NCBI GenBank assembly: GCA_946619915.1
Contig: CAMOMP010000008.1
Span: forward strand, 5,995 to 69,994
Reading direction: 5' to 3'
Length of the DNA stretch: 64,000 nt
Source: an uncultured Prevotellaceae bacterium
GTDB taxonomy: Bacteria > Bacteroidota > Bacteroidia > Bacteroidales > Bacteroidaceae
The position numbers were made by a program, and so were the translations under genes. Below the pieces are notes generated by a model. The model did no database searches, was not told where the DNA came from, and saw only the letters and a program-made list of their open reading frames with translations. Shown here in pieces: positions 1 through 64,000 of the stretch (position 1 is its first letter; every line of letters starts with the position of its first letter).

Positions 1-229
1 TATATCTGTTTTGTTTGTTAATTTCCCGTTTTTTTATCACTTAAGCATCGCAAAGATATATCAATTTTTATAAACAAGGTAATATCAGAAACGCTTTTTG
101 CTAATATTTAACAGAACAACAACATCATTAACGGTTGTTAAACGCTAAAGAGGGCCTAATTTACATTCGTTTACTTACATTACGTGAGATATTTTTTCAA
201 AAAATAAAGGTACATACAAGTTTTCTTTG

Positions 230-237
230 TACTTTTG
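230..237 (+). promoter_or_regulatory. Bacteroidota -7 promoter box (TAnnTTTG) for RNase P RNA
   Basis: TACTTTTG lies 13 nt upstream of the rnpB 5' end. Confidence 0.5.
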
Positions 238-249
238 CATCCAGAATTA

Positions 250-626
250 GGCAGTAAACCGGCTTGTCGCTAACTCTGTCAGCAATGAGAGGGCGAGAGG
301 AAAGTCCGGGCAACACAGGGCATCCCGCTTCCTAACGGAAAGAGATTCGCAAGGGTCTGTAAATGCAGAAGAAAATAACCGCCTTTTAATTAAGGTAAGG
401 GTGAGAAGGTAGGGTAAGAGCCTACCAGGTTGGTGGTGACATCAACGCTGTGCATTCCGGGAGTTGAAAGTTCATGTATACCAGCGAACAAAAGAGAAGG
501 CGGCCCGTCTGAGCTGGAGGGTAGAACGATAGAGGTCTGCGGTGACGTAGGTCGTAGATAAATGACAAGCACTTTTTCTCCTCAAAAAGGGTAAAAGCAC
601 AGAACCCGGCTTACAAGTTTACTGCC
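250..626 (+). ncRNA. rnpB: RNase P RNA, bacterial type A
   Basis: Universal GAGGAAAGTCCGGGC motif at about 297-311. P1 pairing of 5' GGCAGTAAAC with 3' GTTTACTGCC. ACAGAACCCGGCTTA near the 3' end. Confidence 0.9.
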
Positions 627-651
627 TTTTTCTGTTTTTAAACTGACAAGG

Positions 652-1926
652 ATGAGAAACCTAGACTATATATGGAACATCAACGAGCAGAAGCTCTCCA
701 CGTATAAGAGATGGAGGCTCAGGATGTTGAAGAGAGGCATCATCATTACGGAATGTATCATGAAGAGCAACCTCATGAGTTATGCCTCTGCCCTGACATA
801 CAACTGCATGTTGGCAGCTGTGCCCGTATTGGCCATCATCTTTGCCATAGCCAAAGGATTCGGATTCGACAATTTTTTGGAAGAGCGCATACGTACCTCG
901 CTGGAGATTAACCCAGAGATTCTGGACACCATCCTAGGCTTTGTCGATTCCTATCTGCAACACACAAAGAGCGGCGTTTTCCTGGGTGTAGGCTTGGTCT
1001 TCTTGCTCTACACTCTGCTGTCCCTGACTACTAACATCGAGACGGCCTTTAACACCATCTGGTTTGTAAAATCATCGCGCAACATATACAAAAAGATTAC
1101 GGATTATATCAGCGTATTCATCCTGCTACCCTTTATCATCATTATCCTGAGCGGTCTGAATATGGCACTAATGACATTCAAAAGTTTGATTCCTGAGTAC
1201 GAATACCTAAGCAACACTCTGGGAACCATCCTGCAAATGTCGCCCGTAGTACTTATCTGCATCGCCTTCATACTGCTTTACAAACTGATGCCCAACACGC
1301 ACGTCAAATTCAAGAACGTGATAGTACCAGGTATTCTGGCAGGCATAACCTTCACCGTTATCCAGTACCTGTATATACATTATCAGATCAAGCTGAGTAG
1401 CTACAACGCCATCTACGGTTCGTTTGCCGCCCTACCCCTTTTCATGTTGTTACTGCAGATTTCCTGGAGCATCTGCCTGATAGGCGGAGAGCTGTGCTAT
1501 GCCAACCAGTGCATGGAGAACTACGCTTTCGAGCGACAGAGTTTCGACCTTAGCCGACGCTACCGCGACACCATCTGCCTGCTGCTTATGAGCAAGATTT
1601 GTAAGCGTTTTGCCAACGGAGATTCCGCCTATTCTGCACGTACGCTGGCCAAGGACACACAGCTACCCGAGACGGTAGTCAGAATCCTGCTGGACGAGTT
1701 GGCTAACATGCGACTGCTGGTGGAAACACACAACGAAGCAGACAACGTATCACTATACCTGCCTGCTGTGGACATTCATCGTATGACACTAAAAATGGTA
1801 ATCAAGCACATAGACAGCTTTGGCTCTGAGGCCACCTCACACACATGGAGAATGAATGCCCCTGAATGGGAAAGGCTGCGTACGCTAAGATACCACGACA
1901 GGGATACATTATTAATTGACGTTTAA
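652..1926 (+). CDS. YihY/BrkB-family inner-membrane protein
   Basis: SYASALTYNCMLAAVPVLAIIFAIAKGF signature region, about 6 TM helices and a C-terminal soluble extension. Start uncertain (alternative ATG at 760). Confidence 0.75.
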   Translation: MRNLDYIWNINEQKLSTYKRWRLRMLKRGIIITECIMKSNLMSYASALTYNCMLAAVPVLAIIFAIAKGFGFDNFLEERIRTSLEINPEILDTILGFVDSYLQHTKSGVFLGVGLVFLLYTLLSLTTNIETAFNTIWFVKSSRNIYKKITDYISVFILLPFIIIILSGLNMALMTFKSLIPEYEYLSNTLGTILQMSPVVLICIAFILLYKLMPNTHVKFKNVIVPGILAGITFTVIQYLYIHYQIKLSSYNAIYGSFAALPLFMLLLQISWSICLIGGELCYANQCMENYAFERQSFDLSRRYRDTICLLLMSKICKRFANGDSAYSARTLAKDTQLPETVVRILLDELANMRLLVETHNEADNVSLYLPAVDIHRMTLKMVIKHIDSFGSEATSHTWRMNAPEWERLRTLRYHDRDTLLIDV

Positions 1927-1939
1927 ACTTATATACATT

Positions 1940-2083
1940 ATGATATTGAAAATATTACTCAGCTGGTTTACTTTCGTCCTTATTGTTTATATTGCAATGT
2001 GGTTCGAGACCATTTATTACAAAAAGAACCTGCCTGCCGTATTCCAGAAGTTGCTCATGGCCTTTACAGAAGAAGAGGAATAA
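1940..2083 (+). CDS. Possible 47-aa single-TM small protein, below the ORF-track cutoff
   Basis: ATG at 1940, 14 nt after the YihY stop: MILKILLSWFTFVLIVYIAMWFETIYYKKNLPAVFQKLLMAFTEEEE. Followed directly by a hairpin terminator. Confidence 0.35.
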   Translation: MILKILLSWFTFVLIVYIAMWFETIYYKKNLPAVFQKLLMAFTEEEE

Positions 2084-2089
2084 AACAAT

Positions 2090-2116
2090 AAAGCCTTCGC
2101 AGCATGCGAAGGCTTT
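2090..2116. terminator. Bidirectional hairpin terminator between convergent genes
   Basis: AAAGCCTTCGC-loop-GCGAAGGCTTT. Confidence 0.6.
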
Positions 2117-2140
2117 ACTATTATACAGATAACGTTTCCG

Positions 2141-2986
2141 TTAACCCTTCTTTATCAGGAAGATCATTGATGTTACAGTAGCCAAAGTACTGATAATGGT
2201 TGCTCCTGCCGTCCAGAACGTATAGAAAGCACTGCTCTTGATACTCTGGCTCTTGTTGGGCTCAACATAAATCAGGTCGTTCTGCTGCACATAATAACCA
2301 GGACTCTCGAAGACATTTGACTTTGTAAGGTCCATCTCATACATCATACGCTGACCGTCAACCTCTCGGAAGAGTTTGATTTTCTGACGTAAACCCGTGT
2401 CAGCAATATCACCACACTGTGACAACACGTCAAGTACCGTATTACGCTCACTGGTCAAACTTACCACTCTGGGACCCTTTACAGCGCCCAAAACAGCCAC
2501 ACGGGCATTCAGCAGATTAACAGTTACACCGGGGTCGGCAATATGATTCACTTCCTTTATTTTCTCCTCTATCTCCTTGGCGGCATCTACAGTTGTAAGG
2601 CCAGCCACATGAACCTTGCCTATAGAAGGAAGAACTACGTAACCATCGTTTGTAATAGTATATCCATATGCATTAGACATACCGCCAGAGGCACCTGATG
2701 AAACGTATGAAGAGTTGGTGCCACGACTTCCGCCGGAAGTACCCATCACAACATCCTGAGCAAACACTGAAAGCAAATCAGGCTCACTACATGTCACCTT
2801 AACCAGTATCTGGTCTGCAGGCTTCAGCTTCATCTCGTACTGCTGCAACACCTGCTGAGCTTGCGTATACAAAGAATCTGCGCCCTGAAAGTAAACAATT
2901 TTCTTAGTAGAGACACAACTGCACATCATTACAGCAAATGTCATGACAGAAAGAATAGAATAAAACTTTTTCATTTTATTAAACAT
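2141..2986 (-). CDS. Polysaccharide export lipoprotein (short Wza/OPX-like)
   Basis: Lipoprotein signal (..AVMMCSC), Poly_export-like N-terminal part (IVYFQG.., YEMKLKPADQILV) and SLBB-like DGYVVLPSIGKVHVAGLT. Start may be the ATG at 2974. Confidence 0.75.
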   Translation of the reverse strand: MFNKMKKFYSILSVMTFAVMMCSCVSTKKIVYFQGADSLYTQAQQVLQQYEMKLKPADQILVKVTCSEPDLLSVFAQDVVMGTSGGSRGTNSSYVSSGASGGMSNAYGYTITNDGYVVLPSIGKVHVAGLTTVDAAKEIEEKIKEVNHIADPGVTVNLLNARVAVLGAVKGPRVVSLTSERNTVLDVLSQCGDIADTGLRQKIKLFREVDGQRMMYEMDLTKSNVFESPGYYVQQNDLIYVEPNKSQSIKSSAFYTFWTAGATIISTLATVTSMIFLIKKG

Positions 2987-2996
2987 ATTTGCATGG

Positions 2997-3004
2997 CAAA
3001 GTTA
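2997..3004 (-). promoter_or_regulatory. -7 promoter box (TAACTTTG on the minus strand)
   Basis: CAAAGTTA on the plus strand, just upstream of the Wza-like gene. Confidence 0.4.
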
Positions 3005-3088
3005 ATGCTTTTATTCAATATCACTGCTATATAAGGTCGTTTTTTAGTAAAATAATGGTTCATTTGTGGATTTATGGCAAAATTTATA

Positions 3089-3096
3089 TACCTTTG
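3089..3096 (+). promoter_or_regulatory. -7 promoter box (TACCTTTG)
   Basis: 22 nt upstream of the ATG at 3118. Confidence 0.5.
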
Positions 3097-3117
3097 CAAC
3101 AAAACATTTTCAGATTT

Positions 3118-3537
3118 ATGACTATCGCAGTAGATTTTGACGGAACAATCGTTGAGCATAGATATCCCGAGATTGGCAGGGAAATTCCTTTTGCCACAGA
3201 GACCCTGAAGATGCTCATAAAGGAACATCACAAGCTTATTTTATGGAGCGTAAGGGAAGGAAAACTGTTGGACGATGCCGTAGAATGGTGTAGAGCCAGA
3301 GGCGTAGAGTTCTATGCCGTAAACAAGGATTTCCCCGAGGAGGACGTAGAGAAGAACATGCACTTCAGCAGAAAGCTGAAAGCCGATGTTTGGATTGACG
3401 ACAGAAACGTAGGCGGCCTACCCGACTGGGGAACTATCTACGAGATGATATCGAAGAAAAAGACCTACGAGCAAATACTGACAGAACAGCTAAGTGCCGA
3501 GCCAGAGAAGCCAAAGAAGAAATGGTGGCAGTTCTAA
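3118..3537 (+). CDS. HAD-superfamily phosphatase (small, BT0820-like)
   Basis: N-terminal DxDxT motif (AVDFDGTIV) and distal WIDDRN Asp motif. The internal ATG at 3118 was chosen because a promoter box lies inside the longer ORF. Confidence 0.7.
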   Translation: MTIAVDFDGTIVEHRYPEIGREIPFATETLKMLIKEHHKLILWSVREGKLLDDAVEWCRARGVEFYAVNKDFPEEDVEKNMHFSRKLKADVWIDDRNVGGLPDWGTIYEMISKKKTYEQILTEQLSAEPEKPKKKWWQF

Positions 3538-3549
3538 TAAAGAAACAAT

Positions 3550-3582
3550 AAAGCCTTGGGCTAATTGACGCCCAAGGCTTTT
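3550..3582. terminator. Bidirectional hairpin terminator
   Basis: AAAGCCTTGGGC-loop-GCCCAAGGCTTT followed by a T run. Confidence 0.6.
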
Positions 3583-3607
3583 CTATACCTTGTTTATATT
3601 ATAAGCA

Positions 3608-5158
3608 TTACTTAGCGTAAGAAACAGAGCGAGTCTCACGGATAACGGTTATCTTAACCTGACCGGGATAGGTCATCTCGTTCTGAATCTTTGTAGCGAT
3701 ATCAGTACTTAACTGCTCAGTCTGCTTGTCGTCAATCTTATCAGCACCAACGATTACACGCAGCTCACGACCAGCCTGGATAGCATAGGTCTTAACAACG
3801 CCAGGATAACTCATGGCAATGTTCTCGAGATCCTTCAGACGCTTGATGTAAGCCTCTACAATCTCACGGCGAGCACCAGGACGGGCACCACTGATAGCAT
3901 CACAAACCTGAACAATGGGAGCCAACAGAGTGGTCATCTCCATCTCGTCATGGTGTGCACCAATGGCATTGCAGATGTCTGCCTTCTCCTTGTACTTCTC
4001 TGCCAACTTGGCACCATACAATGCATGTGGCATTTCAGGCTCCTCATCGGGCACCTTACCAATATCATGCAACAGACCTGCACGCTTAGCCTTCTTGGGA
4101 TTCAAGCCCAACTCGCTGGCCATAACAGCACAGAGGTTGGCAGTCTCGCGAGCATGCTGCAACAGGTTCTGTCCGTAGCTGCTACGATACTTCATCTTGC
4201 CAATGATACGAATCAGCTCCGGGTGCAAACCATGCACACCAAGGTCTATGGTAGTACGCTTACCAGTCTCTATGATTTCCTCGTCAACCTGCTTCTTCAC
4301 CTTGGCAACCACCTCTTCGATGCGGGCTGGATGGATACGTCCGTCAGCCACAAGCTGATGCAAAGCTAGACGGCATATTTCACGTCTAACAGGGTCGAAA
4401 GCACTGATTACAATAGCCTCGGGAGTGTCATCCACCACGATTTCAACACCTGTGGCAGCCTCCAAAGCACGGATGTTACGTCCCTCACGGCCAATAATAC
4501 GACCCTTCACCTCGTCGTTCTCTATATGGAACACCGTCACACTGTTCTCTACAGCTGTTTCCGTTGCCACACGCTGAATGGTCTGAATTATGATGCGCTT
4601 TGCCTCCTTGTTGGCTGTCATCTTGGCATCATCCATAATCTCGTTGATATAAGCGGCTGCGCTTGTCTTAGCTTCATCCTTGAGGGACTCTATCAAGCGC
4701 TCGCGGGCCTCATCCACACTAAGACCCGAGATTTCCTCCAACTTGGTTCTCTCCTGCTCCAGCAGACGACCCATACGCTGTTCAACCTCCTCTTCTTTCT
4801 TCTGAAGAACAGCCTGCTGTGTCTCCAGACGAGTACGCAATGTATCTGACTCCTGCTTACGGCGGGTCAGTTCATCCTGTCTCTGATTAAGGCTCAGTTC
4901 TCTCTGCTTGGCTCTGTTCTCAGCCTGCTGAATCTGCTGATTACGTTGGCGAACCTCTTTCTCGAGCTCAGCTTTCTTGCTGATGAACTTCTCCTTAACT
5001 TCCAGTAATTTCTTTTGTTTGATTATCTCGGCTTCCTGCTCTGCCTCCTTGGCCATTCTTTTACGCTTGCTTGGTAATACAGAAAAATACCATATGCAAA
5101 AAAGGACTGCGAAGGATACTACTCCAAACACCAGGCCGTAAATAATATAAGGTATCAT
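3608..5158 (-). CDS. rny: Ribonuclease Y
   Basis: N-terminal TM helix, long charged coiled coil, KH domain ([15 protein letters not shown]) and HD domain (GLLHDIGK). Confidence 0.95.
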
Positions 5159-5192
5159 GAATATTTAATGTTTGAATTATTAATTGGGGTCA

Positions 5193-5501
5193 TTAACTCT
5201 CTGATTTCTTCTCGAGTGCGGACTCCAACTCTGCAAGCAACGGCTTCAGACGACTGGCTATGGGCTCTATATCCATAGAAGTCTCTTGCTGCTTGACTTT
5301 AACAGCTATATCCAGAATAGTCATCACCAGGTACATCTCTGTACTCTGGCCAGGATAGCTGTTGGTATAAAAGTTGAACCTCTCCTTGATAAGCTTTTCT
5401 GCCTGTCTGTAAACGTATTCCTCTTCACGACGAACAGTCATAGGCAACGTCCAGCTGCCAAAACGGAGAGTTATTGATAAGGTATCACTTTGCTCAGCCA
5501 T
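5193..5501 (-). CDS. zapA: Cell division protein ZapA-like
   Basis: About 100 aa, ZapA-like N-terminal beta region plus helical tail, located immediately upstream of rny. Confidence 0.6.
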   Translation of the reverse strand: MAEQSDTLSITLRFGSWTLPMTVRREEEYVYRQAEKLIKERFNFYTNSYPGQSTEMYLVMTILDIAVKVKQQETSMDIEPIASRLKPLLAELESALEKKSES

Positions 5502-5505
5502 AATT

Positions 5506-5802
5506 TTATTCTACTTTAAGCATGGAGATACACCGGTCAACGTCACGCACCATCTTTCTGATACGGCCTCTGAGGTCTTTCACATCATCATCCGCCATAT
5601 CAATGTACTTAGCCATCTTCAGATGGGTATATTGTTCCTGGAGCTCTTCATTCTTCTGCTTCAACGACAAAATCTCTTCGTCACGTTCTTTCAGACGCGA
5701 CAAGAGATCCTTTTTCTCTTCCTGAGATTTACTGTACTGCATCAGCAATTGACGAGTACGTGTCTCAAGGCGAATAATCAGTTCTGTCAGTTTTGCATCC
5801 AT
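5506..5802 (-). CDS. Coiled-coil protein (ZapB-like, uncharacterised)
   Basis: 98 aa, heptad-rich (LSRLKERDEEILSLKQKNEELQEQ). Co-oriented with and 4 nt upstream of zapA. Confidence 0.5.
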   Translation of the reverse strand: MDAKLTELIIRLETRTRQLLMQYSKSQEEKKDLLSRLKERDEEILSLKQKNEELQEQYTHLKMAKYIDMADDDVKDLRGRIRKMVRDVDRCISMLKVE

Positions 5803-5831
5803 TTTCTATTAAAACTCCAACATTTCGAGGA

Positions 5832-5839
5832 CAAAGATA
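5832..5839 (-). promoter_or_regulatory. -7 promoter box (TATCTTTG on minus) for the zapA-rny operon
   Basis: CAAAGATA on the plus strand, 30 nt upstream of the ATG at 5802. Confidence 0.5.
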
Positions 5840-5864
5840 ACTTTTTTTTTATCTTTATGCAAAA

Positions 5865-6488
5865 TTATTCGTCACTATTTTTCTTTGGTTCCTTTTTTGC
5901 GAGCATAACAAGGGTGTAAACATATTCAGACATCCATGATTCCGAATAGCCAAGAGCCGCTTGATACTTCCTTACAGAAACACAGGTACGGCGTACGCCT
6001 TCATCCTTCCAACTCATCTTGGTCATTACCTCGTGAACCTGCTTCTCAACCATCTGACGCAGTGCATTCTTGAAGAAACCTGGCAAGCGGAACTTCCATT
6101 GCATAAGGTTACCCATCAGCATCATAAGGTCCTGGCTAAATCCCTGGAAGGTAATCAGATAACCCTGAACATCCTGCATCTTCTTACAGCGCTTCTTCAC
6201 ACTGCCGTCTATTTCCGCAAAGAAACCGTCACTGATATGGTAAATATCCTGCATCAGTTTGCGGCATTGCTTCTTCTCACCAATGCCCAACTTGTTATTT
6301 ACTGTTTGCACATGATAGGTTTGCTTGAAAATCCTAAGGTCAGGCAGGGCAGCCAAGTTGTTTATCCCCAACTGAGAAGCAATGGCCGACTGGTAATAAA
6401 CTCGAATCAGCAACATAAAATCCTCCATGCCGCCAATACGTGTTTCGGAGTCGGATTTCCGAGCAAACAATTTTGAAAATATCGACAT
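5865..6488 (-). CDS. Hypothetical protein, 207 aa
   Basis: Long ORF with no overlap. No motif recognised. Confidence 0.5.
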   Translation of the reverse strand: MSIFSKLFARKSDSETRIGGMEDFMLLIRVYYQSAIASQLGINNLAALPDLRIFKQTYHVQTVNNKLGIGEKKQCRKLMQDIYHISDGFFAEIDGSVKKRCKKMQDVQGYLITFQGFSQDLMMLMGNLMQWKFRLPGFFKNALRQMVEKQVHEVMTKMSWKDEGVRRTCVSVRKYQAALGYSESWMSEYVYTLVMLAKKEPKKNSDE

Positions 6489-6520
6489 AACTGTTGATTT
6501 CTTTTAAGTAAATATTCTGT

Positions 6521-7354
6521 TTAGTTCTTATCAAATATCGCTTTAACAAGGATTTTCACATCCAACCATAAAGACCAATTCTGCATGTACCAGACATCAG
6601 CATCTTTGCACCCGCGGCAATTCAGCATTCCAGGTTTGCCATAATTATAAGTGGATGGTAAGGCATCACCCGTTTCCTTTACAAATCGAAGGCCTACAAT
6701 AGACATACTGCCCCCGAACACATTCAAGAACTGAGGCAACTGACGAATCTGCTTTTTCTGAAGGAACGACTCAGCCGGAAGGTCTGCTGTACGGAAGCTT
6801 ATACGCTCAAAAAGCATGCCCCTTTTGCCCGCCTCTTTAGTGAAAGAGAAAACAGGCCCAGAACTCTTACGCTTGATGACAATTGCAGCCGCGATGTAAA
6901 TTAAGGGGAAAAATATTAACAGGAACAGACCACTCAGCAACAAATCAAAAAGGCGTTTCGCCATTCTGTTCCACCAATGACTGAGGGGCTCGCTAACAAG
7001 CGAGAGGAAAGAAAGGAACCCCACGTTTCTTACACGCATATTCTTCTGGAGAACGGAGAGTTCCGGCACGCAAAAGAACAATTCCACATCCCTTTCACGA
7101 CAGAAGGCCTCAAGAGTCGCCACGTCTGCCAGTTTAACTGCCGCAGATGCACAACAGACAGCACCAACATTATCCACCTCACTAAGAGACTCAGGCAAAA
7201 CTTCAGGCGACAAAACCCGCACCTGAGGAGCAATCCCCTGCCCGTTCAGTTCCGCTTGAATCTCAGTTGCCTCCTCGTCTGTTCCAACTATCAAAAATTC
7301 CTTATTGGGATTTTGCATCCCCTTATATAATATCCTCATTTTTTGAATTTGCAC
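6521..7354 (-). CDS. Bacterial sugar-transferase (monotopic PGT) homologue, probably catalytically inactive
   Basis: Re-entrant helix region KRLFDLLLSGLFLLIFFPLIYIAAAIVIK and LPQFLNVFGGSMSIVG match the PglC/WbaP family. The DE dyad reads RQ and GPRP reads GLRF. Confidence 0.65.
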   Translation of the reverse strand: MQIQKMRILYKGMQNPNKEFLIVGTDEEATEIQAELNGQGIAPQVRVLSPEVLPESLSEVDNVGAVCCASAAVKLADVATLEAFCRERDVELFFCVPELSVLQKNMRVRNVGFLSFLSLVSEPLSHWWNRMAKRLFDLLLSGLFLLIFFPLIYIAAAIVIKRKSSGPVFSFTKEAGKRGMLFERISFRTADLPAESFLQKKQIRQLPQFLNVFGGSMSIVGLRFVKETGDALPSTYNYGKPGMLNCRGCKDADVWYMQNWSLWLDVKILVKAIFDKN

Positions 7355-7467
7355 TCGTATTTTTGCAAAATTACAACAATTTAGACAACCACAGCTAAAC
7401 CCGAACGAAAAATATCACAAAATTCAAAAAATGTCCCAAAACCCTTCGCGCGTACAAATTATTTTAT

Positions 7468-7475
7468 TAACTTTG
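7468..7475 (+). promoter_or_regulatory. -7 promoter box (TAACTTTG)
   Basis: 44 nt upstream of the Wzc-like ATG at 7519. Confidence 0.5.
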
Positions 7476-7518
7476 CATGAAAATAGCATTGCATTATAAC
7501 TAATAAAAGAATAAAATC

Positions 7519-10002
7519 ATGGCTGATTACGTTGCTAATGAGAATGTAAACGAAGAAGAATCTAGTGCGTTTAACCTAGCTGCAATATGGAAAATCATCG
7601 TTCTTAACTGGCAGTGGATTGTCATATCCACAATTGTTGCATTAGGCCTTGCATACTGCTACCTACGATACACCAATCCTGTATATACATCTTCAATGAA
7701 GATTCTTATCAAGGATGATGACAAGAAGGGAGCAAGAGGAGCCAGCCAGATGATGAATCTGGAGAACGTAGGTTTGTTTTCTAACAGTAACGGTTTTGAC
7801 AACGAGTTGGAAATCCTGCGAAGCACCAACATCAACACAAGAGTTGTCAAGGCTTTGAAATTGTATGTATCATACGCCATCGACGGCAGGGTACGCAAGA
7901 GAGAGTTGTACAAAAACAATCCACTGATTGTGGATATGCCTGAGAGCCAGTTGGCTGTCTTGCAGACACCCGTCAGCATGGAAATAAAGAAAAGCGAGAA
8001 GGATGGATATATCATCAAGGGAGAAGTTCCCGTCATAGGAAGCAAAGAGAAGATTTCATTCGAGCGCAAGGTCAAGAAATTGCCAGGAAACGTCACAACT
8101 CCTGTTGGCACCATTATCATTCAACAGAATCCCAGCAGCAAGATGACGTCAGACCACACGTTATATGCTCGCATCCTGCCGTTAGACGTTGCAGGCAGAA
8201 TATACACCCAAAAGCTTACTGCCTCTGCGACAAGCAAGACGACAACTGTAGCAGCCCTCACCTTTACAGACACACAGGTTGAGCGCTCGCTGGATTATCT
8301 GAACGAGTTGCTGAAGAGCTACAACGAGGACGCCAACGAAGACAAGAACGAGGTCGCAACAAAGACCGACGAGTTCATCAGAGAGCGTTTGCTGAACATC
8401 CGTGGTGATTTGGATATCACAGAAAGCAACTTGGAGCAGTACAAAAAGAACAACGACTTGATTAATCTAACCAACGATGCCACCAACTCGCTGACAAAGA
8501 CAACAGAATATCAGTCGAAACAAGTTGAGTTGGAAACTCAGTTGAACCTTATTTCCGCATTGGTTAACTATGCCAACAATCCATCCAATGCCATGCAGGT
8601 AATCCCCGCCAACCTGGGGCTTCAGAACCAGAACCTGAATCAGTCAATCAGCAAATACAACGAGGGTGTTCTACTGCGCAACAGACTGATAAAGTCTTCA
8701 AGCGAAGACAACCCCTCCGTACAGCGTATCACAGCCGAACTGGAAGAAATGTGGCCTTCCATCAGACTCAGTTTGGAGGCTATCAAGAACGACCTTCAGA
8801 CCCAGAAGAAAAGCGCCGACAGCCAGTTCCATATGTTTAACAGCCGTATCCAGAGCACTCCTACACAAGAGCGTGCACTGACCAATATCATGCGTCAGCA
8901 GGAGATTCAGGCCAACTTGTATCTGATGTTGCTGCAGAAGCGTGAAGAGAACGCCATCTCACTGGCAAGTACTGCCGCAAAAGCAAGGATTATCGACTCT
9001 CCTCAGTACATGGGAAAGGTTGCCCCCAAGAGCATGATTATCTGGATGATAGCATTGATACTTGGCTTCGGTTTCCCCATTGGAGTAGTACTCCTGCTGA
9101 ATCTGCTGCGCTACCAGATTGAGGGCCGTGAAGATATTGAGAAACTGACCAAGATCCCCATTTTGGCAGACATCCCCTTGGGAAACAAAGTGGTGGACGG
9201 AGAGAAAGCCTTGGTGGTTCGCGAGAACTCGAACAACACCATGGAGGAAGCATTCCGCGGCTTGCGTACTAACCTGCGATTCGTGCAGAATGCAAACGAG
9301 AAGGTTATCTGCTGTACCAGCTGTATCCCTGGTGAAGGAAAGACTTTCATCTCTACCAATCTGGCAATGTCTATAGCTCTGATGGGTAAGAAGGTAATTA
9401 TTGTGGGACTGGATATCCGCAAACCTCGTTTGGTAAAACTATTCGGAATACCAGTCAGCAAAAGCGGTCTTACTACCTTCCTCTCAAGCGACGATATGGG
9501 ATACGACTTGTTGGAGTCACAGATTACCCACAGCATTGGCAATCCTAACCTCGACGTTCTACCTGCAGGTGTCATTCCTCCCAACCCAGGTGAATTGATT
9601 TCACGTACGCAGTTGGATCGTGCCATTGAGTTGTTGAAGGAACATTACGACTATATCGTACTGGATACGCCTCCTATCGGACTTGTAAGTGATACCTTGT
9701 CTATTGCACGTGTAGCAGACGTTACCTTGGTTGTTTGTCGTGCCGACTACTCACCACGTTCCAACTTTAACCTTATCAACAACCTGAACGACAACAGCAA
9801 GTTGCCTAAGGTTAATTTGGTTCTTAACGGTGTTGACCTGAAGAAGAAGAAGTACGGCTACTACTACGGATATGGCAAGTACGGCAAGTACGGCAAGTAC
9901 GGCAAGTACGGCAAGTACGGCTATGGCTACGGCAAATACGGCCACTATGGCATTTACGGAAATTACGGAAACCAGGCAAACAAGGAACATACCGAGAAAT
10001 AA
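7519..10002 (+). CDS. Polysaccharide co-polymerase / tyrosine autokinase (Wzc, PCP-2a type)
   Basis: N-terminal TM plus Wzz-like periplasmic coiled coil, then a second TM. Walker A PGEGKTF, Walker A' IVLDTPP, Walker B VVCRAD. C-terminal Tyr cluster YGYYYGYGKYGKYGKYGKYGKYGYGYGKYGHYGIYGNYG. Confidence 0.9.
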   Translation: MADYVANENVNEEESSAFNLAAIWKIIVLNWQWIVISTIVALGLAYCYLRYTNPVYTSSMKILIKDDDKKGARGASQMMNLENVGLFSNSNGFDNELEILRSTNINTRVVKALKLYVSYAIDGRVRKRELYKNNPLIVDMPESQLAVLQTPVSMEIKKSEKDGYIIKGEVPVIGSKEKISFERKVKKLPGNVTTPVGTIIIQQNPSSKMTSDHTLYARILPLDVAGRIYTQKLTASATSKTTTVAALTFTDTQVERSLDYLNELLKSYNEDANEDKNEVATKTDEFIRERLLNIRGDLDITESNLEQYKKNNDLINLTNDATNSLTKTTEYQSKQVELETQLNLISALVNYANNPSNAMQVIPANLGLQNQNLNQSISKYNEGVLLRNRLIKSSSEDNPSVQRITAELEEMWPSIRLSLEAIKNDLQTQKKSADSQFHMFNSRIQSTPTQERALTNIMRQQEIQANLYLMLLQKREENAISLASTAAKARIIDSPQYMGKVAPKSMIIWMIALILGFGFPIGVVLLLNLLRYQIEGREDIEKLTKIPILADIPLGNKVVDGEKALVVRENSNNTMEEAFRGLRTNLRFVQNANEKVICCTSCIPGEGKTFISTNLAMSIALMGKKVIIVGLDIRKPRLVKLFGIPVSKSGLTTFLSSDDMGYDLLESQITHSIGNPNLDVLPAGVIPPNPGELISRTQLDRAIELLKEHYDYIVLDTPPIGLVSDTLSIARVADVTLVVCRADYSPRSNFNLINNLNDNSKLPKVNLVLNGVDLKKKKYGYYYGYGKYGKYGKYGKYGKYGYGYGKYGHYGIYGNYGNQANKEHTEK
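9874..9918 (+). repeat. Perfect 9-bp tandem repeat (GGCAAGTAC)x5 encoding (GKY)5 in the Wzc Tyr tail
   Basis: Five identical consecutive units read directly, flanked by degenerate GGCTAT/GGCAAATAC units. Confidence 0.95.
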
Positions 10003-11520
10003 ATGCGGAAACTGTTAGTACTAATTATAACCATTCTCCCCTTGACGACCGAAGCACAACTCAGTCGTCTGGGGGAGAATGTTAGTTATGAGGGCAGCAT
10101 AACCAGTGCGTTCAGTGGTGGCGACTATGCTCCTTTCTGGTTCACAAGCAACAGATACGGACTAAGTTCCCATAAGAACAACTATGGTTATCTGCGTGGT
10201 GCTATACAAAGAGATGCTATGACAGACAGCCTGCGCAAATGGCGTATAGGGTATGGGGCTGACATTGCTGCGGCTGTAGGAATGGGAAGCAAGCACTTTA
10301 TCATTCAGCAGCTTTACACTGATATCCAATGGAAGGCACTCCGTTTAAGCTTAGGACAGAAAGAGCGTCCCATTGAACTGAAGAACCAAGCCCTGAGCAG
10401 CGGAGCCATGACAACAGGAATCAACGCACGTCCCCTCCCACAAGTACGTTTGGAACTTCCCGATTTCCTGACAATACCTGGCACCAAGAACTGGCTAGCT
10501 ATAAAAGCTCACATAGCATACGGATGGTACACAGACAATGCATGGCAACGTGAGTTTGTCGGCAATACAACCAACTTCTATACCTCAAACTCGCTGTACC
10601 ACTCCAAGGCTGCGTTTCTGCGCATCGGTAATACCGAGAAGTTCCCCCTGACCGTAACCGGCGGAATAGAAATGAGCTGTCAGTTTGGCGGAACAGGTCA
10701 TAACCTTAGGCAGAGGGCTGGCTTTGACGCTCCGATAGAAGAGAAGGTATCTCTACTTAATGGTTTCAAGAGTTTCTGGCACGCTCTCATTCCCGGAGGT
10801 GGCGATATCAACGACGGAGACATTTACTCTAATCGCGAAGGCAACCAGTTGGGAAGCTGGCATCTTCGTGCCGACTATCACGGCAAGGGATGGAGCGTAG
10901 CTGGCTATATGGAACATTTCTTCGAGGACCAGAGCCAGATGTTTTGGCAGTATGGATGGAAGGATATGCTCTGGGGCGTAGAGATAAACCTGCCCAAGAA
11001 TCCTTTCCTCAGCAGTTTGGTATATGAACATATTGGAACCATGGACCAGAGCGGAGCCATCTATCACGACAAGACCCCAGCCATGCCAGAGCAGATTAGC
11101 GGATGCGACCAGTATTACAATCACCACATCTATGGTGCCTGGCAGCATTCCGGCTACGTGATGGGCAATCCCCTCCTCTCCTCCCCTATTTATAACGACA
11201 GGTTCGGATTCAGCAACTACCTTATGGTCTATCACAACCGCATCAATGCCCATCATATAGGCCTTAGCGGACAACCGACTGAAGAATGGGGGTGGCGTCT
11301 TCTATACACCCACCAGAAGAGTCTGGGCTCTTACAACTCACCCACGCCAGAACCACAGAAAGCCAATTATCTGATGGCAGAGGTTACCTATAAGCCCCGC
11401 AAAGTAAAAGGATTAGGCATTACAGCCTGTTACGGACATAATGACGGAGAGATTTTGGGCAACAGTAATGGTGGTATGCTATCCATATCTTATAGCGGAT
11501 GGATTAACAAAACCAAATAA
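10003..11520 (+). CDS. Outer-membrane beta-barrel protein, capsule-assembly Wzi-like
   Basis: Signal peptide and alternating aromatic/Gly beta-strand pattern. ATG abuts the Wzc stop (TAAATG). Family assignment is tentative. Confidence 0.5.
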   Translation: MRKLLVLIITILPLTTEAQLSRLGENVSYEGSITSAFSGGDYAPFWFTSNRYGLSSHKNNYGYLRGAIQRDAMTDSLRKWRIGYGADIAAAVGMGSKHFIIQQLYTDIQWKALRLSLGQKERPIELKNQALSSGAMTTGINARPLPQVRLELPDFLTIPGTKNWLAIKAHIAYGWYTDNAWQREFVGNTTNFYTSNSLYHSKAAFLRIGNTEKFPLTVTGGIEMSCQFGGTGHNLRQRAGFDAPIEEKVSLLNGFKSFWHALIPGGGDINDGDIYSNREGNQLGSWHLRADYHGKGWSVAGYMEHFFEDQSQMFWQYGWKDMLWGVEINLPKNPFLSSLVYEHIGTMDQSGAIYHDKTPAMPEQISGCDQYYNHHIYGAWQHSGYVMGNPLLSSPIYNDRFGFSNYLMVYHNRINAHHIGLSGQPTEEWGWRLLYTHQKSLGSYNSPTPEPQKANYLMAEVTYKPRKVKGLGITACYGHNDGEILGNSNGGMLSISYSGWINKTK

Positions 11521-11523
11521 CGT

Positions 11524-11979
11524 ATGAAGTCACTAAAGCACACATATATATATTGTATTGTAGCGCTGTTATCCTTGTTCCTTTACAGCAGTTGCGAGAA
11601 CAAGCGAGACGATAGCGGTACATTGGGTGGCATGTGGCAACTTGTAGAATGGAGGAACAGCGACGGTTCCCTTGCCTACGACAAGCCCGGTACAAAAATA
11701 TATTACAAGATACGCAACAACATACTGATGCTGCAAGAGTTGCCCGGCGAGACTGAAACCTACTTCCTGACGTATTATCATCTGGATGATGACTATCTGG
11801 TAATCAAACAGCCTTATACTATTGTCAGGGATGCTGAGTTAGATACCATTCCACATACTATTGAAGCCTTGCACAAATACGGAATCCCCAGCAACGGCCG
11901 ACTGCACATTGATGTGCTGGAATCAGACAAAATGGTACTTACAGGAGAGGAAGGCACACTACGCTTCCGCAAATATTAA
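11524..11979 (+). CDS. Lipocalin-like lipoprotein
   Basis: Lipoprotein signal (..LYSSCEN) and GMWQLVEW motif typical of lipocalin-like domains. Confidence 0.55.
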   Translation: MKSLKHTYIYCIVALLSLFLYSSCENKRDDSGTLGGMWQLVEWRNSDGSLAYDKPGTKIYYKIRNNILMLQELPGETETYFLTYYHLDDDYLVIKQPYTIVRDAELDTIPHTIEALHKYGIPSNGRLHIDVLESDKMVLTGEEGTLRFRKY

Positions 11980-12076
11980 CGACAAAACGAGAAAAACAGG
12001 ATTGTTTTCAGGAAAAACCCTGCAATCAGAACAATAAAATAAACTTAAAGAACGTTTATATTATATAAACGACATT

Positions 12077-14374
12077 ATGACTGCGCTCTATATTTTCATA
12101 TCATTCATTGCCTCGGCATTAACTTCAATGTTATTAATGCCATGGATTCTGAGTTTGTGTAAGCGCAACGGCTACTTCGACAGACCTAACGAACGCAAGG
12201 TTCACAAAAATAACACCCCACGTTTGGGAGGTGTTGTATTTGTTCCGAGTGCCATTGTCGGCATTGCCGTCACATTAGCTATTATCTTCAATTATTACGG
12301 AGAAAGCGACCCCCTGAAATCCAGCACCCTGCTGATAGGTTTTGGTATCTTTGCCACATACGTTACAGGCTTGCTGGACGACCTTTTCGGTTTATCTGCC
12401 CATCTGAAGTTTTTCATCCAGTTCATTGCTGCATTATGTTTTCCCCTTATAGGCCTTACCCTTAATAGTCTGTATGGATTCTGCGGCATATACGAGATTC
12501 CCGAGGTTGTAAGCTACCCTTTGACAGTGTTCCTGGTTATGCTGACAGTTAATAGCATAAACCTCATAGACGGAATAGATGGACTTGCCAGCAGCCTTTC
12601 CTTAATAGCCTTTGCTGTGTTCACCTGGGCTTTCTGGAGTTGGGGCATGCCGATTTTCTGTTTGTTTACTGCCGCCATGTCTGGTAGCCTGATTGTCTTC
12701 CTGTGGTACAATCTCTTTGGTGACAACACGAAGGGGACCAAGATTTTTATGGGCGATTCCGGCAGTTTGATGTTGGGTTATGGACTAAGTTATTTGGGGC
12801 TGAAATTCTGTTCCGAGAATATCGAGAAAGAGCCCGAGCAATATAGCTTACTGCTCGTATATACACTTCTGCTGATACCCACTTTCGATCTTTTGCGTGT
12901 CGCATGTAGCCGTATCCTCAGAGGCGAGCATCCGTTCCATGCAGACAAGACGCATCTTCACCACAAGCTTATGCGCACCGGCCATTATATGACAATGGCA
13001 CTGCTGACCATATTGGTAGCTGACATTTTCTTTATTCTGCTGAACCTCGGCTTGTACTTTGCAGGAGTCAGCTTTACATGGATAATATTGATTGACGTAA
13101 TAATCTTTGCTATCTGGCAAAAACGAATTGACCGCTCTATTGCAAAGAACGACGAGCGCATAGCCATTGAGACCAACCTACGCCAACAGCTGGAGGAGAA
13201 TGCAGCAAAAGCCAAGAAGATATGTATACTTACCCCCCGCTTCCCCATACCCGAGAACGGTGGCGACGTACTTCGCATCAATAACATTGCACATCAGCTT
13301 CGCAAGCAAGGCTACAAACTGGTCTTGCTTAGTTTAGAGGATAACGGAGAACCACAGATCTTCGAGGCTCAACGTATTTACCACAAGGTATATACTGTAC
13401 ATCGGAATCGTTTATCATCACTCTTTCATGCGCTCATCTGCTTCTTGCAGGCTAAGCCCATGCAGTGTGGATACTACATGTCAGGCACTTACAGAAGGAA
13501 GCTACGCGAGATTATCCAGAAAGAGAACCCCGACCTGTTCATCGCACATCTGCTACGTATGATGCCCTATCTGGACGAGTTGGGACTTCATAGCCGCTCC
13601 ATCATTGAGATGACGGACGCACTCTCCAAGACTTACGCAATGTCCTCACAAAGCAAGGGTAATTGTCTCTTAAGGAACGTCTACAGAATGGAACAGCGTC
13701 TTATCCTTAGAACCGAGCAGTACAGCCTGCTACACTTCCCCAAGAACGTATTGGTTTCCCAGGCCGACATTGACTATCTGAAGACAAAATCCCTTCATCC
13801 GGAAAGCCTGGAGCTTCATACCAACGGAATTCAGTGCAGCAAGAGTATCAAGCACAAATACACCCCCAACAAGATTGTTTTTGTGGGCAATATGAGAACC
13901 CTGCAAAATCAGGACGCCGTGTTATATTTTGTTCAGGACATCTTCCCACGAATACTCAAACAGAAACCTGATACCAAATTCTATATCGTGGGAGCACAAC
14001 CACCACAAAGCATTCAGCAACTGGCATCAGATAACATCTTCGTCACTGGTTATGTAGATGAGATAGAGAGCACCATCTGTGATGCCTGTCTTGCCATAGC
14101 TCCTGTTCGCGTTGCCGCAGGCATTCAGAACAAGGTTCTCGTTGCTATGAGTTGTGGCATTCCCGTAGTAATGACAAGCCTCATCTCCAATGCCATTCCA
14201 GAACTCAAGCACGAAGAGAACTGCCTCATCCAGGATGAAGCAGCTACATTAGCCGATGCCTGCCTTCGCATCATGAATCATCCCGACCTAAGGCAACAGC
14301 TTGCCATCAATGGCTACGAGATGGTCAAGCAGCACTACTCCTGGAAGGACAAGATTCGAGGATACGTACGATAA
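12077..14374 (+). CDS. Fusion protein: WecA/MraY-type polyprenyl-phosphate HexNAc-1-P transferase (N) plus GT-B (GT4-like) glycosyltransferase (C)
   Basis: N-terminal half: NERKVHKNNTPRLGG, LLDDLFGL, NLIDGIDGLA, MGDSGSLMLGY, HLHHKLM, about 10 TM helices. C-terminal half: ILTPRFPIPENGGDV.., GNMRTLQNQDA, GIQNKVLVAMSCGIPVV. Confidence 0.8.
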   Translation: MTALYIFISFIASALTSMLLMPWILSLCKRNGYFDRPNERKVHKNNTPRLGGVVFVPSAIVGIAVTLAIIFNYYGESDPLKSSTLLIGFGIFATYVTGLLDDLFGLSAHLKFFIQFIAALCFPLIGLTLNSLYGFCGIYEIPEVVSYPLTVFLVMLTVNSINLIDGIDGLASSLSLIAFAVFTWAFWSWGMPIFCLFTAAMSGSLIVFLWYNLFGDNTKGTKIFMGDSGSLMLGYGLSYLGLKFCSENIEKEPEQYSLLLVYTLLLIPTFDLLRVACSRILRGEHPFHADKTHLHHKLMRTGHYMTMALLTILVADIFFILLNLGLYFAGVSFTWIILIDVIIFAIWQKRIDRSIAKNDERIAIETNLRQQLEENAAKAKKICILTPRFPIPENGGDVLRINNIAHQLRKQGYKLVLLSLEDNGEPQIFEAQRIYHKVYTVHRNRLSSLFHALICFLQAKPMQCGYYMSGTYRRKLREIIQKENPDLFIAHLLRMMPYLDELGLHSRSIIEMTDALSKTYAMSSQSKGNCLLRNVYRMEQRLILRTEQYSLLHFPKNVLVSQADIDYLKTKSLHPESLELHTNGIQCSKSIKHKYTPNKIVFVGNMRTLQNQDAVLYFVQDIFPRILKQKPDTKFYIVGAQPPQSIQQLASDNIFVTGYVDEIESTICDACLAIAPVRVAAGIQNKVLVAMSCGIPVVMTSLISNAIPELKHEENCLIQDEAATLADACLRIMNHPDLRQQLAINGYEMVKQHYSWKDKIRGYVR

Positions 14375-14387
14375 AGAATCAATATTG

Positions 14388-15554
14388 TTATGATAAAAAC
14401 ATATTGATAATTCTTTCACAAGCTTTACCGTCGCCATAAGGGTTCACAGCCTTGCTCATTTTGTCGTACGCTATTGGGTCATCTAATAACGTACTTACCT
14501 CATTCATAATCTTTTGATAATCTGTCCCTACCAAATGCACAGTGCCTGATTCCAAAGCCTCTGGGCGCTCTGTAGTATCACGCATAACCAATACAGGTTT
14601 TCCTAATCCAGGAGCTTCTTCTTGAATACCGCCACTATCCGTCAGCACAATGGTACTCTTTTCCATCAGATAAACAAACTCCAAATACTGAAGAGGTTCT
14701 ATGAAGAAGAAATTGTGAGCATCGCCCCACCCCTCTCCTTTCGAGAGGGAATCCATTCCTGCGAATATCTGGTGAATAGGTTTTCGTACATTGGGATTAA
14801 GATGCATCGGATAGACAAAATCCACATCAGGATATTTCTCCGAAAGATCCTTCAGAGCTGTTAGCATGCGAATAAATCCTTCGCCGAAATTTTCCCTTCT
14901 GTGTCCCGTAATGAGAACCAGGCGACGTTGACGATTAACATCGTAGCCAGAACAACGCAATATCTCTTGTTGCTTTGCAGCAAGTTCCGAGTCCGTTTTT
15001 AGTTTATCAACCACCATGTGCAACGCGTCTATTACCGTGTTGCCTGTTACAAAAATCTGCCCCTGTGCCTTCTCGTCTTTAAGATTACTCTCACTCAATG
15101 GAGTGGGAGCAAAATTGTATGTTGCTATCCGACTGGTTATCTGACGATTCATCTCCTCAGGCCATGGACTATACATGTTATAGGTACGAAGACCCGCTTC
15201 GACATGCCCCACGGGTATCTGCTGATAGAAAGCTGCGAGGGCGGCAGCAGTGGAAGTCGTTGTGTCACCATGTACCAGGACGACATCTGGCTGGGCTTCC
15301 TTCAGAACATCCCTCATCCCTAAAAGAACACGTGCTGTAATGTCATACAGGTCCTGACCCGATTTCATTATGTTCAGGTCGTAATCGGGTTTGATATCAA
15401 ACAGATTCAAAACCTGATCTAGCATCTCACGATGCTGTCCCGTAACGCACACAAGTGTTTCAAAGTTGTCGTTATATTGTTGAAACGCCTTTACCAAGGG
15501 AGCCATCTTGATAGCTTCTGGGCGCGTTCCAAATACAAGCATAATTTTCTTCAT
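14388..15554 (-). CDS. wecB: UDP-N-acetylglucosamine 2-epimerase (non-hydrolysing)
   Basis: FGTRPEAIKMAP, HVEAGLRT, TDSGGIQEEAP. Confidence 0.92.
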   Translation of the reverse strand: MKKIMLVFGTRPEAIKMAPLVKAFQQYNDNFETLVCVTGQHREMLDQVLNLFDIKPDYDLNIMKSGQDLYDITARVLLGMRDVLKEAQPDVVLVHGDTTTSTAAALAAFYQQIPVGHVEAGLRTYNMYSPWPEEMNRQITSRIATYNFAPTPLSESNLKDEKAQGQIFVTGNTVIDALHMVVDKLKTDSELAAKQQEILRCSGYDVNRQRRLVLITGHRRENFGEGFIRMLTALKDLSEKYPDVDFVYPMHLNPNVRKPIHQIFAGMDSLSKGEGWGDAHNFFFIEPLQYLEFVYLMEKSTIVLTDSGGIQEEAPGLGKPVLVMRDTTERPEALESGTVHLVGTDYQKIMNEVSTLLDDPIAYDKMSKAVNPYGDGKACERIINMFLS

Positions 15555-15595
15555 TCAGTCTGTATTATATCTGTTATGACCAGTTTTTAATTTTG

Positions 15596-15603
15596 CAAAG
15601 ATA
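15596..15603 (-). promoter_or_regulatory. -7 promoter box (TATCTTTG on minus) for wecB
   Basis: CAAAGATA on the plus strand, 42 nt upstream of the ATG at 15554. Confidence 0.5.
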
Positions 15604-15723
15604 TAATAATTCCTTCTATCTTGCAAACTTAAGGTCAGATTCGTCTGTCATCGCTATTAGTTCTTCTTCTATTCCGAGAATACTAAAGCATTACATCAAC
15701 GCATCTCTTTAAATAATGTCAAA

Positions 15724-16710
15724 CTATATCACCTTCTTCATGAAAGGAATTTTCCGTAACATCCAACTAACGACTAAGGATAGGACAAAAAACACAACAA
15801 GAGCTGTCGGGACACTTATCCATAAAGGGGCAAAGGCAAGTAAATCAAGATGTAAGACCTTGCGTGATATATTAATAAAGAACGGATGAACAAGGTATAT
15901 GGCAAAACAGTACGGATAACAAGCCGTAGCTATAGGCCAATGTACGTTAAGCCGTTTGAAAAGGAGGAACAAAGCAGCCGCGCCAATTACCACGGAAGTA
16001 TCTGAATAAGCAATCTCGTGTGCAGGAAGGAAACCGAAAAAAGTGGCAAGAATTGTCGCTGGCAACAGAAGGAAGATCATAAAACAAGTAGCAGCGCCAA
16101 GATGTAGTTGTTCCAGAGAATCCAGATAATAGCCGAGAACATAATAGAAGACGAACGGAGTTCCGATTAGCAACCAACTTTCCAAAGGCACGCCATAGCT
16201 CTTAAGCATCGGCAACAGAGAAGACAGGACAAACAATACCAAAAGAACCATCTGAACAGTACTGCGCGATTCTGTCTGTAGGAAAGGTTTAAGCAATGGG
16301 GTAAGCATATACAGGCATATCAGCATGTACAGATACCACATGTGTGTCCATGAATGTCCCACTATAAGGTTCCAAAAAGCATTAACAACCGACTCATGAG
16401 AAAAGATGCACTCCATCAGACACATGGGTAAGCCAAAAATGACAAGTGCCAGTGCGATGCGTCGGATATATTTACTAAATAAGACGCTGTAGGAGGTGTC
16501 ACGCTCAGGGCGCAAGAACAATGCCCCACTAATCATAACAAAGACCGGCACAGCAAAAGAACCGAGATCATGATAGAAAGTAAAAAAAAGTAAGTCTGGA
16601 TAAGAAGGAGGATTATCCATACTATAAAAAGACGAACTTGTATGCATCAGTACAACAGCCACTGTCGATAAGAGGCGAAGCACATCAAGATAATATTTCT
16701 TGCTAACCAT
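15724..16710 (-). CDS. Acyltransferase family 3 (polysaccharide O-acyltransferase) membrane protein
   Basis: About 10 TM helices, N-terminal LDVLRLLSTVAVVLMHT motif. ATG at 16710 chosen, 1 nt after the upstream gene's stop. Confidence 0.75.
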   Translation of the reverse strand: MVSKKYYLDVLRLLSTVAVVLMHTSSSFYSMDNPPSYPDLLFFTFYHDLGSFAVPVFVMISGALFLRPERDTSYSVLFSKYIRRIALALVIFGLPMCLMECIFSHESVVNAFWNLIVGHSWTHMWYLYMLICLYMLTPLLKPFLQTESRSTVQMVLLVLFVLSSLLPMLKSYGVPLESWLLIGTPFVFYYVLGYYLDSLEQLHLGAATCFMIFLLLPATILATFFGFLPAHEIAYSDTSVVIGAAALFLLFKRLNVHWPIATACYPYCFAIYLVHPFFINISRKVLHLDLLAFAPLWISVPTALVVFFVLSLVVSWMLRKIPFMKKVI

Positions 16711-16711
16711 A

Positions 16712-17788
16712 TCAGTATTTATTGATAGCATCAACAAAGGACACAAAGTCCTCATCCCACGATGTCTGCTGCAAGCTAAAATCAGAAATCGACTTTTTAA
16801 TTGCTTCCAAGTCTATTGATCCCTCGGCAATCTGATTGAACATACCCCGGATAGCTTCTATGGAATAAGGATCGACTTCTAATCCAATCTTTTGCTGTGT
16901 GGCATATTCTCCCAGGCATGTTTGAGAAGCATAAACAGCCGGCACGCCAAGCATTATTGACTCGTGGAATTTATTGGAAATGGCGTATTTTACATTGAAA
17001 TCTTTATTTGGATAAGCAGCCCAAACAACATCCGTCTGCTCATAGAGCTGGGGGACATCTTCATAGGCATACTGACCCGTAAAGAATATGTTGGATGTTT
17101 CACCTGCAAGCTTTTTCAGTTGTTCTTGAGCAGGACCATTCCCATGAAAATAAAGTTGGAAACGTTCATCTCCACGTATTGCCTCAACCAGATTCTTGAG
17201 AATATCAAAGTACCTCAGATTGCCAATAAAAGCGATACGAATCGGAGAGTGAATTTCATGGCTAAACAATGTACCGTTCTCAAAAGTAGGTTTATTCTCC
17301 AAAACGATTTGAGGATAATCGGCTGGATACTGGCTGGCAAAGAACCTTGAAGCGTGAACTGTGAGGTCCACTTCCCTCATCTTCCACTTCTCTAATGTGG
17401 AAGTGCACTTTCTTATAAGAAAAGGCCCTGAGGGCATATCCAGATTCTCATAGACCAGCATCTGCTTTTTACGGTTGAGCTTTGGCACCATCAGAAGATT
17501 GTTCCAATGAGAAGCAATGACAACATCTGGTTCCAACTGCCGGATTAGAGACCTGCAAAAGCCATAGAAGCCCCACATATTGATAAACTTCTGTACTCTG
17601 TTACCATAGGCAGAAGTCTTCTTGTAAACGTGATAGCCAGGCATATCCTCAATATATTCATTATTCCTGTCCCATGTGATAACCTCCAGTTGAGCAGATT
17701 GTCTATAATGTCTTGCCAAAGAATCCAAGATTCTTCGGTTTCTGGTATTAAGGGGGAAACACTCGTCTATGAGAACAATACGTTTCAT
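16712..17788 (-). CDS. Glycosyltransferase (GT-B fold, GT4-like)
   Basis: Two Rossmann-like halves. C-terminal FFTGQ..Y..DVVWA..NKFHESIMLGVPAV resembles the GT-B donor-binding region. Confidence 0.6.
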   Translation of the reverse strand: MKRIVLIDECFPLNTRNRRILDSLARHYRQSAQLEVITWDRNNEYIEDMPGYHVYKKTSAYGNRVQKFINMWGFYGFCRSLIRQLEPDVVIASHWNNLLMVPKLNRKKQMLVYENLDMPSGPFLIRKCTSTLEKWKMREVDLTVHASRFFASQYPADYPQIVLENKPTFENGTLFSHEIHSPIRIAFIGNLRYFDILKNLVEAIRGDERFQLYFHGNGPAQEQLKKLAGETSNIFFTGQYAYEDVPQLYEQTDVVWAAYPNKDFNVKYAISNKFHESIMLGVPAVYASQTCLGEYATQQKIGLEVDPYSIEAIRGMFNQIAEGSIDLEAIKKSISDFSLQQTSWDEDFVSFVDAINKY

Positions 17789-17834
17789 GACCTTAGAATA
17801 TTAATATCTTTCTTTTATGTTTATATTATTACCT

Positions 17835-18737
17835 TTATTTTTTTTCGTATTCTTTTTGCAATGTCTTTATTTCTTTTCTGAGAGCCTTAAGAACAGTTAG
17901 GGATTCTTCATTACATCCACCAAAAAGTTTGCGCAAATAACATCTACTTAGCAACACGTTATTGATTTGCAAATAAGTACGTAGGGTTTTCTTTGCAGGC
18001 CATCCTTTTTTGTCATGAAGATATAAGTCCATCTCAAGAAGTTTCTTCTCGTAGCTAAGACTTGGCGGACGTCCCTGCGTAAGGTGGATATATCTAATAT
18101 CTGAGTCGTAGTGGAATCTATTACCAAACTTCTGAAGGAGACGATAATGAATATCGTCTTCTTCACCATACATAAAAACATTCTCATCGAATAATCCTAT
18201 AGCCTCAAACATCGACTTACGCACAAAAAAGCATGAGCCAGCAAGATACATCCAACGTGGCCAATACCAATCCATTCTATTGCACAATCCCGTCAAAAGA
18301 GTGTGCATATATCCATTCATCATTGTGGTGAACATAAATGAGGTGCGGCTAGGTGCGGTAGACGTAAGCATCTGCTTCATCCCATACATTATCAATGTAT
18401 CATCTTTTTGGAAAGACTCTAATGGCTTCTTGAAGAAAGGGCTGATAAGGCGGACATCTGGATTCATGATAAGAACCACAGGCGCCGTTGCCTGTCTAAT
18501 CCCCACATTATTACCTTGGCCATAACCGCCATTATGTGTATTGCGTATCAGCACAATGTCATCACCATATAATTCTCGCAGTTTGGAAAACATGGGTTCA
18601 CACTCGGAACTATTCTCTACGATAATGACCTCTACGTCCTGCAGCGGAATATCGCAATGCTGCCATAGAGAATCCAAACAGTCATAAATATCTTCCTCAG
18701 AGTGGTATGTTACTATGATGACAGACAATTGTTTCAT
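17835..18737 (-). CDS. Glycosyltransferase family 2
   Basis: LSVIIVTYHSEEDI, NGGYGQGNN, acidic GEEDD motif. Confidence 0.8.
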   Translation of the reverse strand: MKQLSVIIVTYHSEEDIYDCLDSLWQHCDIPLQDVEVIIVENSSECEPMFSKLRELYGDDIVLIRNTHNGGYGQGNNVGIRQATAPVVLIMNPDVRLISPFFKKPLESFQKDDTLIMYGMKQMLTSTAPSRTSFMFTTMMNGYMHTLLTGLCNRMDWYWPRWMYLAGSCFFVRKSMFEAIGLFDENVFMYGEEDDIHYRLLQKFGNRFHYDSDIRYIHLTQGRPPSLSYEKKLLEMDLYLHDKKGWPAKKTLRTYLQINNVLLSRCYLRKLFGGCNEESLTVLKALRKEIKTLQKEYEKK

Positions 18738-18741
18738 CTTA

Positions 18742-19776
18742 TTATATCATTCTTTTTTCTATACGTTTAGGAATTTCCTTCTCTAACAACCATTTATGAA
18801 GCAAGTATACAGACATAGGCACCTGACGTGCCAATTTTGCAGACAAAAACTTTCCTAGAATGTTACTCAGATTGATTTTTGAATATAATAGTTTTCCTCG
18901 AACACCATCATGAGAGTTAACGATTCGTGCAATCTCTTTAGCAAAGGAAACATCTATTCCTGTGGACATAACAAAAGAAAAGATGAAAAGAGCACATTCA
19001 TTTAAAGCCGAATTATACTTCTTTCCATAGACATGTTGTATCTCATTATATTGCTTATTCAGGAAATACAACAAGCTTTGGCGATGTGAATTTGATGCAA
19101 CTTTTTTTGATATAGAACTGGTATTATCTTCTGTCCGATATCCGTAATCTGGCTGAACAATGGCATATTCATACTTAAGTCCATGCAGCAGTGCCTGTAT
19201 ATTAAAATCAGAATCTTGGAATGAAAGCAATTGAGTATCCCAATTCAGTTTTTCTTTTCGGAGAGACTCTGTACGATAAATATTTGTCCATACTGTGAAG
19301 GGAAGTGTTCGGCGAATAAATGCCTGTAGGTCATCTCTGTAAATTTGATAACCAAAGACATACTTCCCTTTATAGCTAAAAGAATCCCGAGCGTATGCTC
19401 CTGAAGGAAAGACCATAAAATCCAATTCCTGTTTTTCCTCCATCAATTCTACACGTTGCTGGAGGCAATAGGGCGCAACATAGTCATCGCTATCAAAGAA
19501 AACCACATACTTTCCCCGCGCCATCTCCAGGCCCATATTTCTGCATGTCTGAGCTCCCTTGGGATTACGGTTTCGTGAGACGAAATGTATGCGATTATCA
19601 TTCGACGCATAATCTGCAAGCATAGAGAGTGTTGACTCGTCCGATCCGTCGTCCACAGCAATCAATTCCCAATCTGCGAACGAATTTGCCAGGATGGAGT
19701 CCATCATCACTTTCAATTCCTGTGGATGATTGAAGACCGGCATTACAATAGAAAGTGTTATATCCATTTGTATCAC
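18742..19776 (-). CDS. Glycosyltransferase family 2
   Basis: LSIVMPVFNHPQEL, AVDDGSDEST, FFDSDD (DxD). Confidence 0.8.
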   Translation of the reverse strand: MIQMDITLSIVMPVFNHPQELKVMMDSILANSFADWELIAVDDGSDESTLSMLADYASNDNRIHFVSRNRNPKGAQTCRNMGLEMARGKYVVFFDSDDYVAPYCLQQRVELMEEKQELDFMVFPSGAYARDSFSYKGKYVFGYQIYRDDLQAFIRRTLPFTVWTNIYRTESLRKEKLNWDTQLLSFQDSDFNIQALLHGLKYEYAIVQPDYGYRTEDNTSSISKKVASNSHRQSLLYFLNKQYNEIQHVYGKKYNSALNECALFIFSFVMSTGIDVSFAKEIARIVNSHDGVRGKLLYSKINLSNILGKFLSAKLARQVPMSVYLLHKWLLEKEIPKRIEKRMI

Positions 19777-21218
19777 TCCTTATGATTAATTACGTCCTTT
19801 AAATATCTTAGGATATATACAAAACTATCGAGTTTTAAAAGTATACATGTCAGGCTATAAGTCGCTATTCCAACAACGACCTGGACGACGAGAAGCAGAA
19901 TATTGCTAAATGGCAAAAAACCACATGCATAAACAATTGCTCCCATCAACAATGCTGCCATTATTGTCGGCAGCACATCCTTTAACTGCTCCCACACGCC
20001 ATAATCGACAAGTTTCTTGCTTGGAGACAAGTTAATGGCAATGCAGACGGTATTATATAGTACGATACCCCATGCTACAGCATAGACATTAATCATAAAA
20101 CTGACGACAAGGATCACCGCCTCAATAATCTTCTTGATTATCTCAAGCTTAAGTATGATATTGCTGTAGCCTAATGATTTGATTCCTGTAGTATTGATAT
20201 TTTGTATCGGCATCAACAAAAAAGCAATGCAGAAGATTTGAATAAAAGGAACAGCCGGCAACCATTTCTCTGTCAGTAGCACCAAAACAAGTTCCTTTGC
20301 AACAACAATGAAACCAACAAGCAACGGAGCGACAAACAGATAACTTACGCCAACACTACGTCGCATCATCTGTTTCACTCGCTGTGTATTATCTTGCTCC
20401 TCTGAAAGAGTGGGCAACAATACAGAATCAATAGAAGTTGTCACATTTGTCATAAGCAGTGAAGGAAGCGACTTACCCCTATCAAAAAAGGCAAGCGCAG
20501 CCGGTTGATATAGCCTGCCTATTACAAGGCTACGGATATTATCATAAAAAGATATGATAAAATTTGTAAGAAAGATCTTCCACCCGTAATCAAACAATCC
20601 TGCAAAACGGTCTCTAGAGAACACAAAAGTAGGATGCCACGAAATGAAGAACGACATTAAAACACAGCTGAAAATAGAGCATGTTAACGCCTGTCCTACC
20701 AAAGCCCAGACACCATACCCTCCATAAGCCATTGCTATGCCGATAACTCCGGATAGAAATATCGCCATTGCATTTACATAGAATAATTTCTGGAAAAGCA
20801 GACAACGAGAAACGTATGCACGCTGTATAGAATTAAAAGAAAAGAAAAAGATGTTCAAGCCCAACACTCTCAAAACAGGTGTCAGCACATCATTTTTATA
20901 AAAAGAAGCAATAAGAGGTGCACCGAGGAACAAAAACAGATAAATAACAGCAGCCATTAAAAGACAGAACCAAAAAATTGTAGAGAAATCTGTCTGGTCT
21001 GCATCTTTTTTCTGTATTAAAGCAGTATTAAAGCCTCCATCTATGATAACATTCGCAATGTTGATGAAAACAAGGATAAGGGTAACAATGCCATAATCTG
21101 TGGGCATCAAAATGCGAGCTAAGATGATAGAGATAACAAAAGAAACCAACTGCGAGCTGAACCGCTCCAACAGCTTCCATATCATTGAATTTATTACTTT
21201 CTTACTGCTAAATGCCAT
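19773..21218 (-). CDS. wzx: Wzx-type flippase (MOP/PST family)
   Basis: 481 aa, about 12-14 TM helices, N-terminal KLLERFSSQLVSFVISIILARIL typical of polysaccharide biosynthesis proteins. Confidence 0.8.
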   Translation of the reverse strand: MAFSSKKVINSMIWKLLERFSSQLVSFVISIILARILMPTDYGIVTLILVFINIANVIIDGGFNTALIQKKDADQTDFSTIFWFCLLMAAVIYLFLFLGAPLIASFYKNDVLTPVLRVLGLNIFFFSFNSIQRAYVSRCLLFQKLFYVNAMAIFLSGVIGIAMAYGGYGVWALVGQALTCSIFSCVLMSFFISWHPTFVFSRDRFAGLFDYGWKIFLTNFIISFYDNIRSLVIGRLYQPAALAFFDRGKSLPSLLMTNVTTSIDSVLLPTLSEEQDNTQRVKQMMRRSVGVSYLFVAPLLVGFIVVAKELVLVLLTEKWLPAVPFIQIFCIAFLLMPIQNINTTGIKSLGYSNIILKLEIIKKIIEAVILVVSFMINVYAVAWGIVLYNTVCIAINLSPSKKLVDYGVWEQLKDVLPTIMAALLMGAIVYACGFLPFSNILLLVVQVVVGIATYSLTCILLKLDSFVYILRYLKDVINHKE

Positions 21219-21233
21219 TATTCTTTGTCTTTG

Positions 21234-22370
21234 TTACTTAGTTACAGCAACATTATCGATAACTTCCTTCCAAGCATCTTGCCACCGTTGTAATGAAAAA
21301 GCCTCCTTCGCACAGTTATATGCATTAGTTTGAAGTTTGGTTCTAAGTGACGAATCCACTATTAAACTGGTCAAAGCCTTGTAAAGCCCAACCTCTTCTG
21401 GATTAATCATCAAACCATTGTACCCATCAAGAACAATATTGGTCATTCCGCCAACATTGGTACATATAACTGCACAACCAGACGCCATAGCTTCCAAGAG
21501 AGAAAGAGATGTGCCCTCTGAACCCACCGTAGGTACAACGGCAACATCCTTATCTTCATGAATGCGCAGACTATCCTGACTATTGAATGTTGTGAACTGG
21601 ACGTTATTAAACGAATCCAACTTCTTGTGCATATAATCAGCATCAGGTCCAGTTCCAGCTATTGTTACATTAATATTCTGATGTTCTTTTAGCAATCGCT
21701 CTATGACGTTTGCAAAGAGACGAGTGCCACGATGAACAAAGAAACGACGTGCAAAGATGATATTTATTCCATCATGTTGCTTTAGCGGTTGAGTCGTCGG
21801 AATAGCAGTGAAGTTAGGAATAAAGATATGTCTAACCTCGGGATATGGAACTATGGCACGATGCCAATTGATAAAGTTGTTGTCAACGCAAACCAGACGG
21901 TCAACTTTTCCAACTCTCCGAATCGTCTTCCATGCATTAAGACTCTTTCCCACATAACTTCTCAAATAGCGCAATCTTGAAAAACGCTTATCCAAAGGAA
22001 CATCCCACGATATACCATGCTGAATGGCAATGGTTTTACAGGAAACGGATCGGGAAATGCAGGTTTCACACCCATACACAAGAAGGTCGTTTGACATATC
22101 TATATGCGGTAATGCGGCATCAAGCAAAGCCCTCGCCACTTGGACACCATAGTTATCTTTATATCCTACGCCATAAACATCATAAGACCCCATGTTTTTA
22201 TGGAAATCACAGTAAGAACGTTGATAAACACTTACGCCATATCCACATTTTTCCAACACTGGTATCAAATTAGCGAGATAGGTTTGAATGCCCCCGACGG
22301 ACATTCCAGAGCCATCTGGCTTAAGATAATTATAATATATTATATGTGCATGTTTATCACTCATAAACAA
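21234..22370 (-). CDS. Glycosyltransferase family 4 (GT-B)
   Basis: GGIQTY near the N-terminus and the E-x7-E region SEGTSLSLLEAMASGCAVI. Confidence 0.8.
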   Translation of the reverse strand: MFMSDKHAHIIYYNYLKPDGSGMSVGGIQTYLANLIPVLEKCGYGVSVYQRSYCDFHKNMGSYDVYGVGYKDNYGVQVARALLDAALPHIDMSNDLLVYGCETCISRSVSCKTIAIQHGISWDVPLDKRFSRLRYLRSYVGKSLNAWKTIRRVGKVDRLVCVDNNFINWHRAIVPYPEVRHIFIPNFTAIPTTQPLKQHDGINIIFARRFFVHRGTRLFANVIERLLKEHQNINVTIAGTGPDADYMHKKLDSFNNVQFTTFNSQDSLRIHEDKDVAVVPTVGSEGTSLSLLEAMASGCAVICTNVGGMTNIVLDGYNGLMINPEEVGLYKALTSLIVDSSLRTKLQTNAYNCAKEAFSLQRWQDAWKEVIDNVAVTK

Positions 22371-23602
22371 GTATTTTCTTTATTCCTTTCATATCTTGCA
22401 ATATTGGCAACGCAAAATCCAATCAACATAAAAAACAACGGTTCAAAAAGAAACGTGCTACTTAAGAAAAGTTTTGCCACACCTGCACAAAAAAGCAAGA
22501 GTATAAATGCCATATCCATTTTATTCTTACACGTCCAGAAACCAGCGACTAAGACAAGCATAAATGCTATTAACAAGAATGTCCCCACACAATAACCGAA
22601 AGAAACGTGGACGTCACAAACAAAGCTATGAGAATAAACTATACCATATCGTTGCGACCCAAACAATCCACAGCCAAAGAAATCTCCGTTCTTATCCAAA
22701 ATAGCATATAATTTGTCAGTAAGCCAAGACCTGCCCGTGTCATGCGTTAAACCTCCTCCAAGTATTCGGTCAATGATACGCGTACTAAGATTCATCTCTT
22801 CAAATACCGTTTTCAGGAATATGGCAATTCCCTTCTGAAAAAAAAGAGTCAGAATTCCCAGCCCCACGATACCTGTCTTCACGTATTTAGAATACCTGAA
22901 TCTCATAAAAAAGAGAAAATAGACTATCAGGAACAGACCAGCGCAGGCCAATGGACCACGAGAGCCAAATGATAGAAGGAGCAATAAGCCAACCACAGTC
23001 AAGACCAAAGTGATGGGGTTAAATTTACGCATAGCAGACCACGCCATGATTAACACATGCGGTAGTAACTGGTACGCAGAGTACATATTATCAAATGAAA
23101 GTATCGACTGAGCGTCCTTTAGACTTTTCATATTCTGAACATATATGATAAAATAGAACAAATCCATCACTATACATATGCCAGCAAGCCACACAAAGAC
23201 TGTAAAGAATTTCTCCGGTTCTATAATTCTACCTATAAAGTAACATGGAAACACCAAGCACAAACATGTAAAGGCATTTTCACACAACGGGTCAAAATTA
23301 TCCGTAAAAAAAAGGAAGTTTAGTCCATATACAAATAAACATCCTATGTAAAAAGAATAATCTGCTATCGTAAGACGAGCTAACAATGCAGGTAAAGACA
23401 GCACGATTATTAATATAATTAATGAAAATTCTAATTCGTCTGTATAATTACATACTACAGGAATCTGGTTTACCACACCACGGATATAGAGTAGCAATTT
23501 AGATGCCCATACTACACATATTAGCAAACTGAGCATAAAATAGCGATTGCCAAAACATCGCCGTATACTATCTATGGTATTATTCGCGAGAAAACCAAAC
23601 AT
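22361..23602 (-). CDS. wzy: Wzy-type O-antigen/capsule polymerase (multi-pass membrane protein)
   Basis: 413 aa, about 10-12 TM helices with one larger loop, located between Wzz and GT/Wzx genes. Confidence 0.6.
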   Translation of the reverse strand: MFGFLANNTIDSIRRCFGNRYFMLSLLICVVWASKLLLYIRGVVNQIPVVCNYTDELEFSLIILIIVLSLPALLARLTIADYSFYIGCLFVYGLNFLFFTDNFDPLCENAFTCLCLVFPCYFIGRIIEPEKFFTVFVWLAGICIVMDLFYFIIYVQNMKSLKDAQSILSFDNMYSAYQLLPHVLIMAWSAMRKFNPITLVLTVVGLLLLLSFGSRGPLACAGLFLIVYFLFFMRFRYSKYVKTGIVGLGILTLFFQKGIAIFLKTVFEEMNLSTRIIDRILGGGLTHDTGRSWLTDKLYAILDKNGDFFGCGLFGSQRYGIVYSHSFVCDVHVSFGYCVGTFLLIAFMLVLVAGFWTCKNKMDMAFILLLFCAGVAKLFLSSTFLFEPLFFMLIGFCVANIARYERNKENTCL

Positions 23603-23620
23603 TCACACAACAGCAAAACA

Positions 23621-24703
23621 TTAACTAAAGAACAATATAGTCTTCTTAAGATCATCCCTTAGGAAATATAATCCTGTGACAAAGGAAGCAAGCACCAGCA
23701 TAAATACAACAAAGAAGATGCGTTTGGGACCAGCAGGCTTCACTGGTACAGAAACATTCTGTATTACAGTAAAAGCAGGAGTCCTTTCCTGCAGTTTGGC
23801 CCTTGCATTCTGCAACGAAGCAATAAGAGTTGTGTAAATATTATAACTCAGTTGCATCTCATTTTCAAGTTCATCTTTTCTTGACAATACGGTTTGTAAT
23901 TGAGCACCTTTATGGGTGTCACAAAAAAGCCCATACTTCCTCTGGCTATTGGCATAATCCTCCTTCGCCTCCTTGACAAGCTTCTCATAATGCTCCACAT
24001 CAATCCTTGCTTTGTTAGTCCTATATTTTATTATAGCATCTTGCAAACGATGACAAACAGAATCTGTCAAAGTCGCAGCAATCAAAGGATCCTGAGCCTT
24101 CGACTTTATCACGAAAACGCCCGTCAGTTTATCTACGGTACAATTGATGTCACCCCGCATTTTATTAACAACATCCGTCTCCCGTTCTGTCAGCATGAAA
24201 GGGTTGATATCCTTGTAATCCTTCACAACTTCTTTTTTATGAGAAAAGATGCTCTTTATTTTTTTCTTTATCCAAGATTTAGGCTTGTTGTAAAAAGCTG
24301 TCTTCTGACACTTGTTTTCGTAATTATATAAATCTGTATTGATGGTTCCGTCTAAAGAAACCACAGGAATATCAAACAAGCTAACCACGAAATCAGTTGA
24401 AGACATCAGATCTGGATACAATTCCGGATATATAGCATCAGAACCTCCTCCCAAACTCAATCCGAATGAAGATGCTAATGCTCCCACTCCTCCCATCGCA
24501 TTGTCATCACTGGTTTCCGGTGCGAGCATCATCTCACAAACGTAATACCTGGGCTGAGGTAAAATCCAGACGCAGGAAAGGATAAATGTTATCACCCACA
24601 CTTTCACAAAAGTTTTCTTCTTTGACCAAAGAAGCGTTATGATTTTCTTAAGGTCTATTATCTGTTTCTGATTATTGTTTGTCTCCATGCAGTTTTCAAT
24701 CAT
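23621..24703 (-). CDS. Chain-length determinant (Wzz/PCP) protein without a kinase domain
   Basis: TM helices at both ends with a coiled-coil periplasmic region between. No Walker motifs. Confidence 0.75.
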   Translation of the reverse strand: MIENCMETNNNQKQIIDLKKIITLLWSKKKTFVKVWVITFILSCVWILPQPRYYVCEMMLAPETSDDNAMGGVGALASSFGLSLGGGSDAIYPELYPDLMSSTDFVVSLFDIPVVSLDGTINTDLYNYENKCQKTAFYNKPKSWIKKKIKSIFSHKKEVVKDYKDINPFMLTERETDVVNKMRGDINCTVDKLTGVFVIKSKAQDPLIAATLTDSVCHRLQDAIIKYRTNKARIDVEHYEKLVKEAKEDYANSQRKYGLFCDTHKGAQLQTVLSRKDELENEMQLSYNIYTTLIASLQNARAKLQERTPAFTVIQNVSVPVKPAGPKRIFFVVFMLVLASFVTGLYFLRDDLKKTILFFS

Positions 24704-24731
24704 ATTATAAAAAATATACGATTAGCGGTAG

Positions 24732-27299
24732 TTATTTCTTGAGTAAGCTAACAAGAGCTACAGCAATGCTGGCTATTGAGGCTGTGCCTGAAGTCAAAGC
24801 AACAATCTCGCTTGTGCTTATCTTCCTGTTATTCTTCTTAGAGGGAACAACAATCTCACAACCTGGCTCTATTGCCTTACTGCTCCGACTACCAATCTTC
24901 TCTACCGCACCATTCATGTAGATGGCATATACGCCCTTCTTCTTAGCGCGGCTTCCATAACCACCGGCACGCTTGATGTAATAATTCAGGCTTTCACCCT
25001 TCTTATAATTCATACTGATGGGATAACTTACCTCACCACTAATCTTTACAGTATTGCTAAATTGGGGAATCTCGACATGGTCACCCTCACGCAGAACGAT
25101 ATCGTCGGTACAACCGGGATTTGCCATTGCCTTCTCCAAATTTACAGCCACAGGATAGGTAGTACCCAAATCCATCTTCATCTGCAAAAGTGAATCAGCC
25201 TGTGCCTTGTTAAAATTCTTCTCGCTGGAAAGAGCCTCTTCGTACAACTGTATCTGGGCTGCACGCAAGGAACTCTCGCGCTGCAAACGTTCATCAGGTG
25301 TCATAACACGATTCAGACGGGCCCCCTTGGTATAAGCAAGAGATGTTACGCCTCCTGCAGCCTTTACCAAATCGCTCAGTCGGAAGCTCTTGTTGGTCAT
25401 GGAGTACTGGCCCTCGAAATTCACACATCCCGTGATAGTTACGTTCTTCTGTTCGCTATAAGAGGGGCTGCGGCGAACAACGACTTCGTCATAGGGAAGT
25501 AGCACAAAACCACCCTCATTAATACGGAAACCGTCTTCTATAGCAAAGCTAAACGACTCTGCCATTTTTCCAGTATTCTCTGTAGAATTAACATCGTTAA
25601 TCCTTCGGAACACATCTACCTTGGCCATTGAGGCTGCTTCTGTAAGACCTCCTGCCTGTAGGATAAGGTCCTCGATAGTGGTATTCTCGGCAAACTTGTA
25701 TGTTCCGGGATAAATAACCTCTCCACTAATCTTCAATACCTGTTCGCCCTTCATATCAACCTTGCTGGGAACATAGAGTACATCGCCCTTGCGCAGAGGA
25801 ATATCGGCAACGGTTCCATTCAGAATGCCATCAATATCTACAGACAACATCTCCAATGTCAGGTCTTCTTTCTCCCTGTGCATGACAGCACGGTTACGGA
25901 AAGCATCCTCGCGCAATCCTTCTGCCACCTGCAACAAACCACGGACGGTCTGAATCTCGCCACCCAACTGGTATTGGCCTGCATGTTTAACAGCGCCTCT
26001 CACCTCCACCATGTTGCTATAGCGGGCTATCACACTATCCACATACAATGAGTCTCCGTCCATAACATTGAAATTACCCATCTGGAACTCATCTATGGTG
26101 TGCATGCTGTATTCCTGTCCTGACTTACGACTCAGCCTTACATTCTTTGTATAGGCATCACCCGAGAAACCTCCGGCATAAGTAAGCAACTGCTTTACTG
26201 TCTCTGAGCGCTTCATCTCATAGAACATGGGGCGCTTTATCTTACCTCTCACATTAACCAGACACTCATAAGGTCCGACCTGTATGATATCATTATCCTG
26301 CAAGCGAACATCACCCTTTTGATTGCCATTCAAGAGGTAATCATAGACATCGATAGTTGCGATCTGACGTCCACCTCGGTAAACTTTAATGTCACGCAAG
26401 GTACCAATCTCGCTGATACCTCCTGCTGCATACAAGGCATTAAAAGCACTGCTCAAACTGCTCAGGGTATAGGTTCCAGGCATCACAACATCACCTACCA
26501 CCTGCACCTGAATGCTACGGGTATCGCCAACAGACAAGCTAAAGCTACAATCCGAATAGAATCTGCCCAAGTGACTCTTTACCGTTTGGGTGGCCTGCTT
26601 GACAGTCAATCCTGCCAACTTTATCGGCCCCACACCGTCTATGACTATTACGCCATCAGGCGAAATGGTTCCTTCGAAAGTCTGCTGACTGGCTCCCCAA
26701 ACGTCAATCACCACCTTGTCACCTGCGCCCAACATATAGTTGGCAGGAGTAGCCATATTCTGATTAGGCTCGAAGGTCAGCAACTTGTTGTTGAAAATGT
26801 TCCTACCGTAAACCTGATTGTCGTTTCGGAAATGATTCTGATAATAAACCAGCGAATCTATATCCATGAAGGCAATCTCGTCATTCAATTCATTCTGACG
26901 ATCTGCTCTTGACATTCTTTTTGCTTCATCTTCCTCGCGCTGAGAACGAATCATATAACCATTCTGCTGATTCTGTTTCTCCAGAGCCTTCTCCTTGTTG
27001 GTACGCATTCTGCCAGCTGTATTATTAACATTGGCATTTGAGTTCTGCAAGTCAACAGCGCCCAGCTGACTATTCTGGGCTTCATATTTCTTTCTGATAT
27101 TTCTAAGTTGCTCTACTGTTACACCTTTCTGAAGAAGTTTTGCAACAATAGTTTGTTGGTCTGATCCCTTCTGCTGTTCTTGCTGAACAAACTGAATAAT
27201 CTGCCCCTCTGTCATAGACTGGGCGTAGCCGTTTACAGAAACAGCCATCAAAAAAGCCACAAAAATAGTTTTGGAGAGCACTCCGTATTTTGAAGTCAT
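24732..27299 (-). CDS. Long outer-membrane polysaccharide export protein (OPX, multiple SLBB domains)
   Basis: Signal peptide, Poly_export-type YMLGAGDKVVIDVWG and repeated SLBB-like G.V..PG.Y units (VVMPGTYTL, VKHAGQYQL, VIYPGTYKF, VNFEGQYSM). C-terminal TM helix. Confidence 0.85.
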   Translation of the reverse strand: MTSKYGVLSKTIFVAFLMAVSVNGYAQSMTEGQIIQFVQQEQQKGSDQQTIVAKLLQKGVTVEQLRNIRKKYEAQNSQLGAVDLQNSNANVNNTAGRMRTNKEKALEKQNQQNGYMIRSQREEDEAKRMSRADRQNELNDEIAFMDIDSLVYYQNHFRNDNQVYGRNIFNNKLLTFEPNQNMATPANYMLGAGDKVVIDVWGASQQTFEGTISPDGVIVIDGVGPIKLAGLTVKQATQTVKSHLGRFYSDCSFSLSVGDTRSIQVQVVGDVVMPGTYTLSSLSSAFNALYAAGGISEIGTLRDIKVYRGGRQIATIDVYDYLLNGNQKGDVRLQDNDIIQVGPYECLVNVRGKIKRPMFYEMKRSETVKQLLTYAGGFSGDAYTKNVRLSRKSGQEYSMHTIDEFQMGNFNVMDGDSLYVDSVIARYSNMVEVRGAVKHAGQYQLGGEIQTVRGLLQVAEGLREDAFRNRAVMHREKEDLTLEMLSVDIDGILNGTVADIPLRKGDVLYVPSKVDMKGEQVLKISGEVIYPGTYKFAENTTIEDLILQAGGLTEAASMAKVDVFRRINDVNSTENTGKMAESFSFAIEDGFRINEGGFVLLPYDEVVVRRSPSYSEQKNVTITGCVNFEGQYSMTNKSFRLSDLVKAAGGVTSLAYTKGARLNRVMTPDERLQRESSLRAAQIQLYEEALSSEKNFNKAQADSLLQMKMDLGTTYPVAVNLEKAMANPGCTDDIVLREGDHVEIPQFSNTVKISGEVSYPISMNYKKGESLNYYIKRAGGYGSRAKKKGVYAIYMNGAVEKIGSRSSKAIEPGCEIVVPSKKNNRKISTSEIVALTSGTASIASIAVALVSLLKK

Positions 27300-27467
27300 A
27301 ACCTATGGTTTTATTATATTTTAATATAAAAACTGCGCAACTAGTTAAATTATTGCAAAATAACCTATTTTTTTTCTTTATCTCAATAAAAAGTAGATTA
27401 TATTGCCCGAATAGCGGCAGAAAACAAAAAAAACAAGCGAATACTTGTCCAAGTCTGCTTTTTTCCC

Positions 27468-27475
27468 TACTTTTG
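27468..27475 (+). promoter_or_regulatory. -7 promoter box (TACTTTTG) for tmRNA
   Basis: 25 nt upstream of the tmRNA 5' end. Same octamer as upstream of rnpB. Confidence 0.45.
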
Positions 27476-27499
27476 CAGTCTATTAAGCATAAGCACGCC

Positions 27500-27898
27500 G
27501 GGGCTGACTGGATTTGACAGCAGGATGAGGTGTTGTGTAAGCACGCAGAGAGTTGGCAGCCGCTCTCTTTAATCAATGATTGCCAAAGATTATCTGGCGA
27601 AAACAACTACGCTCTCGCTGCCTAATCGAAGCACAGTAGATTACAGGCTTTATCTCGGCACCAGGTGCTGAGACGAGATGTCACTCTGGAGCTGTTGCTC
27701 CGAAGCATCCAGGCAAAGTGGCACAGCAAAATCGGGGATAGCTCATAACGGCCTCGCGTTGTGGGTGAGATTTAGAGGATAAGGTGCAGATTGGTGGCTC
27801 AGGTCTTGTCTGCACTCGAAAATCGAAGGCTGGGATAAGCGTGTAGAAAGCACAGGACGTCCCTGTTTGGACGAGGGTTCAATCCCCTCCAGCTCCAC
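27500..27898 (+). ncRNA. ssrA: tmRNA (SsrA)
   Basis: 5' GGGGCTGACTGGATTTGACAGC and 3' GGACGAGGGTTCAATCCCCTCCAGCTCCAC (tRNA-Ala-like acceptor and T arm). Tag reading frame 27596-27625 encodes GENNYALAA*. Confidence 0.95.
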
Positions 27899-27935
27899 TC
27901 ATTAGGGAGGATAGGGAAAAGCAACTAAGATTAGT

Positions 27936-28709
27936 ATGAAGTTGTATGCTAAGGTAATTGCCATTTTAGCGTTGCCACTTATTTTTGTGGTTGCTTATGC
28001 CTTATGCCCTATTCAATTGCCGCCTCCGGGCTGGACTCTCAGCAAGATAGACTTAAAAGCCTCACTTAGCCCCTCCAAAGGAGAGGTGAGGGACTCTGTC
28101 GCACCTTGTACAATCACCCCTCCCTTGGAGGGGACGGGGGAGGCTTCTTCTGACACAACGATCCAACGCATTCTCTTCTTTGGCGACTCTATGGCCGAAG
28201 GGTTGGTGCGACGTATGGCCGATTATGCTCAGGAGAACGGATACGATTTGGCACGCGTGATATGGTACAACTCCACCACCAAATTATGGGCCACATCCGA
28301 CACCTTGCAACATTATATTCACAAATATCACCCCACCTTCTTTATGGTATGCTTAGGAGGTAACGAACAGTTCCTAAAAGCACCCAAAGAAAGAGAAGCC
28401 TTCATCCGCCAAATCATAGACCGCATGGAGGGAAGACCTTTTGTGTGGATAGGCATTCCCACATGGAAGGGCGATACGGGATTTAATAATATGGTTCAGC
28501 AATGCGTAGGGGACGAGCGGTACTTCGACAGTCGCCGTCTTACCCTGAAACGTGGTTCCGACCGCGTTCACCCCACCTTCGGAGCTGCCAGCCTATGGAT
28601 GGACAGCATAGCAGTATGGATGAAAGACCGATACCCCATCCAAATGCAAAGGCCAACCCATAAAGCAACACGAAAGTTCCCCCTGCACCTGCTGCAACCT
28701 GTGAGATAA
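27936..28709 (+). CDS. SGNH/GDSL-family hydrolase or acyltransferase, membrane-anchored
   Basis: N-terminal TM anchor, block I FFGDSMAEG, VCLGGNE, block V DRVHP. The linker between anchor and domain is encoded by GC-rich repeat elements. Confidence 0.75.
   Translation: MKLYAKVIAILALPLIFVVAYALCPIQLPPPGWTLSKIDLKASLSPSKGEVRDSVAPCTITPPLEGTGEASSDTTIQRILFFGDSMAEGLVRRMADYAQENGYDLARVIWYNSTTKLWATSDTLQHYIHKYHPTFFMVCLGGNEQFLKAPKEREAFIRQIIDRMEGRPFVWIGIPTWKGDTGFNNMVQQCVGDERYFDSRRLTLKRGSDRVHPTFGAASLWMDSIAVWMKDRYPIQMQRPTHKATRKFPLHLLQPVR
28070..28144. repeat. Two degenerate GC-rich hairpin elements inside the SGNH CDS
   Basis: CCCCTCCAAAGGAGAGGTGAGGG (28070-28092) and CCCCTCCCTTGGAGGGGACGGGGGAGGC (28117-28144), same architecture as the intergenic elements. 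Confidence 0.7.
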
Positions 28710-28712
28710 AAG

Positions 28713-28745
28713 ACCAACCCCAACCCTCCCTTGAAGGGAGGGAGG
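28713..28745. repeat. GC-rich hairpin element (REP-like)
   Basis: ACCAACCCCAACCCTCCCTTGAAGGGAGGGAGG, 4 nt after the SGNH stop. Confidence 0.8.
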
Positions 28746-28746
28746 A

Positions 28747-28801
28747 TTAGAGTTTAGAGTTTAGAGTTTAGAGTTTAGAGTTTAGAGTTTAGAGTTTAGA
28801 G
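28747..28801 (+). repeat. Heptanucleotide tandem array (TTAGAGT) x7.9
   Basis: Seven perfect units plus TTAGAG. Ends 2 nt before the MBOAT ATG at 28804. Confidence 0.95.
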
Positions 28802-28803
28802 AT

Positions 28804-30213
28804 ATGATATTTACAAGCATTCATTTCTGGGCCGTCTTTATCGTCTTCTTGACGATATTTGCCTTGCTGCGCCGTTCTACACGAACGGGGATGATGCTTT
28901 ATGTAACTATCATCAGTCTATGTTTCTTCTTCTTAGCCAACCGCTGGCTCATGCAGTTGCTACCATTAACAGCACTAATATCATGGTCACTGACAAAAGC
29001 CATGAAGCAGTACGATGGTGCCAAACGGAAAGTCTTCCTGCTGAGTATTATCCTATTGGATCTGATGCCGTTGGTTTATTTCAAATATGCCGGCTTCGCC
29101 GTTTCTTGCCTGAATAGCCTTTGGGAAAGTAATTTCTCATTGCCGGTCATTGCGCTGCCCGTAGGAATCTCGTTCTACACTTTCCAGGCAATCAGCTATT
29201 CCATAGATGTTTACCGAAAGAAGTTCACGATGGACATCACCTTCCTGGAATACATATTCTACTTGTCTTTCTTTCCCCTACTGTTTGCCGGTCCCATAAC
29301 CCGGGCAGAGACTTTCTTCCCACAGGTTCGCAGACATCAGCCTCTGAACGAACGTCTGGCATACATGGGACTTTGGCTCATCATTATGGGTATCCTCAAG
29401 AAAGCGGTTGTGGCAGATTACATTGCACAATATAACAACTGGATTTTCGACTCTCCCCTCTCCTATTCCGGATTCGAGAATTTAATGGGATTGTTTGGAT
29501 TCGCCCTACAGATTTACCTTGATTTTTCAGGCTACAGCGACATCAGCATAGGCATAGCGGCATTGATGGGTATCCGTTTACGCGACAACTTCCGTTTCCC
29601 CTATCAGAGTCTTAATGTTACGGAATTCTGGCACCGATGGCACATTTCCCTCTCCTCTTGGTTCAGAGATTATGTCTATATCCCCTTGGGAGGTAACAAA
29701 TATGGAAGGATACGCACCGGCATTCATTGCCTAATCACTTTCCTCCTGGTAGGTATCTGGCACGGGAGTACCGTTATGTATGCATTATGGGGACTTATGC
29801 ATGGATTGGCCATGGTTGTACACAAAGCCATGCAGCGCTGGCTTCGCCTGATTCCTGACACATGGGCAACTAAGCCTTTCTCCATGCTGCTCACTGCTAC
29901 CTTTATTATATGTGGATGGGCTATCTTCCGTTCACCCGACTTGGATACGGCGAGCCTCATCTTCAAGCAAATATTCACCAACTTCCGCCTCGAGAGCATT
30001 CCTGCCTTCTGGACGATGCGTCCCACATGGCTGATGATGATGGTTATTTGCGGTATCCTGCTCTTTGTCAGAGAAAGGTATTACAATAGACTGATGATAA
30101 AATTCATATATTCTCCCTGGCTAATGAAATTGATAGCATTCGCTGTTGCAATACAGTTGGCCATAGAGTTTCACAGCAGCAATATCACCCCGTTCCTGTA
30201 CTATAACTTTTAA
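28804..30213 (+). CDS. MBOAT-family O-acyltransferase (AlgI/DltB/PatA-like)
   Basis: Multi-pass membrane protein with WHRWHISLSSWFRDYVYIPLGGN (conserved His region). Confidence 0.9.
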   Translation: MIFTSIHFWAVFIVFLTIFALLRRSTRTGMMLYVTIISLCFFFLANRWLMQLLPLTALISWSLTKAMKQYDGAKRKVFLLSIILLDLMPLVYFKYAGFAVSCLNSLWESNFSLPVIALPVGISFYTFQAISYSIDVYRKKFTMDITFLEYIFYLSFFPLLFAGPITRAETFFPQVRRHQPLNERLAYMGLWLIIMGILKKAVVADYIAQYNNWIFDSPLSYSGFENLMGLFGFALQIYLDFSGYSDISIGIAALMGIRLRDNFRFPYQSLNVTEFWHRWHISLSSWFRDYVYIPLGGNKYGRIRTGIHCLITFLLVGIWHGSTVMYALWGLMHGLAMVVHKAMQRWLRLIPDTWATKPFSMLLTATFIICGWAIFRSPDLDTASLIFKQIFTNFRLESIPAFWTMRPTWLMMMVICGILLFVRERYYNRLMIKFIYSPWLMKLIAFAVAIQLAIEFHSSNITPFLYYNF

Positions 30214-30235
30214 AGTGAAGAGTGAAGAATGAAAG
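30214..30235 (+). repeat. Heptamer array AGTGAAG AGTGAAG AATGAAAG
   Basis: Begins at the nucleotide after the MBOAT stop codon. Confidence 0.7.
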
Positions 30236-30257
30236 TTACCAAACGGCAAAAGCAAAC

Positions 30258-30290
30258 TAATTCTTAATTCTTCTCCCTTAATTCTTAATT
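30258..30290 (+). repeat. Heptamer array TAATTCT x about 4.7 (one degenerate unit)
   Basis: TAATTCT TAATTCT TCTCCCT TAATTCT TAATT, 40 nt upstream of the ATG at 30331. Confidence 0.7.
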
Positions 30291-30330
30291 AAAAAAATGG
30301 TAAACAGTAAACTATAAATAATATAAGAAA

Positions 30331-31512
30331 ATGACAGAATTACAACTTAAGTACGGATGCAATCCTAATCAGAAACCATCTCGCATCTACATGGAGGCAG
30401 GCGAGCTGCCTATCGAAGTGTTGAACGGCCGTCCCGGCTACATCAATTTCTTGGACGCTCTGAATGCATGGCAGTTAGTCAAAGAGTTAAAGGCTGCAAC
30501 AGGTCTGCCTGCAGCTGCCAGCTTCAAGCACGTTAGCCCTGCCGGAGCTGCTGTAGGTCTGCCCCTTACAGATACGCTACGCCACATCTACTTTGTACCC
30601 GAGAGCATTGGCGAACTCAGCGCCCAGGCTTGTGCCTATGCCAGAGCACGCGGTGCCGACCGTATGAGTAGCTATGGCGACTTCATTGCACTCTCCGATT
30701 GCTGCGACAAGGCAACAGCCCTGCTCATCAAGCCCGAGGTAAGTGATGGCGTTATCGCTCCCGAGTTTACGGAAGAGGCTCTGCAGATTCTGCGCGAGAA
30801 GCGTAAGGGTACTTACAACGTTATCAAGATTGACCCCACCTACAAGCCCGAGCCTATAGAGCGTAAGCAGGTCTTTGGCATTACCTTTGAACAAGGTCGC
30901 AACGAGGTTAAGCTGGATGATCCCGCTCTCTTCGAGAACATTCCCACCAAGAACAAGAATTTCCCCGCAGATGCCAAGCGCGACCTTATCATTGCTCTCA
31001 TCACTCTGAAGTACACCCAGAGCAACAGTGTATGCTACGTTAAGGACGGTCAGGCCATTGGTATCGGAGCAGGGCAGCAGAGTCGTATCCACTGTACCCG
31101 CCTGGCTGGCAGCAAGGCTGATATCTGGTGGTTGCGTCAGAACCCCAAGGTAATGGCACTTCCCTTCTTGCCTAATATCCGTCGTGCCGATCGCGACAAC
31201 ACCATCGACATCTATATCAGCGACGATTACATGGATGTCCTGGCCGATGGCGAATGGCAGAAATTCTTCACAGAGAAGCCCGAGCCTCTCACACGCGAGG
31301 AAAAGAAAGAGTGGATTGCACAGAACACCAATGTATGTTTGGGTAGCGATGCCTTCTTCCCATTCGGTGACAATGTTGAACGTGCCCACAAGAGTGGTGT
31401 TCAATACATTGCACAGGCTGGTGGTAGCGTTCGTGACGATCATGTTATCGATACCTGCGACAAGTACGGCATTGCCATGACCTTCACTGGCGTCCGTCTG
31501 TTCCACCATTAA
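30331..31512 (+). CDS. AICAR formyltransferase-domain protein (stand-alone, no IMP cyclohydrolase/MGS domain)
   Basis: KHVSPAG and GIGAGQQSRIH motifs of the PurH AICARFT domain. 393 aa, starting directly in the AICARFT domain. Confidence 0.8.
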   Translation: MTELQLKYGCNPNQKPSRIYMEAGELPIEVLNGRPGYINFLDALNAWQLVKELKAATGLPAAASFKHVSPAGAAVGLPLTDTLRHIYFVPESIGELSAQACAYARARGADRMSSYGDFIALSDCCDKATALLIKPEVSDGVIAPEFTEEALQILREKRKGTYNVIKIDPTYKPEPIERKQVFGITFEQGRNEVKLDDPALFENIPTKNKNFPADAKRDLIIALITLKYTQSNSVCYVKDGQAIGIGAGQQSRIHCTRLAGSKADIWWLRQNPKVMALPFLPNIRRADRDNTIDIYISDDYMDVLADGEWQKFFTEKPEPLTREEKKEWIAQNTNVCLGSDAFFPFGDNVERAHKSGVQYIAQAGGSVRDDHVIDTCDKYGIAMTFTGVRLFHH

Positions 31513-31519
31513 AGAAAAA

Positions 31520-31552
31520 GACCCTCCCCTGACCCCTCCCGTGAGGGAGGGG
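31520..31552 (+). repeat. GC-rich hairpin element, left inverted copy
   Basis: GACCCTCCCCTGACCCCTCCCGTGAGGGAGGGG, 8 nt after the upstream stop. Confidence 0.85.
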
Positions 31553-31585
31553 AATCAAAAAGAGGGGGAGACATTGCAAGTATTG

Positions 31586-31963
31586 ATGAATGATGAGCTA
31601 AAATGGGCAACGAGTGACAGATATTCTTTACTAAAGGATTGGGCTCGCCAAAATAGAAAGTGCCCCACAAACGCAGAAACCGTTCTATGGGAGCAACTAA
31701 GAGGAAGGAAATTAGGATTAAAGTTTTTCAGACAATATATTATAGCTGACTATATTGTGGATTTTGTCTCTCTGGAGTTTAACCTGATTATTGAGGTAGA
31801 TGGCTCTTATCATTCTGAATACGAACAGCTACAATATGATGAAGGACGTACACATCGTCTTGAATCATTAGGCTTTAAACTGATTCGTTTCACTAATGAA
31901 GAAGTTATCTTTCAAACAGATTATGTTTTAGGAATAATAAAAAAGATAATTAATGAGGAATAA
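31586..31963 (+). CDS. DUF559 (Vsr/restriction-endonuclease-like fold) domain protein
   Basis: ETVLWEQLRGRKLGLKFFRQ..IADYIVDFV..IIEVDGSYH..YDEGRTHRLESLGFKLIRFTNEEV. ATG at 31586 preferred over the GTG at 31541, which lies inside the repeat hairpin. Confidence 0.8.
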   Translation: MNDELKWATSDRYSLLKDWARQNRKCPTNAETVLWEQLRGRKLGLKFFRQYIIADYIVDFVSLEFNLIIEVDGSYHSEYEQLQYDEGRTHRLESLGFKLIRFTNEEVIFQTDYVLGIIKKIINEE

Positions 31964-32213
31964 TAATCCTACTACAAAACCCAATCTCCCCTCCATCACG
32001 GGAGGGGCCGGGGGTGGGTCTGACGATATTGCATCCGTTATACTTAACGGCATCACCTTCAAAGCTGGGTCTAAGGGCGACAAGAAAAAGAAAGAGGAGC
32101 CCAAGGTAAAGACCAAAGCTAAGAAGAAACAGTATATTACTGGAGCACACGGAAGCGGATCGGCTAAGATGAAAGCCGACATCCGCAAGAAACGTGCCAA
32201 CAGGCATAAATAA
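31953..32213 (+). CDS. Questionable Lys-rich 86-aa ORF
   Basis: The ATG overlaps the DUF559 stop and the N-terminal third is encoded by the repeat element. C-terminal part is very basic (KKKKEEPKVKTKAKKK..RKKRANRHK) and a terminator follows. Confidence 0.2.
   Translation: MRNNNPTTKPNLPSITGGAGGGSDDIASVILNGITFKAGSKGDKKKKEEPKVKTKAKKKQYITGAHGSGSAKMKADIRKKRANRHK
31988..32020 (-). repeat. GC-rich hairpin element, right inverted copy
   Basis: CCCCTCCATCACGGGAGGGGCCGGGGGTGGGTC. Confidence 0.85.
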
Positions 32214-32224
32214 TATGGAAAGAA

Positions 32225-32260
32225 GAAAGGGGGAAGAGCTTTTCGCATCTGCCCCCTTTC
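32225..32260. terminator. Bidirectional hairpin terminator
   Basis: GAAAGGGGG..loop..CCCCCTTTC followed by TTTTT, between convergent genes. Confidence 0.6.
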
Positions 32261-32263
32261 TTT

Positions 32264-32887
32264 TTAAGCCTTCAAGGAAAAATGCTGATTGAAGAGCTGG
32301 CGCAGCATAGCCTCATCATCAATGATGCCCTGCAATTGTCTCAGACGTTCTGCATTGGGTGAATCCTCGAACCACAGATGCAGGTAGCCATTACGTCCAT
32401 ATTTCTCGTGCAGATGCGAGAGCATACGTTGGTAGTGCCCCTCCCTGTCAAGTTCCGGATAGTGGTCGATACCATACTGAATGGTTCTGCGAATGATAGT
32501 GTCTGCATCAATGAAGCGATCAGCCTCGGCTACTATACGGCCATAGATGGTGCGAGGCTCATGGCCCGAAGAGGCACGATGGTCTTCGGCAGCATCAGCC
32601 ATTATGTTGATCTGTTCCTCCGCGAACCACTTTCGCAACGTCTGGTCAGCTCTGATAATCCTTGAAGAAACCTCGTGATGATGCTCGCGGCCTTCACACA
32701 AACCTGTATCATGATAGGCCGCAATGACATACGCCATATCTGCATCAGCCCCTAACTTCTCTGCCAGCTCCAGACTCTGCCGGATAACCATCAGCACATG
32801 GTCGCGCTGATGTGCCTTATCGAAACTGTCATACTGCGGTATAATGTTCTGCTCTACATATTTCTTCAATTCTGCATTGATGACCAT
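32264..32887 (-). CDS. HD-domain phosphohydrolase
   Basis: H..H..(AAYHDTG) HD motif and a distal DRF Asp. 207 aa. Confidence 0.75.
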   Translation of the reverse strand: MVINAELKKYVEQNIIPQYDSFDKAHQRDHVLMVIRQSLELAEKLGADADMAYVIAAYHDTGLCEGREHHHEVSSRIIRADQTLRKWFAEEQINIMADAAEDHRASSGHEPRTIYGRIVAEADRFIDADTIIRRTIQYGIDHYPELDREGHYQRMLSHLHEKYGRNGYLHLWFEDSPNAERLRQLQGIIDDEAMLRQLFNQHFSLKA

Positions 32888-32990
32888 ACTGAATGCTATT
32901 TTTTATCTTGTTTGCGCCTATAAATTCGTTTTATCAAGAGTAAAGATACCTATTTTCTTTGATAAATTTGGAAAATAACTCACATACTTG

Positions 32991-32998
32991 TAACTTTG
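32991..32998 (+). promoter_or_regulatory. -7 promoter box (TAACTTTG)
   Basis: 46 nt upstream of the ATG at 33044. It overlaps the TTG start of the longer track ORF, which argues against that start. Confidence 0.5.
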
Positions 32999-33043
32999 AG
33001 ACAGATTTTTGCATTATTCATAGTAAATAACTACTGCAATATC

Positions 33044-34402
33044 ATGGAAATAGGAAAAATCACAGAAAGAATCAGAGTTTTCTTCAACATCCTGCCCGAC
33101 AAGGAGGATGAACAGGAAATCATTGCCCAAATTAGCAGCGGCGTATCCTTTAGGGGGGCTAACCTATGGGTTCTCATTTTTGCCATCTTCATTGCATCAT
33201 TGGGACTGAATGTCAACTCCACTGCAGTTATCATAGGTGCCATGCTGATATCGCCCCTGATGGGTCCTATCATAGGAATGGGACTGGCTGTCGGCATTAA
33301 CGACCTGAGCCTACTGAAACGTTCAGCCAAAAACTACGGTGTGGCAACATTAATTAGTGTACTTACGGCAACAGTCTATTTTCTGATATCTCCCCTTAGC
33401 GAGGCTCAGTCTGAGCTGTTGGCACGCACCTCTCCTACCCTATACGATGTACTCATAGCCTTCTGCGGCGGTGCAGCAGGAATCATAGCCCTTTGTACAC
33501 GGGGCAAGGGCAACGTCATTCCTGGCGTAGCTATTGCAACGGCTTTGATGCCTCCCCTCTGTACGGCAGGATTCGGATTGGCAACAGGCCACTGGCTCTA
33601 TTTTTTAGGGGCATTTTATCTCTTTTTTATCAATACGGTATTTATTGCCCTTGCCACCTTCCTTGGAGTTAGGTTCCTACAGTTCAGCCAGCACAAGTTT
33701 GTATCCTCTGCAAGTGCTACAAGGGCGCGCCGTATCATGATGGTGCTGGTGGTTGTTACCATGCTACCAGCAGCCTTTATGACCATGCAGATTGTAAAGC
33801 AGAGCGTATTCAACAATAATGTGAACCGTTTCATCAAAGCCGAGTTGCAACAGCGAGGCACCCAGATTATTTCCAACAACGTGGACCGTGATAGCCTGAA
33901 ACTTCGGATAGTGGCTGTAGGACGCGAGATTTCCGAGGCTCATCAGCGGGAAGCACAGAAGAGGATGGAGTTCTATGGACTGAACGGCTTTGAATTGAGG
34001 GTAATACAAGGAGCACAGTCAGACAGTTTGATTCTACTGAACAACGAGCTAACGGCTATGAATACCAGCAGAAAATCCGACCGACAGCAACTGATGAACC
34101 TGACGGCTCAGGTAAGTTTGCTCAGTTCCCAACTAGACGATTATACCCGCTATGAAGCGCTTTCCAAAGATGTGAGCAACGAATTGGCAACACTCTTCCC
34201 ACAAGTAGAAACCCTGAACCTGGCTCGTGTTGCCCATGCTAGTAACGACACTACAAGCACAGCTCATTTTGTTGCGGCCATCATTGAAACCACTAACACC
34301 AAGCCTTTGCCAAAGGCTGATGCAGAAAAGTTGCGCGAATGGCTACAAATCAGGATCAAGGCAGACAGTCTGATAGTAGTGGATGCCAAGCAATATAAAT
34401 AA
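33044..34402 (+). CDS. DUF389-family membrane protein with C-terminal coiled-coil extension
   Basis: Gly/Pro-rich TM core ([29 protein letters not shown]) typical of DUF389/TIGR00341-type proteins. Confidence 0.65.
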
Positions 34403-34439
34403 AAAAACAGTCTATTCACCCCCAAAAACTCTACAAGAT

Positions 34440-36029
34440 ATGTTTACAGACAACAAGTTATACGTGGCACATGGTCAGAACGGACCAATATGCCTTTGCG
34501 GAAAGATGGCAAACCGTCACGGCCTGATAGCAGGAGCAACAGGAACCGGCAAGACCGTAACCTTGCAAGTATTGGCCGAGACATTCTCGCAAGCTGGCGT
34601 TCCCTGCTTTATGGCCGACATGAAGGGCGACCTCTCGGGTATCAGTCAGACAGGACAGCTATCTGGGTTTATAGAGAAACGTTGTGCTGAGTTCGGAATC
34701 GAGAACCCGCAATTCCAAGGCAGTCCTGTTTGCTTCTACGATGTATTCGGAGAGAAAGGACATCCCATGCGCACCACCATCTCTAATATGGGCCCCGAGC
34801 TGTTGTCGCGCCTGATGGAGCTGAACGAGGTGCAAGCTGGCGTGATGACTATTCTCTTCAAGGTAGCCGACGAGCGTAGACTCTTGTTGTTAGACCTGAA
34901 AGACCTGCGCTCCATGCTCACCTATATCTCAGACCATGCATCGGAGCTGACCAAGCAGTACGGCAATGTATCCAGCGCCAGTGTGGGAGCGATCCAGCGA
35001 GCTCTGCTCAGACTGGAGGATCAGGGAGCAGACAAATTCTTCGGCGAACCGGCCTTCGACATTATGGACCTACTGCAATGCCGTGCCGATGGAAAAGGTA
35101 TCATGAGTGTACTGGCTGCCGACAAGCTGATGCTGAATCCCAAGCTCTATTCCACTTTCCTGTTGTGGCTGTTGTCCGACCTCTATGTTCGTCTGCCAGA
35201 AGTGGGTGATCAGGAGTTGCCACGACTGGTATTCTTCTTCGACGAGGCTCACACCCTCTTTACAGATACGCCCAAGAGCTTAGTGGACAAGATAGAACAA
35301 GTGGTTCGACTCATCCGCAGCAAGGGCGTTGGCGTTTACTTCGTAACTCAGAATCCTACAGATATACCTGACTCTGTACTGGCTCAGTTGGGTAACCGTG
35401 TGCAGCATGCCCTGCGTGCTTTCACACCCAAGGAACAGAAGAATGTCAGGGCTGCAGCAGAGACCTTCCGTGCCAACCCCAACTTCAAGACAGAGGAGGC
35501 CATCATGGAACTGGGCACAGGCGAAGCCCTTGTATCCTTCCTCGACGAGAAGGGAACGCCCACCATTGTTGAGCGTGCCAAGGTACTCTTCCCCCTTAGC
35601 CAGATAGGGGCCATTACGGATGCACAACGCGATCAGATTATCAAGTCCTCGCGCATCTTTGGCAAATACGACAACGTCATAGATCGCGAGAGTGCCTTCG
35701 AAGTGCTGCTGGAAGCCTCATCCCAACCCTCTTTAGAGGAAGAGGAGCAAGAAGTAAAGGGCAAAGGGCAAGAGCAGTCCTCGACTTCGAAGGAGTCGAA
35801 GAGTGGCTCAAAAAGCAGTTGGAAGAAATCCTTCTTCGGCAAGATTCTTAGCGCCATCATCACCAGTGTTACGGCTGCTCTGGGAACATACGTAGCCAAT
35901 ACCGTTACAGGTAGTAAGAGACGTTCGAAGGACTCCTTAGGCAAGAAAGTGACAAAAACCGCAGTCAGCACAGCCACACGAACCGCCACACGCGAGCTCA
36001 CCCGCAGCATCTTAGGTAATCTGAAGTAA
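34440..36029 (+). CDS. DUF853 / HerA-like P-loop ATPase (YjgR family)
   Basis: [17 protein letters not shown] (Walker A) and LVFFFDEAH (Walker B). Alternative upstream ATG at 34383 overlaps the previous gene by 20 nt. Confidence 0.8.
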
Positions 36030-36033
36030 AAAA

Positions 36034-36077
36034 GGAAGCCCCTCTCCCCCTTCCCCTCCCCCAAATGGGAGGGGAGA
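36034..36077. repeat. GC-rich hairpin element (variant subfamily)
   Basis: GGAAGCCCCTCTCCCCCTTCCCCTCCCCCAAATGGGAGGGGAG, close to the reverse complement of the copy at 42061-42099. Confidence 0.85.
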
Positions 36078-36090
36078 ATTGGTTTAAAAG

Positions 36091-36759
36091 CTAGGAGACA
36101 ATCATAATACCATTAATATTACGACCCGTATTAATGGTATCACGGCGTGCGCTATAAAAGTCAGGAGTTGTAAGGGTATCAATATCTGATACCTGAATAT
36201 TGGTGATGCCGTTGCTCTCCAGCACCCATCGGTTGGCATCCTTTAGGTTGATATGCCATTTGGCATAACGCTTGGCCAGACGCTGCATGGGGAAGCCTGC
36301 CTGCAGGAACTGCTCATAGACCTCATCGCCCACCTCGAAGCTCTCCAAGGAAATACCCGGGCCTATAATGGCAGAGATATCCTCTGCCCTACTCTGCATC
36401 AGTTGAAGTGCTTTCTCAACTATGCGACCTACCGTACCGCGCCAACCGGCATGGATGGCTGCTATACGATGCTGACGCTGGTCGAAGAGAAGAACGGGGA
36501 TGCAGTCGGCCGTCTTGACAGCTATGCAAAGACCAGGCTTATCGGTAATGACAGCATCGGTATCGGGTACCTCGCCAAAGGTATCCACCCAGCATACATT
36601 GGTGCTGTGAGTCTGACGGGGAATCATGATGCTGGTAGCGGGAATCTGCAAGGACTCGCCACTGAGCCCAGTCTGACGCGCATCAATGCCGGGTTCTGTA
36701 CCATGCACGCCCTTCCCTGCGGAAAAAGCGAGCAGCCAAGAGGGTGTAGGATAAATCAT
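36091..36759 (-). CDS. pgeF: Peptidoglycan editing factor PgeF (YfiH / Cu-oxidase_4 family)
   Basis: [30 protein letters not shown] overlap with the obg stop. Confidence 0.85.
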
Positions 36760-37925
36760 TCGTCTTCGTACTCGAAGTCTTCCAGGTCCTCGATGTCCTC
36801 GACATCTTCCTCGTCGATGAACTCAATCTCTTCGTCCTCGCCTTCATCCTCCATCTCAGAACGGAGCCAGGCAAGGTCCTTGTTGCGATGGACGATGGTC
36901 TCCTGCTGCGTGATAGCCTGCAACTTGTTGCTCTCGCTGTTGAGAGCCTGCCAGAGGATATCCTTCAACTCGGTCAACCCCTTGTTGGCAACAGCACTGA
37001 TAAAGACGTGCGGCAGATCGTCAGGCAAATCCTCAGACAGCATCTGCTGCAGTTCCTCATCCAAGAGATCAGTCTTGGTAATGGCCAAGACACGTTGCTT
37101 GTCCAACAGCTCGGGGTTGAAGGTCTTTACCTCGTTCAGCAATATCTCGTATTCCTTGCGAATATCATCCGTATCGCCCGGCACCATGAAGAGCAGGAGC
37201 GAGTTACGCTCTATGTGACGCAGGAAGCGCAGACCCAGTCCCCTACCCTCGGCAGCACCTTCTATGATACCAGGGATGTCTGCCATCACGAACGACTGAC
37301 CGTCGCGATAAGAGACAATACCCAGCGAGGGCTCCAGGGTGGTAAAGGGATAGCCTGCAATCTTGGGACGGGCGCTACTCAGCGCACTCAGCAAGGTGCT
37401 CTTACCTGCATTGGGGAAGCCAACGAGACCGACATCGGCCAAAAGCTTCAACTCCAGAATGATGGTCAGCTCGCGCATTGGCTCACCAGGCTGCGCAAAG
37501 CGCGGTGCCTGATTGGTGCTGGTGGCAAAGTGCTTGTTGCCAAGTCCGCCACGACCACCTTTGAGGAGCATCACCAGCTGTCCGTCCTCTGTTACGTCGC
37601 AGATATATTCGCCCGTCTCAGCATTATAGACTACGGTTCCGCAGGGTACATCTATATAACGGTCCTCACCATCGGCTCCTGTGCTGCCGCTCTTACCGCC
37701 ATTGCCGCCATGGGTGGCAAAGACATGACGCTCGTAACGCAGGTGCAGCAAAGTCCAGTAGTTGTGGTTGCCACGCAGATAAACGTGTCCGCCACGGCCG
37801 CCGTCTCCACCGTCAGGACCACCATTGGGAATGTACTTAGCCCTGTGCATATGCATAGATCCGCGACCGCCCTTACCAGAGCGGCAGCAGATCTTAACGT
37901 AATCTACAAAATTGCTTTCTGCCAT
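36756..37925 (-). CDS. obg: GTPase Obg/CgtA
   Basis: Gly-rich Obg fold (GGDGGRGG), G1 [10 protein letters not shown]3 DIPG, acidic C-terminal tail. Confidence 0.95.
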
Positions 37926-37932
37926 CTTTATA

Positions 37933-37988
37933 AATTGAGAATTGAAAATTGAGAATTGAAAATTCTTAACTCCAAATTCTTAACTTAG
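37933..37988 (+). repeat. Heptamer-periodic array (AATTGAG AATTGAA)x2 then AATTCTT AACTCCA AATTCTT AACTTAG
   Basis: Eight consecutive 7-nt units fill the whole adk-obg intergenic space and overlap the adk stop codon. Confidence 0.8.
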
Positions 37989-38563
37989 TTTGCTTTATCA
38001 ATAATTGCGAATACCTCGGCAATCATTTCCTCCTTAGAGGGATGCTCTGCCCATGCTACGATGTTGCGGATGCCCTCCTTCTGGAACCACTCAGCCAGAG
38101 GAGCTGTCTGGTTGTGATAAACAGCAAAACGCTTCTTAATAGTCTCTTCGTTATCATCGGCACGACCCTGCTCGATAGCACGGTTCAGCAGACGAGCAAC
38201 GAGGATATCCTCCTCAACAACCAGTTCGATCATGATACCCATATCGTGGCCACGCTGAGAGAGCATCTGCTTCAGAGCCTCAGCCTGTGCGATAGTACGG
38301 GGGAAACCATCGAAGATAACGCCCTTGCCAGCAGGCAGGCTATCGTAGGTCTTTGCCAAAATGTCAATCATCAACTCATCAGGAATCAACTGACCGTTAT
38401 CAATATAACCCTTGGCTGTCTTGCCCAGCTCAGTACCGTTCTTAATCTCAGCACGCAGCACATCGCCTGTACTGATGTGACCCATACCATACTTCTCAAC
38501 AATCATGTCACTGTAGGTACCCTTTCCTGAACCGGGAGCACCAAAGATAATAATATTCTTCAT
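37985..38563 (-). CDS. adk: Adenylate kinase
   Basis: P-loop GAPGSGKGT and GDVLR, FDGFPRT motifs. Confidence 0.95.
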   Translation of the reverse strand: MKNIIIFGAPGSGKGTYSDMIVEKYGMGHISTGDVLRAEIKNGTELGKTAKGYIDNGQLIPDELMIDILAKTYDSLPAGKGVIFDGFPRTIAQAEALKQMLSQRGHDMGIMIELVVEEDILVARLLNRAIEQGRADDNEETIKKRFAVYHNQTAPLAEWFQKEGIRNIVAWAEHPSKEEMIAEVFAIIDKAN

Positions 38564-38608
38564 ACCTTAAAAAAACTATATTGTTTGTCTTTATTTTCTT
38601 CGATTAAT

Positions 38609-38636
38609 TTTTATCTTTTCTCTTTTAATTTTTAAT
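38609..38636 (-). repeat. Heptamer array (plus strand TTTTATC TTTTCTC TTTTAAT TTTTAAT)
   Basis: Overlaps the hpt stop codon. Shares the identical 19-mer CTTTTCTCTTTTAATTTTT with 55532-55550. Confidence 0.7.
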
Positions 38637-39164
38637 TAAAGTATAAATATCCCTCATGTTTCTTCCATAGCCGTCATAGTCCAGGCCATAACCCACTATG
38701 AAGTCGTTGGGAATCTCCATGCAGCAATACTTGATGTCCAGATCCACCTGCAACTTACCTGGCTTCAGCAAGAGCGTACAGATATCTATGCTGGCAGGGT
38801 TCTGCTGCTTCAGCACATCCAACATGTGCGCCATCGTCAGACCCGTATCCACGATATCCTCCACGATGATAACGGGACGGTCTGTAAGGTCCACGTTCAG
38901 GCCTATCACCTCGCGAATCTTACCCGTAGTGTTCACGCCCTGATAGGATGCCAGTTTGACAAAGGAAATCTCGCAGGGCAGGTTTACCTCCTTCAGCAGG
39001 TCGGCAGCAAAGATGAACGAACCGTTCAGAACAGCCAAGAAAACGGGCTCCTTATCCTGAAAATCCTTGTTAATCTGCTTTGCTATTCGCTTAACCTCCC
39101 GCAGAATCTCTTTCTCGGAAATAAAGAGGGAAAAACTCTTATCCTTAACCTGAATTGTCTGCAT
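38625..39164 (-). CDS. hpt: Hypoxanthine phosphoribosyltransferase
   Basis: PRPP-binding loop VIIVEDIVDTGLT. ATG at 39164 chosen because a -7 box (39197-39204) lies inside the longer ORF. Confidence 0.9.
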   Translation of the reverse strand: MQTIQVKDKSFSLFISEKEILREVKRIAKQINKDFQDKEPVFLAVLNGSFIFAADLLKEVNLPCEISFVKLASYQGVNTTGKIREVIGLNVDLTDRPVIIVEDIVDTGLTMAHMLDVLKQQNPASIDICTLLLKPGKLQVDLDIKYCCMEIPNDFIVGYGLDYDGYGRNMRDIYTLIKN

Positions 39165-39196
39165 ACTAACTGGTATTCTTTTTTTGAAAATCGCGA

Positions 39197-39204
39197 CAAA
39201 GGTA
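39197..39204 (-). promoter_or_regulatory. -7 promoter box (TACCTTTG on minus) for hpt-adk-obg-pgeF
   Basis: CAAAGGTA on the plus strand, 33 nt upstream of the ATG at 39164. Confidence 0.5.
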
Positions 39205-39267
39205 TATAAAAGTTCACAAAAAGTAAAATCTTTGCCGTATATCCGTATCACATTCATCGAAAAACGT

Positions 39268-39275
39268 TATCTTTG
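39268..39275 (+). promoter_or_regulatory. -7 promoter box (TATCTTTG)
   Basis: 21 nt upstream of the ATG at 39296. Confidence 0.5.
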
Positions 39276-39295
39276 CATTACAAAACATCAAGATT

Positions 39296-40363
39296 ATGAA
39301 GCTAAGAAACATTTTAGGACTTGTTTTCTGCTGTTCTGCTCTGGCCGTTCAAGCACAGACCGATGTAACCAAATTTGTACCTGGAAGCACCCTCGAGGGT
39401 GTCTCTTATTTTCTGCCCAAAACAGCCTTCCGCGTTACCATTATAACAGAGAAAACGGTTACCAAGCCAGGCGATTTCTATAAATATGCCAACCGCTACC
39501 TGCGCCTCTCCAACGTACCTACTGAGGAGAAGGTGGAATGGCGCATCAAGAGCATAAAGCTGGAACCCTTTGGCGTGCCCGATAAGGACAAGGCCTATAG
39601 CATAAAGATAAAGAGTAAGACTGTGGCTCCTCTGGTAGGACTGAGTAGCGATGGCCTTCTGCTTAGTATCAACACAGAAGCCGTAGAGGAGGTGCTGCCC
39701 GAATTGCCTGACGCCATCCCCGCTGCTAAGTTGGAAGACCCACGCACCTATATGACACAGGAAATGCTGGCTGCCGGCAGTACGTCCAAGATGGCTGAAC
39801 TTTGTGCCGAGGAAATCTACGACCTCAGGGACAGTCGCAACTCCCTTATCAAGGGCGAGGCAGACAATACCCCCAAGGATGGTGCCCAATTGCAACTGAT
39901 GCTGAACCAGTTGGACAAGCAGACTGCCGCCCTGGAATCTATGTTCAAGGGAACACAGCAAACCAGCACAGAGGTCACTTCCTTCAACTTCCTGCCCAAT
40001 GAGGAGACGGACAAGGACATTCTGTTCCGCTTCTCTCAGAAACTGGGCATTGTGGACGAGGACGATCTGGCTGGCGCTCCCATCTACGTGAGCGTAAGAC
40101 GCACAGAGACACTTCCTCAGACAGAGAACGACGAGGATATTGCCAAGAAGAAGGCCAAGATGGAGAAAGGTATATATTATAATGTACCCGCACGAGCCAA
40201 GGTAACTATCTTCAACAGCCAGCAGGAGTTCTGCTCCACAGAGTTGCCAATGGGTCAGTTCGGCGTGGTAGAGATTCTCTCCAACACGCTCTTCGATAAG
40301 CAGGCTACCACCAAGGTCACATTCTTCCAGACCACAGGCGGCACCAAGGATATTACGAGGTAA
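39296..40363 (+). CDS. Secreted protein of unknown function (DUF4831-like, tentative)
   Basis: Signal peptide (..ALAVQAQ), 355 aa, no catalytic motif recognised. Confidence 0.55.
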   Translation: MKLRNILGLVFCCSALAVQAQTDVTKFVPGSTLEGVSYFLPKTAFRVTIITEKTVTKPGDFYKYANRYLRLSNVPTEEKVEWRIKSIKLEPFGVPDKDKAYSIKIKSKTVAPLVGLSSDGLLLSINTEAVEEVLPELPDAIPAAKLEDPRTYMTQEMLAAGSTSKMAELCAEEIYDLRDSRNSLIKGEADNTPKDGAQLQLMLNQLDKQTAALESMFKGTQQTSTEVTSFNFLPNEETDKDILFRFSQKLGIVDEDDLAGAPIYVSVRRTETLPQTENDEDIAKKKAKMEKGIYYNVPARAKVTIFNSQQEFCSTELPMGQFGVVEILSNTLFDKQATTKVTFFQTTGGTKDITR

Positions 40364-40369
40364 AAATTT

Positions 40370-40403
40370 TTAGACTTTAGACGCTAGACTTTAGACTTTA
40401 GAG
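40370..40403 (+). repeat. Heptanucleotide tandem array (TTAGACT) x4.9
   Basis: TTAGACT TTAGACG CTAGACT TTAGACT TTAGAG, ending at the nucleotide before the ATG at 40404. Confidence 0.9.
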
Positions 40404-40838
40404 ATGCCTAAAAAAACTTATAGGGACCTACCCCCAGACTATGGGGTTTGTTTGCACGCAAATTGTCCGATGGCGGCGACATGCCTTCATCAGATAGCTT
40501 ATCCCCAATTACTGAAGAAAGAGACTACTCTGCGCCTCATCAACCCAGAGAAGTGTTCTAAGGATAAGGAATGTAGATTCTATCGCGATTCCAAGCCCGT
40601 GACATACGCCTTTGGATTCACTAATTTCCAGAAGAAGATGTTCCCTGCGCAATACCAGACTTTCATGTACACACTAATCGGAAAGTTTGGACGTAACGCC
40701 TATTTCGAACGTCGTCGCGGCGAATCTCCCCTATCACCAAAGGAACAGAAGGTCATACTCGAAGCCCTTCGCAAGGCCGGCGTTACAGAAAAGATGCAGT
40801 TCGATAAGTACGAAGAGAATATAAACTGGTACGACTGA
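40404..40838 (+). CDS. Small Cys-containing hypothetical protein, 144 aa
   Basis: CLHANCPMAATCLHQ ... CSKDKECRF. No family recognised with confidence. Confidence 0.5.
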   Translation: MPKKTYRDLPPDYGVCLHANCPMAATCLHQIAYPQLLKKETTLRLINPEKCSKDKECRFYRDSKPVTYAFGFTNFQKKMFPAQYQTFMYTLIGKFGRNAYFERRRGESPLSPKEQKVILEALRKAGVTEKMQFDKYEENINWYD

Positions 40839-40937
40839 ACCAGTACTTGTTAGGAAGTACTCCAGTACTTCAACGTAAGTACTGGAGTAATCCAGCAAGA
40901 GTACTTTACGCAAAAAGCGATACTTTAATATACAAAC

Positions 40938-40964
40938 AAAGGAGGCAGATAATCTACCTCCTTT
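40938..40964. terminator. Bidirectional hairpin terminator
   Basis: AAAGGAGGCAG..loop..CTACCTCCTTT followed by TTTATTT. Confidence 0.55.
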
Positions 40965-40971
40965 ATTTATG

Positions 40972-41003
40972 CTAAAGACTAAAGTCTAACGTCTAAAGTC
41001 TAA
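40972..41003 (-). repeat. Heptanucleotide array (TTAGACT-type) on the minus strand
   Basis: Minus strand reads TTAGACT TTAGACG TTAGACT TTAGTCT TTAG, starting at the nucleotide after the fba stop codon. Confidence 0.9.
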
Positions 41004-42002
41004 TTAAAGCTTGTCGTTGCTGCCAAGAACATCGATGATCTTGTGCATGTACATCTTCTTCATGTTCTCACGAGCAGGCTTCAGATACTGACGTGGATCG
41101 AAGTGGCTGGGATTCTCGTCGAAGTACTTGCGGATAGCAGCAGTCATAGCCAAACGAGAGTCAGAGTCGATGTTGATCTTGCAAACAGCGCTCTTAGAAG
41201 CCTCGCGCAGCTGCTCCTCGGGGATACCTACTGCATCGGGCAACTTACCGCCGTGAGCGTTGATGGTATCAACCTCGTCCTGAGGAACTGAAGAAGAACC
41301 GTGCAGAACGATGGGGAAACCGGGAAGACGCTTCTCGATCTCGTGCAGGATATCGAATGCCAATGGAGGAGGAACCAGCTTGCCGGTCTTGGGGTCACGT
41401 GTGCACTGTGCGGGAGTGAACTTGTAAGCACCGTGGCTTGTACCGATAGAGATAGCCAGAGAGTCGCAACCAGAACGCTTGCTGAAGTCCTCTACCTCCT
41501 CAGGCTTTGTGTAGTGAGATACCTCGCTGGCAACCTCATCCTCAACACCTGCCAATACACCAAGCTCAGCCTCAACAGTTACATCGTGAGCGTGAGCGTA
41601 CTCAACAACCTTCTTTGTAAGAGCGATGTTCTCCTCGTAAGGAAGAGCAGAACCGTCGATCATTACACTAGAGAAACCGTTGTCGATACAATCCTTGCAG
41701 AGCTCGAAGCTATCACCGTGATCCAGGTGAAGAACAATCTGAGGATTAGCGCAACCCAACTCCTTTGCATACTCAACAGCACCCTGAGCCATGTAACGGA
41801 GGATAGTACCGTTAGCATAGTTACGAGCACCCTTAGAAACCTGCATGATAACAGGAGACTTTGTCTCTACAGCTGCCTGTACGATAGCCTGCATCTGCTC
41901 CAAAGTGTTGAAGTTGAATGCGGGGATTGCGTAGCCACCTGCTACTGCCTTGGCAAACATTTCACGGGTGTTTACCAAACCCAATTCCTTGTAACTTGTC
42001 AT
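41004..42002 (-). CDS. fba: Fructose-1,6-bisphosphate aldolase, class II
   Basis: HLDHG, SVMIDGS, EAELG, IGTSHGAYKF, VLHGSSSVP. Confidence 0.95.
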   Translation of the reverse strand: MTSYKELGLVNTREMFAKAVAGGYAIPAFNFNTLEQMQAIVQAAVETKSPVIMQVSKGARNYANGTILRYMAQGAVEYAKELGCANPQIVLHLDHGDSFELCKDCIDNGFSSVMIDGSALPYEENIALTKKVVEYAHAHDVTVEAELGVLAGVEDEVASEVSHYTKPEEVEDFSKRSGCDSLAISIGTSHGAYKFTPAQCTRDPKTGKLVPPPLAFDILHEIEKRLPGFPIVLHGSSSVPQDEVDTINAHGGKLPDAVGIPEEQLREASKSAVCKINIDSDSRLAMTAAIRKYFDENPSHFDPRQYLKPARENMKKMYMHKIIDVLGSNDKL

Positions 42003-42060
42003 AGGATTTACAATTTTACGATTTATATTCTATAATTTACAACTTTTCCATATTTACTTT

Positions 42061-42099
42061 CCCCTCCCATTTGGGGGAGGGTTAGGGAGAGGGGCTTCC
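42061..42099. repeat. GC-rich hairpin element (variant subfamily) in the fba 5' leader
   Basis: CCCCTCCCATTTGGGGGAGGGTTAGGGAGAGGGGCTTCC, between the -7 box at 42110 and the fba ATG. Confidence 0.85.
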
Positions 42100-42109
42100 T
42101 TTGCGCCTG

Positions 42110-42117
42110 CAAAGGTA
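42110..42117 (-). promoter_or_regulatory. -7 promoter box (TACCTTTG on minus) for fba
   Basis: CAAAGGTA on the plus strand, about 108 nt upstream of the ATG at 42002. Confidence 0.45.
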
Positions 42118-42143
42118 CACCTTTTTTACGAAACAGCGAAACT

Positions 42144-43184
42144 TTAGCTTTGTTTTTTTACAAGATAGGTTACAGTTGGCAAGTGGTCGCTATACCCGTT
42201 CAACCACACGCCGCCCGAGGTGGTACGCTTAGGTGTCCCCTTGTACTTGCCTTCCTGTTGTATCAGATAGTCGCGTCTGAATATCTGATACTTATAGAGG
42301 GTTAAGTGGCTGTAGTCCTTGGTATCGTTTATATCCAGCAGGTTCTTGCTGAGAACAATCTGGTCGAAGAGGTTCCAGGCACCCTGATAAGAGAGGGTTC
42401 CCTGCCCGTTCTTGCGCAGCATATCCCACCAAGGATTATAGAAGTCGCCATCGCCCACATCCTTCATCTTACGCTTGGCACCCAGACACTTGGCCATGGA
42501 GGCATTGTCCGGGTCATCGTTCATATCGCCCATTACCATGATGCGCATATCGGGATCGGCTGCATGAATGCTGTCTGTGAGGGCTCGCACCTGACGGCCA
42601 CCATATTCGCGGAAGATTCCTTCCGCTCCCCTACTGGGCCAATGGCATACGATAACAGTCAGGGGGTCGCCTGCCAGGATGCCTTGTACGCACAGAAAAG
42701 GACGGGTGGTATGCGTGGTGTCTCCGTTCTCATAGACATACAGCTTATGGAAGGCCTTAGTAATCTTGAAGGCTTTGGGATTATAGATAAGGGCGCAGTC
42801 CACACCACGCTTGTCGGGTCCCTCGAAGTGGACAAACTTATAGCCACGCTTCTGCATATTGGGCTGAGCCATCAGGTCCTCCATCACCTTGTCGTTCTCT
42901 ATCTCCGAAACGCCAATGATGCTGGCACCATAGGGCAACTTGTCTGTACCCAGGTCGCAAATCACCTGAGCCATATTCTTCAACTTGTTCTCGTACTTGT
43001 TCTTGGTCCAATGATACGAGCCACTGGGAAGGAAGTCGAAGTCGTTCTTGCCATAGTCGTGAGCGGTGTCGAAGAGGTTCTCCAGGTTATAGAAACATAC
43101 GGCATGACACTGTAACTGAGCCTTTACTGCCACAGAGACAGCGAGCAACACGATAAACAGAAGGGGGAATGCAAATCTTTTCAT
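42144..43184 (-). CDS. Secreted endonuclease/exonuclease/phosphatase (EEP) family protein
   Basis: Signal peptide, N-terminal FYNLENLFD and C-terminal GYSDHLP catalytic-His motif. Confidence 0.85.
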   Translation of the reverse strand: MKRFAFPLLFIVLLAVSVAVKAQLQCHAVCFYNLENLFDTAHDYGKNDFDFLPSGSYHWTKNKYENKLKNMAQVICDLGTDKLPYGASIIGVSEIENDKVMEDLMAQPNMQKRGYKFVHFEGPDKRGVDCALIYNPKAFKITKAFHKLYVYENGDTTHTTRPFLCVQGILAGDPLTVIVCHWPSRGAEGIFREYGGRQVRALTDSIHAADPDMRIMVMGDMNDDPDNASMAKCLGAKRKMKDVGDGDFYNPWWDMLRKNGQGTLSYQGAWNLFDQIVLSKNLLDINDTKDYSHLTLYKYQIFRRDYLIQQEGKYKGTPKRTTSGGVWLNGYSDHLPTVTYLVKKQS

Positions 43185-43236
43185 ATTTGTTTTTGTGGTA
43201 CTTGTTTAGAGATTCTATACTATACATGATTTCATG

Positions 43237-43244
43237 CAAAGTTA
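43237..43244 (-). promoter_or_regulatory. -7 promoter box (TAACTTTG on minus) for the EEP gene
   Basis: CAAAGTTA on the plus strand, 53 nt upstream of the ATG at 43184. Confidence 0.45.
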
Positions 43245-43327
43245 ATGCTTTTTTGTATAACAAATACAAGTTTTGAAGAAAATTCTTTTTTTTTGCATTT
43301 TTGCATAGCGGGATAAATTATTTTTTG

Positions 43328-43335
43328 TAAGTTTG
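43328..43335 (+). promoter_or_regulatory. -7 promoter box (TAAGTTTG) for the TBDR operon
   Basis: 32 nt upstream of the ATG at 43367. Confidence 0.5.
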
Positions 43336-43366
43336 CAGAAACATATTAACAAACAACTAATATATC

Positions 43367-45982
43367 ATGAGAATGAGAACAAAGCATCTGCTGTTGGTCA
43401 CAGCATTGTTTGCCTCACCGTTATGCTACGCCCAAACTGACACAACGGCTGTCAGTAAACTGGAAGAGGAAATCCGTCAGGAGAATTCCTCGTTTGTCCT
43501 GTCGGAGTCGCAATTGGGCGAGGATGATGACCAGACCGTCAACATCATTCAGGTTGGCTCAGCCAACAATGTTTACACTAGTAACATCGGCTACCAATGG
43601 AGTCCGGTACGATTCAAGTACCGTGCCTATGACTCGCGTTACAACGATGTGTACATGAACGGAGTAATGGTTAACAACATCGAGAACGGACGTTTCAACT
43701 TCTCCACCATCGGTGGCATGAACGACGCTACACGTAATCAGGATGCAGCCAGTCCGTTCGAGGACAACTCCTTCAGCATCGCTAACATGGGCGGTAGCAA
43801 CAACTACAACTTCCGCGCCAGCATGCTGCCCGCAGGACACAAGGTGACCCTCTCCGGTGCCAACCGCAACTACACCCTGCGCGGCATGTACACCTACGGC
43901 ACAGGTCTTACGGACAAGGGATGGGCCTTCTTCGGCACCGTCGGCTACCGCTGGGCCAATATGCAGACAGCAGCCGTTAAGGGTACCTTCTACAACAGCC
44001 TAAGCTACTTCCTGAGTCTGCAGAAGGTATTCAACGACAAGCACTCCCTGAACCTTGCCACCTGGGGTAATCCCACAGAACGCGCTCAGCAGGGTGCCTC
44101 TACCGACGAGGCTTACTGGTTGGCCAACGACCGCCAGTACAACCCTTACTGGGGATACCAGAACGGCAAGATGCGCTCCAGCCGCGTTGTGAACAACTAC
44201 GAGCCAACAGCCTTGCTGACCTGGGATTACAAGATCAACGATAAGATGAAGCTGACGACCAGCATCATCGGTAAATATGTAAAGTATAGCGCTACGCGTC
44301 TGCAGTACAACGACTCCAAGAACCCTGCGCCCGACTACTGGAAGAACTTCCCCAGCAGCCAGTACGATGTATGGGACATTGAGAATGTACAGAACTGGCA
44401 ATATGGTATAGATGCCTGGCAAAGCAGCTATGACTACTGGACCCGCAGCGATGCCAATCGCCAGATTAACTTCGACCAGCTCTATGCTGCCAACCGCACC
44501 AACAATGCGCTGGGTAAGGATGCTGCATACTTTATTACAGCCAAGCACAACGACCACCTGAACCTGCGCCTTGGCACTACCCTCGACTACGCCATCTCTA
44601 AGAACGCCAAGTGGCGCATTGGCCTGCAACTGGGCACCAACAAGGGTATGCATTACCAGACTATCGATGATATGTTGGGCGCCAAATATATGCATAACGT
44701 CAACAATTATGCCATCGGCACTTACCTGCCCGGTTCTAACCAGAGTTACTACAACCTGTACGACAGATTGTACAACGGCGACCGCATGATTGGCGAAGGC
44801 GACACCTTCGGTTACGACTACGACATCACAGTACGCGACGCCAAGGCCTGGACCTCTGTTTCATGGGATAGAGGCATCGGACACTACTTTGCTTCTGCTA
44901 AGATTGGAAGCACACAGATGTGGCGCGTAGGTCACATGAACAATGGCATCTGCCCCAACTATGCCGACGAGAACGGACGCGAAGTTAAATTCTCTTACGG
45001 CAGAAGCCAGACAGCGAAATTCCTGGACGGTGGCGTGAAAGCAGGCGCCACATTCAATCTGGGCAAGGGACACGGCATTGCCGTTGGCGGCGGTTTCGAG
45101 ACTCGCGCACCCTATGCCAACACAGCCTTCGTAAGCCCCGAGATGAATAACAACTTCGTGAAAAACCTTTATAATGAGAAGGTTGCTTCTGCCGAATTGG
45201 GTTATCGCCTGAACAACAACTGGCTGCAGCTGAACGTAACAGGTTACTATTCCCACATCTTCGATGGTACAGAATGGCAGAACTTCTACTTCGATGACGT
45301 GAACAGCTTCACCTATGTTTCTCTGACCGATGTCAGCAAGAGCTACTATGGCGTAGAGGTTGGCGCAAAATTCAAGATTACCAGTAGCCTGGACATAACT
45401 GCCATGACCACATGGAGCGACAACCTATACACCAACAATTCCGATTGTGTATATATGCTCAGCACCAAGGGAACAGAGAGCCACACCACCTGCTACAATA
45501 AGGGCATGCGCGAAAGCGGCACTCCCCTCTCTGCCTACAGTTTAGCAGTTAACTATCGCATCAAAAGATGGTATCTGTCTCTCATCGGTAACTACTACGA
45601 CCGCATCTACCTCTCTTACAGTTCATGCTTACGTTACAAGGAGAATGTTGCGACTCAGGTGGAAGACCCCGTCACTGGTCAAATGATTACCACTTACGAG
45701 GTTCCTGAACAGAGCCCAGGCAAGGGTGGATTTATGTTGGACGCCAGCATCGGTAAGCAAATCTTCGTTGCCCATCACCCCATGAGCATCAACCTTACCC
45801 TTACCAACATCCTTAACAATACTGGCATCTGTACTGGCGGTTACGAGCAGAGCCGTAGCAACTACAGCACAAATAAGAACGGAACACAAGGCAACCAGCG
45901 TGTTTACGACTTCCGCAATAGCTACAAGAGATTCTATGCTCAGGGATTCAACTTTATGCTGAACATCAACTACCGCTTCTAA
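43367..45982 (+). CDS. TonB-dependent receptor-like outer-membrane beta-barrel
   Basis: Signal peptide, plug-like segment (YNDVYMNGVMVNN..FSTIGGMND), long Tyr/Gly/Asn-rich barrel and C-terminal NINYRF. Confidence 0.75.
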   Translation: MRMRTKHLLLVTALFASPLCYAQTDTTAVSKLEEEIRQENSSFVLSESQLGEDDDQTVNIIQVGSANNVYTSNIGYQWSPVRFKYRAYDSRYNDVYMNGVMVNNIENGRFNFSTIGGMNDATRNQDAASPFEDNSFSIANMGGSNNYNFRASMLPAGHKVTLSGANRNYTLRGMYTYGTGLTDKGWAFFGTVGYRWANMQTAAVKGTFYNSLSYFLSLQKVFNDKHSLNLATWGNPTERAQQGASTDEAYWLANDRQYNPYWGYQNGKMRSSRVVNNYEPTALLTWDYKINDKMKLTTSIIGKYVKYSATRLQYNDSKNPAPDYWKNFPSSQYDVWDIENVQNWQYGIDAWQSSYDYWTRSDANRQINFDQLYAANRTNNALGKDAAYFITAKHNDHLNLRLGTTLDYAISKNAKWRIGLQLGTNKGMHYQTIDDMLGAKYMHNVNNYAIGTYLPGSNQSYYNLYDRLYNGDRMIGEGDTFGYDYDITVRDAKAWTSVSWDRGIGHYFASAKIGSTQMWRVGHMNNGICPNYADENGREVKFSYGRSQTAKFLDGGVKAGATFNLGKGHGIAVGGGFETRAPYANTAFVSPEMNNNFVKNLYNEKVASAELGYRLNNNWLQLNVTGYYSHIFDGTEWQNFYFDDVNSFTYVSLTDVSKSYYGVEVGAKFKITSSLDITAMTTWSDNLYTNNSDCVYMLSTKGTESHTTCYNKGMRESGTPLSAYSLAVNYRIKRWYLSLIGNYYDRIYLSYSSCLRYKENVATQVEDPVTGQMITTYEVPEQSPGKGGFMLDASIGKQIFVAHHPMSINLTLTNILNNTGICTGGYEQSRSNYSTNKNGTQGNQRVYDFRNSYKRFYAQGFNFMLNINYRF

Positions 45983-46020
45983 CTCACCCTATACATTATT
46001 ATATATAAATAACAGACGAC

Positions 46021-46872
46021 ATGAAAAAGACATATATACTGCTCACCTTGGCATTAGGCCTTGCGGTTTCTTCCTGCCAGAACAATGGCTGGGACGATTA
46101 CCCTTATACCGGCTATACCATCTGGAACAAGGCGCTCCAGGAGCATAATGTTATCTCCATCCAGGAACTGAAAAATGAATTCAGCAGCTACATTACTGGG
46201 CAGAACCAGTTTGCCCAGGTTACTAACGACAGCATGCTGCGCGGAACAGTCATCTGTACGGATGACGGAGGAAACCTGACCCAGCAGATAATACTGCGTG
46301 ACGGCACAAAGCAAAATCCAGGCTTTCTGGTTATCGGTGTGAACCAAGACGCACTCTATAACTTTATCCAGCCCGGTCAGGATATCCTGTTCAATCTGAA
46401 GGGTGTCTTTATTGGTGGATACGGGAAAAATGCCCAGTTGGGCTATCCCAGCAAGAATGCAGCCGGCGTTGAGCGCATCGGACGTATGAGTTCACAGGAC
46501 TTCTGGAACCGCGTCAAGTTCCTGGGCGCGCCAAATGCTTCACGCATCGACACGCTGGACTTTGCCAACGTCAAGAACCTCAGTAAGGATCAATGGGCAG
46601 GCTGTATCGTACGTGTTAAGGGAACCATCACGCCCAAGAGCACAGAACGTTGGGTACTGGCAGCCCCAGAGGATGCCGACACAGGCAACGGCGTTACCAA
46701 TACCATCAACGTACAAGGTGGCGGCACCTTGGACTTGCGCACCAGCACATATGCAGACTTTGCCAGCTACCCCATCATAAAAGACCACGTATATACCATC
46801 TACGGTGTGCTAAGTCGTTATACAGATGGATGGCAGTTAGGTATGCGAACCATAACAGATATCGTGGAGTAA
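46021..46872 (+). CDS. Surface lipoprotein with OB-fold-like domain (DUF5689-like, tentative)
   Basis: Lipoprotein signal (LAVSSCQ). ISIQELK....LRGTVICTDDGGNLTQQIILRD...GQDILFNLKGVFIGGYG pattern. Confidence 0.55.
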   Translation: MKKTYILLTLALGLAVSSCQNNGWDDYPYTGYTIWNKALQEHNVISIQELKNEFSSYITGQNQFAQVTNDSMLRGTVICTDDGGNLTQQIILRDGTKQNPGFLVIGVNQDALYNFIQPGQDILFNLKGVFIGGYGKNAQLGYPSKNAAGVERIGRMSSQDFWNRVKFLGAPNASRIDTLDFANVKNLSKDQWAGCIVRVKGTITPKSTERWVLAAPEDADTGNGVTNTINVQGGGTLDLRTSTYADFASYPIIKDHVYTIYGVLSRYTDGWQLGMRTITDIVE

Positions 46873-46882
46873 CAGAAAGGCT

Positions 46883-46909
46883 TTAGACGTTAGACTTTAG
46901 ACTTTAGTC
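46883..46909 (+). repeat. Heptanucleotide array (TTAGACT-type) x3.9
   Basis: TTAGACG TTAGACT TTAGACT TTAGTC in the intergenic space between the two lipoprotein genes. Confidence 0.9.
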
Positions 46910-46938
46910 AATGATAAAAAACAAAAAACTATACAACA

Positions 46939-48687
46939 ATGAAAACGACATTTAGAAGCATTCTCCTCGCCACATTAGGCGTATTTGCTCTCACTTGCTG
47001 CGAGGACGTTCCCGCACCATACGAGATTCCGGGCACAGGAGGAAAACAACAGGCAACATCATTCTATTCCAGCACCAGTTGCTCCGACTGGTCTCTGGTG
47101 GCAGCTACCACAGACTATAACCCATGGAGTCAGGGGAGTAGCTACACTCAGGCTACCGGCTACCAGAAATGGGATGGTGCCAGTACTAAGAGCAACAAGA
47201 TGGCTGACGGTTACCTGATCTCACCAGGATTCTCAACCGTTACTAACAAAGAGGCCGCATACATCAGTTTCCAGTATTGCGTAGGATACGCCAGCAACGA
47301 CGCTCAGTTTGCCGACCACATCAAACTTTATGCCTCTACGCAGTATGCTCCCGTTGACGGCTTTGTTGCAGAGAAATGGACAGAACTCGACTGGAAGGCT
47401 ACCCATACCTCCTCCACTTGGGAATTGGCAACAACCTCAATTGTATTGCCCGCAGAATTCGTAAACAAAGAAAAGGTGAATATTGCCATCTACTTCACAA
47501 CTCCTAACGAGACCAAATCTGCAACATTCGAGATTAAGGACTTTAAGGCTGTTGCAGGCACTCCCGCTGATTCTGGTGAAGGAAATCAGGAAGGTACTGC
47601 CGTTACTTGTGCCGAGGCAGTAGAACTGACCAACGCCCTTGCAGATGGTGCAACATCAACAGACACCTACACCATTACGGGCTACATCACAGAAGTCGTT
47701 GGCAGCGTTAGTAATAACCAGCAGACTTTCTGGATGGCAGACACAAAGGATGGCGCAAACATGTTCGAGGCCTATTGGGCTAATCTGCCCGAAGGCGTAA
47801 CAGCATTCGTCAAAGGCTCTAAGGTTAGGATTACCGGCAAACTCATCAAATACGTTAAGGATAGTAAGGTAACACCTGAAATCAAGAATGCAACCGTTGA
47901 AATCCTCGAAGCCGGCGACGGAGGCGGTGGATCCACAGAAGGTATAGCCGTTACTTGTGCCGAGGCAGTAGAACTGACAAACGCCCTTGTCGATGGTGCA
48001 ACATCAACAGACACCTACACCATTACGGGTTATATCACAGAGGTTGTTGGCAGCGTTAGCAAGAACCAGCAAACTTTCTGGATGGCAGACGCGAAGGATG
48101 GCGAAAACATGTTCGAGGCATACTGGGCTAACCTACCCGAGGGCGTAACAGCATTCGTTAAAGGCTCTAAGGTGAAGATTACCGGAAAGCTCATGAAGTA
48201 CGTTAAGGATAGTAAGGTAACGCCTGAAATCAAGAACGCCACCGTAGAAATCCTCGAAGCTGGAGAAGGAGGCGAAGGCGGCGGAGGTGAAGGCGGCGAC
48301 ACCTCAGAGTATGGCATCAGCCTCACCTATACAGGCGGCACCAACTTCTACGACAATGGCGTGGCAACCATCAACGGTGAAGCTAACTGCAAAGTCCTGA
48401 AGATTGGAACCTCAAAGAACCCTGGCGACTTCACCCTGACAGTTCCTGCCGGCACACATAGCTTCTATGCTGTAACATGGTCAGGAACCGGAACAGCCGA
48501 TGTTGTATTGAAGAACGGCGAAACAGTCGTAAAGACCGTAACTGTAAACGAAAATGCAGGTGCTATACAGAACTCGCCCTACACTTTCACCGTTACAGAA
48601 GCAGACAAGTACGAGTTTGAGGTTACAGAACAGGCCACCATCACAGTAACTTCCGACAAGCGTGTCATTTTCTTCGGTATTAAATAA
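46939..48687 (+). CDS. Surface lipoprotein: N-terminal choice-of-anchor-J/MAM-like domain, two tandem OB-fold-like modules and a C-terminal beta domain
   Basis: Lipoprotein signal (FALTCCED). A 116-aa module (CAEAVELTNAL.DGATSTDTYTITGYITEVVGSVS.NQQTFWMAD.KDG.NMFEAYWANLPEGVTAFVKGSKV.ITGKL.KYV) occurs twice. Confidence 0.65.
   Translation: MKTTFRSILLATLGVFALTCCEDVPAPYEIPGTGGKQQATSFYSSTSCSDWSLVAATTDYNPWSQGSSYTQATGYQKWDGASTKSNKMADGYLISPGFSTVTNKEAAYISFQYCVGYASNDAQFADHIKLYASTQYAPVDGFVAEKWTELDWKATHTSSTWELATTSIVLPAEFVNKEKVNIAIYFTTPNETKSATFEIKDFKAVAGTPADSGEGNQEGTAVTCAEAVELTNALADGATSTDTYTITGYITEVVGSVSNNQQTFWMADTKDGANMFEAYWANLPEGVTAFVKGSKVRITGKLIKYVKDSKVTPEIKNATVEILEAGDGGGGSTEGIAVTCAEAVELTNALVDGATSTDTYTITGYITEVVGSVSKNQQTFWMADAKDGENMFEAYWANLPEGVTAFVKGSKVKITGKLMKYVKDSKVTPEIKNATVEILEAGEGGEGGGGEGGDTSEYGISLTYTGGTNFYDNGVATINGEANCKVLKIGTSKNPGDFTLTVPAGTHSFYAVTWSGTGTADVVLKNGETVVKTVTVNENAGAIQNSPYTFTVTEADKYEFEVTEQATITVTSDKRVIFFGIK
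47590..48266 (+). repeat. Intragenic tandem duplication, period 348 bp (116 codons), two copies
   Basis: Copy 1 at 47590-47937 and copy 2 at 47938 to about 48266, roughly 90% identical by eye, separated by Gly-rich linkers. Confidence 0.9.
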
Positions 48688-48705
48688 AGATTACATACAT
48701 TTAAC

Positions 48706-48741
48706 AAATCAAGCCCGGAGCCATTGCTTTGGGCTTGATTT
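48706..48741 (+). terminator. Rho-independent terminator
   Basis: AAATCAAGCCC..loop..GGGCTTGATTT followed by TT. Confidence 0.65.
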
Positions 48742-48837
48742 TTAGGCAAAAGCTGAAGAAATCAATAAAAATTATACTTTATTGAGTTATTTTTGCAAAA
48801 AAGTTAAATTTTGTTTGGAAGGAATAATAAAATCACT

Positions 48838-48845
48838 TATATTTG
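48838..48845 (+). promoter_or_regulatory. -7 promoter box (TATATTTG)
   Basis: 63 nt upstream of the ATG at 48908. A second box, TATTTTTG, lies at 48788-48795. Confidence 0.4.
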
Positions 48846-48907
48846 CAACAACATTAAACTAAACAAGTGTTATTTTATTTTATTTATTAACTAAAACGAT
48901 TTACATC

Positions 48908-49399
48908 ATGAAAGCAGTTAAATTACTTCTTGCAGCAGTAGCAATGACTTTTGCAATGGGTGCAAATGCACAGTTCTTCAATGGTAAGTTTACCGCTAGT
49001 GTAAGCGGTGGTGCATATTCTCCAGGTAGTGTTGGTGCATGGAATATTGGCGTTGGTTATCAGAAGCCTATCACTGATTCTGACGGTTTCAACCTGGCAT
49101 GGGACATGTTAACTGTTGACTTTACCGACACATTCAAGAATGCTGGCGACTTCTGGCAGATTGGCGTTAAGACTGGTCTTCGTGGTTTCACTCCTACTTT
49201 CTGGGGCGACAACTGGCGTGGTTACGCTAACATTGCAGGTGGCTACACTTATCTTGGTGGCGGTAAGACTAGCGCATTTGCTTTGAATGCAGGAGCAGGT
49301 TTGCAGTTCAAGGAGAAATTCTCCTTCGGCTACACGTTCCAGTACGAGACAGCTGGTAAGAGCAAGATTCACTTTGGCACCATTGGTTTCACTTTCTAA
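48908..49399 (+). CDS. Small outer-membrane beta-barrel protein (porin/OmpW-like fold)
   Basis: Signal peptide (..GANAQ), alternating Gly/aromatic strands, C-terminal ..GFTF. Confidence 0.65.
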   Translation: MKAVKLLLAAVAMTFAMGANAQFFNGKFTASVSGGAYSPGSVGAWNIGVGYQKPITDSDGFNLAWDMLTVDFTDTFKNAGDFWQIGVKTGLRGFTPTFWGDNWRGYANIAGGYTYLGGGKTSAFALNAGAGLQFKEKFSFGYTFQYETAGKSKIHFGTIGFTF

Positions 49400-49428
49400 G
49401 CAAACTAATTTAAGCTATTTATAATTAT

Positions 49429-49459
49429 GGGGTAGGCTAAATGGCCTACCCCATTTTTT
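49429..49459 (+). terminator. Rho-independent terminator
   Basis: GGGGTAGGC..loop..GCCTACCCC followed by ATTTTTT. Confidence 0.75.
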
Positions 49460-49532
49460 GATTTAAAGTCTAAGTTCCTGACTTGAAGAGAAAATATTTC
49501 GGGGAAAACTTGGCGGAAAAAGAAAAAAGCCA

Positions 49533-49540
49533 TACCTTTG
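49533..49540 (+). promoter_or_regulatory. -7 promoter box (TACCTTTG) for the L31 gene
   Basis: 76 nt upstream of the ATG at 49616. The leader contains a small hairpin, TTCCG-TTACA-CGGAA. Confidence 0.45.
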
Positions 49541-49615
49541 CACGCAAAATCATTAATAACAGCTCCTTATCACCTTCCGTTACACGGAAATTCGGGAGCA
49601 CAAAACAAAACAAAA

Positions 49616-49867
49616 ATGAAAGAAGGAATCCATCCCGAAAACTATCGCCCCGTAGTGTTCAAGGACATGAGCAACGGCGATATGTTCCTGAGCCGCTCTA
49701 CTGCTAAGAGCAATGAAACAATTGAATTTGAGGGCGAAACTTACCCCGTGATTAAGTTGGAAATCAGTAACACCTCTCACCCCTTCTATACTGGTAAGAG
49801 CAAGCTGGTTGACACAGCCGGTCGTGTTGATAAGTTCATGAGCCGCTACGCTCGCACCAAGAAGTAA
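49616..49867 (+). CDS. rpmE2: 50S ribosomal protein L31, type B (no Zn-binding Cys)
   Basis: [10 protein letters not shown]...HPFYTG motif and no CxxC. Internal ATG at 49616 chosen by homology. Confidence 0.9.
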
Positions 49868-49906
49868 TTTGGAGCAAGCCTCAGAACAAAGAGAAATAAA
49901 AGGAAG

Positions 49907-49939
49907 AGAGGTGTAGATAAAAAGATAATCTGCACCTCT
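49907..49939 (+). terminator. Rho-independent terminator
   Basis: AGAGGTGTAGAT..loop..ATCTGCACCTCT followed by TTTTCTTT. Confidence 0.65.
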
Positions 49940-49978
49940 TTTTCTTTCCAAAACACCCGAAAAAATCACCCATCCACA

Positions 49979-50890
49979 ATGAAGAAGCACTATTTCTACC
50001 CCCTGTTGCTCTGCACAGCAGTCTGCATCACCGCATGCAATAAAGAAGATGCAGGCACTCCTGGTGACACAACAGGAGATAAACTAATCTCCCTGATAGG
50101 TCAGGAAGCCCAACCATACCAACAACGAATGGAGGTTCCCAAAGTAACAGACCAGAGTATGTTTATTGTGCACAGCACAGAAAAATACGGCGTCACCTAT
50201 ACTGAGGAATGGGACAAGGAGAATCGAACACAGCGGTGGGCGGCTTACAGCATCACAGACCTGAATGCCGTTTCTAACTGGAGTCGGAAAAACTGGGAAG
50301 GGGCGACATGGCAGGGTATCACCTATGATGGCGACCCCTTTCAGGAAGACCCTGTAATACCTGCACAATATCGCACCCACCTGAGCAATTACAGTGGCAG
50401 CGGCTACACTCGCGGACATATCGTAAATTCGCAGGACCGACTGATGTCTCAGAATGCCAACGGACAGACATTTTACCTTTCTAACATACAGCCGCAGCTA
50501 TACCACTTCAATAGCGGTATCTGGCTGACAATGGAAAACTGGGTTCATAATCTTGGCTTTAACAAATCTAAACGTAAGGTACTATATATAGTCAAAGGAG
50601 GAACAACCACTCCGACAGATAAATGCCCCGATCCGTTCCTGGAAGAAATTAGCATCCCTGTTCCACGTTACTTCTGGATGGCAATCCTGTTGTTAGACAA
50701 CAATAACAAGTATCATGCCATTGCGTTTTGGACAAAACACGAAAATAACTCTGACACCAATATAAAGAATTACACCATCAGCATAGATGAGTTGGAGGCA
50801 CGCACGGGTATCGACTTCTTCCCCAACCTATCTGATGATGTAGAGCCTCAGGTAGAAGCAACCCGCAACCTAGGCGATTGGAACTGGTAA
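49979..50890 (+). CDS. DNA/RNA non-specific endonuclease (NUC/Endonuclease_NS family) lipoprotein
   Basis: Lipoprotein signal (CITACN), catalytic GYTRGHIVNSQDR (RGH) and Mg-ligand Asn in SNIQPQ. Confidence 0.85.
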   Translation: MKKHYFYPLLLCTAVCITACNKEDAGTPGDTTGDKLISLIGQEAQPYQQRMEVPKVTDQSMFIVHSTEKYGVTYTEEWDKENRTQRWAAYSITDLNAVSNWSRKNWEGATWQGITYDGDPFQEDPVIPAQYRTHLSNYSGSGYTRGHIVNSQDRLMSQNANGQTFYLSNIQPQLYHFNSGIWLTMENWVHNLGFNKSKRKVLYIVKGGTTTPTDKCPDPFLEEISIPVPRYFWMAILLLDNNNKYHAIAFWTKHENNSDTNIKNYTISIDELEARTGIDFFPNLSDDVEPQVEATRNLGDWNW

Positions 50891-50898
50891 AACATTAA

Positions 50899-50916
50899 AA
50901 TGAAGAATGAAGAATC
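50899..50916 (+). repeat. Heptamer array AATGAAG AATGAAG AATC
   Basis: Begins 9 nt after the endonuclease stop and abuts the GC-rich elements. Confidence 0.6.
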
Positions 50917-50919
50917 AAA

Positions 50920-51002
50920 CCCCTTTCCCCGCTTCCCCGAGGGGAAGAGCCTACTATTAACAAAAAACATACCTCTCCCCCTCGAGGGAGTTGGAGAGGG
51001 GG
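50920..51002. repeat. Pair of GC-rich hairpin elements in opposite orientation (cargo-less pair)
   Basis: CCCCTTTCCCCGCTTCCCCGAGGGGAAGAGCC (50920-50951) and CCTCTCCCCCTCGAGGGAGTTGGAGAGGGGG (50972-51002), separated by 20 nt. Confidence 0.7.
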
Positions 51003-51022
51003 TAAACAATAAGCAATAAACC

Positions 51023-51604
51023 ATGCATAGATTTCCGATTATATTTTTTATATTGCTTGGCTGCTGCTGTAATGTTTCGGCACAGCAAGTGAAGATGCGT
51101 GACGTATTTGCTCAGGCACCTGACAGCATATTCCCCTTGTTGACAAAGAACAACAAGTTGGACTGCATAGACTTCATTGAGAATAAAATGAGGGCAAGAG
51201 TGAAGAACAAGTTCGACACTTATTCCGAGCTGACAACTCTTACGGACGACTTCCTGCGCATTCAAATATCAGAGAAGAGTTCTGCTGAGATGAAGTTGGT
51301 AAACGACACACTGCTTTGTGTGGTCAAAACATATTACGGCCCAGGGGCAGACAGCAAAGTATATTTCTACAACACCCAATGGCAACCTGTCAGCTATAAC
51401 CTGGAGCGCCCCAAGGCTGACGATTTCTTTCTGCCGGGTGCTGACGGGGAGGTTTGCGGTCTGTTGCGTCAACTGCCCCTCATTAAGGCCAGCCTCAGCC
51501 GTGACGATACCACCCTGACATGGGAACTGCAGATAACGGAACTGACTGAGACACAGAAAAGGACCATTGAGCATTCCCTCACCTCTATTGCCATTAAGCT
51601 GTAG
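51023..51604 (+). CDS. Secreted protein of unknown function (DUF3256-like, tentative)
   Basis: Signal peptide. MRDVFAQAPDSIFPLLTKNNKLDCIDF pattern recalled from DUF3256 proteins. Confidence 0.5.
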   Translation: MHRFPIIFFILLGCCCNVSAQQVKMRDVFAQAPDSIFPLLTKNNKLDCIDFIENKMRARVKNKFDTYSELTTLTDDFLRIQISEKSSAEMKLVNDTLLCVVKTYYGPGADSKVYFYNTQWQPVSYNLERPKADDFFLPGADGEVCGLLRQLPLIKASLSRDDTTLTWELQITELTETQKRTIEHSLTSIAIKL

Positions 51605-51605
51605 A

Positions 51606-51633
51606 GGCCCCATCCCTCCCGTCAGGGAGGGAG
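51606..51633. repeat. GC-rich hairpin element
   Basis: GGCCCCATCCCTCCCGTCAGGGAGGGAG between convergent stops. Confidence 0.8.
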
Positions 51634-51638
51634 AAAGT

Positions 51639-52517
51639 TTAGCGGGTTCCTAAGTAGAGGAATACCATTCCTAAGAGAACGAGAAAAAGGTCAAGGGCTT
51701 TACTTTTGAGATTCTTCTCGTGAAAGAGGAAGGCTCCAATCATAAAGCTAACAATAACGCTTCCGCGACGCACCATGCTGACTACGCTGACTAGAGCCCC
51801 AGGCTCGTGCAGAGAGCAGAAATACACATAGTCGGCAATGCTCAGGAAGATACTGATCAAAGGAATACCCCACGACCAATGGAAAGGCGTACTCTTCTGC
51901 CTGCGGGGATACCAAAGCGTCAGCAGTACCAATCCCATCATCAGGCACTGGTAGAAGTTGTAATAACTCTGAACCGTATGTTTGTTCAGGCCGACGCCAC
52001 CGTCCTGCGGTGAAGCTAGGAGGTACTTATCATACAAGCCGCAAAGGGCACCTAGAATAGCCGCACCTATGATGCAGAATATCCAGCGGTTATGACGGAA
52101 ATCAATACCTTCTTTTTTGCCACTTCTGCTCAGCAGGAAGAAACTGAGGATGGCCAAGCCAACACCTACCCACTGATACAGATTCAGCCGTTCCCCAAAC
52201 AGCAAAAGGGCTCCTAACAGCACCATTACAGGACGGGTAGCATTGATAGGACCTACCAAGGTAAGGGGCAGATGTTTCATCCCGAAGTAGCCTAATATCC
52301 AGCTACTGAGCACCATGCAGGCTTTCAGTATAATGTAGCGTTGTACCTCCCAGCCGCCAAATGGCGCACTGATAGCCATGGGCAGGAAGATGATGGAGCA
52401 TAACAGGGTGTTCAGGAACAGAACAGGTATTACGGCATTATCTCTGAGTGAGTGCTTCTTGCATACATCATAGCATCCCAACAGGGCAGCCGAAAGAAAA
52501 GCATATATTATCCACAT
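51639..52517 (-). CDS. EamA/DMT-superfamily transporter
   Basis: 292 aa, about 10 TM helices in two similar halves. Confidence 0.75.
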   Translation of the reverse strand: MWIIYAFLSAALLGCYDVCKKHSLRDNAVIPVLFLNTLLCSIIFLPMAISAPFGGWEVQRYIILKACMVLSSWILGYFGMKHLPLTLVGPINATRPVMVLLGALLLFGERLNLYQWVGVGLAILSFFLLSRSGKKEGIDFRHNRWIFCIIGAAILGALCGLYDKYLLASPQDGGVGLNKHTVQSYYNFYQCLMMGLVLLTLWYPRRQKSTPFHWSWGIPLISIFLSIADYVYFCSLHEPGALVSVVSMVRRGSVIVSFMIGAFLFHEKNLKSKALDLFLVLLGMVFLYLGTR

Positions 52518-52536
52518 TTTTTCTATTCATAAAAAT

Positions 52537-52568
52537 CCCCCTCCCTCGGGAGGGTCGGGGTGGGGTCC
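52537..52568. repeat. GC-rich hairpin element
   Basis: CCCCCTCCCTCGGGAGGGTCGGGGTGGGGTCC, touching the truA stop codon. Confidence 0.8.
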
Positions 52569-53296
52569 TAATACTCTATCTTCACTAAGAACAAGGCGTT
52601 GCCCGGCACACTTTCGCCGGCTGAGCAACGGTTCTTCTGTTCTATCACCTTACAGAAATCCTCTTTCGTCATTCTGCCCCTGCCCACCTCAAGGAGTGTT
52701 CCCACAATGGCACGTACCATATTACGTAGGAAACGGTTGGCTGTAATGGTAAAACGCCACTGACCTGAGCCAACTTCGTCCCAGTGCGCCTCGGTAATAG
52801 TGCATAGATTGGTCTTAGTATCCGTATTGACCTTAGAGAAACTGGTAAAATCCTGATACTGGAGCAACATCTGTGCAGCCTCGTTCATCGCCTGAAAATC
52901 AATCTTTCCGTGTAGCAGCCAGCTATAGTGGCGACAAAAGGGGTCCTTCTGGGTGTGCACAAAATAATGATAGGTCCGGCTGGTAGCAGAGAAACGGGCA
53001 TGCATATCATCATCTACCCTTTCTACCTTCTGCACAGCAATATCCTGTGGCAGTATTTTATTCAACCTATAGGCAAGCTGAGGACAGTCGATAGCCTCAT
53101 CAAAATCAAAGTGTGCCACCATCATCCGAGCATGAACGCCGGCATCGGTTCTGCCGGCTCCCACCACCTCAGTCTCCTTACGCAGCAGAGTGGATAGTGC
53201 CTGCTGCAATGTTTCCTGCACGCTGATACCATTGGGCTGTATCTGCCAGCCGTGGTACCGGGTCCCGTCATATGACAGGGTTATAAAGTATCGCAT
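52568..53296 (-). CDS. truA: tRNA pseudouridine(38-40) synthase
   Basis: [14 protein letters not shown] and the catalytic-Asp motif [11 protein letters not shown]. Confidence 0.92.
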
Positions 53297-53304
53297 ACTA
53301 AAAG

Positions 53305-55359
53305 TTATCTGACAAAAATCTTTTTTCCATTCCTGATATAGATGCCAGGCTTATGCGGAGCAGTTACCCTACGGCCAGAGAGGTCATATACCTCCCCTCC
53401 ATTACGGGAGGGGTTGGGGGTGGGTCCGGCAATGCCCATCTCCTCATCATAATTACTCATCTGTATATCATCTATGTTCAGACGTTTGGAGGCTACCCCA
53501 CCGCCCTGGAACTTCAGACGTATATTACCCGGCTGACAGATAGCAAAACCATAGCGCTGCCATCCTTCAAACGACTGTAACGTAGTCACCTCTTTCCAAG
53601 TAAGACCGCCATCCAGAGAATAACTTACCGTTAATGTGGCACCTGTATCATTATTATAGTTGCCTGCATAGAACCAAAGTGAGTCACACCCGCCCATCTT
53701 ATCGGTTTTCATCTCTGCAAAGCCAGAGCTTTTCATTCTCAGCGATGTTGCAATGTTCGATTTGGCATCCTTCCCTAACATAGCATCGCTTAGCATCCAC
53801 GTTGCTGCTGCACATTTCACCTCAGCGGCAGCATAGCTACCCTTAGATCCTGTTTCAAAGTCCTCAAAGAATGGTTTCTGTTCATCCACACTACCCAAGA
53901 GTGCTATCACGCAGTCATCAACATCCTTTGTACTCAGCGTCATAGTACCCGTGTAATTACCTGCTTCCTGAGCCGAGAGACGGACAAAGAACGTAGTACC
54001 GTTAGACGAGCACAACAAGGTTATCATCTTAGACCAATCCTCGTCATCGGCATCCGGGTCATCAGAAACCTCGTAAGGATCTTGGACAACAGCTGTAAAC
54101 TTATTATCCTTTGTTGCAAACATTGTAACCGTGACAGCAGTGGCTGTACTGGCCACACCAGGAGTAGTTGTGAAAGTAATCCTGCCAGGCGATACACTAA
54201 ACACAGGAGTCAATGCAGGGAAGTCAACCCTGACCTCGTTACTCTGAGCAACTATCTGAGTGCCACTATAGACAAACACTTGATAATAATAGGTAGTCTC
54301 AACATTCACACCAGTTACCCTATAGGTGTTTTCAGTGGTGGTAACGGGGAAGCCCTGAAGTGAAGTCTTTTTGCCGTTGGCATCCTTTTCGTAAACATTC
54401 AATGTGTATTCACAGCCATCCTGATATTTACTCCAGCTGGCATCGAAACGTCGTGAATAAATAGAACTTACAATTTCGCTGGCCGGGTATGCGGTAAAGT
54501 CATACTCGTCATCAGGAATATCAGTAGAAGCTGATGAGACATTAAATGCCACATTGATACTGTCACCCCAGATGTACTCAGCAAGATTAGGAAAGTCTAT
54601 GAAGGGATTTCTATTGCCCTGAATACCATAAACCGCCTCATTACGTTCCTTCTCTATCTCATCAACGGGATCCTGACGGTTCCACTTCAGGAACAGTTCA
54701 TAAGCCCATGGCTGTAGTGTAGGCCATTCGTCATTCTGCAGCATATTCAATCCTTCGCCTGTCCATGTAAGATTGCTATAGGTGGTTACCATATAGAAAT
54801 AGTTACGGGCAAAGTCACCTTTCCATTCATCAGCAGGTTCCCATAGATTGGCATTTTTCCCACCGGCATCACCAGTTCCCACCTTAGTGCAACCATTATT
54901 GGTTTTGACTTTTGATACCACCCCCATAGCGTAATTGCTCTTAGCGGTATTTATACTTACCTCACAAGGCATCAGGTTAAAAAGATCCTTATACGCCTGA
55001 TTCTTATCCCCACCCCACCAGCTCTTAGGAAACGAGTGTTCAATGTTCATACCATTAGCAGCATCGGTACTTTCTGGCGAGGAGCCTGCAGGAAAATAAA
55101 ATACCTCGTAGCTATAGCGGTCGCGTACCTGATTACCATTGTAACGGTCTGTAACGTAAAAACCAGACCAGGTTTTGCCTGGGCCTCCTCCATAATCAAG
55201 TACTGTAGCTGTCTTTATTACATTACGGAACGCACTCTTCAATTCAGCTTTTTTCTTGCCGTTCACGCTCGCATAGTATTCGTATGGTACATCTGCCCAT
55301 ACGCTGCATAAGCAGCACATGAACGCAACAAGGGCAGCCAGATTTCTATAGGTCTTCAT
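53305..55359 (-). CDS. Endonuclease I-family secreted nuclease with beta-sandwich domains and a T9SS C-terminal sorting domain
   Basis: [13 protein letters not shown] and [19 protein letters not shown] (Endonuclease I motifs). C-terminus ..VYDLSGRRV...[13 protein letters not shown] is a T9SS CTD. Confidence 0.8.
53394..53427. repeat. GC-rich hairpin element inside the nuclease CDS
   Basis: CCCCTCCATTACGGGAGGGGTTGGGGGTGGGTCC, 30/33 identical to 31988-32020. Translated as ..[13 protein letters not shown].. Confidence 0.85.
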
Positions 55360-55443
55360 CTTTTTGTCTATCTTTTGTGGACAAAGTTACAAAGAAGTAT
55401 GTGGGCATGCAAGTTTTGTACCTGAAAATTACGGGGCGCACAA

Positions 55444-55478
55444 AAAAGGGACGTAGTCACATGTACCACGTCCCCTTT
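55444..55478 (-). terminator. Hairpin terminator downstream of the giant T9SS gene
   Basis: GGGACGT..loop..ACGTCCC flanked by A and T runs. Confidence 0.55.
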
Positions 55479-55532
55479 ATAATAATTATAGGTTGTTGAG
55501 TTCTTGGATTAAAAAAGAATTTCGTTTATGAC

Positions 55533-55560
55533 TTTTCTCTTTTAATTTTTCTCTTTTATC
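55533..55560 (-). repeat. Heptamer array (minus strand GATAAAA GAGAAAA ATTAAAA GAGAAAA)
   Basis: Starts at the nucleotide after the TGA stop at 55561-55563. Confidence 0.75.
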
Positions 55561-58500
55561 TCAATAAAGCACCTTTTTACCACCAATAATGTTGATACCC
55601 TTCTGCAGGCGGTTTATGCGCTGACCTGCCAAGTTGTAGATAGCATCACCATTTTGAATTCCGAATGATGGATTTTGGATTTCATCAATACCATCTTCCT
55701 CATCCTTAGTTGGATTGTGGTAGCCAAGAATCTCATCATAGAGAACAATCTTGTGAGTTGGGTCAAGAACAGGATACAGATCCTTCTCGTCGCCAGTAAG
55801 ATTCTGGTACCATGCAGGAATCTCCTGAACACCATTCAACTTGAAGCAAATCTCGCCGCTTGCCAACTGGTCAGTTGTTACCAGGATGGAAGTATTGGTA
55901 GACTTAGCTACAGCACCAAAGGCAGCTGTACCACTGTAATAGTTGTTGCTGTAGGAAGCACCATTGTTCTGAAGTGCACCAGCAATCTGACCTGCGCAGG
56001 TGTTCGTTACCTCACCAATAGATAGGCAGTTATTAATGTTGTACTGAATATATGTTCCTATCCAGCCCACAATACCACCTGTAACACAACCGCTGACCGG
56101 TGATGAAGCAGCTTCGGTATTCACAATTGTGCCATCGAACAGACAGCTGGTGATGTTAACATGTGCGCTTGCATTATTATAGACATGACCCACGATACCG
56201 CCATACATACCATCGTCACTTCCGCCATCATCCGTCACAGTGAACGTACCAGAGTATGAGCAACGATCAATATTCACCGTACTATTGTTAAAGACATGGC
56301 CTAAGATACCGCCAATGGTTTTTGTATTGACTGTGCTGTTGATATTCAGCGAACTGTGAACGTTACGAATATTTACACTGTTGTCACGGGCAAAGCCGAC
56401 AACACCACCACACTGATTAAAGCTGTTGCTGTCGAGAGTGAAGTTACCGCTAATGCTGAAATTCTCGATAACAGCACCATTGGAAACAACACCGAACAGA
56501 CCATAATAACTCTGGTTTGCAATAACGTTGAAGTTCTTGATGGTATGGCCCTGACCATCGAAGTGACCTCTATAGGCAGCTTGCTTGTTACCCCAGAAAC
56601 CGATAGGTGACCACATCAAATCTATGTACTCTGGATTTCCATCACTTGCCAATTCTGTAAAGTCAATATCGCTTGTCAAAACAGCACTGGCTTTTGAGTC
56701 TCCATCGTTCACAATCTTAGCAAAGAGTTTCAACTGCTTAGCAGTAGATATCTGATAAATACCATCTACCTGAGGCATCATCTTATCCAAGATATTCAGT
56801 TCATCTGCAAGGACAAGAGCCTGTTCAGCAGAAACACTACCATCGGCAAAATAGCCTATAGCGTTATAAGCCTTTCCACTCAATTCGTCGAACTCATCTT
56901 CGGAAATAATACCCAGATTAAGCCAGTCACTAATAACGAGATCTGTTTTCTGGGCAGTCATAGCCATTGCTATATAAGCCTTACGGCAAGTATAAACCTC
57001 ATTAAAGAGTGCAGAGAAGGTATTAATGAGTGCCATCTTCTGTTCACCGGTAGCAGCTCCATCAACGCTTGCAATAGCCTCAGCAAGGCGGCCCTTCAAC
57101 TCTGTAGAGATATTGGGCTTCATGGCAACATCATCGTATCCGTCACTATTCTCGAAATCAACGATAACCTGAGCACGAGCGGCAAAGTCCTCCAAGACAT
57201 CGGCTAACTTCTCATTTGCTTCTTCAGCAGTACCGAGATAATACACACGCATATTGCCGAAAGGCATCCAGTCGCCAGCGTTACCTGTACCAAGATTACG
57301 CATACCGATAGTCAGCGTTCCGTCTGTAACCTCTGTGGCTGTGAGACTCTGGTAACGACCTGCTTCGAAAGCATAAGAGCAACCATCGAAAGAAGAAGGA
57401 ACATAACCGATGGGCTCCATATTCTCTATGTATGAAGCATCCTCACTGAGCAAACAGTTTACCTTATCTTCTGCCGCATTAACATCGATCATATCCTCAC
57501 CAGGTGACATGAAGTAGTTATAGGTATCGTTCAGGTATAACTGTCCAGCATAGAACTGAGAGTAAATATCCTGACCACTAAGGAACATGCCGTTCAAAGC
57601 CATCATATAGACACCATTGGACAAGCCCGTCAAAGTCTGCTTAACATCAAAGGAACCGTTCTTACCACCGGCGATATTCATAATCTCCTGCACGCCACCG
57701 GTTGCAATAATTGCGCCATCACCTGTTTCCTTGGTCCAACCATCAAATTTATCCTCGCCTTCTGTGAAAGTGGGATTGGTAATCAGACGGGTAATCTCGG
57801 TTCCAGGTGTTAATCCACCAGCAATCGCATTCTGCAGCATCTGATTTACCAAAGCTGTTTCAGCTATTATCTCTTCATCATTCAGATAGGAGTTATCCAA
57901 GATATATGGAGCACTACCATTGGGATAATCGCTACAAGGTTCTACACTATCCTGAAGATAAGTCAAAAGGAGGTCTGTATATTCTCCCTTCAGATCATTA
58001 TCTTTAATATATTCGGCAGCAGCATCACAAGCCTGAACGTAAGCAGCATAGTTGGCTGCTGAGGTCATAACAGCCTCCTTAACCTTCTGTCCTGCAAGGT
58101 AAGCATTGAAGAAATCTTTATAATTATCAATTGCTTCCCAAGACCCGATAACCTCAGAATAATCCTGAACCAAAGATGCGCGAGCTACAAATTTTTCATC
58201 CTCGATGATGGCTGTTTCATAAGCTATAACATCATCGCGGAAGGAAGCAAACGATTCCGGTTCATCTTCGGATGCGTTAGCATAGCCATCAATTACAGCA
58301 TAGACAAAAGCACCTGTGCCTGTGGGCTTTGGATATTCATCTTCATCAATAACCTGACGCCATACGGCATCAATGAAACTCTCACCGTTCAGTTTCCAGG
58401 CAATCTCACCGCTTGTCAATTGGGAATCTTCAACCTCAACTGGTATATCACCATTTGCCTTGCCGCCACTTGACGCGCCATTGACAAATTCGCCAACATA

Positions 58501-61155
58501 GTAATCGTTGACAAAAGTAGAATTGTTGCCATTTAGGGCACCGAAGAACTGTCCGAACTTATTCTCCGCTGCACTTACGAGACCAACAGAAAGACAGTTG
58601 CAGATAGTTGCCCTTCCACCATTATTGTATCCTACGATACCACCGAAGGTACAACCACCAGGATTCGCATTCTTATTAACAACCTCACCATCAAACAGGC
58701 AGTTGGTAATGTCAACAACGTTAGAAGAGTTATTGTTAACATAACCTACGATACCGCCATAATTACCACCGCCGCCAGCATCATTACCGTCCAGTATGCC
58801 TGAGTAGGAGCAGTTCTCGATGGTAAGCTTGTAGTTTATGTTATCAATATAGGCTCCGCCAAGGATTCCGCCGACTCTGGCACCTGCGCAAGTATTGTTG
58901 ATGTTCACGAAGCTATGGACATTACGGATTGTGGGATTAATATCACGTGCATATGCTGCCACGCCACCGCAATGTCCATAATTGGTATTGTATGTTCCGT
59001 AAAGGGTAAAATTCTCAATGATACTGTTTGACGAAATGACACCGAACAGACCGAAGAAGTTCTGCTTGGCAGTAGTATTGAGGTTCTTGATCGTATGACC
59101 CTGGCCGTCAAAATGACCTTGGTAGCCTGCGCTATTGACGCCACGGGTATTACCCCAGTCACCGATAGGAACCCAATTAATTTCCGTTTCCTCGGGATTT
59201 GCGCCTTCCGGCATAAGGTCTGCAAAGTCAATATCGGCAGTAAGGATGGCATTGGCTGTGAGAGTACCGGTATTCACCTTCTGCTCGAACCAAGCCAGAC
59301 GCCTTGCGTTTGATATCTCGTAGTATCCGTCAGCATTGGGTGTTAAGCCTTCGGGGAAGAAAAGACCACAATAGTCGCAGTAGCCATCCACAACGTTATG
59401 GTCATCTTTAATAGTGCCCGTGTTCTCATTAGAGAATACTGTATTGTCTGAGGGATCGCCATTACAATGCAGGTGTCCGTTCTTATAGACCTGTCCGTGA
59501 GTAGAATCAAAGAGAACGGGAACTTGGTCGGCGGGTAATGTTTGGTACCAGCCAATAACAGACTGGTCGCCGTTCAGGTTGTAGCAAACCTCGCCGCTTG
59601 CGTACTGATCCTCATTGAAGCAGAATGCCGTTGGCATCTTGATGGTGCTACCATCTCTGCCTGCATATAATGAGCTACCTTCGAGCCAGCAGTTAGCTGT
59701 CATCTTCTCGGGATCGTGAGTACGTAGCCAACCTACAATGGCTGCATCCTTATTGGTCTCTGCATTAGGATCAGTACAACTCACCTTACCCATGTTCAAG
59801 CAGTTCTGTACCCATGAGCCGGTATTGTTGCAGTAGCCTGCAATACCTCCTGCGGTACATCCTGGGTCGTCAAAACTGATAGTACCGTAATTGGCACAAA
59901 ATGAAACCTTGTCGCCCCCCAGATATGCCATAATACCAGCGAAATTGTCGTTACTACCGGCAGCTACGCTCATAGAACCATGGAATGTACAACCTGTAAT
60001 GGTGTTGTTTCCGGAAGATGAACCTACAACACCGCCCACATGGTGCACATCGCTAGAGGCAACATTAATCTCGAGATAGGAGTGAATACCCGAAATGACA
60101 CAACTGGAAGGATTGCCTACAACACCAGCTCCGGTACCTGCGGTTACCGTGAGGTTACCATAGATGCTGAAATTCTGGATGGTTGCAGCTGAGGCGTAGC
60201 CGAATAGTCCACCACCATTACCATCGCTTTTCGCATTGAAGCCACTTATTTTGTGTCCTTGGCCATCGAACGAGCCTGCAAAAGGATTCTCGCTGGTGCC
60301 GATGGGTGTTTCCCAAGTTCCGTTCATAGTGATGTCGGCTGTCAGCACACCACTCACATTCTCGCCGCTATTAACGGCTTGTGCAAAGTTTTTCAGATCC
60401 TCGGCATTGGAAATTTCCATTGATATAGGAGGAACCGCTCTACCCAATTGGAATACTTGCTCATCGGTGAGGGGTGTTTCCCAAAATGCAATTTCCGACA
60501 AATAGGTAAAATCAATTTTCTCACCATCTTCGTCGCAGAGTACATAAAAACCAAAAGGTTCCATAATATGACGTTGGTTCGCTCCGCCCTCGGCAATCTT
60601 TGCGCCATTCAAATAAAGTCTGACCTGAGTACCTGCAGGATTACTTTCATTGTACGTAATTGCAAAACGGTACCATTTATTATTCTGGATGTTACCAGCA
60701 TACTTCAGGGATCCTATACCAATCTGATTCTTATTGGTAAAGATGTCACCATCGTTGCTGTTAGCCTCATCCATCTGCAGCAAGCCATTGAAAGGTTGAG
60801 CATTAGGTACCATGAAATCCAACATGATAGTGTAAGCAGTAGAGGCCTCTACCCCTTCTGCACGACATACCTTCAGGGCAGAAGCTTTAGGCACATAGAT
60901 TGCCTTGCTGCCTGCTGTGGGACCATCTGCTGTAGCAATGCCTGCCGCATCGATAGTTGAAGTCTCAATGGCTTTGTTGCGCGGTATTACGCATGGGGTC
61001 AGAGTCAAATTGCCAACCGAGGGAGCCATCAGATCCTCGGCATTCTCAAAGGTCCACTTAGCAGTAGGTTCAGGAACCTGCGCCGTAGCTGCCATACGCC
61101 CCCCTATCAGGCATAATAGCACAGCCAAACAAAGAGAGTAAAATCGTTGTCTCAT
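55561..61155 (-). CDS. Giant (1864 aa) T9SS-secreted surface protein: LamG/ConA-like N-terminal domain, three GLUG-repeat modules, a central helical plus beta-sandwich region and a T9SS CTD
   Basis: Signal peptide. F(D)GQGH.I.(N/G)(L/F)N at aa 295, 681 and 1531, each followed by GLFG and repeated GG(I/V)VG..I.NC units. C-terminus AIYNLAGQRINRLQKGINIIGGKKVLY. Confidence 0.8.
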   Translation of the reverse strand: MRQRFYSLCLAVLLCLIGGRMAATAQVPEPTAKWTFENAEDLMAPSVGNLTLTPCVIPRNKAIETSTIDAAGIATADGPTAGSKAIYVPKASALKVCRAEGVEASTAYTIMLDFMVPNAQPFNGLLQMDEANSNDGDIFTNKNQIGIGSLKYAGNIQNNKWYRFAITYNESNPAGTQVRLYLNGAKIAEGGANQRHIMEPFGFYVLCDEDGEKIDFTYLSEIAFWETPLTDEQVFQLGRAVPPISMEISNAEDLKNFAQAVNSGENVSGVLTADITMNGTWETPIGTSENPFAGSFDGQGHKISGFNAKSDGNGGGLFGYASAATIQNFSIYGNLTVTAGTGAGVVGNPSSCVISGIHSYLEINVASSDVHHVGGVVGSSSGNNTITGCTFHGSMSVAAGSNDNFAGIMAYLGGDKVSFCANYGTISFDDPGCTAGGIAGYCNNTGSWVQNCLNMGKVSCTDPNAETNKDAAIVGWLRTHDPEKMTANCWLEGSSLYAGRDGSTIKMPTAFCFNEDQYASGEVCYNLNGDQSVIGWYQTLPADQVPVLFDSTHGQVYKNGHLHCNGDPSDNTVFSNENTGTIKDDHNVVDGYCDYCGLFFPEGLTPNADGYYEISNARRLAWFEQKVNTGTLTANAILTADIDFADLMPEGANPEETEINWVPIGDWGNTRGVNSAGYQGHFDGQGHTIKNLNTTAKQNFFGLFGVISSNSIIENFTLYGTYNTNYGHCGGVAAYARDINPTIRNVHSFVNINNTCAGARVGGILGGAYIDNINYKLTIENCSYSGILDGNDAGGGGNYGGIVGYVNNNSSNVVDITNCLFDGEVVNKNANPGGCTFGGIVGYNNGGRATICNCLSVGLVSAAENKFGQFFGALNGNNSTFVNDYYVGEFVNGASSGGKANGDIPVEVEDSQLTSGEIAWKLNGESFIDAVWRQVIDEDEYPKPTGTGAFVYAVIDGYANASEDEPESFASFRDDVIAYETAIIEDEKFVARASLVQDYSEVIGSWEAIDNYKDFFNAYLAGQKVKEAVMTSAANYAAYVQACDAAAEYIKDNDLKGEYTDLLLTYLQDSVEPCSDYPNGSAPYILDNSYLNDEEIIAETALVNQMLQNAIAGGLTPGTEITRLITNPTFTEGEDKFDGWTKETGDGAIIATGGVQEIMNIAGGKNGSFDVKQTLTGLSNGVYMMALNGMFLSGQDIYSQFYAGQLYLNDTYNYFMSPGEDMIDVNAAEDKVNCLLSEDASYIENMEPIGYVPSSFDGCSYAFEAGRYQSLTATEVTDGTLTIGMRNLGTGNAGDWMPFGNMRVYYLGTAEEANEKLADVLEDFAARAQVIVDFENSDGYDDVAMKPNISTELKGRLAEAIASVDGAATGEQKMALINTFSALFNEVYTCRKAYIAMAMTAQKTDLVISDWLNLGIISEDEFDELSGKAYNAIGYFADGSVSAEQALVLADELNILDKMMPQVDGIYQISTAKQLKLFAKIVNDGDSKASAVLTSDIDFTELASDGNPEYIDLMWSPIGFWGNKQAAYRGHFDGQGHTIKNFNVIANQSYYGLFGVVSNGAVIENFSISGNFTLDSNSFNQCGGVVGFARDNSVNIRNVHSSLNINSTVNTKTIGGILGHVFNNSTVNIDRCSYSGTFTVTDDGGSDDGMYGGIVGHVYNNASAHVNITSCLFDGTIVNTEAASSPVSGCVTGGIVGWIGTYIQYNINNCLSIGEVTNTCAGQIAGALQNNGASYSNNYYSGTAAFGAVAKSTNTSILVTTDQLASGEICFKLNGVQEIPAWYQNLTGDEKDLYPVLDPTHKIVLYDEILGYHNPTKDEEDGIDEIQNPSFGIQNGDAIYNLAGQRINRLQKGINIIGGKKVLY

Positions 61156-61200
61156 AATAATATTGCTTTAAAGTTACTAGGTTTAATAGTCTTCAGAGTG

Positions 61201-61208
61201 CAAAGATA
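61201..61208 (-). promoter_or_regulatory. -7 promoter box (TATCTTTG on minus) for the giant gene
   Basis: CAAAGATA on the plus strand, 46 nt upstream of the ATG at 61155. Confidence 0.5.
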
Positions 61209-61330
61209 ACTTTTTTTATTTCGCGCACAAAAAAATCTCACAAAAAAAATAGTATACATATCAAAATACACACAATAAGCCTGAAAACAAACTGAAAAAA
61301 AACAAGGATTAGACGCATAAAAAGAAGAGA

Positions 61331-61423
61331 AACTGTATCAAAATAAAGATATCAAGTAGAAGGCTATAGTTCGTAACGTACGAACTGTAATAACCTGCTA
61401 TGTATCTTTATTCTGATACAGTT
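61331..61423. terminator. Nested inverted repeat (21-bp arms enclosing an 8-bp-stem hairpin) downstream of the second GLUG gene
   Basis: AACTGTATCAAAATAAAGATA (61331-61351) pairs with TATCTTTATTCTGATACAGTT (61403-61423), one mismatch. Inner AGTTCGTA-ACG-TACGAACT at 61368-61386. Confidence 0.55.
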
Positions 61424-61460
61424 CCTCTCTAATAATTATCTATACGCTATAAAGTCTATC

Positions 61461-64000
61461 TTAATAAAGGATCTTCTTGCCTCCAATAATGTTGATACCC
61501 TTCTGCAAGCGGCTTATGCGCTGACCTGCCAAGTTGTAGATAGCATCACCATTTTGAATTCCGAATGATGAATTTTGGATTTCATCAATACTATCTTCCT
61601 CATCCTTAGTTGGATTGTGGTAGCCATTATAAGCATCGTAAATAACAATCAAGTGTGTATTGTCCAAAACAGGATAAGCATCCGTGCCCAATGTCTGGAA
61701 CCAAACAGAATTCATTTCCTGATTGTCACCATTCAAGTTGTAGCAAACCTCACCACTTGCCAACTGAGCATCGGTAACAGAAATTGGTGTAGAACCAGCA
61801 GCCTTGCCAGCACTTGTGGTACCCTTATCAAACTCGCCCAGATAATAGTTGTTATCGAAAGTTGAGTTGTTACCTGCAAGTCTGCCTATAATCTGGCCGT
61901 AGTTTCCATCGCTTGTTGTAATCTTACCGACAGACAAGCAGTTCTTGACAGTGGCCTTACCTGCGTTGTTGTAACCTATGATACCACCACACTGACCATC
62001 AGCTGTTGTGCCGTTCTGAATCTCGCCTTCGAAAAGACAGTTGGTGATATTAAGAACTGTCTTGACATCACTGTTGACATATGCGACAATACCACCATAG
62101 TTACCAGTTCTCTCTCCGCAATTGATGGTTCCGGAGTATGTACAATTCTCAATTGTTGTTGTACCGTTACTTATGGTTCCGATGATACCACCAGGTCTGT
62201 TTCCACCAGCCATACTTGTGATATTCAAATAGCTGTGGATGTTGCGTACAACAGGAGCATCATCACGTGAATAGCCTATTACGCCACCAGTCTTGTGGTT
62301 GAGGATAACATTTCCGTAGATGGTGAAGTTCTCGACAATAGCACCAACAGAAAGTACACCAAAGATTCCAAAGTAGTTGCGGTTTGAAGTAGCATTGAAC
62401 CCAGTAATCGTATGGCCCATACCATCGAAATGGCCCTTATAGCCAACACCCTCTGAAGCCCAAGTTCCTGCTGCTGTCCAAGGATTAGCCTCAGTAATAG
62501 TCTCGGAAAGGTCGATATCCTTCACCAACTTGGCGTTCAGAGTGTACTCCCCAGCATTTACCCTTTCGGCAAATGATCTCAGTTCTTCCGCAGTCTTGAT
62601 ACCAAAGTATCCGTCGGGAGTCTGATGACAAACAGTACAAGCACCGTCCACGAAATCGTGATTGTCGCGCCTATAACCATTATTGTCGTTAGCATATCCA
62701 AGCTCGCCCTTAGCACGACCATCACAAGTAAACTCACCAACAGGATAGACGATAGCATGTGTAGCATCCAGAACTGGATAAGCATCCTGTCCCAATGTCT
62801 GATAGAAATAAATGTCATCAACATCGTTCAGGGTGTAGCAAACCTCACCGCTTGCCAACTTGTCAGCACTTACCTCGAAGGTGTTAGCAGTGATTGTAGG
62901 CATATCCACACCTTCGTTGGTGCCAAAGCCACGAGAAGCTGTGCCCTCCAACCAGAAGTTGTTAACATAAAGAGAAGGAGCGTTTGCACGGAAAGTTCCG
63001 GAAATAGCCGATGCGTTAACCAATGAAATCTTACCAACCGACAAGTTGTTGAGCAACTCTATGGCTGTAGTGTTGGCATAACCAACCAGACCACCAACGT
63101 ACGAAGCCTCGTTTTCTTCATTGCCTATAAGAACACCATCGAACAGACAATCCTTCATTGTCATAGCACCAGCGTATCCTACAACACCGCCAAAACTGTC
63201 GCCATTGGTACCAATGTTCAATGTACCACTATAGCGACAACCAATAACCTTTGCAGAGTTGGTGGCTGCACCAACAATACCACCGATATGCTTGCTAACA
63301 GAACCTGTTTCAATGTTTACAGAGCTATGGACATTCTCTAACACACCACCTTTCAGTTGACCTACGACACCTACAAAATCCACATCGGCAGTAGTAAGTG
63401 TACCTTCGATGCTAAAGTCCTTAATAGTGCCGCTTGCGCATGCAAACAGACCATTGTAACTATCAAGAGCATTTGTGATGGTGAAGTTAGTTATCTTGTG
63501 ACCCTGACCATCAAAAGTTCCTGTGTAAGGAGAAGCAGAATCTAACGAGCCGTATTTTCCATGTGGACCAATTGCCCTCCACTCCAGACCAGTCAGGTCA
63601 ATATCGTTAATAAGTTTGGCATTTGCATCCAGTTCACCAACAGCTACCTTGACAGCAAAGACTGCCAAATGAAGGGGAGTTCCAAGCAGATAAGTTCCAT
63701 CCTCGTCTGTTGGAGGAACCAGGTTACCATACTCGCGCATAGCTTTAACGGCATTCTGAGCTTCCAAGGTACTGTATGTACCTTCCATGAATGCCATCTG
63801 AGCTGCATCTGCCAAATCATACATATCGTTTTGAGCATCTCCAGTGATAGCCTTGCAATTAAGCAATTCATCTGACATGACTATCATCTCGTCGGCAATC
63901 CTTACCATCTCGATGTATGCCTTGCGACAATCGTAGACCTCCTTCATCAAAGCAGAGAAGCGGTCTATCAAAGCTATCTTCTCATCGCCCGTAGTTGCCT
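61461..64000 (-). CDS. Paralogous GLUG-repeat T9SS cargo protein, 5'-truncated by the window edge
   Basis: The frame stays open to nt 64000, and its upstream residues still align to aa ~1370 of the first paralogue. Two GLUG modules (TFDGQGHKITNF, HFDGMGHTITGFN) and CTD ..AIYNLAGQRISRLQKGINIIGGKKILY. Confidence 0.8.
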   Translation of the reverse strand, partial: ATTGDEKIALIDRFSALMKEVYDCRKAYIEMVRIADEMIVMSDELLNCKAITGDAQNDMYDLADAAQMAFMEGTYSTLEAQNAVKAMREYGNLVPPTDEDGTYLLGTPLHLAVFAVKVAVGELDANAKLINDIDLTGLEWRAIGPHGKYGSLDSASPYTGTFDGQGHKITNFTITNALDSYNGLFACASGTIKDFSIEGTLTTADVDFVGVVGQLKGGVLENVHSSVNIETGSVSKHIGGIVGAATNSAKVIGCRYSGTLNIGTNGDSFGGVVGYAGAMTMKDCLFDGVLIGNEENEASYVGGLVGYANTTAIELLNNLSVGKISLVNASAISGTFRANAPSLYVNNFWLEGTASRGFGTNEGVDMPTITANTFEVSADKLASGEVCYTLNDVDDIYFYQTLGQDAYPVLDATHAIVYPVGEFTCDGRAKGELGYANDNNGYRRDNHDFVDGACTVCHQTPDGYFGIKTAEELRSFAERVNAGEYTLNAKLVKDIDLSETITEANPWTAAGTWASEGVGYKGHFDGMGHTITGFNATSNRNYFGIFGVLSVGAIVENFTIYGNVILNHKTGGVIGYSRDDAPVVRNIHSYLNITSMAGGNRPGGIIGTISNGTTTIENCTYSGTINCGERTGNYGGIVAYVNSDVKTVLNITNCLFEGEIQNGTTADGQCGGIIGYNNAGKATVKNCLSVGKITTSDGNYGQIIGRLAGNNSTFDNNYYLGEFDKGTTSAGKAAGSTPISVTDAQLASGEVCYNLNGDNQEMNSVWFQTLGTDAYPVLDNTHLIVIYDAYNGYHNPTKDEEDSIDEIQNSSFGIQNGDAIYNLAGQRISRLQKGINIIGGKKILY

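Follow-up and report, generated by a model that had tools for sequence, protein, structure and literature searches.

The 64,000 nt stretch of DNA analysed here, referred to as the window, has a gene for a small DUF559 protein downstream of purH, lying between inverted copies of a hairpin element that recurs at a number of other positions. This locus raises the question of whether a nuclease gene and a family of dispersed repeats are parts of a single genetic unit and, if so, what kind of unit it is.

Structure of the unit downstream of purH

The features in this region are:
31520-32020, plus strand: whole cassette, composed of the left repeat, the DUF559 ORF and the right repeat, 501 bp
31520-31552, minus strand: left terminal repeat, plus-strand letters GACCCTCCCCTGACCCCTCCCGTGAGGGAGGGG
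31988-32020, plus strand: right terminal repeat, inverted relative to the left, letters CCCCTCCATCACGGGAGGGGCCGGGGGTGGGTC
31586-31963, plus strand: DUF559 (Vsr / EDxHD-like) nuclease ORF of 125 aa, with a PF04480 match
30331-31512, plus strand: upstream host gene purH (AICARFT, PF01808)
31953-32213, plus strand: downstream host gene encoding a small lysine-rich protein

The raw sequence agrees with the original prediction that the ORF is framed by inverted 33 nt elements, the reverse complement of the right repeat matching the left at 29 of 33 positions; the left repeat was also correctly placed as beginning 8 nt past the purH stop, which ends at 31512 and leaves 7 nt between. The left repeat consists of a C-rich outer segment (31520-31529), a 3 nt loop and the hairpin CCCCTCCC-GTGA-GGGAGGGG (31533-31552). 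Read on the minus strand, as CCCCTCCC TCAC GGGAGGGG TCA GGGGAGGG, it is a perfect purine-motif intrastrand triplex motif of eight triads, the DNA hairpin of which has a folding energy of -10.2 kcal/mol when only Watson-Crick folding is counted. The right repeat has the hairpin CCCCTCC-ATCAC-GGGAGGGG, a CCG loop and a third strand, GGGGTGGG, followed by TC. Target-site duplications were said to be absent, and no direct repeats were found at the junctions read, either in the window or at other loci. A search of the window against Rfam matched only RNase P RNA and tmRNA, with no group I intron around the DUF559 ORF.

The identification of the ORF as DUF559, also made in the original prediction, is upheld by a PF04480 score of 104.2 bits against a gathering cut-off of 20.6 (E = 4.4e-30). 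Pfam otherwise gives only a sub-threshold match to MTES_1575, and detects no N-terminal NUMOD or HTH DNA-binding region in the 125 aa protein. A profile of 31 homologues matches the structures PDB 3HRL (E = 7e-26) and 3R3P, that of I-Bth0305I (E = 1.5e-6), and the putative catalytic residues E31, D59, E70, D72, H76 and D85 are invariant across these homologues. On sequence grounds, DUF559 and the EDxHD homing endonucleases fall within one Vsr-like group; with a dN/dS of ~0.08, at a divergence that saturates synonymous sites, the ORF is by this measure under purifying selection. DUF559 is a very large family in which, to our knowledge, a role has been assigned only to a few intron and intein endonucleases.

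The downstream gene lacks its native start codon, the native part of the sequence being recognisable from ~32022 (DDIASVILNGITF...), and its frame is open backwards through the right repeat as far as 31953, where an ATG overlaps the 3' end of the DUF559 ORF. The same arrangement is found at loci L011, L012 and L014, and an ATG overlapping the nuclease ORF, or within its last 40 nt, is present in 46 of 75 cassettes elsewhere. The idea that the repeats are free of stop codons in all frames was found to be only weakly true: 32 of 59 right repeats are stop-free in all plus-strand frames, against 33% of random 35-mers. The asymmetry of stop codons between the inward and outward directions of the repeats is likewise modest, and no claim made here rests on stop-freeness.

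Related elements elsewhere in the window

At least ten more copies of the repeat had been anticipated in the window. That it recurs is confirmed, although the number was slightly generous, as about nine further elements were counted, at ~28070 (imperfect), 28117, 28724, 36052, 42062, 51613, 52539, 53394 and 14731. A hairpin at 50977 looks to be of a different type. The core pattern CCCCTCCC-N4-GGGAGGGG, allowing up to two mismatches, was found six times in the window and never in 100 shuffled sequences, whilst a general scan for hairpins with a C-rich and a G-rich arm gave ten in the window and between zero and two in each of 20 shuffles. A search for class II triplexes detected eight G/C-rich motifs in the window, including both ends of the cassette, and none in ten shuffles; this test required a pyrimidine arm separated by a loop from a purine arm of at least 6 nt and, beyond a second loop of 1-6 nt, a third strand that runs antiparallel to the purine arm, the allowed triads being G*G, A*A or T*A. 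In seven of the eight motifs the second loop is 3 nt long. The elements outside the cassette for which boundaries were set are:
28117-28143, plus strand: solo triplex-motif element, with an imperfect hairpin at ~28070-28095 just upstream
28713-28742, minus strand: solo element, beginning 4 nt past the stop of ORF 27936-28709
36038-36075, minus strand: solo element, beginning 9 nt past the stop of ORF 34383-36029
42062-42095, plus strand: solo element whose second loop is TTA, like that of the E. coli TMECO type A
51605-51632, strand not assigned: hairpin element TCCCTCCC-GTCA-GGGAGGGA with a short C-rich outer segment
52539-52569, plus strand: solo element, the outer end of which overlaps the stop of the minus-strand ORF 52568-53296
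53391-53427, plus strand: solo element within a minus-strand ORF of 684 aa

Not all of these are intergenic. The element at 28117-28143 and the hairpin upstream of it are both translated in the variable linker of a 257 aa SGNH-like ORF, and that at 53391-53427 is translated in frame as residues 644-656, between the body of the protein and a C-terminal sorting-type tail; its 53394-53426 portion is, as originally stated, identical to the right repeat at 30 of 33 positions. The 51605-51632 element lies directly past the stop of ORF 51023-51604 and fails the formal triplex-motif test. Although the 42062-42095 element is a near inverted copy of that at 36038-36075, the notion that these two (at 36038 and 42095) mark the ends of a 6 kb unit is unsupported, each being found in a spacer beside an ORF boundary. 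A G-quadruplex reading of the G-rich strand was also discarded: most copies have four G-tracts and several just three, and the triplex-motif description fits all of them better.

The original prediction described these sequences as a REP-like repeat family. They do constitute a dispersed hairpin repeat, but rather than a new REP-like family they correspond to the known BoxC / PIT / TM intrastrand-triplex motif (PMC4666352), TMECO in E. coli, repeats of which occur in this species and in more than 260 other bacteria (Holder et al. 2015, PMC4666352), following earlier work, as cited there, by Bachellier and by Hoyne and Maher. The likeness extends to the order of parts, with a C-rich arm, a loop, a G-rich arm, a 3 nt second loop (TTA, CCG or TCA) and a G-rich third strand mirroring the purine arm, and to the G/C-rich composition, the dispersal, the frequent inverted doublets and the variable loci. 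These repeats are described as purely intergenic, with neither an associated gene nor a link to mobile elements (PMC4666352), whereas motifs of the type found in the window form the inverted ends of a nuclease gene cassette and also occur in frame inside genes. A further difference is that the third strands are directed inwards in the E. coli doublets, which include TMECO 1+2 and 7+8, but outwards in the Bacteroidota cassettes.

Association of DUF559 genes with repeats in other genomes

The expectation that DUF559 genes are flanked by such repeats more often than other genes was borne out by 82 DUF559 genes sampled in other genomes of the Bacteroidota, as 59 (72%) of them have hairpin elements within 130 nt on both sides, compared to seven of 639 control ORFs (1.1%). 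In 28 of the 31 pairs that could be classified, both elements have their extra C-rich segment on the outer side, and the mean inverted-repeat alignment score is 25.7 at DUF559 loci, against 12.4 for cross-locus controls. Since the loops are the same at both ends in 35 of 59 pairs, yet vary widely from cassette to cassette, the two ends of one cassette appear to be copies of each other. Beyond the Bacteroidota, repeat elements were found nearby at all eight of the loci inspected, from Neisseria, three cyanobacteria, Deinococcus, Sinorhizobium, Azospirillum and Photobacterium, the orientation in the cyanobacteria and Neisseria departing from the Bacteroidota rule; the Deinococcus copy is associated with paaD and paaZ. 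In E. coli, the DUF559 gene ycjD is adjoined by TMECO no. 9, with a repeat on one side only. No paper tying DUF559 to BoxC, PIT or triplex-motif repeats was found in the open-access literature.

Solo copies just past stop codons and the stability of the hairpins are what would be expected if there were no link at all, the hairpins being terminators, insulators or REP-like fillers found in any spacer, two of which lie close together around a small gene. This explanation is strongly disfavoured, and we accord it the very slightest probability, in view of the flanking enrichment and the sharing of loops between the ends of a cassette. Moreover, neither a T-tract nor a terminator-like site (a G+C-rich hairpin followed by a T-tract) was found within 31300-32400, elements also occur inside coding regions, and the sequence block common to loci L041 and L044, described below, stops exactly at the repeat ends. 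PIT/BoxC sequences themselves have neither terminator nor promoter activity, according to the studies as cited in PMC4666352.

Mobility and inheritance of the cassette

Loci L041 and L044, which come from different species but represent the same site, share a 486 nt block that is identical at 485 positions from outer repeat end to outer repeat end, whilst the left flanks are ~90% identical and the right flanks ~80-85% identical over the first 250 nt. The boundaries of the cassette in the window were set by analogy with this block. Cassettes within one genome can also be closely related despite lying at different gene junctions, with paralogues 92% (L075) and 87% (L030) identical. The resemblance to MITEs that had been remarked upon is real, in that short inverted doublets without an ORF share their ends and subterminal sequence with the cassette; examples are L019 1908-2034 (compared with the cassette at L019 4933-5448), L013 6143-6290, L083 and L072, the last with three copies. 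The pair of elements at L013 9710 and 10091 was considered as evidence of a second type of cargo and rejected, the two being of different types and at the ends of different genes. Insertions are also found inside genes: in RecG of Winogradskyella tangerina M1309, an in-frame insert of 150 aa falls, in terms of the RecG structure, between residues 515 and 519, and others are present in WecB, a ValRS-like gene and GH31. We know of no mechanism that would enable a lone 125 aa Vsr-like nuclease to place DNA at new sites without homology, for example inside recG.

At the purH site itself the picture is one of greater stability. Ten loci aligned from the 22 conspecific contigs read are colinear and 97.7-99.9% identical, with no indel at any element; empty sites were therefore sought in other species. 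The presence/absence polymorphism proposed at the outset emerged at this level, the cassette being missing from 78 of 80 metagenomic purH orthologues; L092 is the sole carrier amongst the 80, the sequence of L109 being of insufficient length for a call. In and next to the cassette-bearing clade, the purH site is found in solo, remnant, doublet and empty states. No recombination signature was detected near the cassette in comparison with the nearest empty relative, L091, purH identity being uniform at 85-90%. The closest homologues of the window cassette (76-88% identical) are all at the purH site, hence the cassette behaves here as a vertically inherited, selected gene: the insertion is old, is vertically inherited in one clade of rumen Bacteroidales and is kept functional.

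Even where the site and the ORFs are orthologous, the repeats may be of type A, type B or, in L012, a hybrid of the two, so that the ends are evidently exchangeable independently of the ORF. This could be taken to mean that the repeats are moved by another enzyme, by host recombination or by replication slippage, with DUF559 either a frequent passenger or a gene that inserts preferentially where a pair of inverted repeats already exists. Single-strand Y1 transposases typically use hairpin ends as their substrates, and the repeats outnumber the DUF559 genes, by 8-10 to one in the window and by 23 to one in E. coli. We nevertheless think this reading improbable: DUF559 is partnered with repeats in at least five phyla, between which the repeat sequences differ, whereas a passenger ought not to be the same gene each time; the other small ORF known from the purH spacer, encoding a four-helix-bundle protein, is flanked by different repeats; and no transposase gene lies beside the elements in the window or at the loci read.

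The stability of the gene could be accommodated if DUF559 is a domesticated host nuclease that processes or controls triplex- and hairpin-forming repeats, for instance by relieving stalled forks, such that the gene is no longer mobile and the flanking repeats are relics or regulatory substrates. RAYTs, which are thought to be domesticated partners of REPs, provide a parallel. The strength of purifying selection across such divergence, the stable position in all strains sampled and in the whole clade, and the integration of the cassette into the translation of the host operon are all in keeping with this, as is the instability reported at such repeats (Holder et al., PMC4666352), which a cell might need to manage. 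Several features point the other way: diverged copies, often several per genome, lie at unrelated junctions and in some cases inside genes, the distribution is patchy even amongst close relatives, the cassettes of L041 and L044 are near-identical in species with flanks ~85% identical, and ycjD is apparently absent from ~38% of E. coli genomes (an absence confirmed in one). On account of these, a selfish element is preferred to a housekeeping function, and domestication is regarded as unlikely.

Comparison with known systems

The resemblance to REP/RAYT systems suggested by the original prediction stands, as in both systems inverted copies of the palindromic repeat dispersed in the genome lie on either side of a single small gene, and the inverted doublet is the unit. 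However, RAYTs are Y1/HUH (IS200/IS605-type) transposases that are usually single-copy and vertically inherited, whereas DUF559 is a Vsr-like nuclease of the PD-(D/E)xK superfamily, often present in multiple copies, and its repeats have a third-strand segment. Unlike an autonomous transposon with its MITEs, the cassette has neither a target-site duplication nor a recognised transposase, its sole ORF being DUF559.

Free-standing homing endonuclease genes of phages (seg/mob type) are ORFs between conserved genes that are polymorphic for presence or absence and subject to lateral replacement at one and the same site; they have no terminal inverted repeats or MITE-like derivatives, and their flanks are co-converted, in contrast to the identity between L041 and L044 that ends with the repeats. 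Vsr acts in very-short-patch repair in partnership with a neighbouring cytosine-5 methyltransferase, but no such gene is next to the DUF559 gene of the window, the neighbours of which are purH and the genes for the small basic protein and an HD-domain protein. Selfish elements that are short and palindromic, and that protein-coding genes tolerate in frame, include the Rickettsia palindromic elements and, in fungal mitochondria, mobile GC clusters and double-hairpin elements, the mitochondrial ones sometimes lying beside free-standing endonuclease ORFs. These differ in sequence and host, and we know of no description of a DUF559 partner for them.

The EDxHD (Vsr-like) homing endonucleases, the prototype of which, I-Bth0305I, functions as a dimer and has a pseudo-palindromic target (PMC3239194), have a catalytic domain homologous to that of the DUF559 protein, in which the E...D...H...D residues are kept, and are similarly encoded by selfish genes with a patchy distribution at a fixed site. 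The DUF559 gene of the window differs in lacking a NUMOD/HTH domain and an association with an intron or intein, being free-standing between purH and a small gene, and its cassette differs in having inverted structured repeats, ORF-less derivatives and many sites per genome.

A proposed family of selfish cassettes

On balance we favour, as the probable explanation, that the 501 bp unit is a resident member of a family of cassettes that are selfish and mobile, the doublets and solo elements being its non-autonomous or decayed derivatives. This family is widespread and apparently undescribed, and may explain the origin of the BoxC or "triplex" repeats; we infer that the nuclease acts on the repeats and drives the mobility. 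Each cassette would comprise a DUF559 gene bounded by inverted, G/C-rich hairpin-plus-third-strand elements of the BoxC / PIT / triplex-motif type, and would be arranged collinearly with host operons, such that its left end abuts the upstream stop codon and the ATG overlapping the nuclease stop could restart translation through the right repeat into the downstream gene. As the repeats are predicted to encode Pro/Gly-rich linkers with few stop codons, cassettes and solo elements could also sit in frame inside genes. In the proposed cycle, the nuclease, probably as a dimer, would cut or nick a pseudo-palindromic repeat or a repeat-like target, and the break would be repaired from a cassette-bearing copy, with the 33-50 bp repeats serving as portable homology. 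The ORF would in this way spread into doublets and between genomes, and its loss would leave doublets and solo elements behind.

A more ambitious proposal, which we put forward tentatively and with less than even confidence, is that DUF559 and the BoxC / PIT / triplex repeats together constitute one ancient, bacteria-wide class of mobile element with a mechanism unlike that of known transposons or homing elements. The orphan repeats, numbering in the thousands across E. coli, Neisseria, cyanobacteria, Deinococcus and the Bacteroidota, would then be MITE-like offspring, and targets may be chosen for their likeness to the G-rich end of the element, as at argC junctions. The built-in restart and the linker-coding ends would make insertion into operons and genes nearly harmless.

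BoxC / PIT / TM repeats have been known since the 1990s, from hundreds of bacterial genomes, without an origin, a mobility mechanism or a partner protein having been found. The link between DUF559 and these repeats offers each an explanation, one that is directly testable in E. coli through ycjD and the TMECO loci. Ends that encode flexible linkers, together with a restart codon, would represent an unusual means of reducing the cost of selfish DNA, allowing it to lie between or inside genes without silencing them. Recognition of a structured or triplex-forming site by the nuclease, were it confirmed, could also make the enzyme of interest as a tool.

Structure and identity of the cassette repeats

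The 501 bp cassette downstream of purH consists of a DUF559 gene lying between two inverted 33 nt elements, an arrangement which, as originally described, is borne out by the raw sequence:

31520-31552: left element, GACCCTCCCCTGACCCCTCCCGTGAGGGAGGGG, starting 8 nt past the purH stop codon
31586-31963: DUF559 ORF of 125 aa (PF04480, E 4.4e-30)
31988-32020: right element, the reverse complement of which matches the left element at 29 of 33 positions

The described similarity of the copy at 53394 to the right repeat (30/33 identical) was likewise recovered. The core hairpin pattern occurs six times in the window and never in shuffled sequence, whilst a general scan for hairpins with a C-rich and a G-rich arm identified 10, against 0-2 in shuffles. 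Each element comprises such a hairpin (C-rich arm, loop, G-rich arm), followed by a 3 nt second loop and a segment mirroring the purine arm, termed the third strand. On the G-rich strand, the cassette ends read:

left end: CCCCTCCC TCAC GGGAGGGG TCA GGGGAGGG
right end: CCCCTCC ATCAC GGGAGGGG CCG GGGGTGGG

Judged from sequence, this three-part layout is that by which a purine-motif intrastrand triplex is defined. A motif search written to this definition gave eight G/C-rich hits in the window, as against none in 10 shuffles, with the second loop being 3 nt long in seven of the eight. Both the architecture and the second loops (TTA, CCG) are the same as those of the BoxC, PIT or TMECO repeats of E. 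coli (Holder et al., PMC4666352), which form triplexes in vitro, lack promoter or terminator activity, and are found at variable loci, sometimes as inverted doublets, but were described as "not associated" with mobile elements or any gene class (PMC4666352). No terminator-like sites were found in the cassette region. When translated in all frames, the repeats encode 23% Pro and 21% Gly.

Nearly all of the copies in the window lie between 28 and 53.5 kb, downstream of the tmRNA gene (27500-27900); the first 27 kb, which includes the class A RNase P RNA gene (251-629), has a single doubtful hairpin, at 14731. Two solo elements, 36038-36075 and 42062-42095, are near-perfect inverted copies separated by 6 kb of ordinary genes, which is probably a coincidence of family and orientation. 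Another, at 28713-28742, is directly followed by a perfect heptamer array (TTAGAGT x 7.9, 28747-28801) preceding an MBOAT gene.

Association of DUF559 genes with inverted repeats

The link between nuclease and repeats, proposed from this one locus, was upheld in 80 loci with DUF559 homologues (48-76% identical) taken from GTDB genomes, nearly all of them from rumen or gut Bacteroidales, with one Winogradskyella and one Hymenobacter. Hairpin elements lay within 130 nt on both sides of 59 of the 82 DUF559 genes, but flanked only seven of 639 other ORFs of at least 150 aa within the same loci, which establishes the association. The layout is inverted: alignment of the left flank with the reverse-complemented right flank gave a mean score of 25.7, as opposed to 12.4 for cross-locus controls, and exceeded the control 95th percentile in 41/82 cases. 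An extra C-rich segment was outermost at both sides in 28 of 31 classifiable pairs. The loop sequence is identical at the two ends in 35/59 cassettes, yet highly variable among cassettes; hence the ends are true inverted copies of one another. Only three of the 80 loci have the purH context, the remainder occupying a wide variety of gene junctions; in several genomes, a 10 kb stretch contains two or three copies.

Evidence for a discrete and mobile unit

The boundaries of the unit are established by two loci from different GTDB species, L041 and L044, which are identical at 485 of 486 positions (L041 4922-5407) in a block whose limits coincide exactly with the outer ends of the two repeats. 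The 500 nt to the left are around 90% identical, differing mainly at third codon positions, and the first 250 nt to the right around 80-85%. Paralogous cassettes are also found at different junctions of the same genome, being 92% (L075) and 87% (L030) identical. The L075 pair (409-780 and 4986-5357) has the same stems, with the loops TGTTA and TTTCC swapped between the left and right ends.

Short derivatives of the cassette exist as well. Inverted doublets of 90-230 nt, which contain no ORF, have the ends and subterminal sequence of cassettes in the same genome, in agreement with the suggested resemblance to pairs of autonomous and MITE elements; in L019, doublet and cassette share the motif AACAA(T/C)GCGCCAGC, and L072 has three almost identical doublets in 4 kb. 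No target-site duplication was found, as had been stated originally.

A comparison of orthologous positions for empty sites was suggested originally, and filled, solo, doublet and empty states of the purH spacer are indeed found across species. Among 80 metagenomic purH orthologues (83-99% aa identity), 78 lacked DUF559, L092 had it and L109 was too short to judge; in most, the purH stop codon is followed, after a short spacer, by the gene for a small basic protein (MNFGGDDID...). In the purH tree, the loci with a cassette group in a single clade, which also includes a locus with just the left solo element (L091), one with the right solo element and an apparent remnant of the ORF start (L093), and an empty one with the native start intact (L094). 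A more distant branch has an inverted doublet with no ORF in this spacer (L119). The repeats at this site are of type A (CCCCTCCC), type B (CTCCCCC) or, in L012, a hybrid.

In the rumen Bacteroidales species from which the window derives, no polymorphism of the cassette was found among conspecific strains; the identical protein is present in the metagenome-assembled genomes GCA_017634135.1 and GCA_017476245.1 and in rumen metagenomes. The closest homologues (76-88% identical) are all at the purH site. Hence this cassette is an old resident, inherited vertically.

In other species (L101; L117, 2371-2739; L133) the same spacer holds a different small ORF, encoding a four-helix-bundle protein of the 23S rRNA intervening sequence type (TIGR02436, E 7.8e-30) and preceded by TAATGCATAATGC-type tandem repeats. 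Elsewhere it is filled with short tandem arrays (GTGAAGA, GTTTAC(G/T), TAATGCA) resembling that at 28747-28801. This spacer seems to receive insertions of several kinds of small, selfish-looking gene. Nearly all relatives have a conserved, very basic protein of around 61 aa after purH (...KVKTKAKKKQYITGAHGSGSAKMKADIRKKRANRHK; 32022-32213 in the window, orthologues in L091-L170), which has no Pfam or NCBIfam match.

Fit into host operons and genes

For most cassettes, the host ORF upstream extends as far as the outer edge of the left repeat, its stop codon lying 8-18 nt ahead of the hairpin in 33/59. At the other end, 46 of 75 stand-alone cassettes have an ATG in the last 40 nt of the DUF559 ORF or overlapping its end, usually just ahead of, or overlapping, the stop codon, from which the frame reads on across the right repeat and into a host gene of the same orientation; 15 more have an ATG just past the stop codon, and only five lack a co-oriented downstream ORF. 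The small gene in the window has lost its native ATG, and is open from an ATG at 31953 to give MRNNNPTTKPNLPSITGGAGGGS-DDIASV..., as is also the arrangement in L011, L012 and L014. Translation would start at the ATG overlapping the DUF559 end. Hence, given the upstream stops, the restart ATGs and the Pro/Gly-rich linkers, the cassette appears to be built for expression with the operon and continued translation of the downstream gene.

Insertions are also tolerated in frame. Cassettes inside genes have neither start nor stop codon of their own, the repeats being read as linkers rich in Pro and Gly. One such insert makes up residues 417-566 of the Winogradskyella tangerina RecG, and falls between positions 515 and 519 in the structure of the T. 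maritima enzyme; further hosts are WecB (L038, L062), a ValRS-like gene (L060) and GH31 (L072). For some copies, a fusion with LeuC, LeuB or RNase H was found. In the window, a 684 aa protein (minus-strand ORF 53305-55359) includes the in-frame translation of the solo element at 53391-53427, and elements at 28070-28143 lie within the variable linker of a 257 aa protein. The former element is just before a C-terminal tail resembling a type IX secretion sorting domain (VYDLSGRRV...).

The 5' junction of argC is occupied in L020, L021, L026-L028, L032, L041, L044 and L055. At these junctions the third strand of the right repeat sometimes consists of host codons for IKVGV or VRVG, whilst at others the argC start is intact and has a similar but separate segment ahead of it. 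Such a pattern hints at either a target preference for sequence resembling the element end, or a later merger of two similar segments. L021 is recorded as Faecalibacterium prausnitzii, with cassette and context the same as in the Prevotella contig L020, and probably represents wrong binning of a Bacteroidales contig, not a copy in Firmicutes.

Recurrence in other phyla

In E. coli K-12, the DUF559 gene is ycjD (L180, NC_000913.3, 1351200-1351830), the end of which is formed by a degenerate repeat. Beyond this lie, in order, a partial second copy of the ycjD 3' end and TMECO no. 9, whose hairpin precedes its third strand, as in a right repeat. Of 5426 complete E. coli genomes, 3346 cover the fabI-ycjD-sapF query region in full, including ycjD, and around 38% lack most of it; in one inspected genome among those remaining (L189), a TetR regulator, an RND efflux operon and an MFS transporter stand between fabI and sapF in place of the whole ycjD-repeat segment, with no repeat. 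Eight DUF559 loci of other phyla, drawn from PLSDB records, all had triplex-type elements within around 200 nt:

Deinococcus: perfect inverted flanks, between paaD and paaZ
Synechocystis: cassette apparently splitting a DUF1156 gene
Pseudanabaena, Picosynechococcus: inverted flanks, third strand inward
Neisseria: direct repeats
Sinorhizobium, Azospirillum, Photobacterium: doublets adjoining the gene

The sequence of the repeats differs among phyla, whilst the partnership itself recurs across phyla.

The nuclease and the nature of the element

A profile of 31 homologues matches two PDB entries: 3HRL (E 7e-26), a DUF559 protein of Neisseria, and 3R3P (E 1.5e-6), which is the catalytic domain of homing endonuclease I-Bth0305I. 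The invariant residues E31, D59, E70, D72, H76 and D85 are consistent with the E-D-x-H-D active site of the I-Bth0305I family (PMC3239194); the window protein has no NUMOD or HTH domain. Median dN/dS among eight purH-site orthologues is 0.076 for DUF559, 0.033 for purH and 0.067 for the small gene, hence the nuclease is maintained by selection.

The enzyme may cut at the pseudo-palindromic repeat, or at a target resembling it, in which case repair from a cassette copy would spread the ORF, with the repeats acting as portable homology; this proposal covers spread to sites other than wholly new ones. A simple transposon does not fit the absence of target-site duplication, the differing repeat types at the orthologous purH site, or the argC third strands drawn from host codons.

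The closest known kinds of element are selfish nuclease-gene elements and REP/RAYT-like or autonomous/MITE pairs. The repeat type and the protein family were each known separately, and no paper tying DUF559 to BoxC, PIT or TM repeats, or to flanking inverted repeats, was found among the open-access papers searched. What appears to be new is their combination in a cassette that has MITE-like derivatives, a translational restart and ends coding for linkers, and there is a substantial chance that it represents a distinct class.
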